A stretch of DNA of 64,000 bases from Alphaproteobacteria bacterium (GCA_013288335.1 JABDCC010000005.1:1313-65312); one strand, 5' to 3'. Positions 1 through 64,000 are shown, counted from the stretch's first letter. Made by a program: numbers and translations. The notes: generated by a model from the sequence alone, not told the origin.

Positions 1-129
1 AATAAACTACCTATGACTGCTCCACAGGGCTCCAACAGCACTAATCTACCGGACAAAACTTCGAAGGATATACTTTCAATATTTTCTCCCGAAGATAAGG
101 GCACATCTAACTCATCTATACAAAAGTAA
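1..129 (+). CDS. 3' end of an upstream CDS (partial, unknown product)
   Basis: Frame 1 is open from base 1 to the TAA at 127-129 (...SPEDKGTSNSSIQK*). No start codon lies in the window and I recognise no domain. Confidence 0.3.
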   Translation, partial: NKLPMTAPQGSNSTNLPDKTSKDILSIFSPEDKGTSNSSIQK

Positions 130-135
130 AAGCGC

Positions 136-1197
136 ATGGATTATTATTCAGTTATTGGAATGGCGATACGTAAGCTGCCTGCCGAATTGGCGCATGATGC
201 AGCTATACGCGCACTAAAACTTGGAATCATACCCTCATCGCATGCAGTAAATCATCCGATGCTTAAATCCAGGTGTTTTGATCTGGACTTCAACAATCCA
301 GTAGGACTTGCAGCCGGGTTTGATAAAAACGCTGAGGTGGTAGATGGGCTTTTAGCACAAGGCTTTGGTTTTGTGGAAGCTGGCACAGTCACACCACTTC
401 CTCAATCTGGTAATATGAAGCCACGACTTTTCAGACTCGCTGAAGACGAAGCAGTTATAAACCGCTTTGGTTTTAACAGTCACGGGATTCATGTGTTTGC
501 GCAGAACATCAAAAAACATAAGAAGAACGGTATTATTGGTGCTAATATCGGCAAGAACAAAGATTCCCTAAATGCCGTATATGACTACTCCGTAGCGCTT
601 GAAGCCGTATATGATTTGGTGGATTACGTCACTATCAATATTTCTTCACCCAACACGGTAGGTTTACGCGATTTACAGCAAAAAAACACCCTTTCAGCTT
701 TAATGCTCGAGATAGAAAAAAAACGCATTGAGTTGGCCTTAATTACAAAAAAACGTAAACCTCTCCTCTATAAAATAGCACCTGATTTATCGCAGCAGGA
801 TATGGAAGATATTGTAGAGGTGGCGCTTGCTCACAAAATTGACGGATTGATAGTGACCAATACCACTATTTCGCGGCCGGAGCATTTACAGAGTAAAAAT
901 CGCAATGAGCGCGGCGGGCTAAGCGGTAAACCTTTATTCGCATTATCAACGCAAACGTTGCGCGATATCTACCGCCTCTCCCATGGAAAAATTCCGCTCA
1001 TCGGTGTAGGTGGTATTTCTTCTGCCGAAGATGCTTATACTAAGATCAAGGCCGGAGCTTCGCTTGTGCAGCTCTACACCGCATTAGTATATCAGGGATT
1101 TGGGCTGGTGCGCGAAATAAATGAAGGGCTAATAAAACTTCTTGAGCGCGATGGCTTTCACAATATTAAAGAAGCGGTTGGGATAGAAAATAAGTAA
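136..1197 (+). CDS. pyrD: dihydroorotate dehydrogenase (quinone), class 2
   Basis: 353 aa with the motifs VINRFGFNSHG and NISSPNTVGLR and a C-terminal GVGGI...LVQLYTA typical of PyrD. Confidence 0.95.
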   Translation: MDYYSVIGMAIRKLPAELAHDAAIRALKLGIIPSSHAVNHPMLKSRCFDLDFNNPVGLAAGFDKNAEVVDGLLAQGFGFVEAGTVTPLPQSGNMKPRLFRLAEDEAVINRFGFNSHGIHVFAQNIKKHKKNGIIGANIGKNKDSLNAVYDYSVALEAVYDLVDYVTINISSPNTVGLRDLQQKNTLSALMLEIEKKRIELALITKKRKPLLYKIAPDLSQQDMEDIVEVALAHKIDGLIVTNTTISRPEHLQSKNRNERGGLSGKPLFALSTQTLRDIYRLSHGKIPLIGVGGISSAEDAYTKIKAGASLVQLYTALVYQGFGLVREINEGLIKLLERDGFHNIKEAVGIENK

Positions 1198-1201
1198 ATC
1201 T

Positions 1202-1516
1202 CTACTTTATCGCATATCCTGCCGCTGCCCAGCCAAGGATTCCAGCATCAAGGTTATATACTTCGAGAACATTATCCAAAGATTGTAAAATTTCACAGGC
1301 TTTATAGCTACGTGCACCGGAGCGGCACTGCATTACCAGCTTCTTTCCTTCATGAGGCGGAATTTTATCCTGCGAAAATCCACTAAGCGGAACAAATACA
1401 GAGCCGGGAATATGCCCAGCATCATATTCATTCTGCTCACGCACATCCACCAAAACAGCTTCCTCTTTGTCGAGCCATTGTTTTAAAGTTGTTACATCCA
1501 GACTTTTAATGGGCAT
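1202..1516 (-). CDS. single-domain rhodanese-like sulfurtransferase
   Basis: 104 aa with the active-site loop CRSGARS and the layout typical of GlpE/PspE-size rhodaneses. Confidence 0.85.
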   Translation of the reverse strand: MPIKSLDVTTLKQWLDKEEAVLVDVREQNEYDAGHIPGSVFVPLSGFSQDKIPPHEGKKLVMQCRSGARSYKACEILQSLDNVLEVYNLDAGILGWAAAGYAIK

Positions 1517-1520
1517 ATTT

Positions 1521-4500
1521 TTACTGCTGTTTTAATGTATCAAGAGAGGGCAAAGTACTATTACGTTTCTGCTCCTCCGCTTTTTTCTGAGCTGCCGTTA
1601 TTTTGTCAATATCAGGAGCCGGTTCATCAAACATATCAAAAATTCCACGTAAGAACCCAGGAGTTAATACCGAAAGCGGGTTAGCGCTGATAGACGGATC
1701 ATTACTATTACCTTTGACACTGTAATTAAGTGCGATGATTCCCTGCCCTTTGCCACCCATGAGTAAATTCCCGATAAGTGGTACATTTCCAAGTAATGAA
1801 TTCATGGTATAAGAAGGCACCAATACACCGTTCAAATTGAGAGTGGAGCTATTAAGATCAACACTTCCGTCAGCTGTAATACCAAGCGCCGGGCCATGAG
1901 TTTTAGCATCTTTTAGTACTATCACTCCACGGCTATACACATAAGGCGCAGTGAGTTTGCTGAAGGTTATTCCGTTTCCGGCCAGAGTATCAACAACACC
2001 TGTGAGCGAAGCGATGGTAAATATCTTCGTAAATAAAGGTGCATTCTTTAAAGTATAATCATTCATAGTCATGACGCCCGCAATCTGGGTGTCTTTATAT
2101 TCGCCTTCGAGTTTTAACTTACCGCCAAAGATATTATTTATAACTCCAAGCGTTCTGAGTAACTCCCCAGCATCATCCGTTGCAGCGTTAAGTTTTCCGG
2201 CAGCTATGGAATAGGTGAAATCTGCACCGGTAGATAATTTTGCATTCAAATTTACAGCGTTGCATATTTTATCACAGTCTGCCCGAGCAGTTACAGATTT
2301 TATCTCTCTTTTATCGCCCAACACTAATCGATCAGTTTTTATATCGACATTATACCCAGGCTCATCGCTGTTATTTACAGGTTTATTAAGATATGGAGAC
2401 ACGTCAAAAGAGTTTCCTTTTACGGCAAGGGCAAAACCATGAGCATTTCTGCGGTAATAAAGATAATTCAAATCGTTATTGCCGTAACGCAAATCGTCCA
2501 TGTTAAGTGCAATAATATCACCATTGTTTTTTTGTAACTCTCCATTACCGGAAGCATGCGCACCCGCTCCATTTAGTACAAACGACTTCAGCATAATATT
2601 TCCGGAAGACATTGATTCCGTTTTCATATTTAGAGTTGCCTTATCACCGGATTTTTTGGCAAATCCGTATTCCGGCAAGGAAATGTCAGTATTAGTAAGA
2701 TCGAGAGCCGCATCGACCACTTCACTGTCATCCTTATCGACAAACTTGGCATTCACCCCAATTACGCCCTTGGCAAAATCAAGCATCGGCATATTGAATT
2801 TATGCATCTGGTCAACCGGCATATCTGTTTTTACGGAGTAAGTAGTTTCACTGCCTTTGCCGAAACTGCTATAGAGATCAATATCCACTGGCAAGCCATT
2901 GACCTTAGAGCTTCCCAGAACCTTGATCCCTTTATTATTAAGGATAATATTCATATTGGCATTTTCTATGTCACGGTTGCCAAGAAAATTCCGTTGCGAC
3001 ACATTGGAAGTCTTTGCTGTCACTGCATAATTTATGTTTTCTTTATTTAATTTCGAGTTGGTATCATCACTTGAGAATGCGATAAAATTAAGCAGAGCAT
3101 TACCAGTCACCTGACCAGTTACATCTTCGGTGATGTTGAGTTTCTTTGCTTTGTTAATATCCGGTAATGCGAGAAACATGGCAGTATCCCTTGCCGGGCC
3201 GTTCATATCTACATCCATAAACATTCGCACATCATCCGGCACCATATCCGGCATTTGCACCTCTGCCTTGGTTATATGCGTATCCGTCATATATTTCGCA
3301 CTTGTGATTTTGGCATTCATGGATTCGCCGGTAAATTCTACAACGCCATCCACTTCGGTAACAGGCGGGTGATCTGGAAGATATTTTACCGTTGCATTCT
3401 TTACTCCGATGGTAGCAGCTATATCCTCATCAGGTGTATCTTTTAATTTGATATCACCAGGCTTAAAATGGGCAGTCACTTTAGCATCGGTGATAATTCC
3501 GTTACTGATATGGGTTGTTACCCACTCACGCGAATGCGGAGAAACTTTAATAGGCCAGTATTTTCCAACTTCTTCACTGGATATGTTCGAGGTCTCTGCA
3601 GAACCGTCGATAGAATACTCATCTCCTTCTTTGTGAATGATACCATTCATGGAAAGTTCTATAGGTTTTGCATTACCGTCTTTGATAGCAATCTTTCCCT
3701 GTTTTATAGTTAGAGTACTAAGTTTATCGGTAAGGCTTCCATCAAACTGTATATGCTGCAAATTAAGTGGTTCTTTAAATTGTTCAGGATATTCGACCAC
3801 CCCTTCTCCTGCTTCTAAGGAAAAATCTATTTTTTCAACATTGGCATTCAAATCCGAGGTAATATTGGCAGATCCAGATAAAGGTAATTTAACCCCCATC
3901 ATCCAGTCTTGTGCGGGAAATAACTCATGCAATACTGAAGTTGGTATATCCTTATATACAACTTTTGCGGTTACGGATTGGCTGGCCTTCACTAAATGCA
4001 GAGCTGCGTTTATCTGGCCGGTTTTATTGTTCGCAAGTATAGGTAAAATAATAACGCCAACCACCCCGTCAGATTTACGTACAATTTCTAACGAGGCATC
4101 GGAAGATTTCAAAAATACCCCGGAACGCTTATTCTTTACCGATAAGGTAGCGTGTTTTACGACAAACGATTTAAGGCGTGAAATAATGTTGCTGCTATCA
4201 TCCGATGCAAGCATCGTCAAAGCAGCTGCAATAGAATTATTAGCTGCGGAGTCTGATTCATTGAGGCCAAAAGAGAAACTGCCATCATCATTTTGAATGA
4301 GCAAAATATCGGAATGATATATTTCCAGCGATTTTATATCAATTTCCCCAATAAGTAGCTTATGCAAATACATGCTGATACCAATTTCAGGGAAGTAGGC
4401 AATGATCTCACTTTTATCATTTATTATCTCTATATTTTTAATATTCACACCCACCGGGTGCTGCCAGCCTTCCCAGCTAACGACAGAATCCTCTATGTGT

Positions 4501-4988
4501 ATTTTATAGGGACTTCCCGGTGGAACCAAGGCGGATTCAATATAAGGAGTTAAAACATTGATTGAGCGCGGCCCATCAGTAAGCCATACGAAGAAAGTGC
4601 CAACAAACACCAGAATAAAAAACGCAATAGCAGAGAATATATTAAGCAATACACCGTGTTTTTTCTTAATCTTTATTTTTTTTATTTTTGGAGGTTTTCC
4701 TGACTTAGGTTTCCTCTTGCCAAACGTTTCTGCCGGCTCTGCATAAGAAGGAACCGGAGATGTAATTCCAGGGATAAAATCAGCAGGAATTTCAGAATTT
4801 TTTTCGAAAGGAGTATAGTGCGCAGCTTCCTCTAGAATCTCACTTCTGATTTCAGTAAAACCTTCCTGGAAAACCTCAGACACCGTCTGCTGAAGAAGTT
4901 CTTTCTGCATCTCAGGCGAGGTAATTTCAGCCGGGGTTTGTTTTGTTTTCTTCGATTTACTTTTTAGCCAACCAAAAACCATAACCAT
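1521..4988 (-). CDS. AsmA/YhdP-like (DUF3971-type) large envelope protein
   Basis: 1155 aa with a polybasic stretch then one N-terminal TM segment, followed by a long beta-rich body. The C-terminus (LIGNLLMGGKGQGIIALNYSVKGNSNDPSISANPLSVLTPGFLRGIF) matches the AsmA-like C-terminal region. Confidence 0.8.
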   Translation of the reverse strand: MVMVFGWLKSKSKKTKQTPAEITSPEMQKELLQQTVSEVFQEGFTEIRSEILEEAAHYTPFEKNSEIPADFIPGITSPVPSYAEPAETFGKRKPKSGKPPKIKKIKIKKKHGVLLNIFSAIAFFILVFVGTFFVWLTDGPRSINVLTPYIESALVPPGSPYKIHIEDSVVSWEGWQHPVGVNIKNIEIINDKSEIIAYFPEIGISMYLHKLLIGEIDIKSLEIYHSDILLIQNDDGSFSFGLNESDSAANNSIAAALTMLASDDSSNIISRLKSFVVKHATLSVKNKRSGVFLKSSDASLEIVRKSDGVVGVIILPILANNKTGQINAALHLVKASQSVTAKVVYKDIPTSVLHELFPAQDWMMGVKLPLSGSANITSDLNANVEKIDFSLEAGEGVVEYPEQFKEPLNLQHIQFDGSLTDKLSTLTIKQGKIAIKDGNAKPIELSMNGIIHKEGDEYSIDGSAETSNISSEEVGKYWPIKVSPHSREWVTTHISNGIITDAKVTAHFKPGDIKLKDTPDEDIAATIGVKNATVKYLPDHPPVTEVDGVVEFTGESMNAKITSAKYMTDTHITKAEVQMPDMVPDDVRMFMDVDMNGPARDTAMFLALPDINKAKKLNITEDVTGQVTGNALLNFIAFSSDDTNSKLNKENINYAVTAKTSNVSQRNFLGNRDIENANMNIILNNKGIKVLGSSKVNGLPVDIDLYSSFGKGSETTYSVKTDMPVDQMHKFNMPMLDFAKGVIGVNAKFVDKDDSEVVDAALDLTNTDISLPEYGFAKKSGDKATLNMKTESMSSGNIMLKSFVLNGAGAHASGNGELQKNNGDIIALNMDDLRYGNNDLNYLYYRRNAHGFALAVKGNSFDVSPYLNKPVNNSDEPGYNVDIKTDRLVLGDKREIKSVTARADCDKICNAVNLNAKLSTGADFTYSIAAGKLNAATDDAGELLRTLGVINNIFGGKLKLEGEYKDTQIAGVMTMNDYTLKNAPLFTKIFTIASLTGVVDTLAGNGITFSKLTAPYVYSRGVIVLKDAKTHGPALGITADGSVDLNSSTLNLNGVLVPSYTMNSLLGNVPLIGNLLMGGKGQGIIALNYSVKGNSNDPSISANPLSVLTPGFLRGIFDMFDEPAPDIDKITAAQKKAEEQKRNSTLPSLDTLKQQ

Positions 4989-5012
4989 CCATTTTTATTA
5001 TTAAAGAAGTTA

Positions 5013-5741
5013 CTATTCTTCTTTAATCCGGCACTGCACATTCACGATATAATCCCTGGCGCGTTCTTCGATATAATCATTGGCAAATAAAATGCCCGAT
5101 CCACCCCATTCGGAAAATACGCCGTGATCTAATAGAAACTGCTTCAATGTTGCAAGCGTAATTACGACTCCAACTGGTTTTTCAGAGACTTTTTGATGCG
5201 TATCTTGGTAGGATGTGGTAATTACGGCCTTAGCGACCACCACACCTATGACATTTCCGCTGGTGTCAAACACCGGCCCACCCGAATTTCCGTGTTCTAC
5301 CACATCGGTGATATAAAGCCATTTACTGTTATTTTCAGAGTTTTCAAGTTTTATATCCTCTATATGCGCTTCAGCGACTGCATATTCCCCCCGCGCGCCC
5401 GCTTCTCCCGGATACCCGATTACCAAAACTTTATCGCCAGATTTTAAATCTTCAATATCGAAGCGCAACGGAGCAAATTGTGGCGGCGGCATGTCGGTTT
5501 CTAGGAGCGCCAGATCGTGCTCTTTATCAAGCACCAGCACTTTAGCATCATGCTCAGGAACAGCGCCTTTTATGACAACACTCTGGCAGCCATCTACCAC
5601 ATGCGCATTGGTGATGATATACTGACGGTTTACAAAAAACCCCGTGCCGGATTGTACTTTGAATTCCTGATAAACGCGGCCTTGGGCAGAACAAAAATTT
5701 GGAACAATAAATAATAAAAAAATGATAACAACCCGCATCAA
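5013..5741 (-). CDS. secreted trypsin-like (S1) serine protease without PDZ domain
   Basis: 242 aa with a signal peptide and the catalytic triad context TNAHVV / DLALLE / GNSGGPVF. Its start overlaps the mrdA stop by 4 bp. Confidence 0.85.
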   Translation of the reverse strand: MMRVVIIFLLFIVPNFCSAQGRVYQEFKVQSGTGFFVNRQYIITNAHVVDGCQSVVIKGAVPEHDAKVLVLDKEHDLALLETDMPPPQFAPLRFDIEDLKSGDKVLVIGYPGEAGARGEYAVAEAHIEDIKLENSENNSKWLYITDVVEHGNSGGPVFDTSGNVIGVVVAKAVITTSYQDTHQKVSEKPVGVVITLATLKQFLLDHGVFSEWGGSGILFANDYIEERARDYIVNVQCRIKEE

Positions 5742-7591
5742 TCCACCTCCTCATCGTCACCTGTTTTAGGTATTTTGGGGATTTCGGGGCCGATTTCGCC
5801 TGCGTCCATTGCCTGAATTTTGAGCAATATATCGCGCACCATTGGTGCAGCTGCAGCCGCACCGCCGCCGCCATGCTCCACGATAACCGCAGCGGAATAT
5901 TTTGGCGCGTGCACCGGCGCAAATCCTATAAACCAGGCATGGTGCCTGTCTTCCCACGGTAATTTGCTTTGATCCATGCCGTGGCGAATCAGTTTTCTAA
6001 CCTGTGAAGTGCCGGTCTTGCCCGCCATTAAAAACCGCTCATCCATAATACGCTTACTATACGCCGTGCCGCCCGGTGTGTTGGTCACCGCATTCATACC
6101 CTCCTGCACCGCCGCTATATAATCATCAGCAACACCAATGGGTTTTAAATCCACTGACTTGCCATCATCTACCAGCCGCGGCATCACTGCATAACCGCCA
6201 TTGGCAATACGCGCTGTCATCACTGCAAGTTGCATGGGCGTCGTGATCACATAGCCCTGCCCAATACCTACGTTGATAGTGTCACCACCCTGCCAGCTTT
6301 GCCCATAGCGCGCCATTTTCCAGTCTTCATCCGGCATGATACCGGATTTTTCTCCTGGGAGCCCAAGACCACTTACTTTTCCAAGCCCGAGCTTTCGCCC
6401 CATCTCAGCCATATTATCTATGCCGAGCCTGTCTGCCATTGTGTAGAAAAAAACGTCGCACGATTGCTGAATAGCTTCACGCAAACCCACCGAGCCATGC
6501 CCACCTTGTTTCCAGCAGGTAAAATTATGATTTCCATATACAAAATTGCCATTACAAAAAACCCGCTGCTCAGCATTGATTACCTTGTTATGAAGTGCCG
6601 CAAGCGCCATGCAAGGTTTAAAGGTCGAACCTGGGGGGTATTGCCCGCTTATGGCTTTATTCATAAGAGGATTGCGCGGATTGGCTTGTAACTCTCCCCA
6701 GTATTTGGTCGTAATGCCCTTACTAAAACTATTGGGATCGTAAGCAGGTACAGAGGCAAGCGCTAGCACGTCACCATTATGCACATTCATAACCACCGCC
6801 GCAGCACTTTCGCCCGCCATGCGCTCACACGCATATTCCTGAAGTTTTGCATCAATGGTCAGATGTATATCCTTACCGGGTTTTCCTTCCTTGCGACTTA
6901 ATTCGCGCACCGCAAGCCCATGTACATTCACTTCGGTCTGCTTGACTCCGGCAGTTCCGCGTAAATCCATCTCCAGCATTTTCTCAACGCCGCTTTTGCC
7001 GATTTTAAAATCCGGTAATCTTTCAAGCTCCTCATCATCAACCTGAGCCTCCTCGCCAACTGCAACCGTACCCACATAACCTATGAGGTGAGAGGCATTT
7101 TCGCTAAACGGGTAGTAACGCACCTGCCCTATATCGATATAGATACCAGGATAATGCATACGAAAATATTCAAACTGCGCGAGTTCATCCCGCGAAAGAT
7201 GCTCTTTAATGAGAATAGGCGGAGAAAAACGCGAAGCCCTTGCCTCTTTGACAATGTCATTTATCTTTTCTTCGGTGATCGTCATGACACTCGCCAAAGC
7301 TTCGAGTGAACTGCGGGGATTTCTCAAAGTTTCCGTATCAAGAAAGAGCCGGAAATTTCTTTGGTTAGAAGCAAGCGCCACACCATTTCTATCTAACAAA
7401 AGACCGCGCACCGGGGCAATTAATTGTATCTTTATGCGGTTACCTTCGGCGAGGGTTTTATATTCTTCCGCGCGAACGAACTGCAGATAATAAAGACGTC
7501 CTACCACCACGCTCATAGCCGCAACGCTTGCACCACCAAAAATAAAGGCGCGTCGGGTTAAAAGCTTTTTTGAGTCTATTATATTATTCAT
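5738..7591 (-). CDS. mrdA: penicillin-binding protein 2 (elongasome transpeptidase)
   Basis: 617 aa with an N-terminal TM segment and the motifs STFKP (SxxK), SCD (SxD/N) and KTGT. It has a 4-bp overlap with mreD. Confidence 0.95.
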   Translation of the reverse strand: MNNIIDSKKLLTRRAFIFGGASVAAMSVVVGRLYYLQFVRAEEYKTLAEGNRIKIQLIAPVRGLLLDRNGVALASNQRNFRLFLDTETLRNPRSSLEALASVMTITEEKINDIVKEARASRFSPPILIKEHLSRDELAQFEYFRMHYPGIYIDIGQVRYYPFSENASHLIGYVGTVAVGEEAQVDDEELERLPDFKIGKSGVEKMLEMDLRGTAGVKQTEVNVHGLAVRELSRKEGKPGKDIHLTIDAKLQEYACERMAGESAAAVVMNVHNGDVLALASVPAYDPNSFSKGITTKYWGELQANPRNPLMNKAISGQYPPGSTFKPCMALAALHNKVINAEQRVFCNGNFVYGNHNFTCWKQGGHGSVGLREAIQQSCDVFFYTMADRLGIDNMAEMGRKLGLGKVSGLGLPGEKSGIMPDEDWKMARYGQSWQGGDTINVGIGQGYVITTPMQLAVMTARIANGGYAVMPRLVDDGKSVDLKPIGVADDYIAAVQEGMNAVTNTPGGTAYSKRIMDERFLMAGKTGTSQVRKLIRHGMDQSKLPWEDRHHAWFIGFAPVHAPKYSAAVIVEHGGGGAAAAAPMVRDILLKIQAMDAGEIGPEIPKIPKTGDDEEVD

Positions 7592-8091
7592 GTTCTAGGA
7601 TGATGAATACGCGTCAGAAGCAAATGAATGACAGGATAAGAAATTCCACTTAAGCACCATAACACGGTCAATTCTTTTAATGGTAATAATTTTCCTGAGT
7701 AAACACTAATAATTAGCCATTCCAGCAGAAAAATACCGCCGGAATAAATGATAAATCCAAGCCAGATGGCGGAAAAAGCCGCAGTGCGCAATGTACGGCG
7801 TTTTCTGCTCAGCCAGAATGCAAATACTATATAGATAAAGGATGAAAAGCCCAGCGGTGTCCCCACAAGAGTGTCATGCAAAACGCCAAGGCAAAAAAGA
7901 AAAAGATAAGGAAGCGTTCCGGGATAAAAAATGCACCAGTAATATATATTAATGAGAGTGAAGGTGGTAATAATAAGACCAATTCCAGGAATATGCATAG
8001 GTATTGCCTCCAGCAACACCATCAATGTTGTTAGGATTGCCGGAAGTAATGTTAATAATTTTTTAAATCCGTGGGGTAGCGTTTGCATCAC
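7588..8091 (-). CDS. mreD: rod shape-determining protein MreD
   Basis: 167 aa polytopic membrane protein, immediately upstream of mrdA and translationally coupled to it. Confidence 0.75.
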   Translation of the reverse strand: MMQTLPHGFKKLLTLLPAILTTLMVLLEAIPMHIPGIGLIITTFTLINIYYWCIFYPGTLPYLFLFCLGVLHDTLVGTPLGFSSFIYIVFAFWLSRKRRTLRTAAFSAIWLGFIIYSGGIFLLEWLIISVYSGKLLPLKELTVLWCLSGISYPVIHLLLTRIHHPRT

Positions 8092-8177
8092 TGATATTGA
8101 AATTTATTCGTTGATATTTATTTATTGATAATGGGCTTTGCATAAGCATATGCTATCGCTTATGATTATAAAACAAA

Positions 8178-8891
8178 ATGTGGAGAAAATCAGTGGATAA
8201 AATTTACCCTGACGCAAAAGCAGCACTCGCTGGCTTATTATTTGATGGAATGACCATTATGGCTGGCGGTTTCGGCCTGTGTGGTATCCCCGAACATTGT
8301 ATTCTCGCTATCCGTGATGCCGCAACTAAAGGAATCACCGTTATAAGCAATAATTGCGGTGTTGATGCATTTGGCCTCGGTATTTTGCTTGATACCAAAC
8401 AAATCAAAAAAATGGTCTCGTCGTATGTCGGCGAAAATAAAACTTTTGAGAAGCAATTTCTCTCTGGTGAATTGGAGGTAGAATTTAATCCGCAAGGAAC
8501 GCTCGCGGAGCGCATACGCGCGGGAGGCGCAGGAATTCCGGCATTTTATACCAAAACCGGCTACGGCACCGTGATTGCAGAAGGCAAAGAAACCCGCCAG
8601 TTTAACGGCGAGAATTATGTGATGGAAACTGGCCTCAAAGCCGATCTTTCTATTATCAAAGCATGGAAAGCCGATACTGCCGGCAACCTGATTTACCGTA
8701 AAACTGCGCGTAATTTTAATCCCATGATGGCAACTGCCGGTAAAGTAACAGTAGCAGAAGTGGAAGAAATCGTTCCGTGCGGAAAATTAGACGCGGATAA
8801 TATTCATACACCAGGAATTTTTGTACAGCGCTTGTTTGTTGGCAAAGATTTTAAAAAGCGGATTGAAAACCGGACAGTAAGGGAAAAATAA
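8178..8891 (+). CDS. scoA: 3-oxoacid (succinyl-CoA:3-ketoacid) CoA-transferase subunit A
   Basis: 237 aa with GGFGLCGIP near the N-terminus, which is typical of CoA-transferase family I alpha subunits. The subunit B gene follows 1 bp later. Confidence 0.9.
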   Translation: MWRKSVDKIYPDAKAALAGLLFDGMTIMAGGFGLCGIPEHCILAIRDAATKGITVISNNCGVDAFGLGILLDTKQIKKMVSSYVGENKTFEKQFLSGELEVEFNPQGTLAERIRAGGAGIPAFYTKTGYGTVIAEGKETRQFNGENYVMETGLKADLSIIKAWKADTAGNLIYRKTARNFNPMMATAGKVTVAEVEEIVPCGKLDADNIHTPGIFVQRLFVGKDFKKRIENRTVREK

Positions 8892-8892
8892 T

Positions 8893-9528
8893 ATGGCATG
8901 GACACGTGATGAAATGTGTAAACGCGCCGCAAAAGAGCTTTACGACGGGGCGTATGTAAATCTTGGAATCGGCATGCCGACAGTTGTCGCCAATTTTGTG
9001 CCGGATGGCATGAATGTTATCCTGCAAAGTGAAAATGGAATGCTTGGTATGGGGCCGTTTCCACTTGATAGCGAAGTGGATGCCGATCTCATCAATGCCG
9101 GTAAGCAAACAATCAGCGAATTGCCGGATAGCAGTTATTTTGACAGCGCCACTTCGTTCGGTATGATTCGCGGTGGCCATATTGACCTGACCATTCTCGG
9201 TGCATTGCAGGTTGCAGAAAACGGCGACCTCGCTAATTGGATGGTACCCGGAAAAATGGTAAAAGGCATGGGCGGCGCTATGGATTTAGTCGCGGGCGTT
9301 AAAAAAATTGTAGTGCTGATGGAGCATAACGCCAAAGACGGTAGCGCAAAACTCGTCAAAAAATGCTCACTCCCACTTACCGGCGTTGGCGTGGTGGATA
9401 TGATTATTACCGAACTAGGGGTATTTGTGATTGAAGAAGGCAAGCTCAAGCTTATCGAAAAAGCGGAAGGCATCACCACTGAGGAAATTAAAAAACGCAC
9501 CGAAGCAGAATTTATTGCGGTGTGTTGA
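8893..9528 (+). CDS. scoB: 3-oxoacid CoA-transferase subunit B
   Basis: 211 aa with the active-site Glu motif LQSENGMLG. Confidence 0.9.
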
Positions 9529-10138
9529 ACTTATTCTTGAATGCCTTCATCAGCTGTTCATCCATCTCTTTCATAGTTGCCTTTATACCAAGCGCGGCAA
9601 AAGATGTCACTCCGTGTTCGGCAATACCACAAGGTACAATGCCATCATAATGGCTTAAGTCCGGATTTATATTAATAGAAATTCCATGAAACGTAACCCA
9701 TTGCCGGATGCGTATACCAAGCGCTGCAATCTTGGCTTCTTTGTTCTTTTCTGCAACCCACACCCCTACTCTGCCTTCCCTCATTTCACCTTTAATACCA
9801 AAACTTCCTAAAGTATTAATAATGACTTCTTCTAAGTCTTTCACGAATTTACGCACATCAGGAGTGCGTTTTTTTAAATCCAGCATGATATAGGCTACGC
9901 GCTGCCCAGGTCCGTGATAAGTATATTGCCCACCGCGACCAGTTTTATAAACAGGAAAGCCGTTATTATTTAGCAAATCCGCATCTTTTGCGCTTGCGCC
10001 AGCGGTGTATATTGGCGGATGTTCCAGCAACCAGATAAGCTCATCTTCCGTACCCTGCCTTATGCCATGCACACGTGCTTCCATGAAGGAAACGGCGCCT
10101 TCGTAAGGTTCTGGCTTATTGCTGATTTTAAATTCCAT
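9512..10138 (-). CDS. lipB: octanoyltransferase (lipoyl(octanoyl) transferase)
   Basis: Motifs [23 protein letters not shown] and PCG. I chose the ATG at 10138, but the ORF extends to a TTG at 10162. Confidence 0.9.
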
Positions 10139-10217
10139 AATTCTAATAAACCTATATACCAACCTTACCGCTTGATAAATGGTTTTCTATTTGCTAGAAA
10201 GCCCCCTCTTCTTCAGT

Positions 10218-10302
10218 GCGGTCGTGGCGGAATTGGTATACGCGCAACGTTGAGGTCGTTGTGGGGCAACCCATGGAAGTTCAAGTCTTCTCGACCGCAC
10301 CA
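10218..10302 (+). tRNA. tRNA-Leu (anticodon GAG)
   Basis: Hand-folded. Acceptor GCGGTCG/CGACCGC, anticodon stem CAACG/CGTTG with loop TTGAGGT, long variable arm, T-loop TTCAAGT and an encoded CCA. Confidence 0.9.
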
Positions 10303-11478
10303 CTAACTTCTCTTCAGTACGTTAAAAATCCTCTCATATTCTTCAATGGCAAAGCGGTCAGTCATACCGGCAACAAAATCTGCAACGGTTTCGGCGGTTT
10401 TCTTTGTGCCCGATTTATCCGTGAGTTTGCGCCATTCCGTTGGCAGACACTCAGGTTCTGCAAGGAAAAATCTGAATAATTCTTTCAACACCCGGCGCGC
10501 TTTACTAGTCATACGGTTGACGCGGTAATGGCGGTACATATTGACCATCAGAAATTCTTTGAGTACGCGAATCTGAGCATCAACATCTTTAGAAAAAGCC
10601 ACCAAAGGTTTGCCGAGCGCGCGCACCTGCTCCGGCGAGGTAACTTTATACACTTTTATGCGTTTGCTGGTCTCATGAATTAAATCCGATGCCATCAGGT
10701 TAATCATACGGCGAATGGCTTCGTGAATCAGGCGGTGTTCCTCAAGATTAGGATAACGCTTGCGTACTTCAGCAAAAGCTCTGCCAGCTAATGGAACTTT
10801 ACACAAATCTTCAATCGTAAATAACCCAGAACGAAGCCCGTCATCTATATCATGATTATTATATGCGATATCGTCAGCAAGGGAGGCTACTTGCGCCTCT
10901 GCACTCGCATAGGTGTGTATTTCCAGATTATGTTTCTTGAGGTATTCCGCCATTGCACGTGGTATTTTTTTTACTGGCCCATTATGTTTGACAATACCTT
11001 CCAGCGTTTCCCATGTCAGATTCAGCCCGTCAAACTCTGCGTAGCGATGCTCAAGTTTAGTTAAAAGCCGAAGTGTTTGTGCATTGTGATCAAACCCGCC
11101 AAAATCTTTCATAGTTTCTTTGAGTGCATCCTCCCCGGCATGGCCAAACGGCGTATGCCCCAAATCATGCGCAAGTGACAAAGCTTCTGCTAAATCTTCA
11201 TTCAAACCCAGCGATCTGCTCATAGAACGTGCAAGCTGTGCTACCTCTAAGCTATGAGTGAGGCGGGTGCGGTAGTGATCGCCCTCGTGATTCACAAATA
11301 CTTGCGTTTTATACTCTAAGCGCCGAAAGGCAGCAGAATGAATAATCCGGTCGCGATCACGCTGAAACACACTGCGCATAGGGTCTTCACGCTCTTTATG
11401 AAGTCTTCCACGGCTTTTTGCCGGGTCACAAGCATACGGCGCAAGATAGCTATCTACTTTTTTATCATTGATTTGCAT
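10303..11478 (-). CDS. dgt: dGTP triphosphohydrolase-like HD-domain protein
   Basis: 391 aa with the HD-domain motifs RLTHSLEVAQLAR and HDLGHTPFGH. Confidence 0.9.
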   Translation of the reverse strand: MQINDKKVDSYLAPYACDPAKSRGRLHKEREDPMRSVFQRDRDRIIHSAAFRRLEYKTQVFVNHEGDHYRTRLTHSLEVAQLARSMSRSLGLNEDLAEALSLAHDLGHTPFGHAGEDALKETMKDFGGFDHNAQTLRLLTKLEHRYAEFDGLNLTWETLEGIVKHNGPVKKIPRAMAEYLKKHNLEIHTYASAEAQVASLADDIAYNNHDIDDGLRSGLFTIEDLCKVPLAGRAFAEVRKRYPNLEEHRLIHEAIRRMINLMASDLIHETSKRIKVYKVTSPEQVRALGKPLVAFSKDVDAQIRVLKEFLMVNMYRHYRVNRMTSKARRVLKELFRFFLAEPECLPTEWRKLTDKSGTKKTAETVADFVAGMTDRFAIEEYERIFNVLKRS

Positions 11479-11597
11479 GGATAATCCTGGTCATTAAGCT
11501 ATATTTTCTGAATGTAACAAAAGCTTCACACTATTTACTATACGGATATGCTACTTTCGTAAATAGAAGTTAATTACGGCGAAATTGAGGATTATTT

Positions 11598-11906
11598 ATG
11601 AGCACTAATAATGTCCCTGATACTTATAACGGTAAACCCACAAAATATGAACTTTTTGATGGGTTTCTTCAAAGCAACCTGCTCGTAAAAATTTTGTATT
11701 TTGTGATTTTTCCCCTCGTTCCTATCATAGTAGAGATTTCACAAGCGGCTTCAGCAAAAGAAAATGCCAAACTCGCCGCTGCCTCTATGAGCTATAATAA
11801 TCAAGGCGGCGGAAATAATGGTTATGGTTATTCAGCCGGAGAATCACAGCAAAATTCACGTTTCCGCGACACAGTCACACAAGACAGAGGTGGACGGACA
11901 CTCTAG
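11598..11906 (+). CDS. hypothetical small membrane protein with G/N/Y/Q-rich tail
   Basis: 102 aa with a good SD (GAGGA) 7 nt upstream, one hydrophobic segment and a low-complexity C-terminus (NNQGGGNNGYGYSAGESQQNS). I recognise no family. Confidence 0.5.
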   Translation: MSTNNVPDTYNGKPTKYELFDGFLQSNLLVKILYFVIFPLVPIIVEISQAASAKENAKLAAASMSYNNQGGGNNGYGYSAGESQQNSRFRDTVTQDRGGRTL

Positions 11907-11932
11907 TTGACGGCCACCTCTTTCGGCTTTTT
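11886..11932 (+). terminator. possible intrinsic terminator (weak)
   Basis: An 8-bp stem AGAGGTGG/CCACCTCT (11886-11893 and 11914-11921) is followed by TTCGGCTTTTTT. The 20-nt loop is larger than canonical. Confidence 0.3.
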
Positions 11933-12031
11933 TCCGAATCGCACTGTATAGTACAACAACCTGATTTAATTTCAATTTTCGGTCAACTCAAGTTACATTG
12001 AGCTAAATATTTAAGCGATAATGAATTAGTA

Positions 12032-12274
12032 TTATGGCCTATTGATGGAGTTTTTAATTCGCTTATTTTTTTCTTCGTTATATTTACTTCCGAATTTTTT
12101 GTCTTCATCTTCAGATATTGAAGCCTCTATTGTTTCTGCGTAACGCTCAAGAAGAAATACCATTTCGTGTTTATCAAGAATACCGCTATCTGGAAGACAT
12201 TTATTGATTAACTTTGCTAATTTGGATTCGAATTTTTCTATCTGACTATACATACATTGGAACTCTCTTCTCAT
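12032..12274 (-). CDS. hypothetical protein (small ORFan)
   Basis: 80 aa ORF in an AT-rich spacer, with no clear SD and no recognisable domain. Confidence 0.3.
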   Translation of the reverse strand: MRREFQCMYSQIEKFESKLAKLINKCLPDSGILDKHEMVFLLERYAETIEASISEDEDKKFGSKYNEEKNKRIKNSINRP

Positions 12275-12472
12275 TCATTTTAAATAATAGTGTTAGACGC
12301 TAATTTAACATAATAAATCAGTGATTTGTATTACATTTTGATGAAATTTAATATTTCCGCTATTTTTGTCAAACATAACAACCCCTTAAAACTAATTATA
12401 AATATATACCCTTTTTGTAAATTTGGCTCTATACTGCGCGGCTATTTAAAATGAGCCTAGGAAAGAAACGTA

Positions 12473-15409
12473 ATGATCACTGATGATTTTATCCGCGTAC
12501 GCGGCGCAAAAGAACATAATCTTAAATCCGTCGATGTCGATATTCCGCGCAACCAGCTTATTGTAATGACTGGGCTTTCCGGTTCAGGCAAATCTTCGCT
12601 TGCGTTCGACACTATCTATGCAGAAGGCCAGCGCCGTTATGTGGAAAGTCTTTCTTCCTATGCGCGCCAGTTCTTGAATATTCAGGATAAACCCGATGTG
12701 GAATCCATCACCGGCCTTTCCCCTGCTATCGCCATTGATCAGAAAACCACCTCACGCAACCCACGCTCAACGGTCGGAACTGTTACCGAAATTTACGATT
12801 ACATGCGCCTGCTTTACGCCCGCATTGGCATTCCCTACTCTCCCGCCACTGGCTTGCCAATTGAAAGCCAGAGCGTTACCCAGATGGTAGATCGTATTCT
12901 GGCATTGCCCGAAGGTACAAAAATTTACCTGCTCGCACCTATCGTGCGCGGTCACAAAGGTGAACACCGCAAAGAAATTATGGCCTTGCAAAAACAAGGT
13001 TTCCAGCGCGTCAAAATTGATGGCAAAATTCATGAAATAAGCGACTTGCCTGATTTTGATAAAAACAAAAAACATAATATCGAAGTCGTAGTGGATCGCA
13101 TCGTAGTTTCCAAAGACCTTGGCAACCGTTTACCTGACAGCATTGAAACCGCATTGCGTTTAAGCGATGGGTTGCTGCTTGTTGAAATTGTAGCGTTACC
13201 GGAAAAAGAGAAGGCGGGAAAAGGAGAAAAAGGGAAAAAGAACACAAAACTTCCAGATTCCAAAATTCCTGAATTCCCGAATTCGGGTAATATTATCACC
13301 CTCTCCTCTAAGTTCTCCTGCCCGGTTTCTGGTTTCACGCTTGACGAAATCGAACCACGCCTCTTTTCATTCAACAGCCCTTTTGGCGCCTGCAAAGTCT
13401 GCGATGGGCTTGGCACTGAAATGGTATTTGATCCTGAACTTATCATACCAAATTCCACCCTTTCTCTTTACGATAAAGCAGTGGCACCCTGGGCGAATTC
13501 GCCTTCTAAATATTTCATTCAGACATTTGAAGGTTTAGCACGCCATTATAAATTCAGCGTTCACACACCTTATAATGAATTACCCAAAGAGATTCAGAAA
13601 ATCATTCTTTACGGATCGGGCGAAGAAGAAATTAAAATATCTTATAACGACGGCACACGCTCCTTTACCTCCAACAAACCCTTTGAAGGCGTAATTCCCA
13701 ATCTGGTTCGCCGCTCGCGCGAAACCGAGAGCGAATATATGCGTGAGGAACTTACCAAATACCAAAACATCACCCATTGTAACGCCTGTGATGGCTATCG
13801 CTTAAATCCCGAAGCATTATGTGTACGGGTTGGAGGCTTGCATATCGGTGAAGTCTGCAAAATAACCATAGAAAAATCTGCGGAATGGTTTGAAGTTCTC
13901 GAGAAAAAACTCAGCAAAAAACATCAGCAGATTGCTGAAAAAGTATTGAAGGAAATTCGTGACCGCCTTGGCTTCTTAGTCAATGTGGGTCTTGATTATC
14001 TGACGCTCTCGCGTGAAGCAGGAACGCTCTCCGGCGGCGAAGCACAACGTATTCGCTTAGCATCGCAGATTGGTTCCGGCCTTTCCGGTGTATTATATGT
14101 ACTTGATGAGCCTTCGATTGGGCTTCATCAATGCGACAATGAACGATTGCTTGCCACTCTCAAAAATTTAAAAGACCTCGGCAATACCGTGATTGTTGTA
14201 GAGCATGACGAAGACACTATGCGCCATTCCGATTACTTGATTGATATGGGCCCCGGCGCAGGTTTACATGGTGGAAAGATTGTTGCGCAAGGCACCGCAA
14301 AAGAAGTGATGGCAGTGAAAGAAAGTATTACCGGTCAATATCTTTCTGGCGCAAGAAGCATCCCGCTTCCGGCAAATCGCCGTCCGGTTTCGCGTAATAA
14401 AAAAATTACCATTACCGGCGCACGCGCAAACAACCTGCAAAATGTAACTGCTGATATTCCGTTGGGTGTTTTCTGCTGTATCACCGGTGTTTCTGGTGGC
14501 GGCAAATCTAGCCTTATCATCGAAACATTATACAAAGCCGTTATGCGCAAACTTCACGGCAGCAAAGACGCTGCTGGCGCACATGACAGCATTACCGGCA
14601 TTGAATATATCGATAAAATCATTGAGATTGATCAGTCGCCGATTGGTCGCACACCACGCTCAAACCCTGCCACCTACACGGGCGCGTTCTCACCCATTCG
14701 TGATTGGTTTACCGCATTGCCAGAATCAGCAGCACGCGGCTATAAATCAGGGCGTTTCTCGTTCAACGTCAAAGGCGGACGCTGCGAAACCTGCCAAGGC
14801 GATGGCATGATTAAGATCGAAATGCATTTCCTGCCAGACGTCTATGTCAAATGCGACGAATGTCAGGGACGCCGCTATAACCGCGAAACTTTGGAAATTA
14901 AATACCGCGATAAATCTATTTCCGACGTTTTAAATATGACGGTGGATGAAGCAGTACCATTCTTCGCCTCAAACCCATCAGTGCTTGAAAAATGCGCGGC
15001 GCTCCATGAAGTAGGGCTTGGCTATATTACGCTTGGGCAATCCGCCACCACACTCTCCGGCGGTGAAGCACAGCGTATTAAACTTGCCAAAGAGCTTTCC
15101 AAACGCTCTACCGGCAGAACTTTGTATATTCTTGATGAGCCAACTACTGGTCTTCACAGCGAAGACATCCGCAAGCTACTTTTGGTACTCCATAAGCTTG
15201 TAGATGCTGGAAATACCATCGTGGTGATTGAACATAATCTTGACGTTATTAAAACCGCCGATTGGATTATTGATATTGGTCCTGCAGGTGGCAATAAGGG
15301 CGGAAAGATTGTCGCTTTTGGTACACCAGAGCAGATTGCTGCAAGCAAGGAAAGTGTCACCGGACGTTATATAAAGCCGCTGTTGAAGAAAATGGCTAAC
15401 GCGAGTTAA
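12473..15409 (+). CDS. uvrA: excinuclease ABC subunit A
   Basis: 978 aa with two ABC modules (GLSGSGKSS and GVSGGGKSS Walker A; two LSGGEAQR signatures) and CxxC zinc modules. Confidence 0.97.
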
Positions 15410-15960
15410 CCCCAATTCGGCGCTGATTTCTTATATTCAGCAAAACTCTGCTGAGCTTTATCACGCTCGGAAATCGTGGGGTTAGTGATTGGCCATTTGA
15501 TGCCTATTTCCGGATCGTCATATTTTATGCCGCCTTCGCCAACTGCATTATAAACACTCGTTACCTTGTAAAGCATATCGGCAGGCTCATCCCCGAGCAC
15601 ACAAAATCCATGCGCAAATCCAGGTGGAATCCAGAATAGCTTGCCATTCTCACCGGTAAGCTCAATACCATAATATTTGCCAAATGTTTTGGACTGCGGG
15701 CGAATATCCACAGCGACATCCCACACTTTGCCTCTTATGACGCCAACCAGTTTTCCTTGTGGTGGCGCATACTGATAATGAATTCCGCGCAAAATCCCGG
15801 GCGCTGAACGCGAGTGATTATCCTGCAGGAAAATATGCGGCAAGCCTGCTTCGGCAAAACGCTTCACATGAAACCGCTCAACAAAAAAGCCGCGCGCATC
15901 ACCATGTACGTCCAGCTCTATAATTTTTAACCCTTCAAGTTCGCAATCACTTATTTTCAT
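15406..15960 (-). CDS. rfbC: dTDP-4-dehydrorhamnose 3,5-epimerase
   Basis: 184 aa cupin with the motifs DARGFF, LRGIHYQ and GFAHGF. Confidence 0.93.
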
Positions 15961-16829
15961 TTTTTCTTTAACTCCATGCAGGCGGTGAGGCCTTCTTGCC
16001 AGCTCGGCATTGTAATATCAAACGTGGATTTAATCTTACTGCAATCCAGCCGTGAATTATGCGGACGTTTGGCAGGCAACGGATATTCAGTGGTTGGAAT
16101 TGGCAGGATATGGCGGACTTTTACTGGCAAATCAAGATCTCTTGCATATTGCACGATTTCAATCGCAAATCCATACCAGCTGGTAACCCCTTTGTTACAC
16201 ATATTATAAATTCCTGAAGGAAATTTGGGAAGTTTAAGGGCGGCATCCACTATCATTAATATAGCTCTCGCAAGGTGTCGTGCATAGGTAGGTGCGCCAA
16301 ACTGATCATTAATGATGCGCAATTCTTCACGCTCACTTGCGAGCCTTAAAATTGAATTTAGAAAATTTCGCCCTTCCGCGTCATATACCCAAGAGGTACG
16401 AAAAATAAGATATTTACCGCCCACCCGCGCAATCGCGTCTTCACCGGCAAGTTTAGAACGCCCATATGCATTCAGCGGCTCCGGAGAATCATCTTCTCTC
16501 CAAGGAATATCACCACTGCCGTTAAACACATAATCAGTGGAAAGATGTACGAACGGAATATGACGACGCGCGCAGTAAATCGCCATGGCCGCAGGAGACT
16601 GTGAATTAACAATAGTTGCAAGGCTTTCCTCAGACTCTGCATTATCCACGCTCGTATATGCCGCTGCATTGATGACTGCATAAGGATCATACTGCTCTAA
16701 TATTTCCGTAAGTTTATGGGGATGCGACAAGTCTGCGATGCTGCGTTCCAAAAAAATTGCATTGGGGCGAAAATGCCGGATTGCCTGCGCGAGCTGGCCA
16801 CGTGAGCCTATTACAAGGAGCGGCTTCAT
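15957..16829 (-). CDS. rfbD: dTDP-4-dehydrorhamnose reductase
   Basis: 290 aa with an N-terminal Rossmann GSRGQL, STDYVF and YGRSK. It has 4-bp overlaps with both neighbours. Confidence 0.92.
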
Positions 16830-17701
16830 TTCTCTGCCTCTGCTACCAGTTCGCTCAAATAAGATCCGTAATGGCTTTTAGTATTTGCTGCCGCGAGTGT
16901 TTTGAGCTTTGCCAGATCAATAAATTTTTTGGCAAATGCTATTTCTTCCAAGCATGCCACTCGTTGCCCCTGACGTTGTTCGATTGTCTGCACAAATTGC
17001 GCTGCCGCAAGCAGTGAATCCGGTGTTCCCGTATCAAGCCATGCAGCGCCCCTGCCCATTAACTCTACATTAAGATTACCTTGTTTAAGATAAACATTAT
17101 TTACATCGGTAATCTCAAGCTCGCCGCGCGCCGAAGGTTTCATGTTCTTTGCAATCTGTACCACCTGATTGTCATAAAAATAAAGCCCGGTGACGGCAAA
17201 ATTAGATTTCGGATTTTTCGGTTTTTCTTCAATGGAAAGTGCTTTGCCGGATTTATCAAACTCAATCACGCCGTAACGCTCCGGGTCTTTTACGCGGTAA
17301 CCAAATACGGTAGCGCCGCTTTTAAGCGCTGCCGCTTCTTCGAGCTGGGCGGTTAAAGATTGTCCAAAGAATAAATTATCACCAAGCACCAGACAGACAG
17401 GAGAGTTACCGATAAATTCCTCACCAATGAGGAATGCCTGCGCAATACCTTCCGGCTTTGGCTGCGCTTTATAGGAAAGTGTGATGCCCAGCGATTTTCC
17501 ATCGCCAAGTAATTCCTCAATCATCGGCAAATCACGTGGGGTGCTGATAATAAGAATTTCCCGGATTCCTGCGAGCATTACCAGCGAAAGCGGGTAATAA
17601 ATCATGGGCTTATCGTAAATCGGCAGCAATTGCTTGCTGATGGCATTTGTCATCGGTGAAAGCCTTGTGCCAGAGCCGCCCGCAAGAATAATTGCTTTCA
17701 T
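16826..17701 (-). CDS. rfbA: glucose-1-phosphate thymidylyltransferase
   Basis: 291 aa beginning [17 protein letters not shown], with LGDNLF and other motifs typical of RmlA. Confidence 0.95.
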
Positions 17702-17725
17702 GGAATTTCCTTAATTAAAGCAGTT

Positions 17726-20032
17726 TTAGCCGATAACTTCGCGTTTACCCACATGGTTGGCGGAACCGACGATGCCTTCAAGTTCCATTCGATCAATGAG
17801 GCGAGCAGCGCGGTTATAGCCAAGTTTTAAGGTGCGTTGCAAATAGCTGGTGGAGGCTTTGCGATCACGTAGCACAATAGCAACTGCCTGACGATACACA
17901 TCACCGTCATCATCGTCTTCGTCACCGCCTTCTGCACCAAATTCAAATTCTTCAGGGTCACGGGTTACGTCTTCAACATAAGTCGGCGCGCCTTGCGCGC
18001 GTAAATGTGCAACAATATCTTCTACTTCTTTATCATTGATGAGAGGCCCGTGTACACGCGTAATGCGCCCGCCACCTGCCATGTATAACATATCACCCTG
18101 TCCGAGCAGTTGCTCAGCACCCTGCTCGCCTAAGATGGTACGGCTATCAATGCGCGACGTCACCTGAAAGCTGATGCGTGTGGGAAAGTTTGCTTTAATA
18201 ACGCCGGTAATAACATCCACTGAGGGGCGTTGCGTTGCCATGATGATATGAATACCGGCCGCGCGTGCCATCTGCGCTAAGCGCTGGATGGAGGTTTCAA
18301 TCTCCTTACCTGCAACAATCATCAAGTCTGCCATTTCATCGACTACCACCACAATAAATGGCAGAGGGTTCATATCGAGCGGCACTTCTTCAATAATGGG
18401 AGAGCCCGTGTCGGGGTTAAAACCAGTCTGCACGGTGCGTGTTAGTTTATCGCCTTTGGCTTTGGCCTCATTGATGCGTTTGTTGTAGCCTTCGATGTTG
18501 CGAACACCCAAGCTCGACATCAAGCGGTAACGGTTTTCCATTTCCTTCACCGTCCATTTAAGCGCAACCACGGCTTTGCCGGGTTCAGTTACCACAGGCG
18601 AAATCAGATGCGGAATATCGTCATACACCGAAAGCTCAAGCATTTTCGGATCAATCATAATGAATTTGCATTGCTCAGGCGTGAGCTTATAGACCAGTGA
18701 CGCGATCATGGTGTTAATTGCCACCGATTTACCTGAACCCGTCGTACCGGCTACAAGTAAATGCGGCATGCGCGCAAGATCCACCACAATCGGCGTTCCG
18801 CTGATATCCTTACCGAGCGCAATTGGCAGATTCGCCTGCGTATTGACAAAGCTTTCATCCTCTAAAAGTTCGCGCAAATACACGGTTTCACGTGCCAAGT
18901 TCGGCAATTCGACACCGATTACATTGCGACCGGGAACCGTCGCAATACGGGTGGAAATCGCACTCATGGAACGGGCAATATCATCCGCCAACCCAATCAC
19001 ACGCGAAGATTTTGTGCCGGGAGATGGCTCAAGTTCATAGAGCGTTACCACAGGGCCAGGGCGCACTTTAGTGATCTCACCGTTGATGCCAAAATCATTG
19101 AGAACTGTCTCAAGCAAGCGTGCATTTTGCGATAATGCTGCTTCATTCATCTGTTGTTTTTTGCCTTTCTTGCTCGCTTCAGAAAGCAATGACAAGGATG
19201 GAATCTGGTATTTGCCTTTACGCGCAGGTAAATCAAAAGAAGACTGCGCCACCTTTTGCGATTTCTGCTTCGGCGCCGCCACAAGATATTTCTTGTTTTT
19301 CTTTTTTACTTCTATTGCGTCTTCATCTTCTTCATCAGCCACACGCTTGGAAAGACGCTTGCGCCATGATTTTGGCTTTGCTTCAAGTTCTTCTTCGTCC
19401 TCTTCATCCTCGTCTTTGGGTAGTCCGGGTATAACTAAACCAACTGCTTTACAGGCCAGCGCCACCGATTTCCAGCTAATACGCACCACTGCTTTCCATT
19501 CGCGAAGGCTAAGCCCAAGTGCGATGGGAACTGAGCCTGCGAGCAATATTAAAATAAATGGCAAATACGCTAAGGCTACAAAATGTTTTAAAAACACCCT
19601 TTTTACCTGCAAGCCGATTGCGCCGCCAAGACCACTCTCTATCGGCCAAAAAACGGGCGCTTCAATGGTCGCAAACAATGTTGCAAACAACACAAGGCTT
19701 AATATAAAAAGGGTAAGACGAATACCAAGAAGTGATGGCAGACGCTTGCTCGCAACAAGCCGCCAGCCCCAGGCCGCAGTCATCATGACTATGAGTATGG
19801 AAGCAAGCCCAAGCGTTTGCAGTAGAGGATTTGCAATATATGCACCTACCCTCCCCGCATAATTTAACACCGGATGATCAGCCGCCATATTGAATGACGG
19901 GTCAGAATCGTGAAACCCGATGAGTGCCACGGTTAAAAATAACGCGAAGACGATAAGAAATACGCCGATAATTTCCTTGATAAGGGAAACCGGCCAGGAC
20001 TGAACATTGTTAAGGGGCATCACGTTGCGCAT
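17726..20032 (-). CDS. ftsK: DNA translocase FtsK
   Basis: 768 aa with N-terminal TM segments, an acidic/basic linker, the motor Walker A GTTGSGKS and a C-terminal gamma winged helix (TSYLQRTLKLGYNRAARLIDRME). Confidence 0.95.
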   Translation of the reverse strand: MRNVMPLNNVQSWPVSLIKEIIGVFLIVFALFLTVALIGFHDSDPSFNMAADHPVLNYAGRVGAYIANPLLQTLGLASILIVMMTAAWGWRLVASKRLPSLLGIRLTLFILSLVLFATLFATIEAPVFWPIESGLGGAIGLQVKRVFLKHFVALAYLPFILILLAGSVPIALGLSLREWKAVVRISWKSVALACKAVGLVIPGLPKDEDEEDEEELEAKPKSWRKRLSKRVADEEDEDAIEVKKKNKKYLVAAPKQKSQKVAQSSFDLPARKGKYQIPSLSLLSEASKKGKKQQMNEAALSQNARLLETVLNDFGINGEITKVRPGPVVTLYELEPSPGTKSSRVIGLADDIARSMSAISTRIATVPGRNVIGVELPNLARETVYLRELLEDESFVNTQANLPIALGKDISGTPIVVDLARMPHLLVAGTTGSGKSVAINTMIASLVYKLTPEQCKFIMIDPKMLELSVYDDIPHLISPVVTEPGKAVVALKWTVKEMENRYRLMSSLGVRNIEGYNKRINEAKAKGDKLTRTVQTGFNPDTGSPIIEEVPLDMNPLPFIVVVVDEMADLMIVAGKEIETSIQRLAQMARAAGIHIIMATQRPSVDVITGVIKANFPTRISFQVTSRIDSRTILGEQGAEQLLGQGDMLYMAGGGRITRVHGPLINDKEVEDIVAHLRAQGAPTYVEDVTRDPEEFEFGAEGGDEDDDDGDVYRQAVAIVLRDRKASTSYLQRTLKLGYNRAARLIDRMELEGIVGSANHVGKREVIG

Positions 20033-20207
20033 AGGGTATATATGCTATATCGGGATTATTTTGCAAGAACATAACTAATTTTTATGACCGAAACCATAGC
20101 AAAACTGCCATATTTGGATAATCGGGTTGTTTGGAAGGCCGAAAGCTAACTATTTGTTAACCTTTTTGGGGTATATTTTAGGGAATAAATTTTTAAGTAG
20201 TGATGTT

Positions 20208-22088
20208 ATGGATAAAGCAATAATACCTCAATATGCCACTTTGAAAAAAATGCTAGAGTCACTGTACGCCTACAATTCGGCATTCAGCAAAAAATCTCTT
20301 AAAGAAATATTGGATGCATGCCTTGAAGATAAAGAAGCATTAAAGAAAATTGCTGCTTCAACTGAATCTTATTATGTCAACGAACCGTATCTAATGTTAA
20401 TGTTGATAGAGTTCTACGAAAAAGAGCCAGAAAAATTTACTGCATTAGCACGTATATTTTACGGTGAAAAATATCTTTCTTTCCTTGACGTCAATGATAC
20501 CAAATTGGTGCATGACGAAATCGGTCTTTATAGTTTGGGTACTGCGCGAAAAGCATCTGAAACAGAAAAAGAATATATAAAAATTGCTGAGCATCCAGAA
20601 AAGATAAAACCATTTTATGATAGTTTAAATAAATTCGAAGATGCATTTGATGCACCTATCGCGACCCATCCTATATTTAACGAAACCGGGCAATTATTTG
20701 TAAAACAGATACTATTTTTTGCTCAGCTTTCGTTAATAAATATAAACAAAAATGCAAAGACTGAGAAAGAATCCTATGCGCAGACATGCTATGTTGTGCC
20801 GCCCAGGAAATATGAGGACAAGGTTGCCTGCATTGAATCACTTCTAAAAATAAATAGCCTGGTTACTGCCTTCGATCGCAATCATTTACATATAAAGCCA
20901 GGAACTACTTATGTGTATGTCTCGCCCCTGCTAAATCAGTTGGTTAAAAACTCAGGTAATTCCTGGCAAGAATTGCAGAAAAAATTAAAACCTTACAGCA
21001 TCAATGATATGCAAAGCATTGCGGATACAGTTAATGAATTTTCGCGGCTGGTTATACTTCCTAAAATGGCACAAATTTTTGATCAAAGCTATCCAGAACT
21101 TTTATCTACAAATCCAGAAAGCGCCTATCTCAGAAATGGACATGGAGGATTTTACGAATTAAGAACACAAATATTAACTGAGCTTCTTCCGAATCTAAAA
21201 TTATCTTTATTCAATACACTTTTTATGGATCAAAAAGTCAAGGTAGGTAGCACGGAACAGATACAAGCAGGTAGAAATATCACCACTATACTAGATCTCT
21301 CCAAACGTTGGCACGATAGACATCTCGCTGATCTCATGAAAGATGAAGAATTTCAAAAAGAAGATCAAACTTGGCATCCCTTAATTAGCCCAGTTGAGAG
21401 TAAAATCACTGAAGGTGAATACAAAGGTTGGAAGATTATCAATCTTCTTAATACTTACGCTCTTGACGAACAGCATGAAATGAAAAACATGGGTACTTGC
21501 ATAAATAGTTTTGAGGATGATTGTTTAGATGGGGCTCAACATATCGTTTTATTTAAAGATCCAACGGGTCAGTCACGCGCGTATGTCCGTGTAACCTTTA
21601 ACAAATCAGACTATGAAAAAGGCAAAGGCTTTGGCAAAAAAGGATTAGAAGTAACCTTCAGAGGACGCCAAATCAATAGCCAAGATCCTGATCAGGAATC
21701 CACAAAAGTTTTAGAAGTGTTCGAAGAACAAATTGCTAATAATATAATAACTATAAATACAGAACCTCATGGTTGTACGGCACCCGAATTAAGGCGCATA
21801 AGAAGCTCATTAGAAGATAAAATTGGCTATAACTATAATGATAATGAAAAACGTCAGGAAGTATTTGATGCCTTTTGCTGCAAACCAGGAAATAAATTTG
21901 GTGATGCGCTAAAGGTAGGTAAAGATCAGACTTTCGTAAAATTGCCTAAACATTTGGCAAATCAGATGAGCGTAGACAATTATTTAGCTCAGTCAGGATT
22001 ATTAGATGTTATATACGACCTGATGCAAAAAGCCGGTGTCAAAGTGAACCGCTCTATAACAAATTTAAGCCTATCAAAACAATTGTAA
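20208..22088 (+). CDS. hypothetical protein (ORFan; possible PcfJ-like C-terminal region)
   Basis: Long uninterrupted ORF. The track begins it at a TTG at 20127; the first in-frame ATG is at 20208. It is AT-rich by eye. The C-terminal third (RWHDRH...GWKIINLLNTYALDEQHEMKNMGTCINSFEDDCLDGAQHIVLFKD...VTFRGRQINSQ) resembles the PcfJ-like domain from memory only. Confidence 0.7.
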   Translation: MDKAIIPQYATLKKMLESLYAYNSAFSKKSLKEILDACLEDKEALKKIAASTESYYVNEPYLMLMLIEFYEKEPEKFTALARIFYGEKYLSFLDVNDTKLVHDEIGLYSLGTARKASETEKEYIKIAEHPEKIKPFYDSLNKFEDAFDAPIATHPIFNETGQLFVKQILFFAQLSLININKNAKTEKESYAQTCYVVPPRKYEDKVACIESLLKINSLVTAFDRNHLHIKPGTTYVYVSPLLNQLVKNSGNSWQELQKKLKPYSINDMQSIADTVNEFSRLVILPKMAQIFDQSYPELLSTNPESAYLRNGHGGFYELRTQILTELLPNLKLSLFNTLFMDQKVKVGSTEQIQAGRNITTILDLSKRWHDRHLADLMKDEEFQKEDQTWHPLISPVESKITEGEYKGWKIINLLNTYALDEQHEMKNMGTCINSFEDDCLDGAQHIVLFKDPTGQSRAYVRVTFNKSDYEKGKGFGKKGLEVTFRGRQINSQDPDQESTKVLEVFEEQIANNIITINTEPHGCTAPELRRIRSSLEDKIGYNYNDNEKRQEVFDAFCCKPGNKFGDALKVGKDQTFVKLPKHLANQMSVDNYLAQSGLLDVIYDLMQKAGVKVNRSITNLSLSKQL

Positions 22089-22089
22089 T

Positions 22090-23094
22090 CTACTTCCTAT
22101 TGGCAAGATACCATTCAACGGTAGCTTTCAGGCCGGAATCGAAGTTGTGCTTACGGGTGAAGCCTAATTCTTTTTGTGCTTTGGTATCGTCGATTGCATA
22201 GCGGCGATCATGGCCTAGGCGGTCAGTGACATACTTAATCTGTGACTCATATTTTGCACCGGATTTGTTTGGACGCATTGTATCCAGTATCCTGCATATC
22301 CCCTGCACAACCTCAATATTGGCACGCTCTGCATTACCGCCAAAACAATAGGTTTCACTCACTTTTCCCTTTTCAATCGCAAGCGCGATACCTGCGCAAT
22401 GATCTTCCACGTGAATCCAGTCGCGGATGTTTTTACCATCGCCATAAACTGGCAAATCCTTACCGGAAAGCGCGTTGGTAATCATGAGAGGAATGAGTTT
22501 CTCCGGAAACTGGCGCGGGCCATAATTATTGCTGCAATTGGTGATGATCGTTGGCAAATCATAGGTTGCAAACCAGGCATGCACGAGGTGATCACTCGCC
22601 GCTTTTGAAGCAGAATAGGGTGAATTTGGCTTCATCGCAGTCGTTTCACTGAATTTACCGATAGCCCCAAGTGAGCCATATACCTCGTCGGTAGAGACAT
22701 GCAGGAAACGGAAGTTTTCTTTTTTCTGCGCAGATAATTTTTTCCAATATTCGCGCGCGGCTTCAAGCAATATATAAGTACCCACAATATTGGTCTCGAT
22801 AAATTCCGCAGGTTTGCTGATGGAATTATCGACATGCGACTCCGCCGCAAAATGCACAATCGCATCAACAGAATGTTCCTGAAGCAGCGAACTTACCAAT
22901 GCGCCGTCAGCAATATTGCCAACAACGAGTTTATAATTCTCCGGTTTTATCCATGTAAGATTTTCCTTATGCCCGGCATAAGTCAGCGCATCCAGCACAA
23001 TCACACGCTGCCCGCACGCCACTGACTGCGCCACAAATGTGCTGCCGATGAAACCTGCGCCGCCAGTGACTAGTATGTTTTTATGTAAGGTCAT
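22090..23094 (-). CDS. rfbB: dTDP-glucose 4,6-dehydratase
   Basis: 334 aa with TGGAGFIGS, YSASKAASD and other extended-SDR motifs. Confidence 0.95.
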   Translation of the reverse strand: MTLHKNILVTGGAGFIGSTFVAQSVACGQRVIVLDALTYAGHKENLTWIKPENYKLVVGNIADGALVSSLLQEHSVDAIVHFAAESHVDNSISKPAEFIETNIVGTYILLEAAREYWKKLSAQKKENFRFLHVSTDEVYGSLGAIGKFSETTAMKPNSPYSASKAASDHLVHAWFATYDLPTIITNCSNNYGPRQFPEKLIPLMITNALSGKDLPVYGDGKNIRDWIHVEDHCAGIALAIEKGKVSETYCFGGNAERANIEVVQGICRILDTMRPNKSGAKYESQIKYVTDRLGHDRRYAIDDTKAQKELGFTRKHNFDSGLKATVEWYLANRK

Positions 23095-23096
23095 GT

Positions 23097-23885
23097 CTAT
23101 TGCAGTGTAAATGTTTCCGGCAAAAGAAATTCGAGCTCATTGCCTTCATAATCTTTGGGTACAGGTGGAAGCGGGTTGGAATTATGTACCATCTCCAATG
23201 CCGCCTGATCGATAATCTGGCTTCCCGAGGAGTGGTCAATCGCGCTGTAGAGAATATTGCCGTTTCTGTCGATACGGATGCGCACCACCGCAATCCCTTC
23301 TATACCGCGTTGCCGCGCTGCATCAGGATAAATTTTATGTTTGTCCACCCAGAGAGGTATTTCCTGCTCGTAACGTCTTACGATTTCGTCACCTGCCGCA
23401 GTTCCACTCATGCCACTGCCATTGCCAGTCGTTTTATTTTTGTCTGTCTGCTCGTTCATTTCTTCCGTGCGCACATATTTTCTGGGTTTGTTAAAATTTA
23501 ATTCTTCCGGTGTGAACTCAACCACTTTCTGGCTGTCTTTTTTGGCAAAATGTTTGTTTTTTTCCGGCGGCATTTCAATAACTGGTTTTTTATTTGAAAT
23601 ATTTTTTTCAAGCGTTATCTGAGGCGGTGGCGGCACATACCCCGGCATCGCGGAAGCAGGCGGTATATCAAGCTCACCGGCACTTCCACCATCTAATTTT
23701 ATATTTAAAACCCGCACCGGAATCTGCATGACCTCTTCCTTGGGCTCCAATGAACATATGACCACCACTGCGATATGAATGGAGATAGCAATCATTGTCA
23801 TAATAAGGAAATGCTTCGGCTGCAGGTAAGAACCGAATTCCGAATATTTACTTAGACTTTTAACTTCAGGAGTCGCAAAAAACAT
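23097..23885 (-). CDS. tonB: energy transducer TonB
   Basis: 262 aa with an N-terminal TM anchor, a Pro-rich spacer (PGYVPPPPQ) and a C-terminal TonB domain (YPDAARQRGIEGIAVVRIRIDRNGNI). Confidence 0.85.
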   Translation of the reverse strand: MFFATPEVKSLSKYSEFGSYLQPKHFLIMTMIAISIHIAVVVICSLEPKEEVMQIPVRVLNIKLDGGSAGELDIPPASAMPGYVPPPPQITLEKNISNKKPVIEMPPEKNKHFAKKDSQKVVEFTPEELNFNKPRKYVRTEEMNEQTDKNKTTGNGSGMSGTAAGDEIVRRYEQEIPLWVDKHKIYPDAARQRGIEGIAVVRIRIDRNGNILYSAIDHSSGSQIIDQAALEMVHNSNPLPPVPKDYEGNELEFLLPETFTLQ

Positions 23886-23896
23886 GTATTTGAGTC

Positions 23897-24298
23897 CTAA
23901 AATGGCGTTGTAACGAGCGAAATATTAGTACCACCTGCCGCTTTAATCTGATTCATAATCGATATCATAAATGTAGCGGGCAGATGACCGTCGGCCTTGA
24001 GTGAAATAACTTTGTTAGAACTATCACGCAGATGTTCCTGTATAGTGCCGACGAAGCTTTCCGGTGCAACAAAGTCGTCATTGATTAGAATTTCTCTCTG
24101 CGGACCGAGCACGATCACTACCTGTCCGTCTGTAAGCAGTTTACCATTTTTTGCCACAGGCAAATCAATATGCACCACATCAAATTTTTCAACGGAACCC
24201 GCGACCAAAAAGAATACCAGCAACAGCAACACTACATTCACCATGGGAATGAGGCTTGGCTCTCTTGCGGTTTGTTTATGACGTGGAATATCAACCAT
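23897..24298 (-). CDS. exbD: ExbD/TolR-family biopolymer transport protein
   Basis: 133 aa with a single N-terminal TM segment (IPMVNVVLLLLVFFLV) and a periplasmic domain. Confidence 0.85.
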   Translation of the reverse strand: MVDIPRHKQTAREPSLIPMVNVVLLLLVFFLVAGSVEKFDVVHIDLPVAKNGKLLTDGQVVIVLGPQREILINDDFVAPESFVGTIQEHLRDSSNKVISLKADGHLPATFMISIMNQIKAAGGTNISLVTTPF

Positions 24299-24746
24299 TG
24301 GCGGGTTTCACTCCCTTATTTGTCTCCGGTATAATCCAGTCGGCAACCGCAATATTTTTACCCCCGGCAGAATAAATCCTGTCCATAATGCGTACCAGTA
24401 CATTCACAGAAACTTTATTAGCACTAAGCACTAAAACACCACGATCAGGATTTTTTGAAAATATATCCCGCAAATCATGCGACATATCCTGCTCGTTTAT
24501 GCTTTTTTGTTCTAAAAATGTTTCTCCCAGATCAGAGATATAAATATGCAGTGTCTGAGTATCACTCTTCTTGGCAACGACAGGTTTATTAGCTTCAGCA
24601 GCGGGTGGTAAAAGCAATTCAAGGGATTCTGAGCGCGTAAAGCTGGTCGTGATCATCAGGTAAATCAGAAGCTGAAACACCACGTCAATCAATGATATCA
24701 GGGGTATCGATTTTGCCTTACGGGTTTGCCTTTGAATGTCCACCAT
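24291..24746 (-). CDS. exbD: ExbD/TolR-family biopolymer transport protein (second copy)
   Basis: 151 aa with the same architecture (ISLIDVVFQLLIYLM). It overlaps the downstream exbD by 8 bp. Confidence 0.85.
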   Translation of the reverse strand: MVDIQRQTRKAKSIPLISLIDVVFQLLIYLMITTSFTRSESLELLLPPAAEANKPVVAKKSDTQTLHIYISDLGETFLEQKSINEQDMSHDLRDIFSKNPDRGVLVLSANKVSVNVLVRIMDRIYSAGGKNIAVADWIIPETNKGVKPANG

Positions 24747-24751
24747 GGCAA

Positions 24752-25534
24752 TTAAAAGCTTGAATAGCGCGGGTTAAGCAAATGCAATGTACTGCTGTTT
24801 TGTGGTGTTGAGCGGGTATTACTTGCAGCATCCTTCACACGCTCTTCAAGCTCACGCATTTCTATTTCACGCTTTACCGCGTCTTTACGTTTTAATTCTT
24901 TTTCATTGCGTTTGAATTCATCTTCGAGCGCCAAAATCTGAATCGATACATCACGCATAGTAGCACGCACACGTTCAATCAAAGCGTCAATGGCGTAATA
25001 GGCACCAATAGCAGGAATCGCAACTACAAGACCGGCAACCGTGCTCAAAAATGCTTCCCAGATACCGCCGGCAAAAAGTGACGGATCAACGCGCGCACCC
25101 GCTGCTTCCAGTTTGGAAAACGCTACCACCATACCCATCACCGTTCCAAGCAAACCAAGCAATGGCCCTACGTTTGCGATCATCTCTAATCCACGCAAGT
25201 GCATCTCTAAATAACGAATATCGGAAGCACCGACACGGGCAATTTCCGCCTCTTTGCTACGCTGGGAAATTTCGCGGTTAGCAACGCAATCAAGCGCCAC
25301 ACGCATAATACGAGCGATTGGGCCCCTCACAGTGGAGAGGGTGGCAAGCGCACTTCTAATATCGCCAGCGCGAATTTCGTTCACGGCTTTATCGATATAA
25401 TTGCTTGGTAAAAAAATTCCGGCATTCCAGAATTGATATATCTTGAATAAAATGACTGCTACACCGTAAATAGAAAGGGCAAGCAACACATACATGACTG
25501 GCCCGCCACGATTGAAAAATTCTGCAACTAACAC
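24752..25534 (-). CDS. exbB: MotA/TolQ/ExbB proton-channel protein
   Basis: 260 aa with three TM segments, the GPLLGLLGTVMGM motif and an added charged coiled-coil-like C-terminal tail. Confidence 0.88.
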   Translation of the reverse strand: MLVAEFFNRGGPVMYVLLALSIYGVAVILFKIYQFWNAGIFLPSNYIDKAVNEIRAGDIRSALATLSTVRGPIARIMRVALDCVANREISQRSKEAEIARVGASDIRYLEMHLRGLEMIANVGPLLGLLGTVMGMVVAFSKLEAAGARVDPSLFAGGIWEAFLSTVAGLVVAIPAIGAYYAIDALIERVRATMRDVSIQILALEDEFKRNEKELKRKDAVKREIEMRELEERVKDAASNTRSTPQNSSTLHLLNPRYSSF

Positions 25535-25662
25535 TGATAGATTCCTTGAAATGAGATTTTACGCATTTTCGCGCATTGTTTTTTTAATCCATGAAACCGC
25601 CGCCTGCAACGGAAATTATTAGTTCTTGACTGATTCAAAGCAACGCTCTGTAATATAAAAAT

Positions 25663-26379
25663 ATGTTCGATCAAAAATTTTCCACCATAGTGCTGACCCT
25701 TTTCCCTGAAATGTTTCCGGGGCCGCTTGGGCATTCGCTTGCAGGCACAGCGCTAAAAAAAGGCCTGTGGAATTTAAAAACCCTGCAAATCCGTGATTAT
25801 GCAACCGATAAACACAAAACGGTGGATGATACTCCTTACGGCGGCGGCTCGGGTATGGTGATGCGCCCTGATATTTTAGATACTGCAATCACCGATGCCA
25901 AATCCCAAATGCCTGATGCCCAGTTAATTTATTTTACCCCTCGTGGCGCGCCACTCACCCAAAAACTGGTGCAGGATTTAAGCCAGAAGAATCTCATTCT
26001 TTTATGTGGCAGGTTTGAAGGAGTGGATGAACGCGTGCTGGAAATCCATAAACCGTTAGAAATAAGCATTGGCGATTATGTGCTATCCGGCGGAGAAATC
26101 GCCGCTTTTGTGCTTTTGGATGCGTGCGTTCGCCTGCTGCCTGGTGTTATGGGCTCCAAAGACTCCTTAAGTGAAGAAAGTTTTAGCGAAAACAATGATT
26201 TCGCTGGACTCCTTGAATATCCTCATTATACTAAACCGCCTATTTGGAATGGAAATGCGGTACCGGATGTGTTATTATCCGGCAACCATGCAAACATTAA
26301 AAAATGGCGGCTGCTGCAGTCAGAAAACTTGACAAAAGCCTTGCGGCCTGATTTATGGGCGCGGCGAAAAAGAGAATAA
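25663..26379 (+). CDS. trmD: tRNA (guanine37-N1)-methyltransferase
   Basis: 238 aa with [16 protein letters not shown] and [12 protein letters not shown]. Confidence 0.95.
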
Positions 26380-26412
26380 AGACGAGACTTAAAGATAACA
26401 GGAAATGATTTT

Positions 26413-26796
26413 ATGAATATTTTACAGACACTTGAAAAAGAATATACCGCCAAGCTCAGTGAAGGAAAAACCTTCGATTTCGTACCCGGCGATACCGTAT
26501 GCGTAAACGTGCGCATTATCGAAGGCGATAACGAACGTATTCAGGCATTTGAAGGCGTGTGCATTGGCCGCAAAAACGCTGGCCTTAACTCTGCTTTTAC
26601 CGTGCGGAAAATCAGCCATGGTGAAGGTGTTGAGCGTATTTTTCCGCTTTATTCCCCACGCCTTGAAAGCGTGACTGTAGTGCGCCGTGGTGATGTTCGC
26701 CGTGCGAAACTATATTATCTACGTGGCCTCACTGGCAAAGCTGCGCGAATTAAAGAAAAGCTGCGCGACGTAGTTGCAACTGCAACAGCAAAATAA
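26413..26796 (+). CDS. rplS: 50S ribosomal protein L19
   Basis: 127 aa with FVPGDTV.V...[13 protein letters not shown]. The trmD-rplS synteny is conserved. Confidence 0.95.
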
Positions 26797-26877
26797 TTCA
26801 ATTTAAGGTTTCGGGTGTCGGATTTCTTGTTTCAGCACAAAGCCGAAACCTGGAACCTAAACACTGGAACCTGATCT

Positions 26878-28281
26878 ATGAAAACTCTCTACGACAAAAT
26901 CTTTGACTCCCACCTCGTGCAACAAGCCAGCGATGGCACGTGCGTACTCTATATTGATCGCCATTTAATCCATGAAGTCACCAGCCCTCAAGCTTTTGAA
27001 GGTTTGCGTGTTGCCGGGCGCAAAGTTCGCCGCCCTGATGCTACGTTTGCAGTTGCCGATCATAACGTCCCCACTACACCTGATCGCAAAGATGGCATTA
27101 AAGACAAAACCGCGCGTATTCAGGTGCAGACGCTAGAAGATAACTGCAAAGAATATGGTATTACCTATTTCAAAATGGACGATAAACGCCAGGGCATTGT
27201 GCATATTGTCGGCCCTGAGCAAGGCCTCACCCAGCCCGGCATGACCATTGTCTGCGGTGATTCACATACTGCAACACACGGCGCATTTGGCGCACTTGCC
27301 TTTGGTATTGGCACGAGCGAAGTAGAACATGTGCTTGCAACTCAAACCCTCATTCAGAAACGCGCAAAAAATATGCTCGTGCGGGTGGATGGAAAATTAC
27401 CGGTTGGCGTTACCGCCAAAGACATCGTGCTTGCCATCATCGGCAAAATCGGAACCGCAGGCGGCACTGGCTACGTGATTGAATATGCAGGCGACGCAAT
27501 CAAAAGCCTCTCCATGGAAGGGCGCATGACCATCTGCAACATGTCGATTGAAGCAGGTGCGCGCGCAGGTCTTATTGCACCTGATGAAACCACTTTTTCG
27601 TACATCAAAGGCCGCCCTTACGCTCCAGAAGGTACTGATTGGGACAAAGCCGTTGCTTACTGGAAAAGCCTCGCCTCCGATGCTGGCGCTAAATACGATA
27701 CCGTGGTGGAACTCAATGCCGCCGACTTAATTCCGCAAGTGACATGGGGTACAAGCCCACAGGATGTTTTGCCGATCAACGGCTATGTGCCAAACCCCAG
27801 CGATGAAAAAGATGAAAACCGCCGCAAGACGATTGAACGTTCACTTGAATATATGGGCATTAAAGGTGGCACAAAGCTGACTGATATCGCGATAGATAAA
27901 GTATTTATCGGCTCATGCACTAATGGCCGCATTGAAGATTTCCGCGAAGTCGCAAAAGTCGTAAAAGGCAAACATGTGGCAAGTAACATCACACTCGCCA
28001 TGGTCGTGCCCGGTTCAGGCTTGGTAAAAGAACAAGCCGAAAAAGAAGGTTTGGACAAAATCTTTTTAGACGCAGGTTTTGAATGGCGCGAACCCGGCTG
28101 CTCCATGTGCCTTGCCATGAATGCTGACAAACTCTTACCCGGTGAGCGCTGCGCTTCCACTTCCAACCGTAACTTTGAAGGCCGCCAGGGCCGTGGCGGA
28201 CGCACCCACCTCATGAGCCCGGCAATGGCTGCTGCCGCTGCGATTACAGGTAAGTTGGTTGATGTAAGGGAGATAAAATAA
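26878..28281 (+). CDS. leuC: 3-isopropylmalate dehydratase large subunit
   Basis: 467 aa aconitase-family protein with the Fe-S Cys motifs GDSHT, GSCTNGR and CSMCLAMN. Confidence 0.96.
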
Positions 28282-28889
28282 TGCAAAAATTTACAACACT
28301 CACTGCTATCGCCGCGCCGCTGCCGATTGAAAATGTTGATACCGACATGATCATCCCAAAGCAGTTTCTCACCACCATAAAACGCACCGGCCTTAAGGAA
28401 GGTTTGTTTTATGAAATGCGTTTTGACGTAAACGGCAAACGCAATGATGACTTTATTTTGCACAAAGAGCCATATACTCATGCAGAAATTATTGTCGCAC
28501 GTGATAATTTTGGCTGTGGCTCTTCGCGCGAGCATGCCCCTTGGGCACTTCTTGATTTCGGCATTCGCTGTGTAATCTCTTCGTCATTCGCTGATATTTT
28601 TTACAATAATTGCTTCAAAAACGGCGTTCTTCCTGTAGTTTTAGCAAAAGACGAAGTTGAAAAATTGTTGCAGGTGGCAGAGTCTGAACAGAAAATAACT
28701 GTGGATTTAGCAAAGCAAACCGTGACTGCTGGTAATCATGAATTTAAATTTGAAATTGATCCCTTCCGTAAACATTGCCTGATGAACGGCCTTGATGACA
28801 TTGGCCTCACCATGGAAAAACTTGCGGATATCGGAAAATTTGAAGATAAGCAAAAATCCGCAACCCCGTGGTTATATAAGGCAGCATAA
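28281..28889 (+). CDS. leuD: 3-isopropylmalate dehydratase small subunit
   Basis: 202 aa with [15 protein letters not shown]. Its start overlaps the leuC stop. Confidence 0.95.
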
Positions 28890-28890
28890 T

Positions 28891-29205
28891 ATGGCACAAT
28901 TCATACTCATAGCCTATGACGCAAAAGACGAAGGCGCGCATGAACGCCGCATGGCAACTCGCAAAGCCCATACTGATTCCATCACACAATTACGCGGCGA
29001 AGGCAAAGTACTCATAGGAGTTGCTATTACAGATGATCAGGGAAAAATGATTGGCTCTGTGGTCGTTACCAATTTTGAATCACGCGCGGAATTTAATAAC
29101 TGGCTCGCAACCGAGCCTTATGTACTGAATAAAGTATGGGGTGACATGCTTGTTCTAAATGGGAATATCGGCCCGTCATTCGCAGATTTAATTAAGAAAG
29201 CATAA
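28891..29205 (+). CDS. YciI-like protein
   Basis: 104 aa starting from the ATG at 28891 (MAQFILIAYDAKDEGAHERRMATRKAHTD...). The size and the N-terminal strand plus His/Asp pattern are typical of the YciI family. Confidence 0.75.
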   Translation: MAQFILIAYDAKDEGAHERRMATRKAHTDSITQLRGEGKVLIGVAITDDQGKMIGSVVVTNFESRAEFNNWLATEPYVLNKVWGDMLVLNGNIGPSFADLIKKA

Positions 29206-29208
29206 CCC

Positions 29209-30336
29209 ATGAGTGTAAAACATATATTATTACTTCCCGGCGATGGAATCGGCCCCGAAGTCGTCAAAGAAGCCGAAAAAATCATCGCCTGGTTTAACCA
29301 GAATAAAGGTACGCAATTTACCACCAGCATGGCCTATATCGGCGGTATTGCGTATGACAAAACCGGAACACCATTGCCCAAAGAAACGCTGGAAGCAGCC
29401 CATGAAGCCGATGCTATTTTGCTTGGCGCAGTAGGCGGAACACAATGGGAATCACTGGATTATGCAGTACGCCCGGAGCGCGGTCTGCTTGGAATCCGCA
29501 AGGAACTCGGCCTCTTTGCCAATATACGCCCCGCTATGTGTTTTGAAGCGCTCGCTGATGCCTCAACGCTCAAACGCGAAGTAATTTCTGGCCTCGATAT
29601 TGTGATTGTCCGTGAACTCACGGGAGATGTGTATTTTGGTACTCCACGCGGTGTAGAAACTTTGCCGGACGGCACGCGCAAAGGTGTAAACACTATGGTC
29701 TACACCAGCCCCGAAGTGCATCGCATCGCACGAGTGGCGTTTGAGCTCGCGCAAAAACGCAACAAAAAAGTCTGCTCAGTAGATAAGGCCAATGTATTGG
29801 AATGCACCGAAATGTGGCGTGAAGAAGTACAGAAAATTCACGATGCAGAATATAAAGAAATTGCGCTTTCGCATATGTACGTTGATAACGCAGCCATGCA
29901 GCTTGTGCGCAATCCCAAACAATTTGACGTGATGGTCACTGGAAATATCTTCGGTGATATTCTCTCTGATTGCGCTGCCATGCTTACTGGTTCGCTTGGC
30001 ATGTTGCCATCGGCATCGCTTGGTGCAAAAGATAAAAATGGCAAAACCTCTGCCCTTTATGAACCCGTTCACGGCAGCGCTCCCGACATCGCCGGGCAAA
30101 ATGTTGCAAACCCCATTGCAACTATTTTGAGCTTTGCCATGATGTTGCGTTATTCATTTAATCTCGCAAAAGAGGCGGATTTACTGGAAAAAGCAATCAC
30201 CGAAGTGTTGGCGCAAGGCCTGCGCACTGCCGATATTATGCAAGATGGTGGCAAGAAAGTTTCCACTACCCAGATGGGTGATGCAATTATAAAAACACTT
30301 GCGGTACTCGCTAAAAAAGAAGAAAAAGCAGCATAA
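29209..30336 (+). CDS. leuB: 3-isopropylmalate dehydrogenase
   Basis: 375 aa with [20 protein letters not shown] and GSAPDIAG. Confidence 0.96.
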
Positions 30337-30354
30337 AATTTAGGAATAAGAAAA

Positions 30355-31371
30355 ATGTCATATAAAGTTGCAGTAGTAGGCGCCACGGGAAATGTAGGGC
30401 GCGAAATATTAAAAATACTTGCTGAGCGTAAATTCCCCGTGAGCGAAGTAGTGGCACTCGCCTCCGCAAAATCGCGTGGTAAAGATGTAAGCTTCGGCGA
30501 TAGCGAAATTTTAAAAACTCAGGTGCTGGATGATTATGATTTCACCGGAACTGATATTGCGCTCTTTTCGCCAGGTGCTTCGGTCTCTAAAATTCATGCA
30601 CCACGTGCAGCAGCACAAGGCTGTGTCGTCATCGACAACACCTCGTATTTCCGCATGGAAAAAGATATTCCGCTTGTTGTGCCAGAAGTAAATGCACACG
30701 CGCTCAAAGATTTCCGCAAACGCAACATCATTGCCAATCCCAACTGCTCCACCATGCAGATGGTCGTGGCTCTGAAGCCTTTGCATGACGCAGCGACCAT
30801 TAAACGTGTGGTGGTTTCAACTTACCAGTCGGTTTCCGGCGCAGGTAAAGAAGGCATGGATGAGCTTTATTCTCAGACCAAAGATTTATTTGTCAAAGAC
30901 AGCCGCGAGCCCAGCAAATTTACCAAGCGCATTGCATTCAATGTGATTCCGCATATCGATGTGTTCATGGAAGATGGCAACACGAAAGAGGAATGGAAAA
31001 TGATTGAGGAAACCAAGAAAATTCTTGATCCTAAAATCAAAATATCCGCCACTTGCGTGCGTGTACCGGTGTTTGTCGGTCACTCTGAGTCCATCAATAT
31101 TGAGTTTGAGCGCCCGCTTTCGGCCAACGAAGCCCGCAATATTCTTGAGGAAGCTCCAGGGGTTGTAGTGATAGATCGTCGTGAAAATGGCGGCTACCAC
31201 ACTCCAGCGGAAGCAACGGGCGAAGATGCGGTTTTCATATCGCGCATTCGTGAGGATGATTCTGTAAAACACGGCCTGAATATCTGGTGCGTTTCCGATA
31301 ACCTTCGCAAAGGTGCCGCGCTCAACGCCGTGCAAATCGCCGAAGAGTTGATTACGAATTACGGATTGTAA
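30355..31371 (+). CDS. asd: aspartate-semialdehyde dehydrogenase
   Basis: 338 aa with VVGATGNVG and the active site NPNCSTMQM. Confidence 0.95.
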   Translation: MSYKVAVVGATGNVGREILKILAERKFPVSEVVALASAKSRGKDVSFGDSEILKTQVLDDYDFTGTDIALFSPGASVSKIHAPRAAAQGCVVIDNTSYFRMEKDIPLVVPEVNAHALKDFRKRNIIANPNCSTMQMVVALKPLHDAATIKRVVVSTYQSVSGAGKEGMDELYSQTKDLFVKDSREPSKFTKRIAFNVIPHIDVFMEDGNTKEEWKMIEETKKILDPKIKISATCVRVPVFVGHSESINIEFERPLSANEARNILEEAPGVVVIDRRENGGYHTPAEATGEDAVFISRIREDDSVKHGLNIWCVSDNLRKGAALNAVQIAEELITNYGL

Positions 31372-31385
31372 GAATTCTGTAGCTG

Positions 31386-32162
31386 TTAAATACTACGGTC
31401 AGTAACTTTTACAACTTGCCTTACCAACGCGTGCAGTTTTTCAGCTTCTTTCCCAATAGGAGGTATATCTAGGCTCATCTTGCCATCCTGCGCCATGAGG
31501 TCTGCATGCTGAAGGCTTTTATCGACTTCGTATATATTTTTTTGTTTATTCGATATCTGCTTATTAAGCTTGGCTTTAAAATCTACATATTTCTTACCCT
31601 CATAAGCATATATTACAAACGCTCTCTGCAAATTAATTGCCGCTTTCATTTCATCAAGCAATGGTTCTTTCTCGCCATGCACCATCCATTTATAATGGGT
31701 TTCATTATCCCATTGATATGCTTTATTATCGTAATTTACCGTTGTAAAACCACGATTTTCGTAGGAAGCTTTCTTTTTTAACATGGTATTTTTATTACCC
31801 GAAAAATCTCCTTCAAAAAATACCGGAGAGTTTTTTCCAACCACCTTATGAATTTCATGCAGACTTTTATCTAACAAGTAATCTCTGATATCTGCAGCAT
31901 TTTTAACTTTGGGTATATGCTCATAGGTATACATAGCAATCGCTGGCAGGTCAGCAGGCTTATTGTGAACAATAGAAAAACTGCCACCAACAACTTTACC
32001 GAGTTGATCTTTGACAGCCATAATAATAGCTTCACCACGTTCAGATTTTGTCTTTATTGCATTTGCAATTTCTTCATCGCCCTCAGCAAGAAGTGTAATT
32101 GCCACATCCAGAGATTTGTTATTATTCACAGTATTTTCAAGTTTTTCGATGGTAAATGCCAT
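31386..32162 (-). CDS. hypothetical protein (ORFan)
   Basis: 258 aa from the ATG at 32162, which is preceded by a strong SD (GAGGAG). The track ORF extends to 32204. It is AT-rich by eye and I identify no confident domain. Confidence 0.65.
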   Translation of the reverse strand: MAFTIEKLENTVNNNKSLDVAITLLAEGDEEIANAIKTKSERGEAIIMAVKDQLGKVVGGSFSIVHNKPADLPAIAMYTYEHIPKVKNAADIRDYLLDKSLHEIHKVVGKNSPVFFEGDFSGNKNTMLKKKASYENRGFTTVNYDNKAYQWDNETHYKWMVHGEKEPLLDEMKAAINLQRAFVIYAYEGKKYVDFKAKLNKQISNKQKNIYEVDKSLQHADLMAQDGKMSLDIPPIGKEAEKLHALVRQVVKVTDRSI

Positions 32163-32219
32163 AACAAAGCTCCTCGTTTTAATGAGATCCCATCTTACTC
32201 TCAAAAGGTTAATAAAGTA

Positions 32220-32714
32220 TTACCCTTTAAAATGTGCCTTCATCTGCTCTGCAACGCTTGGTGAGACAAAGCCAGACACGTCACCGCCTAAGCGCGCGAT
32301 CTGTTTTACAAAGCGTGATGAGATAAAGTGTGTGGATTCTGATGCGGTGAGGAACACTGTCTCCATTTCGGGATTGAGCTTGGAGTTAATCGCCGCCATC
32401 TGGAATTCATATTCAAAATCGGAAACCGCACGAAGTCCACGCACCAAAATCGTTGCATTATTTTCTTCAGCAAAATTTACCAGCAACCCTGAAAAAGTTT
32501 TCACTTTGATGCGTTTGTGATCGCCATTGCCCAAAGATTTTATTTCGCCTTCCACCATTTTAGCGCGCATATCTAGTGCAAACATCGGCGCTTTATTCGT
32601 ATCAAGCGCAACTGCTATGATAAGCTCATCCACCACACGTAACGCACGGCGGATAACATCCATATGACCATAGGTAATAGGGTCAAAAGTACCAGGATAT
32701 AAGCCAATTCTCAT
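32220..32714 (-). CDS. coaD: phosphopantetheine adenylyltransferase
   Basis: 164 aa with YPGTFDPITYGH and ISSRFV. Confidence 0.95.
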   Translation of the reverse strand: MRIGLYPGTFDPITYGHMDVIRRALRVVDELIIAVALDTNKAPMFALDMRAKMVEGEIKSLGNGDHKRIKVKTFSGLLVNFAEENNATILVRGLRAVSDFEYEFQMAAINSKLNPEMETVFLTASESTHFISSRFVKQIARLGGDVSGFVSPSVAEQMKAHFKG

Positions 32715-32727
32715 AGTTTCCTCATTA

Positions 32728-33540
32728 TTATTTTTTTTCTTTTAAAACGCTTTGTTCAGCAATTTTTGCTTCATCCCATAAATCATTTAATTCCTGAAAA
32801 GATGCATCTTCAATTCTTAATCTTTGTGCATCCAGATCGGCCTGCATATAACGAAAACGACTTTCAAATTTACGATTGCAGAAACGCACCGCTTCTTCCG
32901 GATCAACATCAAGCTTACGGGCAATATTCACACAGGTAAAAATAATGTCGCCTACTTCTTCGAGACGCCCTTCCGGAGTGTCGTCATAAGCCATCACATG
33001 CATAAGCTCGTTTATTTCTTCATCAAGCTTTTCAAAAACCTGCTCAATGTCAGACCAGTCAAAACCAGCGCGTACTGCGCGTTTCTGGAGTTTTACGGCG
33101 CGGGTCATTGCCGGTAAAGACATAGGAACCCCGCCAAGAATATCACTTTTTAAATTAATTCCGGTTTTGGCTTTTTCTATATCTTTGTGCTTTTCCCAAG
33201 CCTCCACCTGTTCAGCAGCGCTATTTACTTTTGCATCACCAAACACGTGCGGGTGACGGCTTACCAGCTTATCACATATACCTTGAGCCACTTCGTCAAA
33301 GGTAAAAAGTTTCTGTTCTTTTGCCATTTGAGCATGAAAGACTACCTGTAACAGTAAATCGCCAAGTTCTTCACGTAAGTGCTTCATATCATTTTTTTCA
33401 ATGGCATCGGCCACTTCATACGCTTCTTCAAGTGTATAAGGCACAATGGAGGCAAAGGTCTGCTCAACGTCCCACGGGCAGCCTTTTTCCTTGTCGCGCA
33501 ACTGATTCATAATCTCAAGGAGTCGATCGATTGGCTTCAT
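32728..33540 (-). CDS. mazG: nucleoside triphosphate pyrophosphohydrolase MazG
   Basis: 270 aa with tandem MazG domains and the motifs CPWD, EEAYEV and ELGDLLLQVV. Confidence 0.9.
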   Translation of the reverse strand: MKPIDRLLEIMNQLRDKEKGCPWDVEQTFASIVPYTLEEAYEVADAIEKNDMKHLREELGDLLLQVVFHAQMAKEQKLFTFDEVAQGICDKLVSRHPHVFGDAKVNSAAEQVEAWEKHKDIEKAKTGINLKSDILGGVPMSLPAMTRAVKLQKRAVRAGFDWSDIEQVFEKLDEEINELMHVMAYDDTPEGRLEEVGDIIFTCVNIARKLDVDPEEAVRFCNRKFESRFRYMQADLDAQRLRIEDASFQELNDLWDEAKIAEQSVLKEKK

Positions 33541-33606
33541 ACTTGTAATTCTTTATGAGTTATATATAAGAGCTAGTTATTACTAACTAATAAAAGAGAA
33601 AAATCC

Positions 33607-33945
33607 ATGACTTTCGTTGTAACTGATGCCTGTATCAAGTGTAAATATACCGATTGTGTTGAAGTGTGCCCGGTTGATTGCTTCTATGAAGGCGAAAATA
33701 TGCTCGTCATCAACCCTGATGAATGTATCGATTGTGGTGTGTGCGAGCCAGAATGCCCGGCAGAAGCCATCGTTCCCGAAAGTGATAAATTGGTCAAATG
33801 GATCGAGCTAAACCGCGAATATTCCGCCAAATGGCCTAATATCACCGCGAAAAAAGACCCGCTTACCGAAGCAGAGGAATTTAAAGGAAAATCGGGTAAA
33901 TTTGAGGAGTTTTTTAGCGATAAACCTGGCGAAGGTTCGAAATAA
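33607..33945 (+). CDS. fdxA: 7Fe ferredoxin (3Fe-4S/4Fe-4S)
   Basis: 112 aa with the cluster motifs [14 protein letters not shown] and [12 protein letters not shown]. Confidence 0.92.
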
Positions 33946-33968
33946 CCCGGTGACAGATTCTGATATGG

Positions 33969-35114
33969 CTAGCGGCGTCGTTTCTTGATATTTTTCTTAC
34001 TATTCTCTGAATCATCTTTAATAGTCTTACCACGCCATCCTTTCTTAGGTGAGTTGCTTGTACCTTGGTCATCAATAGATTCTTGATGTGTATTATCAGT
34101 TGCCTCAGGATTATCTTCGACAGGGGGTTTATTTTCTGAGCTCAATCCTATGCCAACCTCATCTAGCAATGCTCCTGTAGATTCCATGGCTTTCACGTAC
34201 TCTTGCTCCAAAGAATGTTCTGCAAAATTTGTAGGGAACCCCTTAAACCTGCTACCACTAAAACCATTTTCATCAATGGTTCTAACTTCAGGAAGTAGCC
34301 CATAAAGCGCTAAATGATATTTTTCTGCAGCTTCCTTTATGTAATGAGTAAGGCCGCTTTGAAAGTTAGGACTTCTTGCTAATATACTATTAAATAGTTG
34401 GGCATTTTCTTCTTTTTCAAAAAATTGCTGTAATTCAAAAGGAGAGATTTCTTTAAGATCTGCTATAGCACGCGCTATTTTCCCGTCCATAATTTCCGGT
34501 AATTGAAGGGCATCCCACGCATCGGCCTCCAATGGATTACCATTATAGTGCCTAGTCATAATGTCTAAAGATTCAGTCTTTAGTGCCTCAATGATCATGT
34601 CTTTATCCCTGAAAGACTTTATATAATCCACTTCAGGAGAATTTTTTATTCCTATAGCAACTATTAATTGTGAAAGTTCGTGCTCTTCTCCTCCATAGGA
34701 ACGCTCCCCTTTATCAAATGGCCCCGGCCTGGTACTTAAATACAGCGATGTGATAATTTCGGCATTTTCTGGTTTTTGTAAATATCCTGATATTTGTTCA
34801 TCCGTCACAGATTTTAGTTCATTTAACATTCTGTCTATAAAAGGATCCAACTGTGCCGCATACATAATGGGTGGCGCATTGATTCTGGCATGGCGTTCTT
34901 CCTCAATCATTGGACCCAAAAAAGTGTTGAACGCCTTGATCTGATCTGCAGAATAATTATCTGGAGTAATGAAGCCACTCTGCATAATAAGTTCATTATT
35001 TTTTATAATATCCTGCCTATATTGGGTATGAAGGCTTCTAAGAAGCGTTATTAATTTTGCTTTGGGTATTAGCTTCGGAATTTGCGGCTCATTACTCAAT
35101 CTATCTTCCGCCAT
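33969..35114 (-). CDS. hypothetical protein with internal duplication and polybasic C-terminus
   Basis: 381 aa and AT-rich by eye. Two related segments are present (ISGYLQKPENAEIITSLYLSTRPG and LQQFFEKEENAQLFNSILARSPN). The C-terminus is KKGWRGKTIKDDSENSKKNIKKRRR. Confidence 0.7.
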   Translation of the reverse strand: MAEDRLSNEPQIPKLIPKAKLITLLRSLHTQYRQDIIKNNELIMQSGFITPDNYSADQIKAFNTFLGPMIEEERHARINAPPIMYAAQLDPFIDRMLNELKSVTDEQISGYLQKPENAEIITSLYLSTRPGPFDKGERSYGGEEHELSQLIVAIGIKNSPEVDYIKSFRDKDMIIEALKTESLDIMTRHYNGNPLEADAWDALQLPEIMDGKIARAIADLKEISPFELQQFFEKEENAQLFNSILARSPNFQSGLTHYIKEAAEKYHLALYGLLPEVRTIDENGFSGSRFKGFPTNFAEHSLEQEYVKAMESTGALLDEVGIGLSSENKPPVEDNPEATDNTHQESIDDQGTSNSPKKGWRGKTIKDDSENSKKNIKKRRR

Positions 35115-35224
35115 AAGACTTTCTTTCTGGGCATTATTTTAGGTTTCAATATACCATTAAACAGTTAATTAATGATTAAGGTATGAAATTAGGCATAAAA
35201 CTTAACAATTACCTTGAAAAACGG

Positions 35225-35252
35225 TTGACAAGTTGCGGCTAATTACTATATT
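35225..35252 (+). promoter_or_regulatory. sigma70-like promoter for rplU-rpmA
   Basis: TTGACA (35225-35230), a 16-bp spacer and TATATT (35247-35252), ending 27 bp upstream of the rplU ATG. Confidence 0.5.
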
Positions 35253-35278
35253 GCCCGCTCAATTTACGGAGAATACAA

Positions 35279-35578
35279 ATGTTTGCAGTCATTCGCACCG
35301 GTGGAAAACAATACACCATCGCACAGGAAGATGTCATTTTAGTTGAGAAATTAGAAGGCGTTGCCGGTGATAAAGTTACTATTAACGATGTGCTTGCCAT
35401 CGACGGAAAAATCGGCGCCCCGCTTTTGGCTGGCGCTACAGTTGCTGCGGAAATCGTAAAACAGACCCGCGGTGAAAAAGTAATCATCTTCAAAAAGAAG
35501 CGCCGTCACAATTACCGCCGTAAGAATGGCCATCGCCAGCACCTTACCGCACTCAAAATCACCGCGATAAACGCATAA
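35279..35578 (+). CDS. rplU: 50S ribosomal protein L21
   Basis: 99 aa starting [12 protein letters not shown]. Confidence 0.95.
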
Positions 35579-35602
35579 TTTAAGTATAAACGGAGTTAGA
35601 CA

Positions 35603-35863
35603 ATGGCACATAAAAAAGCGGGTGGCAGTTCACGCAACGGACGTGATTCAGCAGGCCGCAGACTGGGTGTGAAGAAATACGAAGGCGAAATCGTCCTTTC
35701 CGGCAATATCCTCGTGCGTCAGCGCGGAACCAAAATTTACGCAGGCAAAAACGTAGGCATGGGACGTGACCATACCTTGTTTGCCACTGCCACCGGTAAA
35801 GTGGAATTCCACCACAAGGCTGACAGCAAAACTTACGTTTCTATTGAAGCGATTAACGCCTAA
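35603..35863 (+). CDS. rpmA: 50S ribosomal protein L27
   Basis: 86 aa starting [16 protein letters not shown]. Confidence 0.95.
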
Positions 35864-35897
35864 GCAAATCCCAAATAAACTCTCCCAAGTGTTTATA

Positions 35898-35934
35898 CCC
35901 CGCTCCCTCAAAAGAGCGGGGTTTTTTATTTTTG
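35898..35934 (+). terminator. intrinsic terminator after rpmA
   Basis: A perfect 8-bp GC-rich stem CCCCGCTC/GAGCGGGG with an 8-nt loop, followed by TTTTTTATTTTT. Confidence 0.75.
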
Positions 35935-35998
35935 TTAATAGAATCTTAAGGATTATGGGGTACGATATCTCCAATGCCTTAGAAACCTTGGGGAATAT

Positions 35999-37243
35999 AT
36001 GAAATCGTTAACAGAGTTGCTAGACGACGTAAAAGCAAAATCTACACGCATGCTCGACTTAAGCGGACGTCGCCTGGATGCAAGTGATATAGAAGAACTT
36101 ATCCGCTTCCTGCAAACCAACAATACCGTTACCAGCCTGAATCTTTACGGCTGCAAGATCGGCAACGATGGAATTATAAAACTTTTAAATGCACTGGAGC
36201 TCAATAAGAATATTGCTGCGCTGGACATCGGCGCAAACAATATCACTGCACAAGGGTTGCCCGGTATCACCCAGTTACTCAGAGTAAATAATACGATTGC
36301 AACGTTGCATATCGAAAATAATAATTTTATCGCGCTTACTTCCGATAAATTCCCTCAGGATGTTGCCATTATCAAAGAATTAGACGATGTAATTGAAGCG
36401 GTTACAAAATTAACGCGCGCAACCAATATCCCTATTTACAAGGAATATACAGAAAAATTATACGCATTACATGACGATATTGTAGACAGGGGTATCGCAG
36501 CAATTCCACAGTATTATCAAGCCGTGCACAAGGCAGTGAATGCGATCGTTACCGATCTTTCTGTTTCTGAAAATGCCAAACCCTTTATTACCCAACTTAA
36601 AACTCTCATCGATAATTTGAATGTGGCAACCTCCTATTCCGGCCATAAAGAAAAGGCATTTGACGATTTTTTGCAAAGTCTAACCTTAAATCATTTTATT
36701 ACGGACCTCAATCTCGGTACGTTGGGTAAAGAAAATATAGAGAAGGTGGAAAAAGCTATTATTGCAAACAACAGGAATAATATTATCTCGATATATCCTA
36801 CCACCTCTAAACTCACACAAATTTGCAACAATAACACACGCAAGGCACTTAAGCTTTATAACAAGATTCAGACAGGACTAAGCTGCGATCCCTCTATGGA
36901 CAATATACATGATATAAATATTGATCATGCGGATATTATTTTAGTTCAGGCCGCTATGCCAGCCATTGCCTACATATGTGAAAAAGGTGGTTATAAGGCA
37001 GATTGGAGTCCGCATATTGAAATGCAGGACAGAGCTGACCAGAATAAATCCACTCTACAACCCATGACACCGAAAGAAGTGGCCTACATGTTTATGGAAT
37101 TCCAGCAATTTGCTAAAAATCTTAATATGGAAATCGACGTACCTAAGCATTATGAAATTCAAATGTTAATGCCGGAACCCGAGCCAACGAGTCGAGCTGA
37201 AAAGATTAAGCAAACTCCCCCCACCTGGAAAAAATCTTTCTAG
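35999..37243 (+). CDS. leucine-rich repeat (ribonuclease-inhibitor/NLR-type) protein
   Basis: 414 aa. The N-terminal ~120 aa carry 28-29-residue repeats, for example LDLSGRRLDASDIEELIRFLQTNNTVTSLNLYGCKIGNDGIIKLLNALELNKNIAALDIGANNITAQGLPGITQLL. The C-terminal ~270 aa are of unknown function. Confidence 0.8.
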   Translation: MKSLTELLDDVKAKSTRMLDLSGRRLDASDIEELIRFLQTNNTVTSLNLYGCKIGNDGIIKLLNALELNKNIAALDIGANNITAQGLPGITQLLRVNNTIATLHIENNNFIALTSDKFPQDVAIIKELDDVIEAVTKLTRATNIPIYKEYTEKLYALHDDIVDRGIAAIPQYYQAVHKAVNAIVTDLSVSENAKPFITQLKTLIDNLNVATSYSGHKEKAFDDFLQSLTLNHFITDLNLGTLGKENIEKVEKAIIANNRNNIISIYPTTSKLTQICNNNTRKALKLYNKIQTGLSCDPSMDNIHDINIDHADIILVQAAMPAIAYICEKGGYKADWSPHIEMQDRADQNKSTLQPMTPKEVAYMFMEFQQFAKNLNMEIDVPKHYEIQMLMPEPEPTSRAEKIKQTPPTWKKSF

Positions 37244-37302
37244 GATTTTCAGGTACATTACCGTATTGCAGCATGACCAACTACATCAGCCTACGGTAAA
37301 GA

Positions 37303-38160
37303 TTAATTACTTACGTGAACACCCACCAAGCTTGCTTCTTGATGTGTTTGGCCCACTTCCTGCAATGCGCGTATCATCGTATAATTTCCTGCGCTTGTTG
37401 CCACCTGCATAGCGGTTAGGCCATTACTTCCCACTGCATTCAGGTTTGCTTTGCGTAAGAGTAACAAACGCGCTGCATTGATGGAGTTGTTTTTCACAGC
37501 AACCAACAACGGCGTATCACCTTCACTATTGACTGTATTCACGTCAATGCCAGAATCGAGCATAGCACGCAACCCGTCTAAATCATCGCGCTTGGCAGTC
37601 AGAAATACTAATTTGTCGTAATCCTGCTGATTATAGGCAACTGGCAGATGACGGTTATGCACATCATACGACTTAGCATAAAGCGGCTCCGGCACATGTT
37701 CTGTGCGGTAAGTCAAAGGCGCTATAGGAGTATTTGCAGCCACAGAAATTTTGGGATGCTTTTTGGTATGCATAGCTAAAACATGCTTCTTTTTATGTTT
37801 GGTCTGTTTTGCAGGGGTAATAATAGCTTCATTATCAGCCATTACTTTCTTTGGCTCAGTTTTAAGCTCTGCAATCGGAGCAATTGGCGGGATTGCCGGA
37901 GGCGTTGCTTTGGAAACTGCTGGCAACTCAGGAGCTTTGGGCAATTCTGGTGCAGTTGGCTCACCGGGTAATTTCAATTCAGACATTGCGCCGCCATTAT
38001 CACTGCTTTGCTGCCCAGGAAGTGCTGGTAAAGCAGCATCGGATGGTAATGGAGGGAGTGCTGGCAATGCTGGGACACCATTATCTTGTGCAAAGACATT
38101 GCTGACATACGCAGTGCATAAAATAATTGCACAAATTATTATTCCTGTTTTATTTTTCAT
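37303..38160 (-). CDS. secreted ankyrin-repeat protein with proline-rich spacer
   Basis: 285 aa with a signal peptide (...YVSNVFAQ) and LPALP/APELP proline repeats. The C-terminal ANK repeats include DVNTVNSEGDTPLLVAVKNNSINAARLLLLRKANLNAVGSNGLTAMQVA. Confidence 0.85.
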   Translation of the reverse strand: MKNKTGIIICAIILCTAYVSNVFAQDNGVPALPALPPLPSDAALPALPGQQSSDNGGAMSELKLPGEPTAPELPKAPELPAVSKATPPAIPPIAPIAELKTEPKKVMADNEAIITPAKQTKHKKKHVLAMHTKKHPKISVAANTPIAPLTYRTEHVPEPLYAKSYDVHNRHLPVAYNQQDYDKLVFLTAKRDDLDGLRAMLDSGIDVNTVNSEGDTPLLVAVKNNSINAARLLLLRKANLNAVGSNGLTAMQVATSAGNYTMIRALQEVGQTHQEASLVGVHVSN

Positions 38161-38473
38161 GGACGTTCATCCTTATGTTTTGGTCTACTGTTTTTATGCT
38201 CTCAAAAAGCTCTCCTGAGCTCTTCAGGAATGGCTAACCTACCGCAAAATCGTTAAAAATTTATTAACAAGGCCAAATATTGCCTGATTTCAGCCAAATT
38301 TGTGACTTAAATACTACAGTTTTATGCCAGAAATGGCTTTGAAGGCCATTTACATGAAATTGGCTAAACAGCCAGTTTATGAAGTTTGTGAGACTAGAAA
38401 ATTATTTCTTTCGAAATTTTACACGTTTTATTTCGATTTTCTCACGCTTATAAAAAATTAAGTGCAATAAAGA

Positions 38474-38501
38474 TTGACAAATAAGCGTATATTCATATTT
38501 T
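38474..38501 (+). promoter_or_regulatory. sigma70-like promoter for tRNA-Lys
   Basis: TTGACA (38474-38479), a 16-bp spacer and TATTTT (38496-38501), ending about 30 bp upstream of the tRNA 5' end. Confidence 0.45.
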
Positions 38502-38532
38502 GCGGGTTCTTCTTCATGAACTTCATGTAAAA

Positions 38533-38608
38533 GAGCTCGTAGCTCAGTCGGTAGAGCACCTGACTTTTAATCAGGTTGTCGCGGGTTCGATTCCCGCCGA
38601 GCTCACCA
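38533..38608 (+). tRNA. tRNA-Lys (anticodon UUU)
   Basis: Hand-folded 76 nt. Acceptor GAGCTCG/CGAGCTC, D-arm GCTC/GAGC, anticodon stem CCTGA/TCAGG with loop CTTTTAA, T-arm GCGGG-TTCGATT-CCCGC and an encoded CCA. Confidence 0.92.
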
Positions 38609-38688
38609 TTTCCTTAAATACTATTTTTTAAAGGAATCCAAGAACCCGCGCCATTATATATATTCAAATGCTCTACGCATTTGAATGT

Positions 38689-38713
38689 GGTTCGATTCCC
38701 GCCGAGCTCACCA
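38689..38713. repeat. 25-nt direct duplicate of the tRNA-Lys 3' end (att-like scar)
   Basis: GGTTCGATTCCCGCCGAGCTCACCA at 38689-38713 is identical to 38584-38608. No 5' acceptor arm or D-arm precedes it, so it is not a second tRNA. Confidence 0.85.
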
Positions 38714-38716
38714 CAT

Positions 38717-39235
38717 TTAATGTTTCGGTAGCATTGGTAATATCACATCATGCAGGCTTTGCCTGGTAAGCATTTCCCTATCCGGAGTCAATATTCTGCT
38801 CACCGTACCATCGGTTGCAATAATATAAGTAACAGGCAATATAGCTGGCGCGCTGAAACCATTGTCACTTGCATCGCTTATCAGGCTTGCCGGCATATGA
38901 AAATCTTTCATATAGGCAGCTACCTTGTCACGCGCGCGCGGGCGATCCATGCCAATAGCCATGACCTCAACCCCTTCAGCATGGTGATTACGGTAAAAAT
39001 CATCAAGAGCGGGCATTTCTTCGCGGCAAGATGCGCACCATGTTGCCCAGAAATGTACAATCACCACCTTGCCTTTGAGTGCAGCAAGATCAAAACTCTT
39101 ACCGTCTAATGTTGTGGTAACAAGTTTGACAGATTCTCCTACATTTACCGCATAAGAAGATGATGCCCCACACAAAGAAAAAACCAGGGTGATAATCAAA
39201 ATCAGTATGTTTTTGTTCATGCGCAGGTTTTCCAT
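38717..39235 (-). CDS. TlpA/ResA-like periplasmic thiol:disulfide oxidoreductase
   Basis: 172 aa with a signal/anchor sequence and the thioredoxin-fold motif WATWCASCREE. Confidence 0.85.
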   Translation of the reverse strand: MENLRMNKNILILIITLVFSLCGASSSYAVNVGESVKLVTTTLDGKSFDLAALKGKVVIVHFWATWCASCREEMPALDDFYRNHHAEGVEVMAIGMDRPRARDKVAAYMKDFHMPASLISDASDNGFSAPAILPVTYIIATDGTVSRILTPDREMLTRQSLHDVILPMLPKH

Positions 39236-39242
39236 TTATCCA

Positions 39243-40160
39243 TTAAAAATCACGACTTATATTCAGCTTAAACAATATCGGCGCAGTTAACTGATTGCCA
39301 ACCATATCCTGATACACTGGAAGGCCGACATCGGTAAACAAGTGCCATTCCCCTTCACTTACTTCGACACCCGGCGCAAATAATATACGTTTATAGCCGC
39401 TATTTTCAGGATCGGCATTGACACCTCTGTCGCTTAAACGATACGAGCCAATGAACTGCATAACCGGCGCAATTTTTACATTGCCGATTGCCCATTTGTC
39501 GTAATAGACACCACCTGCAACATCAAACTGATCGCCAGGACGGTATCCGGCTGTGGTCAGAAACGGTTGATCAAGTTCTCCGTTTACAAACCAGTCCCAG
39601 CTTGCATCTGCGGTAAGCGCGCCCATGTGGTAGGCACCGAGCAATAAATCAGTGCTGCCGGTTCCGATTTCCGTATCGCGATCAAAGTTAGTGTAGGAGT
39701 AATCTCCGTTAGGGAGTTTAAGTCCGAAGGTAAGACCACTCGACATATCCGGTGAGAAGCCAGAATAAATACCCTTGATTCGTATATCGCCAATGGCATC
39801 GTGATTGAATCCAGCAATATTACCGCTGTCATCGGTCGTACTGAAATACCTATCCCAATATGGAATTTCTGCCATCACGCCCCAATCGCGGTTGAACATA
39901 TATTGCCCACCCAGCGTAATAAAATTCGTGCGGATGACTTTGTCGCTATTATTTGCGGAAGATGCACTGGAGAATCCATTCCAGTTTACGTTCTGATTCA
40001 TGAAATCATATTCCGCCCAGACTGTCCCGCCTTCACCGGTCGGAAACATCGTACCTGGCTGCACGTCGAACACACCACAACCGCATGCACAAGCAAGTAC
40101 AAGGCCTGGCATAAGCCCTGCAAATAAAACTAAAAAATATACTAAAATACGATTTAACAT
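39243..40160 (-). CDS. outer-membrane beta-barrel protein (MetA-pathway/phenol-degradation-like family) with Cys-rich N-terminus
   Basis: 305 aa. A signal peptide ends in the lipobox-like LVLAC, followed by CACGCG. The body has an alternating beta-strand pattern, an AIGDIRIKG motif and a C-terminal Phe. Confidence 0.6.
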   Translation of the reverse strand: MLNRILVYFLVLFAGLMPGLVLACACGCGVFDVQPGTMFPTGEGGTVWAEYDFMNQNVNWNGFSSASSANNSDKVIRTNFITLGGQYMFNRDWGVMAEIPYWDRYFSTTDDSGNIAGFNHDAIGDIRIKGIYSGFSPDMSSGLTFGLKLPNGDYSYTNFDRDTEIGTGSTDLLLGAYHMGALTADASWDWFVNGELDQPFLTTAGYRPGDQFDVAGGVYYDKWAIGNVKIAPVMQFIGSYRLSDRGVNADPENSGYKRILFAPGVEVSEGEWHLFTDVGLPVYQDMVGNQLTAPILFKLNISRDF

Positions 40161-40268
40161 TGTTGGATACAGCTGAATAATAAAGCCCGTTAACTATATT
40201 AACTTAACAGATACAATAAATTATAATATATATCTTTATAAGCTTCATAATTTATACTTTCTAAGATT

Positions 40269-41153
40269 GTGTCATTGTTTAAATCGCACATTATTTCCTG
40301 CACTAACCGCAACGGTTTCACTCTCATAGAAATGAGCATTGTGCTTGTTATTATAGGATTGATCGTGGGTGGCATTCTGGTAGCTCAGGGTCTTATACGA
40401 ACGGCAGAACTACGTTCTATAATCACTCAAAAAGAGCGCTATTCCACTGCGGTAAATACGTTTCGCAATAAATACAACGCATTGCCCGGTGATTTAATTA
40501 ATGCCTCCACCTATTGGGGCGCGGCGGACGGAGTAGATGGAAATCAGGCGAACTGTTACACGAATACATTAACGACTTCGCCTTTGACCTGCAACGGAAA
40601 CGGCAGTGGTATAGTAGCAGATACGGATATTACTCTGATTGAAAACGGAGTGAATTGCGCCACTTGTGAAGGTTTGCTTTTCTGGCAACATCTTGCTAAC
40701 GCAGGCCTCATAGAGGGAACGTATGGCTATAACGGAAATATGACGCCTCTGGGGAAAATAAGCAGTAGCCAATGGTGGGCGTCCCAGAACTGGGATACTA
40801 ATGCTCCCAGCCCCACAGGGTACATCTATTCCGCAAGTAACTGGGGCAATATATTTATATTACAATCCAATAGCCCTTTTGCCATATCACGCAGCCCTAT
40901 TGCCAAAACAGGGGTTGGACCAACTGCTAAAGGGCCTTTCCCTATCTTAACACCTTCAGACGGGTATTATATTGACTCAAAAATAGATGATGGGGACGCT
41001 ATCGCAGGTAAAATATCTGTAATAGAAGGCGGAGGAATTGCTAATGGGTATTGCGCCAGTGCTGCTTTTGTAAATAGCAGCGCAACTAGTGCGAGTTACG
41101 TTGTTTCTAATACAAATGTTGTTTGTGGACTTATATTTCATCAGGTTTACTGA
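40269..41153 (+). CDS. prepilin-type N-terminal cleavage/methylation domain protein (large pseudopilin/pilin-like)
   Basis: GTG start with a leader ending ...NRNG|FTLIEMSIVLVIIGLIVGGIL (class III signal). The 294 aa body is Gly/Asn/Ser-rich and contains Cys pairs. Confidence 0.75.
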   Translation: MSLFKSHIISCTNRNGFTLIEMSIVLVIIGLIVGGILVAQGLIRTAELRSIITQKERYSTAVNTFRNKYNALPGDLINASTYWGAADGVDGNQANCYTNTLTTSPLTCNGNGSGIVADTDITLIENGVNCATCEGLLFWQHLANAGLIEGTYGYNGNMTPLGKISSSQWWASQNWDTNAPSPTGYIYSASNWGNIFILQSNSPFAISRSPIAKTGVGPTAKGPFPILTPSDGYYIDSKIDDGDAIAGKISVIEGGGIANGYCASAAFVNSSATSASYVVSNTNVVCGLIFHQVY

Positions 41154-41165
41154 TAAGGATAATAC

Positions 41166-41471
41166 ATGTCATTTTATAAACACCATATTTTTGTATGCAC
41201 TAACCGCCGTGAAGCAGGAAATTCACGTGGTTGCTGTGCGGAAAAAAATGCAGACGCTTTACGTGACTACATGAAATCACGCGTGAAAGAACTTGGATTG
41301 GAAAAGGTCCGAGTGAATAATTCCGGATGTCTCGATTGCTGCGATCTTGGCCCCTGCATGGTGATTTATCCTGAGGGCATCTGGTATAGCTGCAAAACCA
41401 AAGAAGATGTTGATGAAGTCATCAATGAACATCTGCTAAAAAACGAAGCTGTGAAACGACTAGAAATTTAG
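41166..41471 (+). CDS. thioredoxin-like (2Fe-2S) ferredoxin family protein
   Basis: 101 aa with HIFVCTNRR...CC...GCLDCCDLGPCMVIYPEGIWY, a Cys pattern typical of this family. Confidence 0.7.
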   Translation: MSFYKHHIFVCTNRREAGNSRGCCAEKNADALRDYMKSRVKELGLEKVRVNNSGCLDCCDLGPCMVIYPEGIWYSCKTKEDVDEVINEHLLKNEAVKRLEI

Positions 41472-41473
41472 AT

Positions 41474-42085
41474 CTAATAAGCCTTAGCTTCAATCTTCAC
41501 AGATACTTTAACATCATTGGCAATCACGTCGGTCTTCTGCCAATCACCTTGTCCCACGCCAAAATCCACACGTTTTATAATGGTTTCACCCGTTACCCGC
41601 GCATAGCGGGTTGAGGGTGCAGTGTCGCCATCCTCAAAAAATTTCAGAGTAAACGGAAGAGTAATTTTTACGGTTTTATCGCGGATGGTTAAATTACCAT
41701 CCGCTTCGTAATTATCATCTTTGATATGTCGAAAAGCAGTAGTCTCAAAAGTAGCTATCGGGAATTTGGATACAGCAAACCAATCCAGACTCAGTAGGCT
41801 ATCTTGCGCATCTTTATCACTGCTTTTCAGATTTTCTATTACAATTTTGATACCAACTTTGCTTGCATCAAGATGGTCAGGAGAAAAAATAATATCAGAA
41901 GAAAAATCAGGAAATGTGCCTTTGATTTCTTTACCGGCATAAATCGCCGTCCATTCTATACTGCTTTTATCTGGCAGAATTTTCCAATGCGGCAAAGTGT
42001 CTTGGGAGATTGCAGTACAAGGCAAAAGAATGGCAAAGATTGCCAACCATCTTAACGCTTGCTTCTTATACTGCCGAATATCCAT
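41474..42085 (-). CDS. YceI-family periplasmic polyisoprenoid-binding protein
   Basis: 203 aa with a signal peptide, the pattern W.I....S.IEW......IKG.F..F...I.F and later [16 protein letters not shown]. Confidence 0.85.
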
Positions 42086-43400
42086 CTATAAATTTACCCA
42101 TCAAAGCTTCAGGAGACAATTCTACCTTCTCACCTGTCCGCCGGTTCTTTAGCTCAATCACACCAGCCGCAACACCTTTGGGTCCGACAACTACTTGCCA
42201 TGGGAGGCCAATTAAATCCATGCCGGAAAATTTTTTACCAGCACTCTCAGGTGTATCATCATACAATGTTTCAACGCCCGATTTAGTGAGCTTAGCATAA
42301 ATCTCGTTTGAAACTCTATCACAATTTTCATCCCCTACCCGGATATTGATTAGGCCAACCCTAAATGGAGCAACCGACTCCGGCCAGATTATACCATTAT
42401 CATCATGACTTGCCTCAATTATTGCACCGAGCAAGCGTGATACACCTATACCATATGAACCACTTTCTACTGCTACGTCTTTGCCATCAGGACCTGCTAC
42501 TACTGCTTTCATCGGCTCGGAATATTTAGTGCCAAAGTAAAATATCTGCCCAACCTCAATGCCGCGCGCAGCAAGGCGCTTTTCGGCTGGTACTTCCTGT
42601 TCAAAACGTGCCTGATCGTGTACATCCTCAGTCGCTGCATAAAGCGAAGTACGCTGACGCACGATGGGTTCAAGATCACCATCAAAATCCACATTTTCAG
42701 GTGGAATGGGCATATCGAGCAGATCCTTGTGGCAAAACACGCCGCTTTCACCTGTATCGGCCAACACAATAAATTCATGGCTCAAGTCGCCGCCTATAGG
42801 GCCAGTTTCCGCACGCATTGGTATAGTCTTAAGTCCCATGCGTGCAAAAGTGCGCAAGTAAGCCACATACATCCGGTTGTAGGATTTGCGCGCATCTTCT
42901 TTGGTAAGGTCAAAGGAGTAAGCATCCTTCATCAGAAATTCACGCCCGCGCATTACGCCGAAACGCGGCCGCTGCTCATCGCGGAATTTCCACTGCATGT
43001 GATACAAATTTTTTGGCAATCCCTTGTAACTTTTCACATAGGCGCGAAAAATTCCGGTGATCATCTCTTCGTTCGTGGGGCCATATAAAAGCTCGCGCTC
43101 GTGGCGATCTTTGATGCGCAACATTTCAGGACCATAAGCATCATAACGCCCCGATTCACGCCAGATATCGGCAAGTTGCAACGTTGGCATTAGCATTTCA
43201 ATAGCGCCAGCGCGATCCATTTCCTCGCGTATAATTTGTTCGATTTTTTTTAGTACGCGAAATCCAAGTGGTAGCCATGAATATATACCAGCAGCTTCTT
43301 GGCGGATGAGCCCCGCACGCAGCATTAAGCGATGAGAAATTATCTGAGCTTCAGCAGGAGTTTCTTTGAGGAGTGGCAGAAAAAATTTAGAAATGCGCAT
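42066..43400 (-). CDS. proS: proline--tRNA ligase (short form lacking the INS editing domain)
   Basis: 444 aa with class II aaRS motifs and an anticodon-binding C-terminus. The short length is typical of alphaproteobacteria. Confidence 0.95.
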
Positions 43401-43447
43401 GTTATACTTTCATATAAATATTTTTAAAGTAGCCAAGGTAGGGTTTA

Positions 43448-43852
43448 TCATTCTTGTTCTATTTCGACGAGCGTACCACAAAAATCCTTTGGGTGAAGAA
43501 AAAGCACCGGCTTTCCATGCGCGCCAATTTTTGGATTTCCATCACCAATAACACGAGCACCAGATTTTACCAGATGGTCACGTGCTTCTAAAATATCTTT
43601 TACTTCAAAACAAATATGATGCACTCCACCGGATGGATTTTTTTCCAAAAACCCTGCAATCGGAGATTTTTCACCAAACGGATGCAATAATTCAATTTTT
43701 GTATTGGGTAAATTTACAAAAATAGTCGTTACTCCATGCTCGGCAATATCAATCGGTGCGGAAACCTCGGCACCCAAAGTTTCCCGGTATATTTTACTCG
43801 CAGCTTCCAAATCAGGCACTGCGATGGCCACATGGTTGAGTTTTCCAATCAT
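43448..43852 (-). CDS. mce: methylmalonyl-CoA epimerase (VOC family)
   Basis: 134 aa with LNHVAIAVPDL, GGVHHICFEV and FLHPKDFCGTLVEIEQ. Confidence 0.85.
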   Translation of the reverse strand: MIGKLNHVAIAVPDLEAASKIYRETLGAEVSAPIDIAEHGVTTIFVNLPNTKIELLHPFGEKSPIAGFLEKNPSGGVHHICFEVKDILEARDHLVKSGARVIGDGNPKIGAHGKPVLFLHPKDFCGTLVEIEQE

Positions 43853-43997
43853 AAAATACCTTTTATCAATATGTTAGCAAATAATTGTCACAAAAACTTA
43901 ACTTTTATACTGACCTCATTATCCATATAATGATCTTGGGTATAGCAGTCACGCGGTTGTTATGTCATGATAAAATTATAGGTCGAGTAAAAGATAC

Positions 43998-45572
43998 ATG
44001 GACGAGAATACGAATAGCAATTCAGAAGTTCAGAATCACATTACCATGCTGGATGAAACTCGCATCCAGAAAAACGCACAATCAAAATATTACCGTAATA
44101 TCTGGGGAAGTTACAAAGGCCATATCCGCGGCATGCTCACCGGTGGCGGCATCGGTGCAGTAGTCGGTGCTACACTTGGGCTCATCGCATTACCTATTGT
44201 AGGTCCTATAGGTATTATTGCCATGACCTGTGCAAGCGCATTGGTAGGCGCAGAAGGCTTCGGCACAGTTGGCGCAACAGCAGCAGCACGCTCAACCAGT
44301 TTAGCGGAAAAACATGCGCGTATGCTTGATCCTGAAAACGCAGGCGACCCTATAAAAACCATCGATGATAAACTGATGGATGACGGAGCTGGCAATCACT
44401 ATGAATTTCCAACCGATCGCGATAAAAATAAATTTTTCTCATTCAAATCAGGATTAACCGGAGCAGCTATCGGAGCTGCATCAGGCGCTTTGCTTGCATG
44501 GGGCGGAGTTGCATTCTTTGTTACCGCCCTTAGTGGCTTTGGCATACCGGTTATAGCAGCCGGTGCAATCATCATGGGTATGTTCGGCCTTACCTTTGGT
44601 GTGGAACGCGGTGTTTTTAAATCTATTTTTAACCACACCGATAAAAATATTAGTGGCAAAATTTATAATGGTCACGACCCTGATCTTGGTAAGGAACAAA
44701 ATCCAGATCTCAGCGATCCTGAGTTACTTGCAAAACGTATGGAGCGTCAGGACACTATCCGCCGCTTTGAAAAAGAATATCAGGATAAGATTTTCTGGGG
44801 AGCAGCCACCGGACGCTTTAAAGGTTTTGCTGGCGGTGCAGTTACCGGAGGAATAGTAGGCCTTGCAGCAGGTGCGATCGCACTCGGTATAGTTGCTTTA
44901 TGTTCCGCTCATTTCCTTGTCGCAGCTGCAACCGTAAAATTGCTTATATCATGCTTTGCCGCAAGTGGTGCATTTCTTGGAATGAATACATTTTCAGAAG
45001 CTGGCACCCAAGCTGGTGCAGAGTCAACCTCCCGCGCAATCGATGAAGAGTTTGAACGCAACCGCGTATTGCTTGCTAAAGGTATTGCACCCACTCCGGG
45101 TAAAAAAGAAAAAGAAGAATGGTTTAACTGGAAATCTGCTGCCTTGATGGGACTAATAGGCATTGCTGTCGGTATTGCGCTTGCACCTATTCTTGGACCA
45201 GGCGTTGTTTTTCTATTGGGCCATGTTGGTACTGCTACATTTGGCGCAGCGGCAGCAATTCCTGGGACTTTTAGCGCTGCTACTATTGGTATTTCAGCAA
45301 TTATATCAGGCGTAGTTGGAGTTTCTTACGGACTGGGTGGAAAATTCTTGCATGGCATCGGAAGAACAGCAAACAAACTCTATAATAATGTGTATTCCAA
45401 CACAGTGGAAGAAAATCCTGGAATGACACAAACACCATCAGTCAGTCTTCCTGTGCGTGATAAAATTACGCAGGCCGATGCAGAGTTGCTCAATAGTAAA
45501 ATGCCTGTACAGGGTGAAAAGAATTTCGGCAATATGGTCAATCAGCCAAGCTCTATTCAGGTAGGAATGTAG
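43998..45572 (+). CDS. ORFan polytopic membrane protein with four glycine-zipper hairpin modules (family member A)
   Basis: 524 aa with four repeats of an aromatic/basic lead-in (WGSYK, FFSFK, FWGAATGRFK, WFNWK), each followed by about 50-60 Gly/Ala-rich hydrophobic residues (GxxxG ladders). Charged linkers separate the repeats. It carries the conserved C-terminal motif LLNSKMPVQGEKNFGNMVN. Confidence 0.75.
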   Translation: MDENTNSNSEVQNHITMLDETRIQKNAQSKYYRNIWGSYKGHIRGMLTGGGIGAVVGATLGLIALPIVGPIGIIAMTCASALVGAEGFGTVGATAAARSTSLAEKHARMLDPENAGDPIKTIDDKLMDDGAGNHYEFPTDRDKNKFFSFKSGLTGAAIGAASGALLAWGGVAFFVTALSGFGIPVIAAGAIIMGMFGLTFGVERGVFKSIFNHTDKNISGKIYNGHDPDLGKEQNPDLSDPELLAKRMERQDTIRRFEKEYQDKIFWGAATGRFKGFAGGAVTGGIVGLAAGAIALGIVALCSAHFLVAAATVKLLISCFAASGAFLGMNTFSEAGTQAGAESTSRAIDEEFERNRVLLAKGIAPTPGKKEKEEWFNWKSAALMGLIGIAVGIALAPILGPGVVFLLGHVGTATFGAAAAIPGTFSAATIGISAIISGVVGVSYGLGGKFLHGIGRTANKLYNNVYSNTVEENPGMTQTPSVSLPVRDKITQADAELLNSKMPVQGEKNFGNMVNQPSSIQVGM

Positions 45573-45573
45573 T

Positions 45574-46533
45574 ATGGAAAACACTCCTATTACCAATCCA
45601 TCTCCTGAAACCAAGCTCACCAATGAGCAAATAGAACGAATTGCCGACGAAAACGGTGAAATCTATCGCCGCGACATATTTAAAACTTCATGGAAGATTC
45701 GCTCACAAGGCTTATGGGCCGGCGGTGCGATTGGATTATTTTTTGGCGCAATTATTGGTGCACTGACTCTGGCTTCAACACTAATTGTCGGTGTCAGCTT
45801 GGCTTCTATTGGTGCAATGTTTTTACCCGTGGTTGCCGCATTTGCAATCTCAGGAATGGTTGCCGGAGTAGCGGCAGTAAGCCTTGTAGGTGCCAATGTT
45901 GGCGCAGCAGTGGGTGCCGAGAAAGTAAAAGATAGAAAAAGATTACTGAATTCCCCCGAGCAAGCGCTTGCTGAAACCATAGAATATAAAGGAACCGCTG
46001 AGGAAAAAGAAACTTTCTGGAATAAAATACTTCCTTTTACTAAAGGAAGCAGAGAAATATTCAGCATTCGCAATGGATTGATATTTGGGGCACTCGGAGT
46101 TGGCGTAGGTTTGCTATTGATAAGTGTTGCTCCAGCCCTGGGTGGCGGTGCTCTCATGATCGGCACAATAAGTGCTTTTGTAAAAGCCCATGTCGCCGCC
46201 AGTTTATTTATACCCGCTATTAACTGTATGACTATTGCAGCATGCGGTTTATTTGGCGCGTTCTTTGGCGTAGATATTCCCACCATAGGTGCAAATGCCA
46301 GCAAGTTCTTTGGTGATATATTTACGGGTAGATTATTTAAATCATCACCGGAATTAGCCCCACAAGTGGCAAATGAGATTTCTGCAAAACAGCAACGTGC
46401 AACCACAGTGACTCCGGAAGAAGCAGCATTGCTGAACAGCAAATTACCAAAACCAGGCGAAAAGAATTATCAGAATATGTTAAATGTTCAAAATAGCACC
46501 ACAGTTACGCCATCAATGAGTTCACCAAACTAA
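45574..46533 (+). CDS. ORFan membrane protein with two glycine-zipper hairpin modules (family member B, paralog of A)
   Basis: 319 aa. Its N-terminus aligns by eye with A (IYRRDIFKTSWKIRSQGLWAGGAIGLFFGAIIG against YYRNIWGSYKGHIRGMLTGGGIGAVVGATLG). The C-terminal motif is LLNSKLPKPGEKNYQNMLN. The ATG lies 1 nt after the stop of A. Confidence 0.75.
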   Translation: MENTPITNPSPETKLTNEQIERIADENGEIYRRDIFKTSWKIRSQGLWAGGAIGLFFGAIIGALTLASTLIVGVSLASIGAMFLPVVAAFAISGMVAGVAAVSLVGANVGAAVGAEKVKDRKRLLNSPEQALAETIEYKGTAEEKETFWNKILPFTKGSREIFSIRNGLIFGALGVGVGLLLISVAPALGGGALMIGTISAFVKAHVAASLFIPAINCMTIAACGLFGAFFGVDIPTIGANASKFFGDIFTGRLFKSSPELAPQVANEISAKQQRATTVTPEEAALLNSKLPKPGEKNYQNMLNVQNSTTVTPSMSSPN

Positions 46534-46544
46534 GGGAAGATTTT

Positions 46545-46919
46545 ATGCAGGATACAAATACAACCATAATAATAAGCAGTGCAAACTCCCTTCAGGAAGA
46601 GGCGCTCGCTAATATTTCACGCCCTATAATCAAGTTCAGAAATAAGGCTGGCAAATATGACACCAAGAATGAATCATTAAGCCTGTTTCAAAAAATATGG
46701 CAGTTTTTTGCCAAAGTATTTAACGCCAAGAAAATTATTCTGGCTGAACCGGAAAAAGCAATAATAGTGCAAGCTGAACAATCGACAAAACCTACTGCAG
46801 CAAGCACTATTTCCACTCAGCCTGCGATGAACACAGATTCTAGAGTGCATAACAACCTATATAAAATAGCCGTGCAGCAGTTTAATAATATGGATATTTC
46901 ACAAACCACGAAGAACTAA
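46545..46919 (+). CDS. hypothetical small soluble protein within the glycine-zipper cluster
   Basis: 124 aa with no hydrophobic segment, on the same strand and 11 bp after B. An SD-like GGGAAG lies upstream. Confidence 0.55.
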   Translation: MQDTNTTIIISSANSLQEEALANISRPIIKFRNKAGKYDTKNESLSLFQKIWQFFAKVFNAKKIILAEPEKAIIVQAEQSTKPTAASTISTQPAMNTDSRVHNNLYKIAVQQFNNMDISQTTKN

Positions 46920-46929
46920 CAGGTAAAAC

Positions 46930-47385
46930 GTGAGTAGCTTGAGCAAAATATTTGGGATTGTAATAGCAGGAGCGCTTGTTATAGGCGGCATTGCAGCGCT
47001 TGGCGCTGCTGTGGTTGCAGGTTGTAGTTTATTCTTTGTAACCAGTTCTGCTTTGACATTCGCTACCGGACTTGGTGCAGTTCTAGGCGCTGCAGCTCAT
47101 GCATTTCTTTATGGCGGGCTGGTAGGCGCTGCAATAGGCGGCGCGATGGGAATAGCATCAGCAGTGGGTGAAGTGTTTGCAAAGAAAAGCAGAAGAAGCA
47201 AGCCAGGTGCGGAATCCGCAGAAGCACTAGAGCACTCCAAAGCCAGAGAAAAAGCAAAAAATATTGAGCAGCCTGCACCCGAAGAACCTGAAGTAACAAA
47301 CCCACTCTACAAAGAAGGGCTTGGCGCAGCGCTTTATAATAAAGGTAAAGAAAAAACCACAGAACCTGCTTACGGCAGAGGATAG
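46930..47385 (+). CDS. ORFan small glycine-zipper membrane protein (family member D)
   Basis: 151 aa from a GTG start. The N-terminal ~85 aa are Gly/Ala-rich and hydrophobic, followed by KKSRRSK and a charged tail ending NPLYKEGLGAALYNKGKEK... Confidence 0.65.
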   Translation: MSSLSKIFGIVIAGALVIGGIAALGAAVVAGCSLFFVTSSALTFATGLGAVLGAAAHAFLYGGLVGAAIGGAMGIASAVGEVFAKKSRRSKPGAESAEALEHSKAREKAKNIEQPAPEEPEVTNPLYKEGLGAALYNKGKEKTTEPAYGRG

Positions 47386-47395
47386 GAGAAAGTAT

Positions 47396-55835: not shown

Positions 55836-57467
55836 ATGATTATTGCGTCAAACGACATAAATGCAAAATTACAGAAATTTTTATTGCGTAGTTTTACCTT
55901 TATCTGCGTGATAGCTGCTCTGGCAGCGCCACAGGCACAAGCCGCAAGCACTTTTCTTCTCCAGCTTGGCTCATTTGATTCAGAAACCCAGGCCTCACAG
56001 AAGTGGGATGAAGTAAAAGCAAAGAACGCGGACGTACTTGGCAGCTTTAGTCTCCATATTTCCAAAGTATCCATGCCGCCTGATAATGCCGTTAGCTACC
56101 GCGCTCAGGTAGGCCCCGTTGATTCTTACGATAAAGCTTCCAAAATTTGCACTAAATTGCAGAATAATGGCAATGAATGCTATATCGTTGAAACCGCACT
56201 TTTAGCTGACGAAACCTCTGCTCCAGCCACTGCTTCTACTCCAACACCTGCTCCTGCAGCTTCGTCTGAAACACCCGCACCGGTTGCCACTGAAACTGTT
56301 ACCGATGTGGTGGTTGCCGATCGCGCTCCTAAATTCCTGGACGATGAATCAGCACCAGCGGCAACAACTGTAGCACAAGCTCAACCTGCTCCTGCTGCAC
56401 CCGTTGCACAAGCAGTACCTGAAGAAAACGCCTTCCCCCATGCAACCAAGGCAATGGTAGCAGCACCAGCGCCAGTGGTAACTTCAACACCTGCAGCACC
56501 CGAGACAGTGGCACAGAATGATGCTACTGCGTCTTCTCCCGGAGCTTATGTACCCGGACGTGAACCTAAATTCTTAGACGATGATATGTCTGCTTCACAA
56601 CCCGCGCCAGTAGTTGCCGCCGCTGAACCAGCTCCCGCTGCTCCTGCGCCTTCAGAAAAACCTGGTTTCTTTGGCCGCTTGTTTAGCAGCAAATCTAGCA
56701 CTCCGCCTTCTACAGTCAGTGGTACGGAGCCAGCTGGTAATGTAGAGGTAGCTGAAGCCATACGCGTGCCGCTTACCAAGGATAATTCCACAAGTTCAGC
56801 GAAATATGCTGTTCCTGCAATTCACGGGCTTGGCGGATTGCCAAATCAGACGATGGATAAAACCTACTGGGCACAGCTTACCTATTTTACTGACGAAGCA
56901 GCCGCACATAGTTTCTATGATCAGTTCCACGCAAATTACCCGCAACTCACTGATAATGTGCGAGTGCGTGTGACTCGTCCTTATTCGTATATTAATCGCC
57001 CGGGCCATGTGTCTCTGCGCATGGGGCCATTTGCGACTATACGCGATGTAAAAACATTGTGCTCTGTAGCAGCACAGCAACATCTGCGTTGTACCTCAAT
57101 TAAAGATGTTGGCTCGTCTGTTGCAGCAAATCTTCCTCGCACAGTGGCAACAAAAACTGCCAGCATATACGCTGCTGCAAGCAGCGCGACTATAGTATCC
57201 AGCAATAAATCTGGTGTATATTGGGATCAGCTAGGTACTTATGCTTCTGCTGATGAAGCATGGGACAGATGGCAAAGCATTACCGAAGGCAAAAAGAAGA
57301 CCTTTGGTAAAATCAAAGCAACCGTTACTACCCCACAAAACAGCAGTGCGGATCATCCGGTATACCGCCTGCGCGCTGGTCCATTTACCAGTGAGGCTGC
57401 GGCTAACTCGATTTGCAATAAGCTTTCCAATGTGGGTGAGAATTGCCTGGTTATAAGTGAGCATTGA
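55836..57467 (+). CDS. SPOR-domain protein (three SPOR-like modules, Pro/Ala-rich linkers)
   Basis: 543 aa with a signal peptide. SPOR-like starts are FLLQLGSFDSETQA, YWAQLTYFTDEAAA and YWDQLGTYASADEA. Each module ends in a '(R/L)R(A/M)GPF' motif, and the first in 'AQVGPV'. Confidence 0.8.
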   Translation: MIIASNDINAKLQKFLLRSFTFICVIAALAAPQAQAASTFLLQLGSFDSETQASQKWDEVKAKNADVLGSFSLHISKVSMPPDNAVSYRAQVGPVDSYDKASKICTKLQNNGNECYIVETALLADETSAPATASTPTPAPAASSETPAPVATETVTDVVVADRAPKFLDDESAPAATTVAQAQPAPAAPVAQAVPEENAFPHATKAMVAAPAPVVTSTPAAPETVAQNDATASSPGAYVPGREPKFLDDDMSASQPAPVVAAAEPAPAAPAPSEKPGFFGRLFSSKSSTPPSTVSGTEPAGNVEVAEAIRVPLTKDNSTSSAKYAVPAIHGLGGLPNQTMDKTYWAQLTYFTDEAAAHSFYDQFHANYPQLTDNVRVRVTRPYSYINRPGHVSLRMGPFATIRDVKTLCSVAAQQHLRCTSIKDVGSSVAANLPRTVATKTASIYAAASSATIVSSNKSGVYWDQLGTYASADEAWDRWQSITEGKKKTFGKIKATVTTPQNSSADHPVYRLRAGPFTSEAAANSICNKLSNVGENCLVISEH

Positions 57468-57537
57468 TTTTTTGGTAAATAAATACTGTACATAAAAAAT
57501 CAGTTTGCTATATAAAACACCTCTTTTTTTGCCATAT

Positions 57538-57612
57538 TCCGCGGTAGCTCAGTGGTAGAGCAATCGGCTGTTAACCGATCGGTCGTAGGTTCGAGCCCTA
57601 CCCGCGGAGCCA
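57538..57612 (+). tRNA. tRNA-Asn (anticodon GUU)
   Basis: Hand-folded 75 nt. Acceptor TCCGCGG/CCGCGGA, anticodon stem ATCGG/CCGAT with loop CTGTTAA, T-arm GTAGG-TTCGAGC-CCTAC and an encoded CCA. Confidence 0.92.
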
Positions 57613-57619
57613 AAAAAGA

Positions 57620-57655
57620 TTAGCAGATTCAGAATCTGCTAACCCATTTTTGTTT
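57620..57655 (+). terminator. intrinsic terminator after tRNA-Asn
   Basis: An inverted repeat TTAGCAGATTC/GAATCTGCTAA (57620-57642) is followed by CCCATTTTTGTTTG. Confidence 0.7.
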
Positions 57656-57701
57656 GTGGTAAACGAGAGTTAGGTGATTCACAATTTTTACTGCAATAAA
57701 A

Positions 57702-59849
57702 TCAGTTTCTAAACGTCGATATCAAGTTATATGCGCGCAGTAAATAAAACTCATTATATAAACGGTCATCCGACATATAAATGTCTTTCAATTCCGGTCT
57801 CAGCACATCCTTCTTATCTATACTATGTAATGATGCAGCAGCAATTTCTTCAAGTGACTGATCAGGCAACCATTCTTCTATATCTTTGGCAGCTTTAGGC
57901 GGCAGGTTCTTTATGAACTGCGCCTTTGTAAGCTCCGGCAAAGGGACGTCTGACGCCAATATATGAATGCCTGTATTCTTTTCAATTGCATCATACAATT
58001 TTACATATTTAAATTGCTTATAAATTGCATTTAATGCTGCATTCACAAATACAGTGGGTCTGTTATCAGGAATCCATTGTTGTAATATACCACCCGGTGC
58101 CAAACGCAACTTTACCGCTGTCAGAAATTCGGTAGTATAAAGCAACCCACTTCCCGCAGCTTCAATAGGTGGAGGAGGATCCAGTATAATAATATCGTAT
58201 GTATCCCCCGAACGATTCAAAAAACGCCTTCCATCATCATTAACGATATGAACGCGTGGATCCGTCAAAACACGCTCGGCATCAGAATAAAAGTAACTGA
58301 ATGATTTAAGAACCCCTTTGCTAAGTTCAACGGCAGTAATGGAATCCAGTGGCCACGCAGTTAATGATCGCACCGTCGTTCCCATACCAAAACAAATAAC
58401 AAGTGCTGATTTGGCATCCGGATGATGCAGCAAAGGTAAATGCGCCATATTTTTGGTAACGTTATTAAGCGTAGTCATTCCGACACCATTCACCGTTAAT
58501 ATTTTGTCCAGGTTTTTTCCTAGCGCGCCAATGTAACCTATATGATCCCGCGTAAGCATCCCGTTGCTTTTTATGTGATCTTCGTAATTCGGCATATAAA
58601 AGGAGGTAAATAGTATCAGTATAAATAAAGCTAAAGCCTTTATTCTGTGGATATTAACATCGCGAAGCATGAAATAAGAAATAGGCAATAACATGAAAGC
58701 ATACGCAATAAGGCTTTCTTTAATACCTGCTACCGGAAATAATATATAAGTGGTAAAAACGGGGCCAGCAATACACCCCAGACAATTATACATATAGGCC
58801 AGAGATATATTGCGGGTGTTGTTACCACAGGCGTTATCGATAATTTTTGGTGTTAAATATCCAAAACAAAAGCATAATGGCGCTATGGATAAAACGACAA
58901 GCTGAGGAAAGCATTGCAGTACAACAAATGAAGTGGCCATAATGGGCAGAAGTGCAAATATTGGCAACCAAGTAATAATAGTATAATACAGGCTTATATT
59001 ATTTAAATTTTCCCGGTACATCTTTGTACCAAACGCAGTGCAAATCAAATAAACAGCTAAAATAATAGCAAATGAGTACACTGTAGAGCCTAGCGCAAAT
59101 ATAAATGATTTTATCCAGACTACTTCACATCCAAGCGTTACAAAACCAAAGGCGAATAATATTAAAATGACCGAGAAGGGAATTCTTCCAGATCCCACCT
59201 TATCTGGTGAATCAATTGTTGCAGACTCAGTAATGGCAAAATCAGGTAATGCGCATAAAGCAAGAATCGCTACAATAATATTGAGCGCTACTGTAATTTG
59301 CAATGTGTACTGAAAACCGTAAAGCTCAATAGAAACACCAGGTAAAACACAGCCAATCAAAGCTCCGCAGAGATTAGCATAATAAAGAAAACTAAAGATT
59401 CTATCCTCTTTTTCATTGTTTTGAATACACCGCATGAGAAATGGAAATGTACTTCCTATCAATGTACATACGGGCAGTAATATGATCGTTATAAAAAGGC
59501 AGGAATATAATAAATAGCTCCCGGACTGCATCTGCCCTGAGTCTAAGAGAAATAAATACCCTTTCTTAAAAAAGTAAGGAACCGTAAATGCCAGACCACC
59601 AATAAGCGCTTCTACCATAGCATAGAAAATCAAGGCAAGACGCGGAGATATGATATTGGTTATCCTGCCGGAGAGAAATGTGCCAAGTGCTAAACCCAAC
59701 ATAAAAACGCTAAGCACTGCAGAACTGATGGGAGTAATAACGCCAAAATACGTCATAGCCTGACGAAGCCAGATGGTTTGGTAACTGATAGACGCAGCGC
59801 CGGAAATAATAAAACACAAAAATGCAATGCGCCTAATGGAAAAAAACAT
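57702..59849 (-). CDS. polytopic membrane protein fused to a spermidine-synthase-like (aminopropyl/methyltransferase-fold) domain
   Basis: 715 aa. The N-terminal ~400 aa carry more than 10 hydrophobic segments. The C-terminal domain has ALVICFGMGTTVRS, AVELS, DDGRRFL and YDIIILDPPPP, as in SpeE-like enzymes. Confidence 0.8.
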   Translation of the reverse strand: MFFSIRRIAFLCFIISGAASISYQTIWLRQAMTYFGVITPISSAVLSVFMLGLALGTFLSGRITNIISPRLALIFYAMVEALIGGLAFTVPYFFKKGYLFLLDSGQMQSGSYLLYSCLFITIILLPVCTLIGSTFPFLMRCIQNNEKEDRIFSFLYYANLCGALIGCVLPGVSIELYGFQYTLQITVALNIIVAILALCALPDFAITESATIDSPDKVGSGRIPFSVILILFAFGFVTLGCEVVWIKSFIFALGSTVYSFAIILAVYLICTAFGTKMYRENLNNISLYYTIITWLPIFALLPIMATSFVVLQCFPQLVVLSIAPLCFCFGYLTPKIIDNACGNNTRNISLAYMYNCLGCIAGPVFTTYILFPVAGIKESLIAYAFMLLPISYFMLRDVNIHRIKALALFILILFTSFYMPNYEDHIKSNGMLTRDHIGYIGALGKNLDKILTVNGVGMTTLNNVTKNMAHLPLLHHPDAKSALVICFGMGTTVRSLTAWPLDSITAVELSKGVLKSFSYFYSDAERVLTDPRVHIVNDDGRRFLNRSGDTYDIIILDPPPPIEAAGSGLLYTTEFLTAVKLRLAPGGILQQWIPDNRPTVFVNAALNAIYKQFKYVKLYDAIEKNTGIHILASDVPLPELTKAQFIKNLPPKAAKDIEEWLPDQSLEEIAAASLHSIDKKDVLRPELKDIYMSDDRLYNEFYLLRAYNLISTFRN

Positions 59850-59913
59850 TCAGACCCCTTATGTAAATCATGGTGCTAAATACTTATTAAAATAATATTG
59901 CTATAGCAATATA

Positions 59914-60627
59914 CTACTTATCCAGCTTATCCGAAACCACGAGATAGCCACGGTATATGCCATCACCATCTTTCGTATTCATCGCCGCGTGCATCAGCGA
60001 CACAGGTACCCAGAACCAGGGGTTCTTGTGGCCCGCAACATCCATTACCAGACAGGAATCAGTCTCAGGGTGATAGGCAACAATCGGTGAGAAATGCCCG
60101 CCTCCCTCGCGCCCTAGGGTTTTGCTATCAAAATTAGCAATCACAAAGGTTTGGCTTTCATTTAAGTAAGCCATTAAATCGTGCCGAAAACGCTTTATTA
60201 AGACATCTGAGCTGGTTTTAGTTTCAATAATATTTACATCGAGTAAAAGCAGTCTGAGTTTTCTGCCTAAATCACCGAGTGCAAATCCGGGATCAAAACC
60301 TTCCTCGCATTTTCCTTCTACTTTTTTACGTGATTTTCCCTGCTCTTTACGTGCGTCAAAGAAAGTAATCTGTGTATAGCAGTTAAATGCCATTTTACCT
60401 TCACCCGGTAATTGTACATCGAGCTTTGTCTCTAGTGTCAGACCTTTTTTGCGTAAGCGTAACGCGTTTAAAACCATGACAGAGCTTGCGATGCCGCAAT
60501 AGGTAGGTTTTATCTGGCGTTCAAATAAATGTGCAAGCGCATAAAAATGATTCGCATACTGCGATTCAAAAAGCCGCCTCTTGCCTTCTTTGGTATTCCA
60601 GAAAATAAGCTTTGGCTTGTCGTTCAT
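59914..60627 (-). CDS. phytochelatin-synthase-like (half-size, papain-fold) protein
   Basis: 237 aa with the catalytic Cys context KPTYCGIASSVMVLNAL. The His/Asp context GGHFSPIVAYHPETDSCLVMDVA...WVPVSLMHAAM matches the conserved N-terminal PCS domain from memory. Confidence 0.75.
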   Translation of the reverse strand: MNDKPKLIFWNTKEGKRRLFESQYANHFYALAHLFERQIKPTYCGIASSVMVLNALRLRKKGLTLETKLDVQLPGEGKMAFNCYTQITFFDARKEQGKSRKKVEGKCEEGFDPGFALGDLGRKLRLLLLDVNIIETKTSSDVLIKRFRHDLMAYLNESQTFVIANFDSKTLGREGGGHFSPIVAYHPETDSCLVMDVAGHKNPWFWVPVSLMHAAMNTKDGDGIYRGYLVVSDKLDK

Positions 60628-60643
60628 AACTAATCCAGAAAAA

Positions 60644-61759
60644 TTATATGGTGCGGGAAGTTTTACCTTTTGCCTTCAAATCTGCAACCCGTGAGAACTT
60701 CTCTTCTGCCGTATGTGCCATCTGATTCTGTGGTAATATTTTATCCGCATCACTAACCGGCGCACGTGTATTTACATCTTCACCTTGATTAAAGTAAGGA
60801 CTATTAATACCACTTAATTTATTTTTTATTATCTCTACATCACTCATGCCATTAAACGTTTCTCGGATGAGTGTATCCATAACCTTCGCTTCTTCTGCCT
60901 CAGGTAAATGCTTAGTAATCGTGTTATGTACTTGTGTGTATATTCCCGCGAGTTGATCCACGGCTTTATCTATAGCGTCTATTCTCGGGTTACTAAATCC
61001 ATTATCTCGTGCAACTTCGGTACAATTTTCCTTAAAATAATCAAGAGCAGTCCCACCGTAATAACGTATACCAAGCTCGCGATCATAACCATGCCCATCG
61101 AGGATAAGTTGTGCTTTTTGCATAGGACTAAGGTTAGTAACTGCGAATTTACTTTCCTCATTGGTTGACACTGTAATCGCCGGGACTTTTTTATTTGTAT
61201 CGCCTGCTAAATTCACATCTGCCACCTGAAATTTATACATGCCAAATTTATCTTCATCCTTGCCTTTTAAAGCATCAAATTTTGACTTTGCAGTTTTATC
61301 AAACAAATCCTCAACAGTAATTCCAGTCGGAGGATTACCCAATTCACGGTTAATATAAGCTGTGAGTGAAGCTTTCATATCTTCTGTACTTGCAGTAATA
61401 TTAATGCCTTCAGCATAGCCATCTTTGTTAGCTGCAGGCTGAAGCCCGGCATAAATACCTATATTTGCAAATGGTTTTTCCTGTCCATTTTTATCGATAT
61501 AGGTCCCGCGAGTGCCACGAAATTCATACTCTCCGGCAGCCAGTACATTCATATCCACCTCCATACCGGGAAGGCGTGCTTTTTCATTGGGAATTTTACT
61601 GGAGCTTTCAGGTTTTTCGTTGGTATGAACTTTGATAAGCGAAGCATAACCAAAAAGGCGGCTGATACCATCTCCTGCGCGAACCTCTTGTTCGTATTTT
61701 GCCAATACTTCAGGCAGTTCCGACCATTTCGTGGCTTCATATTTGATAGGAGAAGTCAT
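60644..61759 (-). CDS. hypothetical protein (ORFan)
   Basis: 371 aa soluble-looking ORF, 16 bp upstream of the PCS-like gene on the same strand. I recognise no domain. Confidence 0.7.
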   Translation of the reverse strand: MTSPIKYEATKWSELPEVLAKYEQEVRAGDGISRLFGYASLIKVHTNEKPESSSKIPNEKARLPGMEVDMNVLAAGEYEFRGTRGTYIDKNGQEKPFANIGIYAGLQPAANKDGYAEGINITASTEDMKASLTAYINRELGNPPTGITVEDLFDKTAKSKFDALKGKDEDKFGMYKFQVADVNLAGDTNKKVPAITVSTNEESKFAVTNLSPMQKAQLILDGHGYDRELGIRYYGGTALDYFKENCTEVARDNGFSNPRIDAIDKAVDQLAGIYTQVHNTITKHLPEAEEAKVMDTLIRETFNGMSDVEIIKNKLSGINSPYFNQGEDVNTRAPVSDADKILPQNQMAHTAEEKFSRVADLKAKGKTSRTI

Positions 61760-61810
61760 GTATATCCCTTACAATAGCCAATATCTTATCAGAACAACCT
61801 TAATAAATAG

Positions 61811-63571
61811 TTAAATAACCACATCGCCTTCGAGGAATTTCCGTGGATTATAGCTAAAATCCTCGGCTGCAGCCGTGTTATCCGAGATTAAATCGCGGTT
61901 CATACGCAAGGCAATATCTGCGTTTAAATCCGGCAACTGGTAGATGATCCCAAGAAAGCTGAGTATTGCCGAAAAAGCAGGGATTTTAATGAGGCGCGCG
62001 GGTTTGCCTATATACTCAAATAATTTCATTAGCATATCATGATAAGTAATAAATTCATCACCACCAAGATTATATGTTTTTCTGTAAGTCACAGGATTAT
62101 CAATTATTGCAATTGCAGCATCGGCAATGTCCTGCGCATTTACCGGATTTCGGACACCTGAACCTTTTTTATAAATCACCAGTTTGCCAAAGCGCCGTAT
62201 AATATCCGCCATTCTTGCAATACTGCTTCCGAAGCCGACTCCGTAACAAATATTGGGGTATAATGTTGTCATGTCCGGTATATTATTTACTTCGGGTTCA
62301 GGCAGCGATTCAGGTTTTTTAAATATATGTTCCGAATCAAAAGCAATCACACGTGTAATGCCCTGCTCTGTAAGTTTGGAAGATATTTTCTCCAGCAATT
62401 CAAACTTTGCTGCATGAATCAATACATCGGCTTTAATTTCCGTAAACGCAGCAATATCCTCCTTGTAAGAAAAATTAATTTTCCGCCACGTTAAATTTGG
62501 ATGAGAAAATGCAACATGCGTGAGCTTATAAGTAGCAATCACATGCGCACCTTTGGCCAATGCTTTGCCAACTACACACATACCGATTTGCGAATCGGCG
62601 CCAGTGATTATAATGGTTTTGCCAGCGAGCGAGTTATCCTGCGGCGAAAACTGTGTAAGTTTATACAGCAATGCAATGCGTGCTATTTCATTTTTAGCCG
62701 TCATAGGTGGTACAAACGCGCGATTTAGCGTTCCTATGACTATCTTCAGCCAGCAACGCACCATTATACCAATCCGCATAATACTGAGCAGAAGTTTTTG
62801 TTCGCTGAAATGTTTGTTAAGGTAGAGTATAAAACCTTTAGCCTTTTGCTTCTCAATGAAAGAACTTGCCACTTCACTGGTACTTCTGAAATGCATCACT
62901 TTGACACTCGGTATGCAGATAACTTTTCCACCCGCTTTATGCACGCGATAGCAGAAATCCGTATCTTCCATATGCAGAAAATAATCTTCATCAAAGCCAT
63001 CTAGGCGTTTATAAAATGACGCGGCAATACACATAAATGCGCCGGAAATTACCGGCACTTCATGCGTATTTTCCGGCATAGGCAAACGATTAAAATTTAG
63101 ATTTTCAAATTTTTTAGAAATACGGTTGAAACCTAAACTTTCCACAATACCGTTCATCGGTGTAAGGAGTGCTCGCCTTCCTCCACGCTGCTCACTGCCG
63201 TCGGGATTTTGTAGAAAACATCCGGCGAGTGTATTTTCAGGATAGGTTGCTATTTCGGCAAGTAACTGTGCAATCGCACCGCCTGGCAGCATACTATCTG
63301 GATTGAGCAATAATAAATAGTCACCGATGGCTTGCGAAGCCGCAAGATTACAGGCTTTACCAAAACCTATATTCCCTTGCCCCTCTACAATCTTTAGTCG
63401 TGGTTCCTTAGCCTCTAACTCCCGCAAATGTTTTTCGTCGCCCGGGATATTACCGTTATTTACCAGCAAAATTTCTGTGCATTCTGGCTGTGCTAGCGCA
63501 GATGAAATGGCAAGCCACAATGTTGGGCCGGTGAAATAACTGACGATTATAATACTTACTGAAGAGGTCAT
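61811..63571 (-). CDS. family-2 glycosyltransferase fused to an NAD(P)-binding extended-SDR (epimerase/dehydratase-like) domain
   Basis: The start at ATG 63571 follows the SD AGGA; the ORF extends to 63586. The N-terminus has the GT2 motifs VSIIIVSYF, LLLLNPDS and HMEDTDFCYR. A hydrophobic segment follows, then the Rossmann motif IIITGADSQIG. Confidence 0.8.
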   Translation of the reverse strand: MTSSVSIIIVSYFTGPTLWLAISSALAQPECTEILLVNNGNIPGDEKHLRELEAKEPRLKIVEGQGNIGFGKACNLAASQAIGDYLLLLNPDSMLPGGAIAQLLAEIATYPENTLAGCFLQNPDGSEQRGGRRALLTPMNGIVESLGFNRISKKFENLNFNRLPMPENTHEVPVISGAFMCIAASFYKRLDGFDEDYFLHMEDTDFCYRVHKAGGKVICIPSVKVMHFRSTSEVASSFIEKQKAKGFILYLNKHFSEQKLLLSIMRIGIMVRCWLKIVIGTLNRAFVPPMTAKNEIARIALLYKLTQFSPQDNSLAGKTIIITGADSQIGMCVVGKALAKGAHVIATYKLTHVAFSHPNLTWRKINFSYKEDIAAFTEIKADVLIHAAKFELLEKISSKLTEQGITRVIAFDSEHIFKKPESLPEPEVNNIPDMTTLYPNICYGVGFGSSIARMADIIRRFGKLVIYKKGSGVRNPVNAQDIADAAIAIIDNPVTYRKTYNLGGDEFITYHDMLMKLFEYIGKPARLIKIPAFSAILSFLGIIYQLPDLNADIALRMNRDLISDNTAAAEDFSYNPRKFLEGDVVI

Positions 63572-63602
63572 GCAAATCCTATACACGACTCATTGTATGC
63601 AA

Positions 63603-64000
63603 CTAGTTGCCATTGAGCAATTTCTCAATTTCTTCCTGGGACAGAGCTTTTTCAGGTTGGGGAGGAACATCCGCGGGATTGGGTGGCGTATTTTCTGTCA
63701 CCGGCGGTTTTATATCTTGATCATTATAGGCTACGGTCGCCATTGTTTTTACTTTAGAAGGAATGATTTCATCAAATCCGTCACCCTGCACATCCTGACC
63801 CGCCGCCTGATCGGTAGTTGGTATTTCCTCCGTGGGACGCTTTGCCTCCATGGCAGCATTGGCCTCCTGCAGGCTTTTCATGATTGTGTCTAAATCATTA
63901 GCAGAAATTACCGGATTCTTGCGGTGCTTAAGCTGTTCTGCCGGATCTTCGTCATCGGGCAACCCCGAATTCTCATCCTTCGGCAACAACCTGTCATCAA
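63603..64000 (-). CDS. hypothetical acidic, proline-rich protein (5' end probably outside the window)
   Basis: The reading frame stays open upstream of the TTG at 63989 to the window edge. The sequence is low-complexity, acidic and Pro-rich, with no recognised domain. Confidence 0.45.
   Translation of the reverse strand, partial: DDRLLPKDENSGLPDDEDPAEQLKHRKNPVISANDLDTIMKSLQEANAAMEAKRPTEEIPTTDQAAGQDVQGDGFDEIIPSKVKTMATVAYNDQDIKPPVTENTPPNPADVPPQPEKALSQEEIEKLLNGN

Follow-up and report, generated by a model that had tools for sequence, protein, structure and literature searches.

A minus-strand gene block beside an alphaproteobacterial tRNA-Asn gene: probably three separate functional units, among them a divergent ChaC-family gene next to a phytochelatin synthase-like gene

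The window analysed here is a stretch of 64,000 nucleotides from an alphaproteobacterial assembly (GCA_013288335.1, JABDCC010000005.1:1313-65312). It contains a tRNA-Asn gene, a block of four genes on the minus strand and part of a fifth gene, arranged as follows:

57538-57612, plus strand: tRNA-Asn(GTT) (ARAGORN; Rfam RF00005, 71.8 bits)
57617-57645, both strands: hairpin with T-run (terminator scan, 10-13 pairs)
57702-59849, minus strand: membrane SpeE fusion, 715 aa
59914-60627, minus strand: phytochelatin synthase (PCS)-like gene, 237 aa
60644-61759, minus strand: ChaC-like gene, 371 aa, formerly called an ORFan
61811-63586, minus strand: GT2-SDR gene, 591 aa, GTG start
63603-64000, minus strand: 3′ part of an acidic-protein gene, whose full ORF extends to window-equivalent position 64223

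The four genes of the block (57702-63586) are separated by gaps of 64, 16 and 51 bp, and the block ends 89 bp from tRNA-Asn; coordinates, ARAGORN, Rfam and the hairpin at 57617-57645 all agree with the layout given in the initial annotation, whose domain calls (GT2-SDR, PCS-like and polytopic SpeE-like) were also right (Pfam, NCBIfam). The hairpin is a terminator common to tRNA-Asn and the minus-strand gene array, and a terminator scan of 57400-64000 found no other intergenic terminator-like site on the minus strand. Short gaps, a single strand and the lack of internal terminators form a pattern that a real operon would also give. All genes of the block may be co-transcribed with the fol genes described below, ending at the single tRNA-Asn terminator, and such co-transcription would reflect gene packing rather than a common pathway.

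The fifth gene had been counted with the block as an acidic-protein gene 31 bp upstream. It is real, and its end at 63603 lies 31 bp from the first ATG of the GT2-SDR gene (63571) and 16 bp from the GTG start. The protein, complete in the contig at 206 aa (full ORF in L010, 7916-8536), has no Pfam match; upstream of its gene lie folC, folP, folK and folB, and homologs with 39-41% identity are found directly after folC in the genomes G002 and G003. The gene is a conserved last member of a folB-folK-folP-folC cluster and stands outside the block.

The GT2-SDR gene combines a Glycos_transf_2 domain (Pfam, E = 1.1e-15) with SDR matches of the Epimerase/RmlD_sub_bind type. Its GT2 motifs are kept; in the SDR half the Tyr is present and the Lys at +4 is absent, and by sequence this half reads as an atypical extended-SDR-like domain. 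The full-length fusion is present in about 19 of 40 relatives (30-57% identity) and counts among the conserved core genes of the order. Outside the genus, 8 of 11 relatives have it directly behind rmlD/rmlC, which makes it a probable rhamnosyltransferase; the rmlACD genes of the window (15421-17710) lie apart from it. We propose that GT2-SDR is a vertically inherited envelope-glycan glycosyltransferase, its donor being dTDP-rhamnose from RmlACD; the rml linkage is observed, and from it we infer the sugar. Across most of the order it closes an rmlA-rmlD-rmlC array, and in this genus it has moved away from the array.

The adjacent 371-aa gene gives no Pfam match at any threshold, but it is no ORFan, having about 20 clusters of relatives; the family is tiny, with 28 clusters among 1.84 billion proteins. 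For its AF2 model (pLDDT 87.9, pTM 0.86), ChaC2 and yeast ChaC account for all of the best 10 Foldseek PDB matches (E = 8e-7 to 8e-5), with TM(target) of 0.62-0.77 and a Foldseek probability of 1.0. An hhalign comparison of the 27-sequence family with 19 ChaC sequences (Prob 97.9%, E = 6e-13, 178 columns) places FGYASL opposite FGYGSL, and the ‘RE’ of ChaC opposite the invariant R138-E139. The ChaC-like domain spans approximately residues 27-272, with an insertion of about 30 residues, and is followed by a helical tail. The 371-aa protein is a divergent ChaC-family protein with the gamma-glutamylcyclotransferase fold, an assignment given by homology and aligned residues. Recognition of this gene as a divergent ChaC-family gamma-glutamylcyclotransferase is new here.

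The PCS-like protein matches Phytochelatin PF05023 (E = 6.9e-38, 130 bits). In the PDB it is closest to Nostoc Alr0975/NsPCS (E = 1e-27), with which the Cys (YCGIAS), His (GGHFSP) and Asp (MDV) are aligned. No signal peptide was found in the 237 residues. It is a half-size papain-fold enzyme that likely converts glutathione to gamma-Glu-Cys and Gly; hydrolysis of GSH, with gamma-EC and Gly as products, is documented for NsPCS (PMC12065762). The closest homologs (66-69% identity) adjoin parC/gyrA-type, gpsA, HAD and gshB genes.

The ChaC-like and PCS-like proteins plausibly degrade glutathione together, a reading in which homology and residues are observed and from which we infer substrates and coupling. 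The PCS-like enzyme would take Gly off glutathione to give gamma-Glu-Cys, and the ChaC-like enzyme, via its conserved FGYASL loop and Glu139, would cyclise the gamma-glutamyl moiety to 5-oxoproline and release Cys; alternatively, the ChaC-like enzyme might work on glutathione directly, giving Cys-Gly. Characterised ChaC enzymes are reportedly specific for glutathione and not for gamma-Glu-Cys, and the order of steps proposed for the pair is therefore a guess. In either order, the pair would form a glutathione-to-cysteine breakdown route in a genome without canonical ChaC, which was not found in G000, G002, G003, G004 or G039. In keeping with glutathione in the lineage, gshB is present in G002, G003, G039, G089 and G052; neither gshB nor the 5-oxoprolinase subunit (PF03746) was found in G000, where the assembly is just 67% complete.

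The suggestion that the supposed ORFan may partner the PCS-like gene is the sole part of the earlier interpretation to have gained support. There is a second adjacency, where 12 bp separate a 43%-identical ChaC-like homolog from a PCS-domain gene (L056/L057); there the two genes are convergent and the context is a different one. Of about 9 independent contexts, 2 show such an adjacency, which recurs in just one other lineage; we estimate the chance expectation at about 3e-4 per context, from about 0.27 PCS genes per genome (counted) and about 1,800 genes per genome (assumed). There is a lesser, though appreciable, chance that the two genes are mere neighbours without functional coupling, the ChaC-like enzyme acting on glutathione as an ordinary ChaC, for example, and the PCS-like enzyme serving in metal handling or acting on glutathione S-conjugates. 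A PCS neighbour is missing for most ChaC-like homologs, as would then be expected; G093 and G104 carry the ChaC-like gene with no PCS match, and the PCS gene at L056 lacks its first ~60 residues, catalytic Cys included. Most PCS-like genes of the order (66 genomes) likewise occur without the ChaC-like gene (2 genomes). Tat signals in some ChaC-like homologs, and signal peptides in many PCS-like proteins, show that the two families are not bound to one compartment. Here, however, both proteins are predicted to be cytoplasmic and their genes are 16 bp apart, both enzymes target the gamma-glutamyl-cysteine part of one metabolite, and the second adjacency is independent in orientation and context.

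The membrane SpeE fusion matches Spermine_synth (Pfam, E = 1.9e-17) and scores 46.1 bits against NF037959, for which the curated cut-off is 40 bits. Thirteen hydrophobic/TM segments precede a SpeE-fold domain that begins at residue ~420 and is predicted to be periplasmic (K+R 11 vs 5, from crude hydropathy and a positive-inside count). The AF2 model has a pLDDT of 90, and its top Foldseek matches are aminopropyltransferases (E = 4e-10). Homologs span Acidobacteriota, Verrucomicrobiota, Planctomycetota, Myxococcota and Alphaproteobacteria. No neighbour is conserved in 74 loci (71 genome and 3 metagenome loci), each neighbour family is confined to 5 of them at most, and neither PCS, ChaC-like nor AdoMetDC genes were found beside the fusion in any. 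The closest homolog also adjoins folC and a fol cluster, so the linkage of the fusion to this neighbourhood may be partly old and not accidental; no folC neighbour was found in 71 further loci. The SpeE fusion is a stand-alone member of the widespread, uncharacterised NF037959 family.

The view that this protein is a polyamine aminopropyltransferase is not supported, as only one of the three acidic residues typical of these enzymes is left: GGGDG of E. coli SpeE is CFGMG in the fusion and DCTDP is DPPPP, and the replacement residues, including Met489, show no variation among 21 homologs. Also conserved are the ribose-binding Glu, the DDG motif and the catalytic Asp557. Met stands where SpeE has the Asp that contacts the aminopropyl amine of dcSAM and keeps SAM out, and Pro takes the place of the second substrate-binding Asp; the domain retains the nucleotide-binding residues and the catalytic Asp. 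A published D103I exchange eliminates spermidine synthase activity and confers methyltransferase activity (PMC3725402). The fusion is no canonical aminopropyltransferase; its Met and Pro replacements and predicted periplasmic domain make a SAM-using transferase acting on an envelope amine more likely than a polyamine synthase. That it is nonetheless a genuine aminopropyltransferase, making or modifying a polyamine at the membrane with dcSAM supplied by a host or by a decarboxylase that escaped detection, strikes us as quite improbable. The fold, the best sequence matches and the conserved Glu, DDG and Asp557 would all suit such an enzyme, and a 2019 paper by Li et al. (Biochem J 476:2579) reportedly links, in its title, some membrane SpdSyn-like fusions with AdoMetDC genes. 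Yet the Asp whose loss abolishes spermidine synthase activity is an invariant Met here, the second substrate Asp is Pro, and the score of 83.6 bits is far below the equivalog cut-off of 260 bits. AdoMetDC (PF02675) was not found in the ortholog-carrying G096 (99% complete) and G254 (95% complete), in the three other relatives searched (G002, G003 and G052) or in G000, and it adjoins the fusion in 0 of 74 loci; in the search for PF01536, the second AdoMetDC family, the control was silent.

The block sits where two conserved syntenic segments meet, ilvD-SPOR-tRNA-Asn and folBKPC-acidic protein. The first is syntenic in G002 and G001, where it is followed by a phage-type integrase with a type I R-M island and by different genes, respectively; the content of the tRNA-Asn flank thus varies among the three species of the genus. 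To this extent the proposal of tRNA-Asn as an island site stands, but a search of the whole assembly revealed neither an integrase or transposase nor a direct repeat matching the 3′ end of the tRNA. The composition of the four genes, described earlier as AT-richer than the core, does lie on the low-GC side (38.8, 43.6, 40.4 and 41.8%; the mean for 1148 ORFs of the genome is 45.0 ± 3.8%). At the 7th to 31st percentile, however, they are no outliers, core folC has a GC content of 40.8% and codon-usage distances are ordinary, so that composition is indistinguishable from core. We consider it unlikely that the three genes at 57.7-61.8 kb (ChaC-like, PCS-like and SpeE fusion) arrived by horizontal transfer as unrelated cargo of a now degraded island, which has since lost its integrase and attachment repeat. 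Such an origin would agree with the variable flank and low-side GC, with the occurrence of orthologs of the SpeE fusion and the ChaC-like gene in 0 of 6 other genomes of the family, and with a PCS gene in G002 that is just 36% identical, against 57-59% in other families. The best homologs, however, are 54-69% identical, no closer than core proteins within the genus, and patchy loss of old genes therefore fits equally well.

The initial annotation had proposed that the four or five genes form one operon for a new pathway, yielding an envelope-associated thiol-polyamine or glycoconjugate. The common strand, 16-64 bp gaps and absence of an internal intrinsic terminator before the tRNA-Asn hairpin would be in keeping with this, as would four enzymes or enzyme-like proteins with small-molecule or envelope substrates. 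It is nevertheless very improbable, and fails on the lack of co-occurrence and the core-like composition, the grounds on which its authors had proposed to judge it. In 300 genomes of the order, PCS-like genes occur in 66, close SpeE-fusion relatives in 3 and the ChaC-like 371-aa gene in 2; the three were never found on one contig, and the PCS-like and SpeE-like genes were never adjacent, either in these genomes or in the 74 other loci. GT2-SDR goes with the rml genes, the SpeE-like domain lacks the dcSAM-specific Asp, AdoMetDC was not found in genomes carrying orthologs, and PCS-like and ChaC-like proteins without signal peptides contrast with a SpeE-fold domain predicted to be periplasmic. 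We favour, with moderate confidence, a lineage-specific juxtaposition of three functionally separate units: GT2-SDR, the ChaC-like/PCS-like pair and the SpeE fusion.

Each of these units can be set against known systems. Like rml-linked GT2 rhamnosyltransferases (e.g. TIGR01556), GT2-SDR keeps NPD and ED-x-D motifs, matches a rhamnosyltransferase model of the TIGR01556 type and RmlD_sub_bind weakly, and in 8 relatives lies immediately 3′ of rmlD-rmlC, as at rml-linked rhamnosyltransferase loci. In contrast to TIGR01556-type GT2 enzymes and RmlD/extended SDRs, it has both domains covalently fused; its SDR half has the Gly-rich loop and Tyr without the Lys of YxxxK, and in this genus the gene no longer adjoins rml genes.

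The PCS-like protein shares with NsPCS/Alr0975 (Nostoc sp. PCC 7120, PDB 2btw) the papain-like domain, the Cys-His-Asp triad, the lack of a C-terminal Cys-rich domain and the expected chemistry (PMC12065762). With its nearest clade (237-259 aa) it lacks the N-terminal signal peptide found in more distant relatives in the order, and it is not an ortholog of the same-genus PCS gene in G002, as the identities given above indicate. The 371-aa protein has the fold of the ChaC family (E. coli ChaC, human ChaC2 PDB 6k95/6ky1, yeast Gcg1 PDB 5hwi; PF04752), and the profile match spans nearly the whole ChaC domain, aligning the FGYxSL loop, RGT, the catalytic ‘RE’ and G-x-x-x-DY(F/L). It differs in being only ~12% identical, in the change of Gly to Ala in the YGSL motif, in placing its insertion after the catalytic Glu, in a helical C-terminal extension of ~100 residues and in the Tat signals of some family members.

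The SpeE fusion resembles SpeE (E. coli 3o4f, T. maritima 1inl, T. thermophilus 1uir) in fold, including the N-terminal beta-hairpin domain, and in its conserved ribose-binding Glu, DDG motif and catalytic Asp. It differs from SpeE in carrying 13 membrane segments ahead of the SpeE-fold domain, which is predicted to be extracytoplasmic, in having Pro, within the invariant DPPPP, at the position of the second substrate-binding Asp, and in an additional conserved C-terminal motif, DDRxYNEF. The Asp of GGGDG has become a hydrophobic residue, a change shared with putrescine N-methyltransferase (PMC3725402), although the fusion is not related by descent to plant PMT. With the NF037959 ‘fused MFS/spermidine synthase’ family it has in common the architecture, a score above the curated cut-off, 38-55% identity to more than 500 homologs and the invariant ICFGMGTT, DDGRRFL and DPPPP, its sole distinction being its rarity in its own order.

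Four open reading frames (ORFs) on the minus strand follow the tRNA-Asn gene in the window, separated by gaps of 64, 16 and 51 bp in the order in which they are listed here together with the other features discussed below.

15421-17710, minus strand: rmlA, rmlD and rmlC (dTDP-rhamnose synthesis), 46 kb from the GT2-SDR gene
57538-57612, plus strand: tRNA-Asn(GTT), 89 bp from the last gene of the block
57617-57645, both strands: hairpin that reads as a terminator either way
57702-59849, minus strand: ORF of the SpeE fusion, 715 aa
59914-60627, minus strand: ORF of the phytochelatin synthase (PCS)-like gene, 237 aa
60644-61759, minus strand: ORF of the ChaC-like gene (the former 'ORFan'), 371 aa
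61811-63586, minus strand: ORF of the GT2-SDR gene, 591 aa

The initial annotation had described four closely spaced minus-strand genes near a tRNA-Asn and its terminator, and ORF, tRNA and terminator calls bear this layout out. Its domain assignments also stand, as Pfam and NCBIfam searches match the SpeE fusion to Spermine_synth and NF037959 ('fused MFS/spermidine synthase'), the PCS-like protein to Phytochelatin, and the GT2-SDR protein to GT2 and an Epimerase/RmlD-type SDR; the 371-aa protein has no match. The observation is confirmed because the layout holds and both databases back the domain calls. The block genes share one strand, are separated by short gaps and contain no internal terminator, which points only indirectly to co-transcription; besides the hairpin, a terminator scan detected no terminator-like intergenic site on the minus strand. 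In an Rfam search the tRNA was the sole match. The fifth gene, truncated at the window edge, is complete beyond it, with folC, folP, folK and folB upstream on the same strand. Its product is a 206-aa acidic, proline-rich protein (63603-64000 in the window; 7916-8536 in L010, the contig part with the whole gene) without a Pfam match; three species of the genus have the gene directly 3' of folC, at 39-41% identity.

The AT-rich appearance and the tRNA raise the question of a genomic island. The source assembly, in which the window spans positions 1313-65312 of contig C5, comprises 1.47 Mb in 67 contigs (estimated at ∼67% complete) with a GC content of 44.5%. Against 1148 long ORFs (mean 45.0 ± 3.8%), the four block genes, at 38.8, 43.6, 40.4 and 41.8% GC, fall between the 7th and 31st percentile of the genome; the core gene folC has 40.8%. 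Codon-usage distances are unremarkable; the block is on the low-GC side and no compositional outlier. Nor does the 3' end of tRNA-Asn recur as the direct repeat expected of an island: searches of the whole assembly with its last 14-30 nucleotides, allowing up to four mismatches, returned no second copy. There is no integrase ORF between 57.6 and 64 kb, and neither an integrase nor a transposase in the block.

Both flanks of the block are recognisable in same-genus genomes. The order ilvD-SPOR-tRNA-Asn is conserved in G002 and G001, and folB-folK-folP-folC-acidic protein in G002 and G003, followed by queA, directly in G003 and with a few kb of other ORFs in between in G002. The content of the tRNA-Asn flank differs among the source genome, G001 and G002. 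In G001 the tRNA is followed by unrelated genes. In G002 (contig C6; locus L046, 6295-18000) a phage-type integrase (Arm-DNA-bind_3/Phage_integrase) directly follows the tRNA, and the initial residues of the ORFs beyond it suggest type I restriction-modification genes. G002 thus has a classical island at tRNA-Asn, which is absent from the window. The flank is thus variable within the genus, given the integrase and restriction genes in G002 and the unrelated genes in G001. The block occupies a synteny breakpoint, and its present content carries no mobility signature.

The four genes had further been read, speculatively, as one possible pathway of thiol, polyamine or glycoconjugate chemistry; the gene order conserved across genomes that an operon for one pathway would predict was not found. 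When the whole block was compared with same-genus genomes, GT2-SDR alone was shared, at another locus. Among 40 relatives, the full-length GT2-SDR fusion occurs in about 19 (57% identity within the genus) and the PCS-like gene in 7, and neither the 371-aa gene nor a full-length SpeE fusion was matched. Across 300 genomes of the order, the PCS-like gene was found in 66, close relatives of the SpeE fusion in three (G096, G254 and G052) and the 371-aa gene in two (G093 and G104); co-occurring pairs of these three genes were always on different contigs. Around the closest PCS-like homologues (66-69% identity) there are ordinary core genes, in one case with gshB two genes away.

A neighbour survey of the SpeE fusion, in which one genome per species was scanned, yielded 71 further loci from Acidobacteriota, Verrucomicrobiota, Planctomycetota, Elusimicrobiota, Myxococcota and others. 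In none of them do the flanks, of up to 10 kb, contain a PCS-like, ChaC-like or folC gene, nor do the nearest metagenomic homologues (49-54% identity) have a PCS neighbour. When 1023 ORFs flanking 74 loci were clustered, no neighbour family appeared in more than five loci. Genes that do not co-occur in other genomes had been named by the initial annotation itself as a result that would speak against its proposal, and this is what the comparison found. Rather than a pathway, the block is a composite assembled at a synteny breakpoint, with separate evolutionary histories for three of its four parts. Tight spacing beside a tRNA does not by itself make a pathway. We also considered whether a gamma-glutamyl-polyamine might connect the ChaC-like with the SpeE-like protein, and rejected this since the genes do not co-occur and the proteins are predicted to reside in different compartments.

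The glycosyltransferase half of the GT2-SDR protein matches PF00535 (58.5 bits; cut-off 23.3), and its NPD and HxEDxD motifs are invariant in all 11 orthologues aligned. The SDR half departs from classical and extended SDRs (a TGxxGxxG loop and YxxxK): the loop is degenerate (TGADSQIG), and across the 11 orthologues the tyrosine is kept within a conserved YGxGFG, with no lysine at +4, which makes this half atypical. The Pfam Epimerase match (28.3 bits against 20.9) covers the N-terminal part only. Stand-alone paralogues of the SDR half are encoded in the source assembly (contig C61, 911-1810; 44% identity to residues 306-591 of GT2-SDR) and in G003 (contig C4, 80450-81325).

In G002 and G003 the GT2-SDR gene lies between a gene for an AddA-type helicase-nuclease and the GGDEF and recR genes, whose counterparts in the source assembly are on other contigs. 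In G004 it comes after rmlA, rmlD and rmlC, whose identity Pfam confirms, and tblastn places rmlC, usually with rmlD, immediately upstream of it in L020-L026 and L028, eight of the 11 relatives compared outside the genus. The rml genes directly precede it in most relatives of the order, and an ancestral rmlA-rmlD-rmlC-GT2-SDR array seems to have been broken up in the genus. The GT2-SDR protein is most likely a dTDP-rhamnose-dependent glycosyltransferase of an envelope glycan, unrelated to thiols or polyamines.

The SpeE fusion belongs to a widespread family, with more than 500 full-length homologues, some of them named 'fused MFS/spermidine synthase', on which a full-text literature search retrieved no paper. 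It scores 46.1 bits against NF037959 (curated cut-off 40). The match to PF07690 (MFS) spans residues 10-363 and stays below the gathering cut-off (21.1 against 33.4 bits), and SpeE equivalog models (TIGR00417 and NF002010 tested) likewise remain below threshold (83.6 against 260, 68.5 against 472 and 64.7 against 249.55 bits). In a structural model (pLDDT 90) the soluble domain matches aminopropyltransferases (1uir, 3o4f, 1inl and others; E ∼ 4e-10). The active site differs from that of E. coli SpeE: the GGGDG loop reads CFGMG, placing Met489 at the position of the aspartate, and DCTDP reads DPPPP, which retains the catalytic aspartate (Asp557) but has Pro560 where the second, substrate-binding aspartate would be. 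The positions of Met489, Asp557 and Pro560, as well as DPPPP, DDGRRFL and a C-terminal DDRxYNEF, are invariant in 21 homologues from several phyla. In the family alignment this last element appears as a nearly invariant (S/T)DDRxYNE(F/Y) (residues 694-705), which lies beyond the SpeE fold and has no counterpart in solved aminopropyltransferases.

The aspartate of GGGDG binds the aminopropyl amine of decarboxylated SAM (dcSAM) and excludes SAM, whose carboxylate it is thought to repel; in a plant spermidine synthase the corresponding substitution, D103I, abolished aminopropyl transfer and conferred methyltransferase activity (PMC3725402). A SAM decarboxylase (AdoMetDC, PF02675) was detected in neither of the orthologue carriers G096 (99% complete) and G254 (95% complete), nor in G052, G002, G003 or the 67% complete source assembly. 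By hydropathy there are 13 membrane segments; lysines and arginines number 11 on the N-terminal side and five on the other, a bias that crudely predicts an enzyme domain outside the cytoplasm. Because the dcSAM-binding aspartate is lost, no PF02675 decarboxylase was detected in the carriers, no neighbour is conserved and the domain is predicted to face outwards, the SpeE fusion is most likely a stand-alone SAM-using transferase acting on an envelope amine, and not a polyamine synthase. This adds one more case to the view that 'fused MFS/spermidine synthase' proteins are not polyamine synthases, which matters for automated polyamine annotation.

The closest homologue of the SpeE fusion (55% identity), on a JGI metagenome contig (Ga0558081_0011275; L051, 4314-10217), adjoins a folC-like gene and a folB-folK/P-def cluster, and a second, divergent paralogue lies on the far side of folC. 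Together with the window this places the family near fol genes in two lineages, and in 0 of 71 other loci. A functional linkage to folC was rejected, as it would concern only 2 of ∼75 loci.

The 371-aa protein had been described as an ORFan, a label that no longer applies. A collection of 5.8 billion proteins contains 14 homologues at 38-59% identity, and a family HMM recovered 28 clusters among 1.84 billion representative proteins, none of which bridges to canonical ChaC. Sequence searches of Pfam, NCBIfam and PDB gave nothing meaningful, and PF04752, the canonical ChaC family, matched none of 15 family members even at E ≤ 10. The lead to ChaC was an N-terminal FGYASLI in the family alignment, which resembles the FGYGSL of ChaC. 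An alignment-based AlphaFold (AF2) model (pLDDT 87.9, pTM 0.86) was searched against PDB structures, and the ten best matches were all gamma-glutamylcyclotransferases of the ChaC type, specific for glutathione, from human (ChaC2: 6ky1, 6ky0, 6k95) and yeast (5hwi, 5hwk), with E between 8e-7 and 8e-5, TM(target) of 0.62-0.77 and a probability of 1.0; GGCT (2rbh) came next.

Alignment by hhalign to E. coli ChaC alone was weak (9% probability), with the right motifs aligned. We also compared a profile of 27 family sequences with one of 19 ChaC sequences, gathered as genes from other genomes of the class, and obtained a probability of 97.9% (E = 6.3e-13) over 178 columns, spanning query residues 27-272 and ChaC residues 41-218. 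FGYASL, at residues 36-41, pairs with FGYGSL (Ala in place of Gly), the invariant Arg138-Glu139 with the 'RE' of ChaC, RGT with RGT, and GG(S/T)ALDYF with G-N-x-x-YL. Glu139 thereby corresponds to the glutamate of 'RE', which we take to be catalytic. Unlike ChaC, the 371-aa protein carries roughly 30 inserted residues behind Glu139, and its C-terminus is extended by a helical segment. The homology came to light only through structure search and profile-profile comparison, which identify the 371-aa protein as a divergent ChaC homologue with a predicted GGCT/ChaC fold. The previously unannotated gene now defines a small subfamily of predicted gamma-glutamylcyclotransferases; the ChaC family cleaves glutathione to 5-oxoproline and Cys-Gly. 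Canonical ChaC (PF04752) was not found in the source assembly or in G002, G003, G004 and G039; of 100 genomes sampled across the class, 54 have it.

Several homologues in the family alignment (P0243, P0244, P0247 and P0248) carry N-terminal twin-arginine (Tat) signal peptides, so that some members probably reach the periplasm in folded form; such export is unusual for a ChaC-type enzyme. In another lineage (L136, 8114-9139) two ORFs come after the ChaC-like homologue on its strand, a small deacylase-like one of the AstE_AspA_cat type and one of 180 aa, and these could offer an alternative partner. A metagenome scan for further ChaC-like loci returned three, apparently contigs already in the set.

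The PCS-like gene is separated from the ChaC-like gene by the 16-bp gap, and both proteins look cytoplasmic. The PCS-like protein scores 130.4 bits against PF05023 (cut-off 24.9) and aligns with Nostoc Alr0975 (NsPCS; E = 1e-27), the Cys, His and Asp of the triad falling on their counterparts. It has no signal peptide, nor does its nearest clade; more distant relatives have one. NsPCS converts glutathione to gamma-Glu-Cys and glycine (PMC12065762). The NsPCS match and the ChaC homology together predict that both neighbours act on the gamma-Glu-Cys part of glutathione. In a second context (L056/L057), otherwise different, a 43%-identical ChaC-like homologue lies 12 bp from a convergent PCS-domain gene, which lacks the first ∼60 residues, the catalytic cysteine among them. 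No PCS neighbour accompanies the ChaC-like gene in L054/55, L135, L136-138, L139, an 8.1-kb JGI contig, G093 or G104. Genomes of the order average about 0.27 PCS-like genes; assuming ∼1,800 genes per genome, we estimate a chance adjacency of about 3e-4 per context. One replicate among eight other contexts is then unlikely to be fortuitous (about 2e-3), though the pairing has been replicated just once. The gshB gene is present in close relatives; gshB and PxpA, like AdoMetDC, were not found in the source assembly, where 67% completeness makes such absences uninformative.

The predicted shared gamma-Glu-Cys target, the adjacency and the single recurrence of the pairing lead us to propose, with moderate confidence, a two-step breakdown of glutathione, in which both the step order and what the ChaC-like enzyme acts on are inferred. 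The PCS-like enzyme would first cleave glutathione to gamma-Glu-Cys and glycine, and the ChaC-like enzyme would then convert gamma-Glu-Cys to 5-oxoproline and cysteine. That the pair represents an undescribed route from glutathione to free cysteine in small-genome alphaproteobacteria without canonical ChaC, the specificity of this ChaC subfamily having shifted from glutathione to gamma-Glu-Cys, is a tentative and rather doubtful extension; if true, half-size bacterial PCS-like enzymes would gain a missing physiological role. A full-text literature search retrieved no paper on PCS in Rickettsiales. What is new in this analysis is a divergent subfamily of ChaC that lacked annotation, and which may be coupled with a half-size PCS-like enzyme. 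Eukaryotic full-length PCS has a C-terminal Cys-rich regulatory domain, whereas the PCS-like protein ends at residue 237, directly after its catalytic domain; for such half-size enzymes, the pairing offers the testable hypothesis of a role in glutathione breakdown or cysteine salvage rather than in metal chelation.
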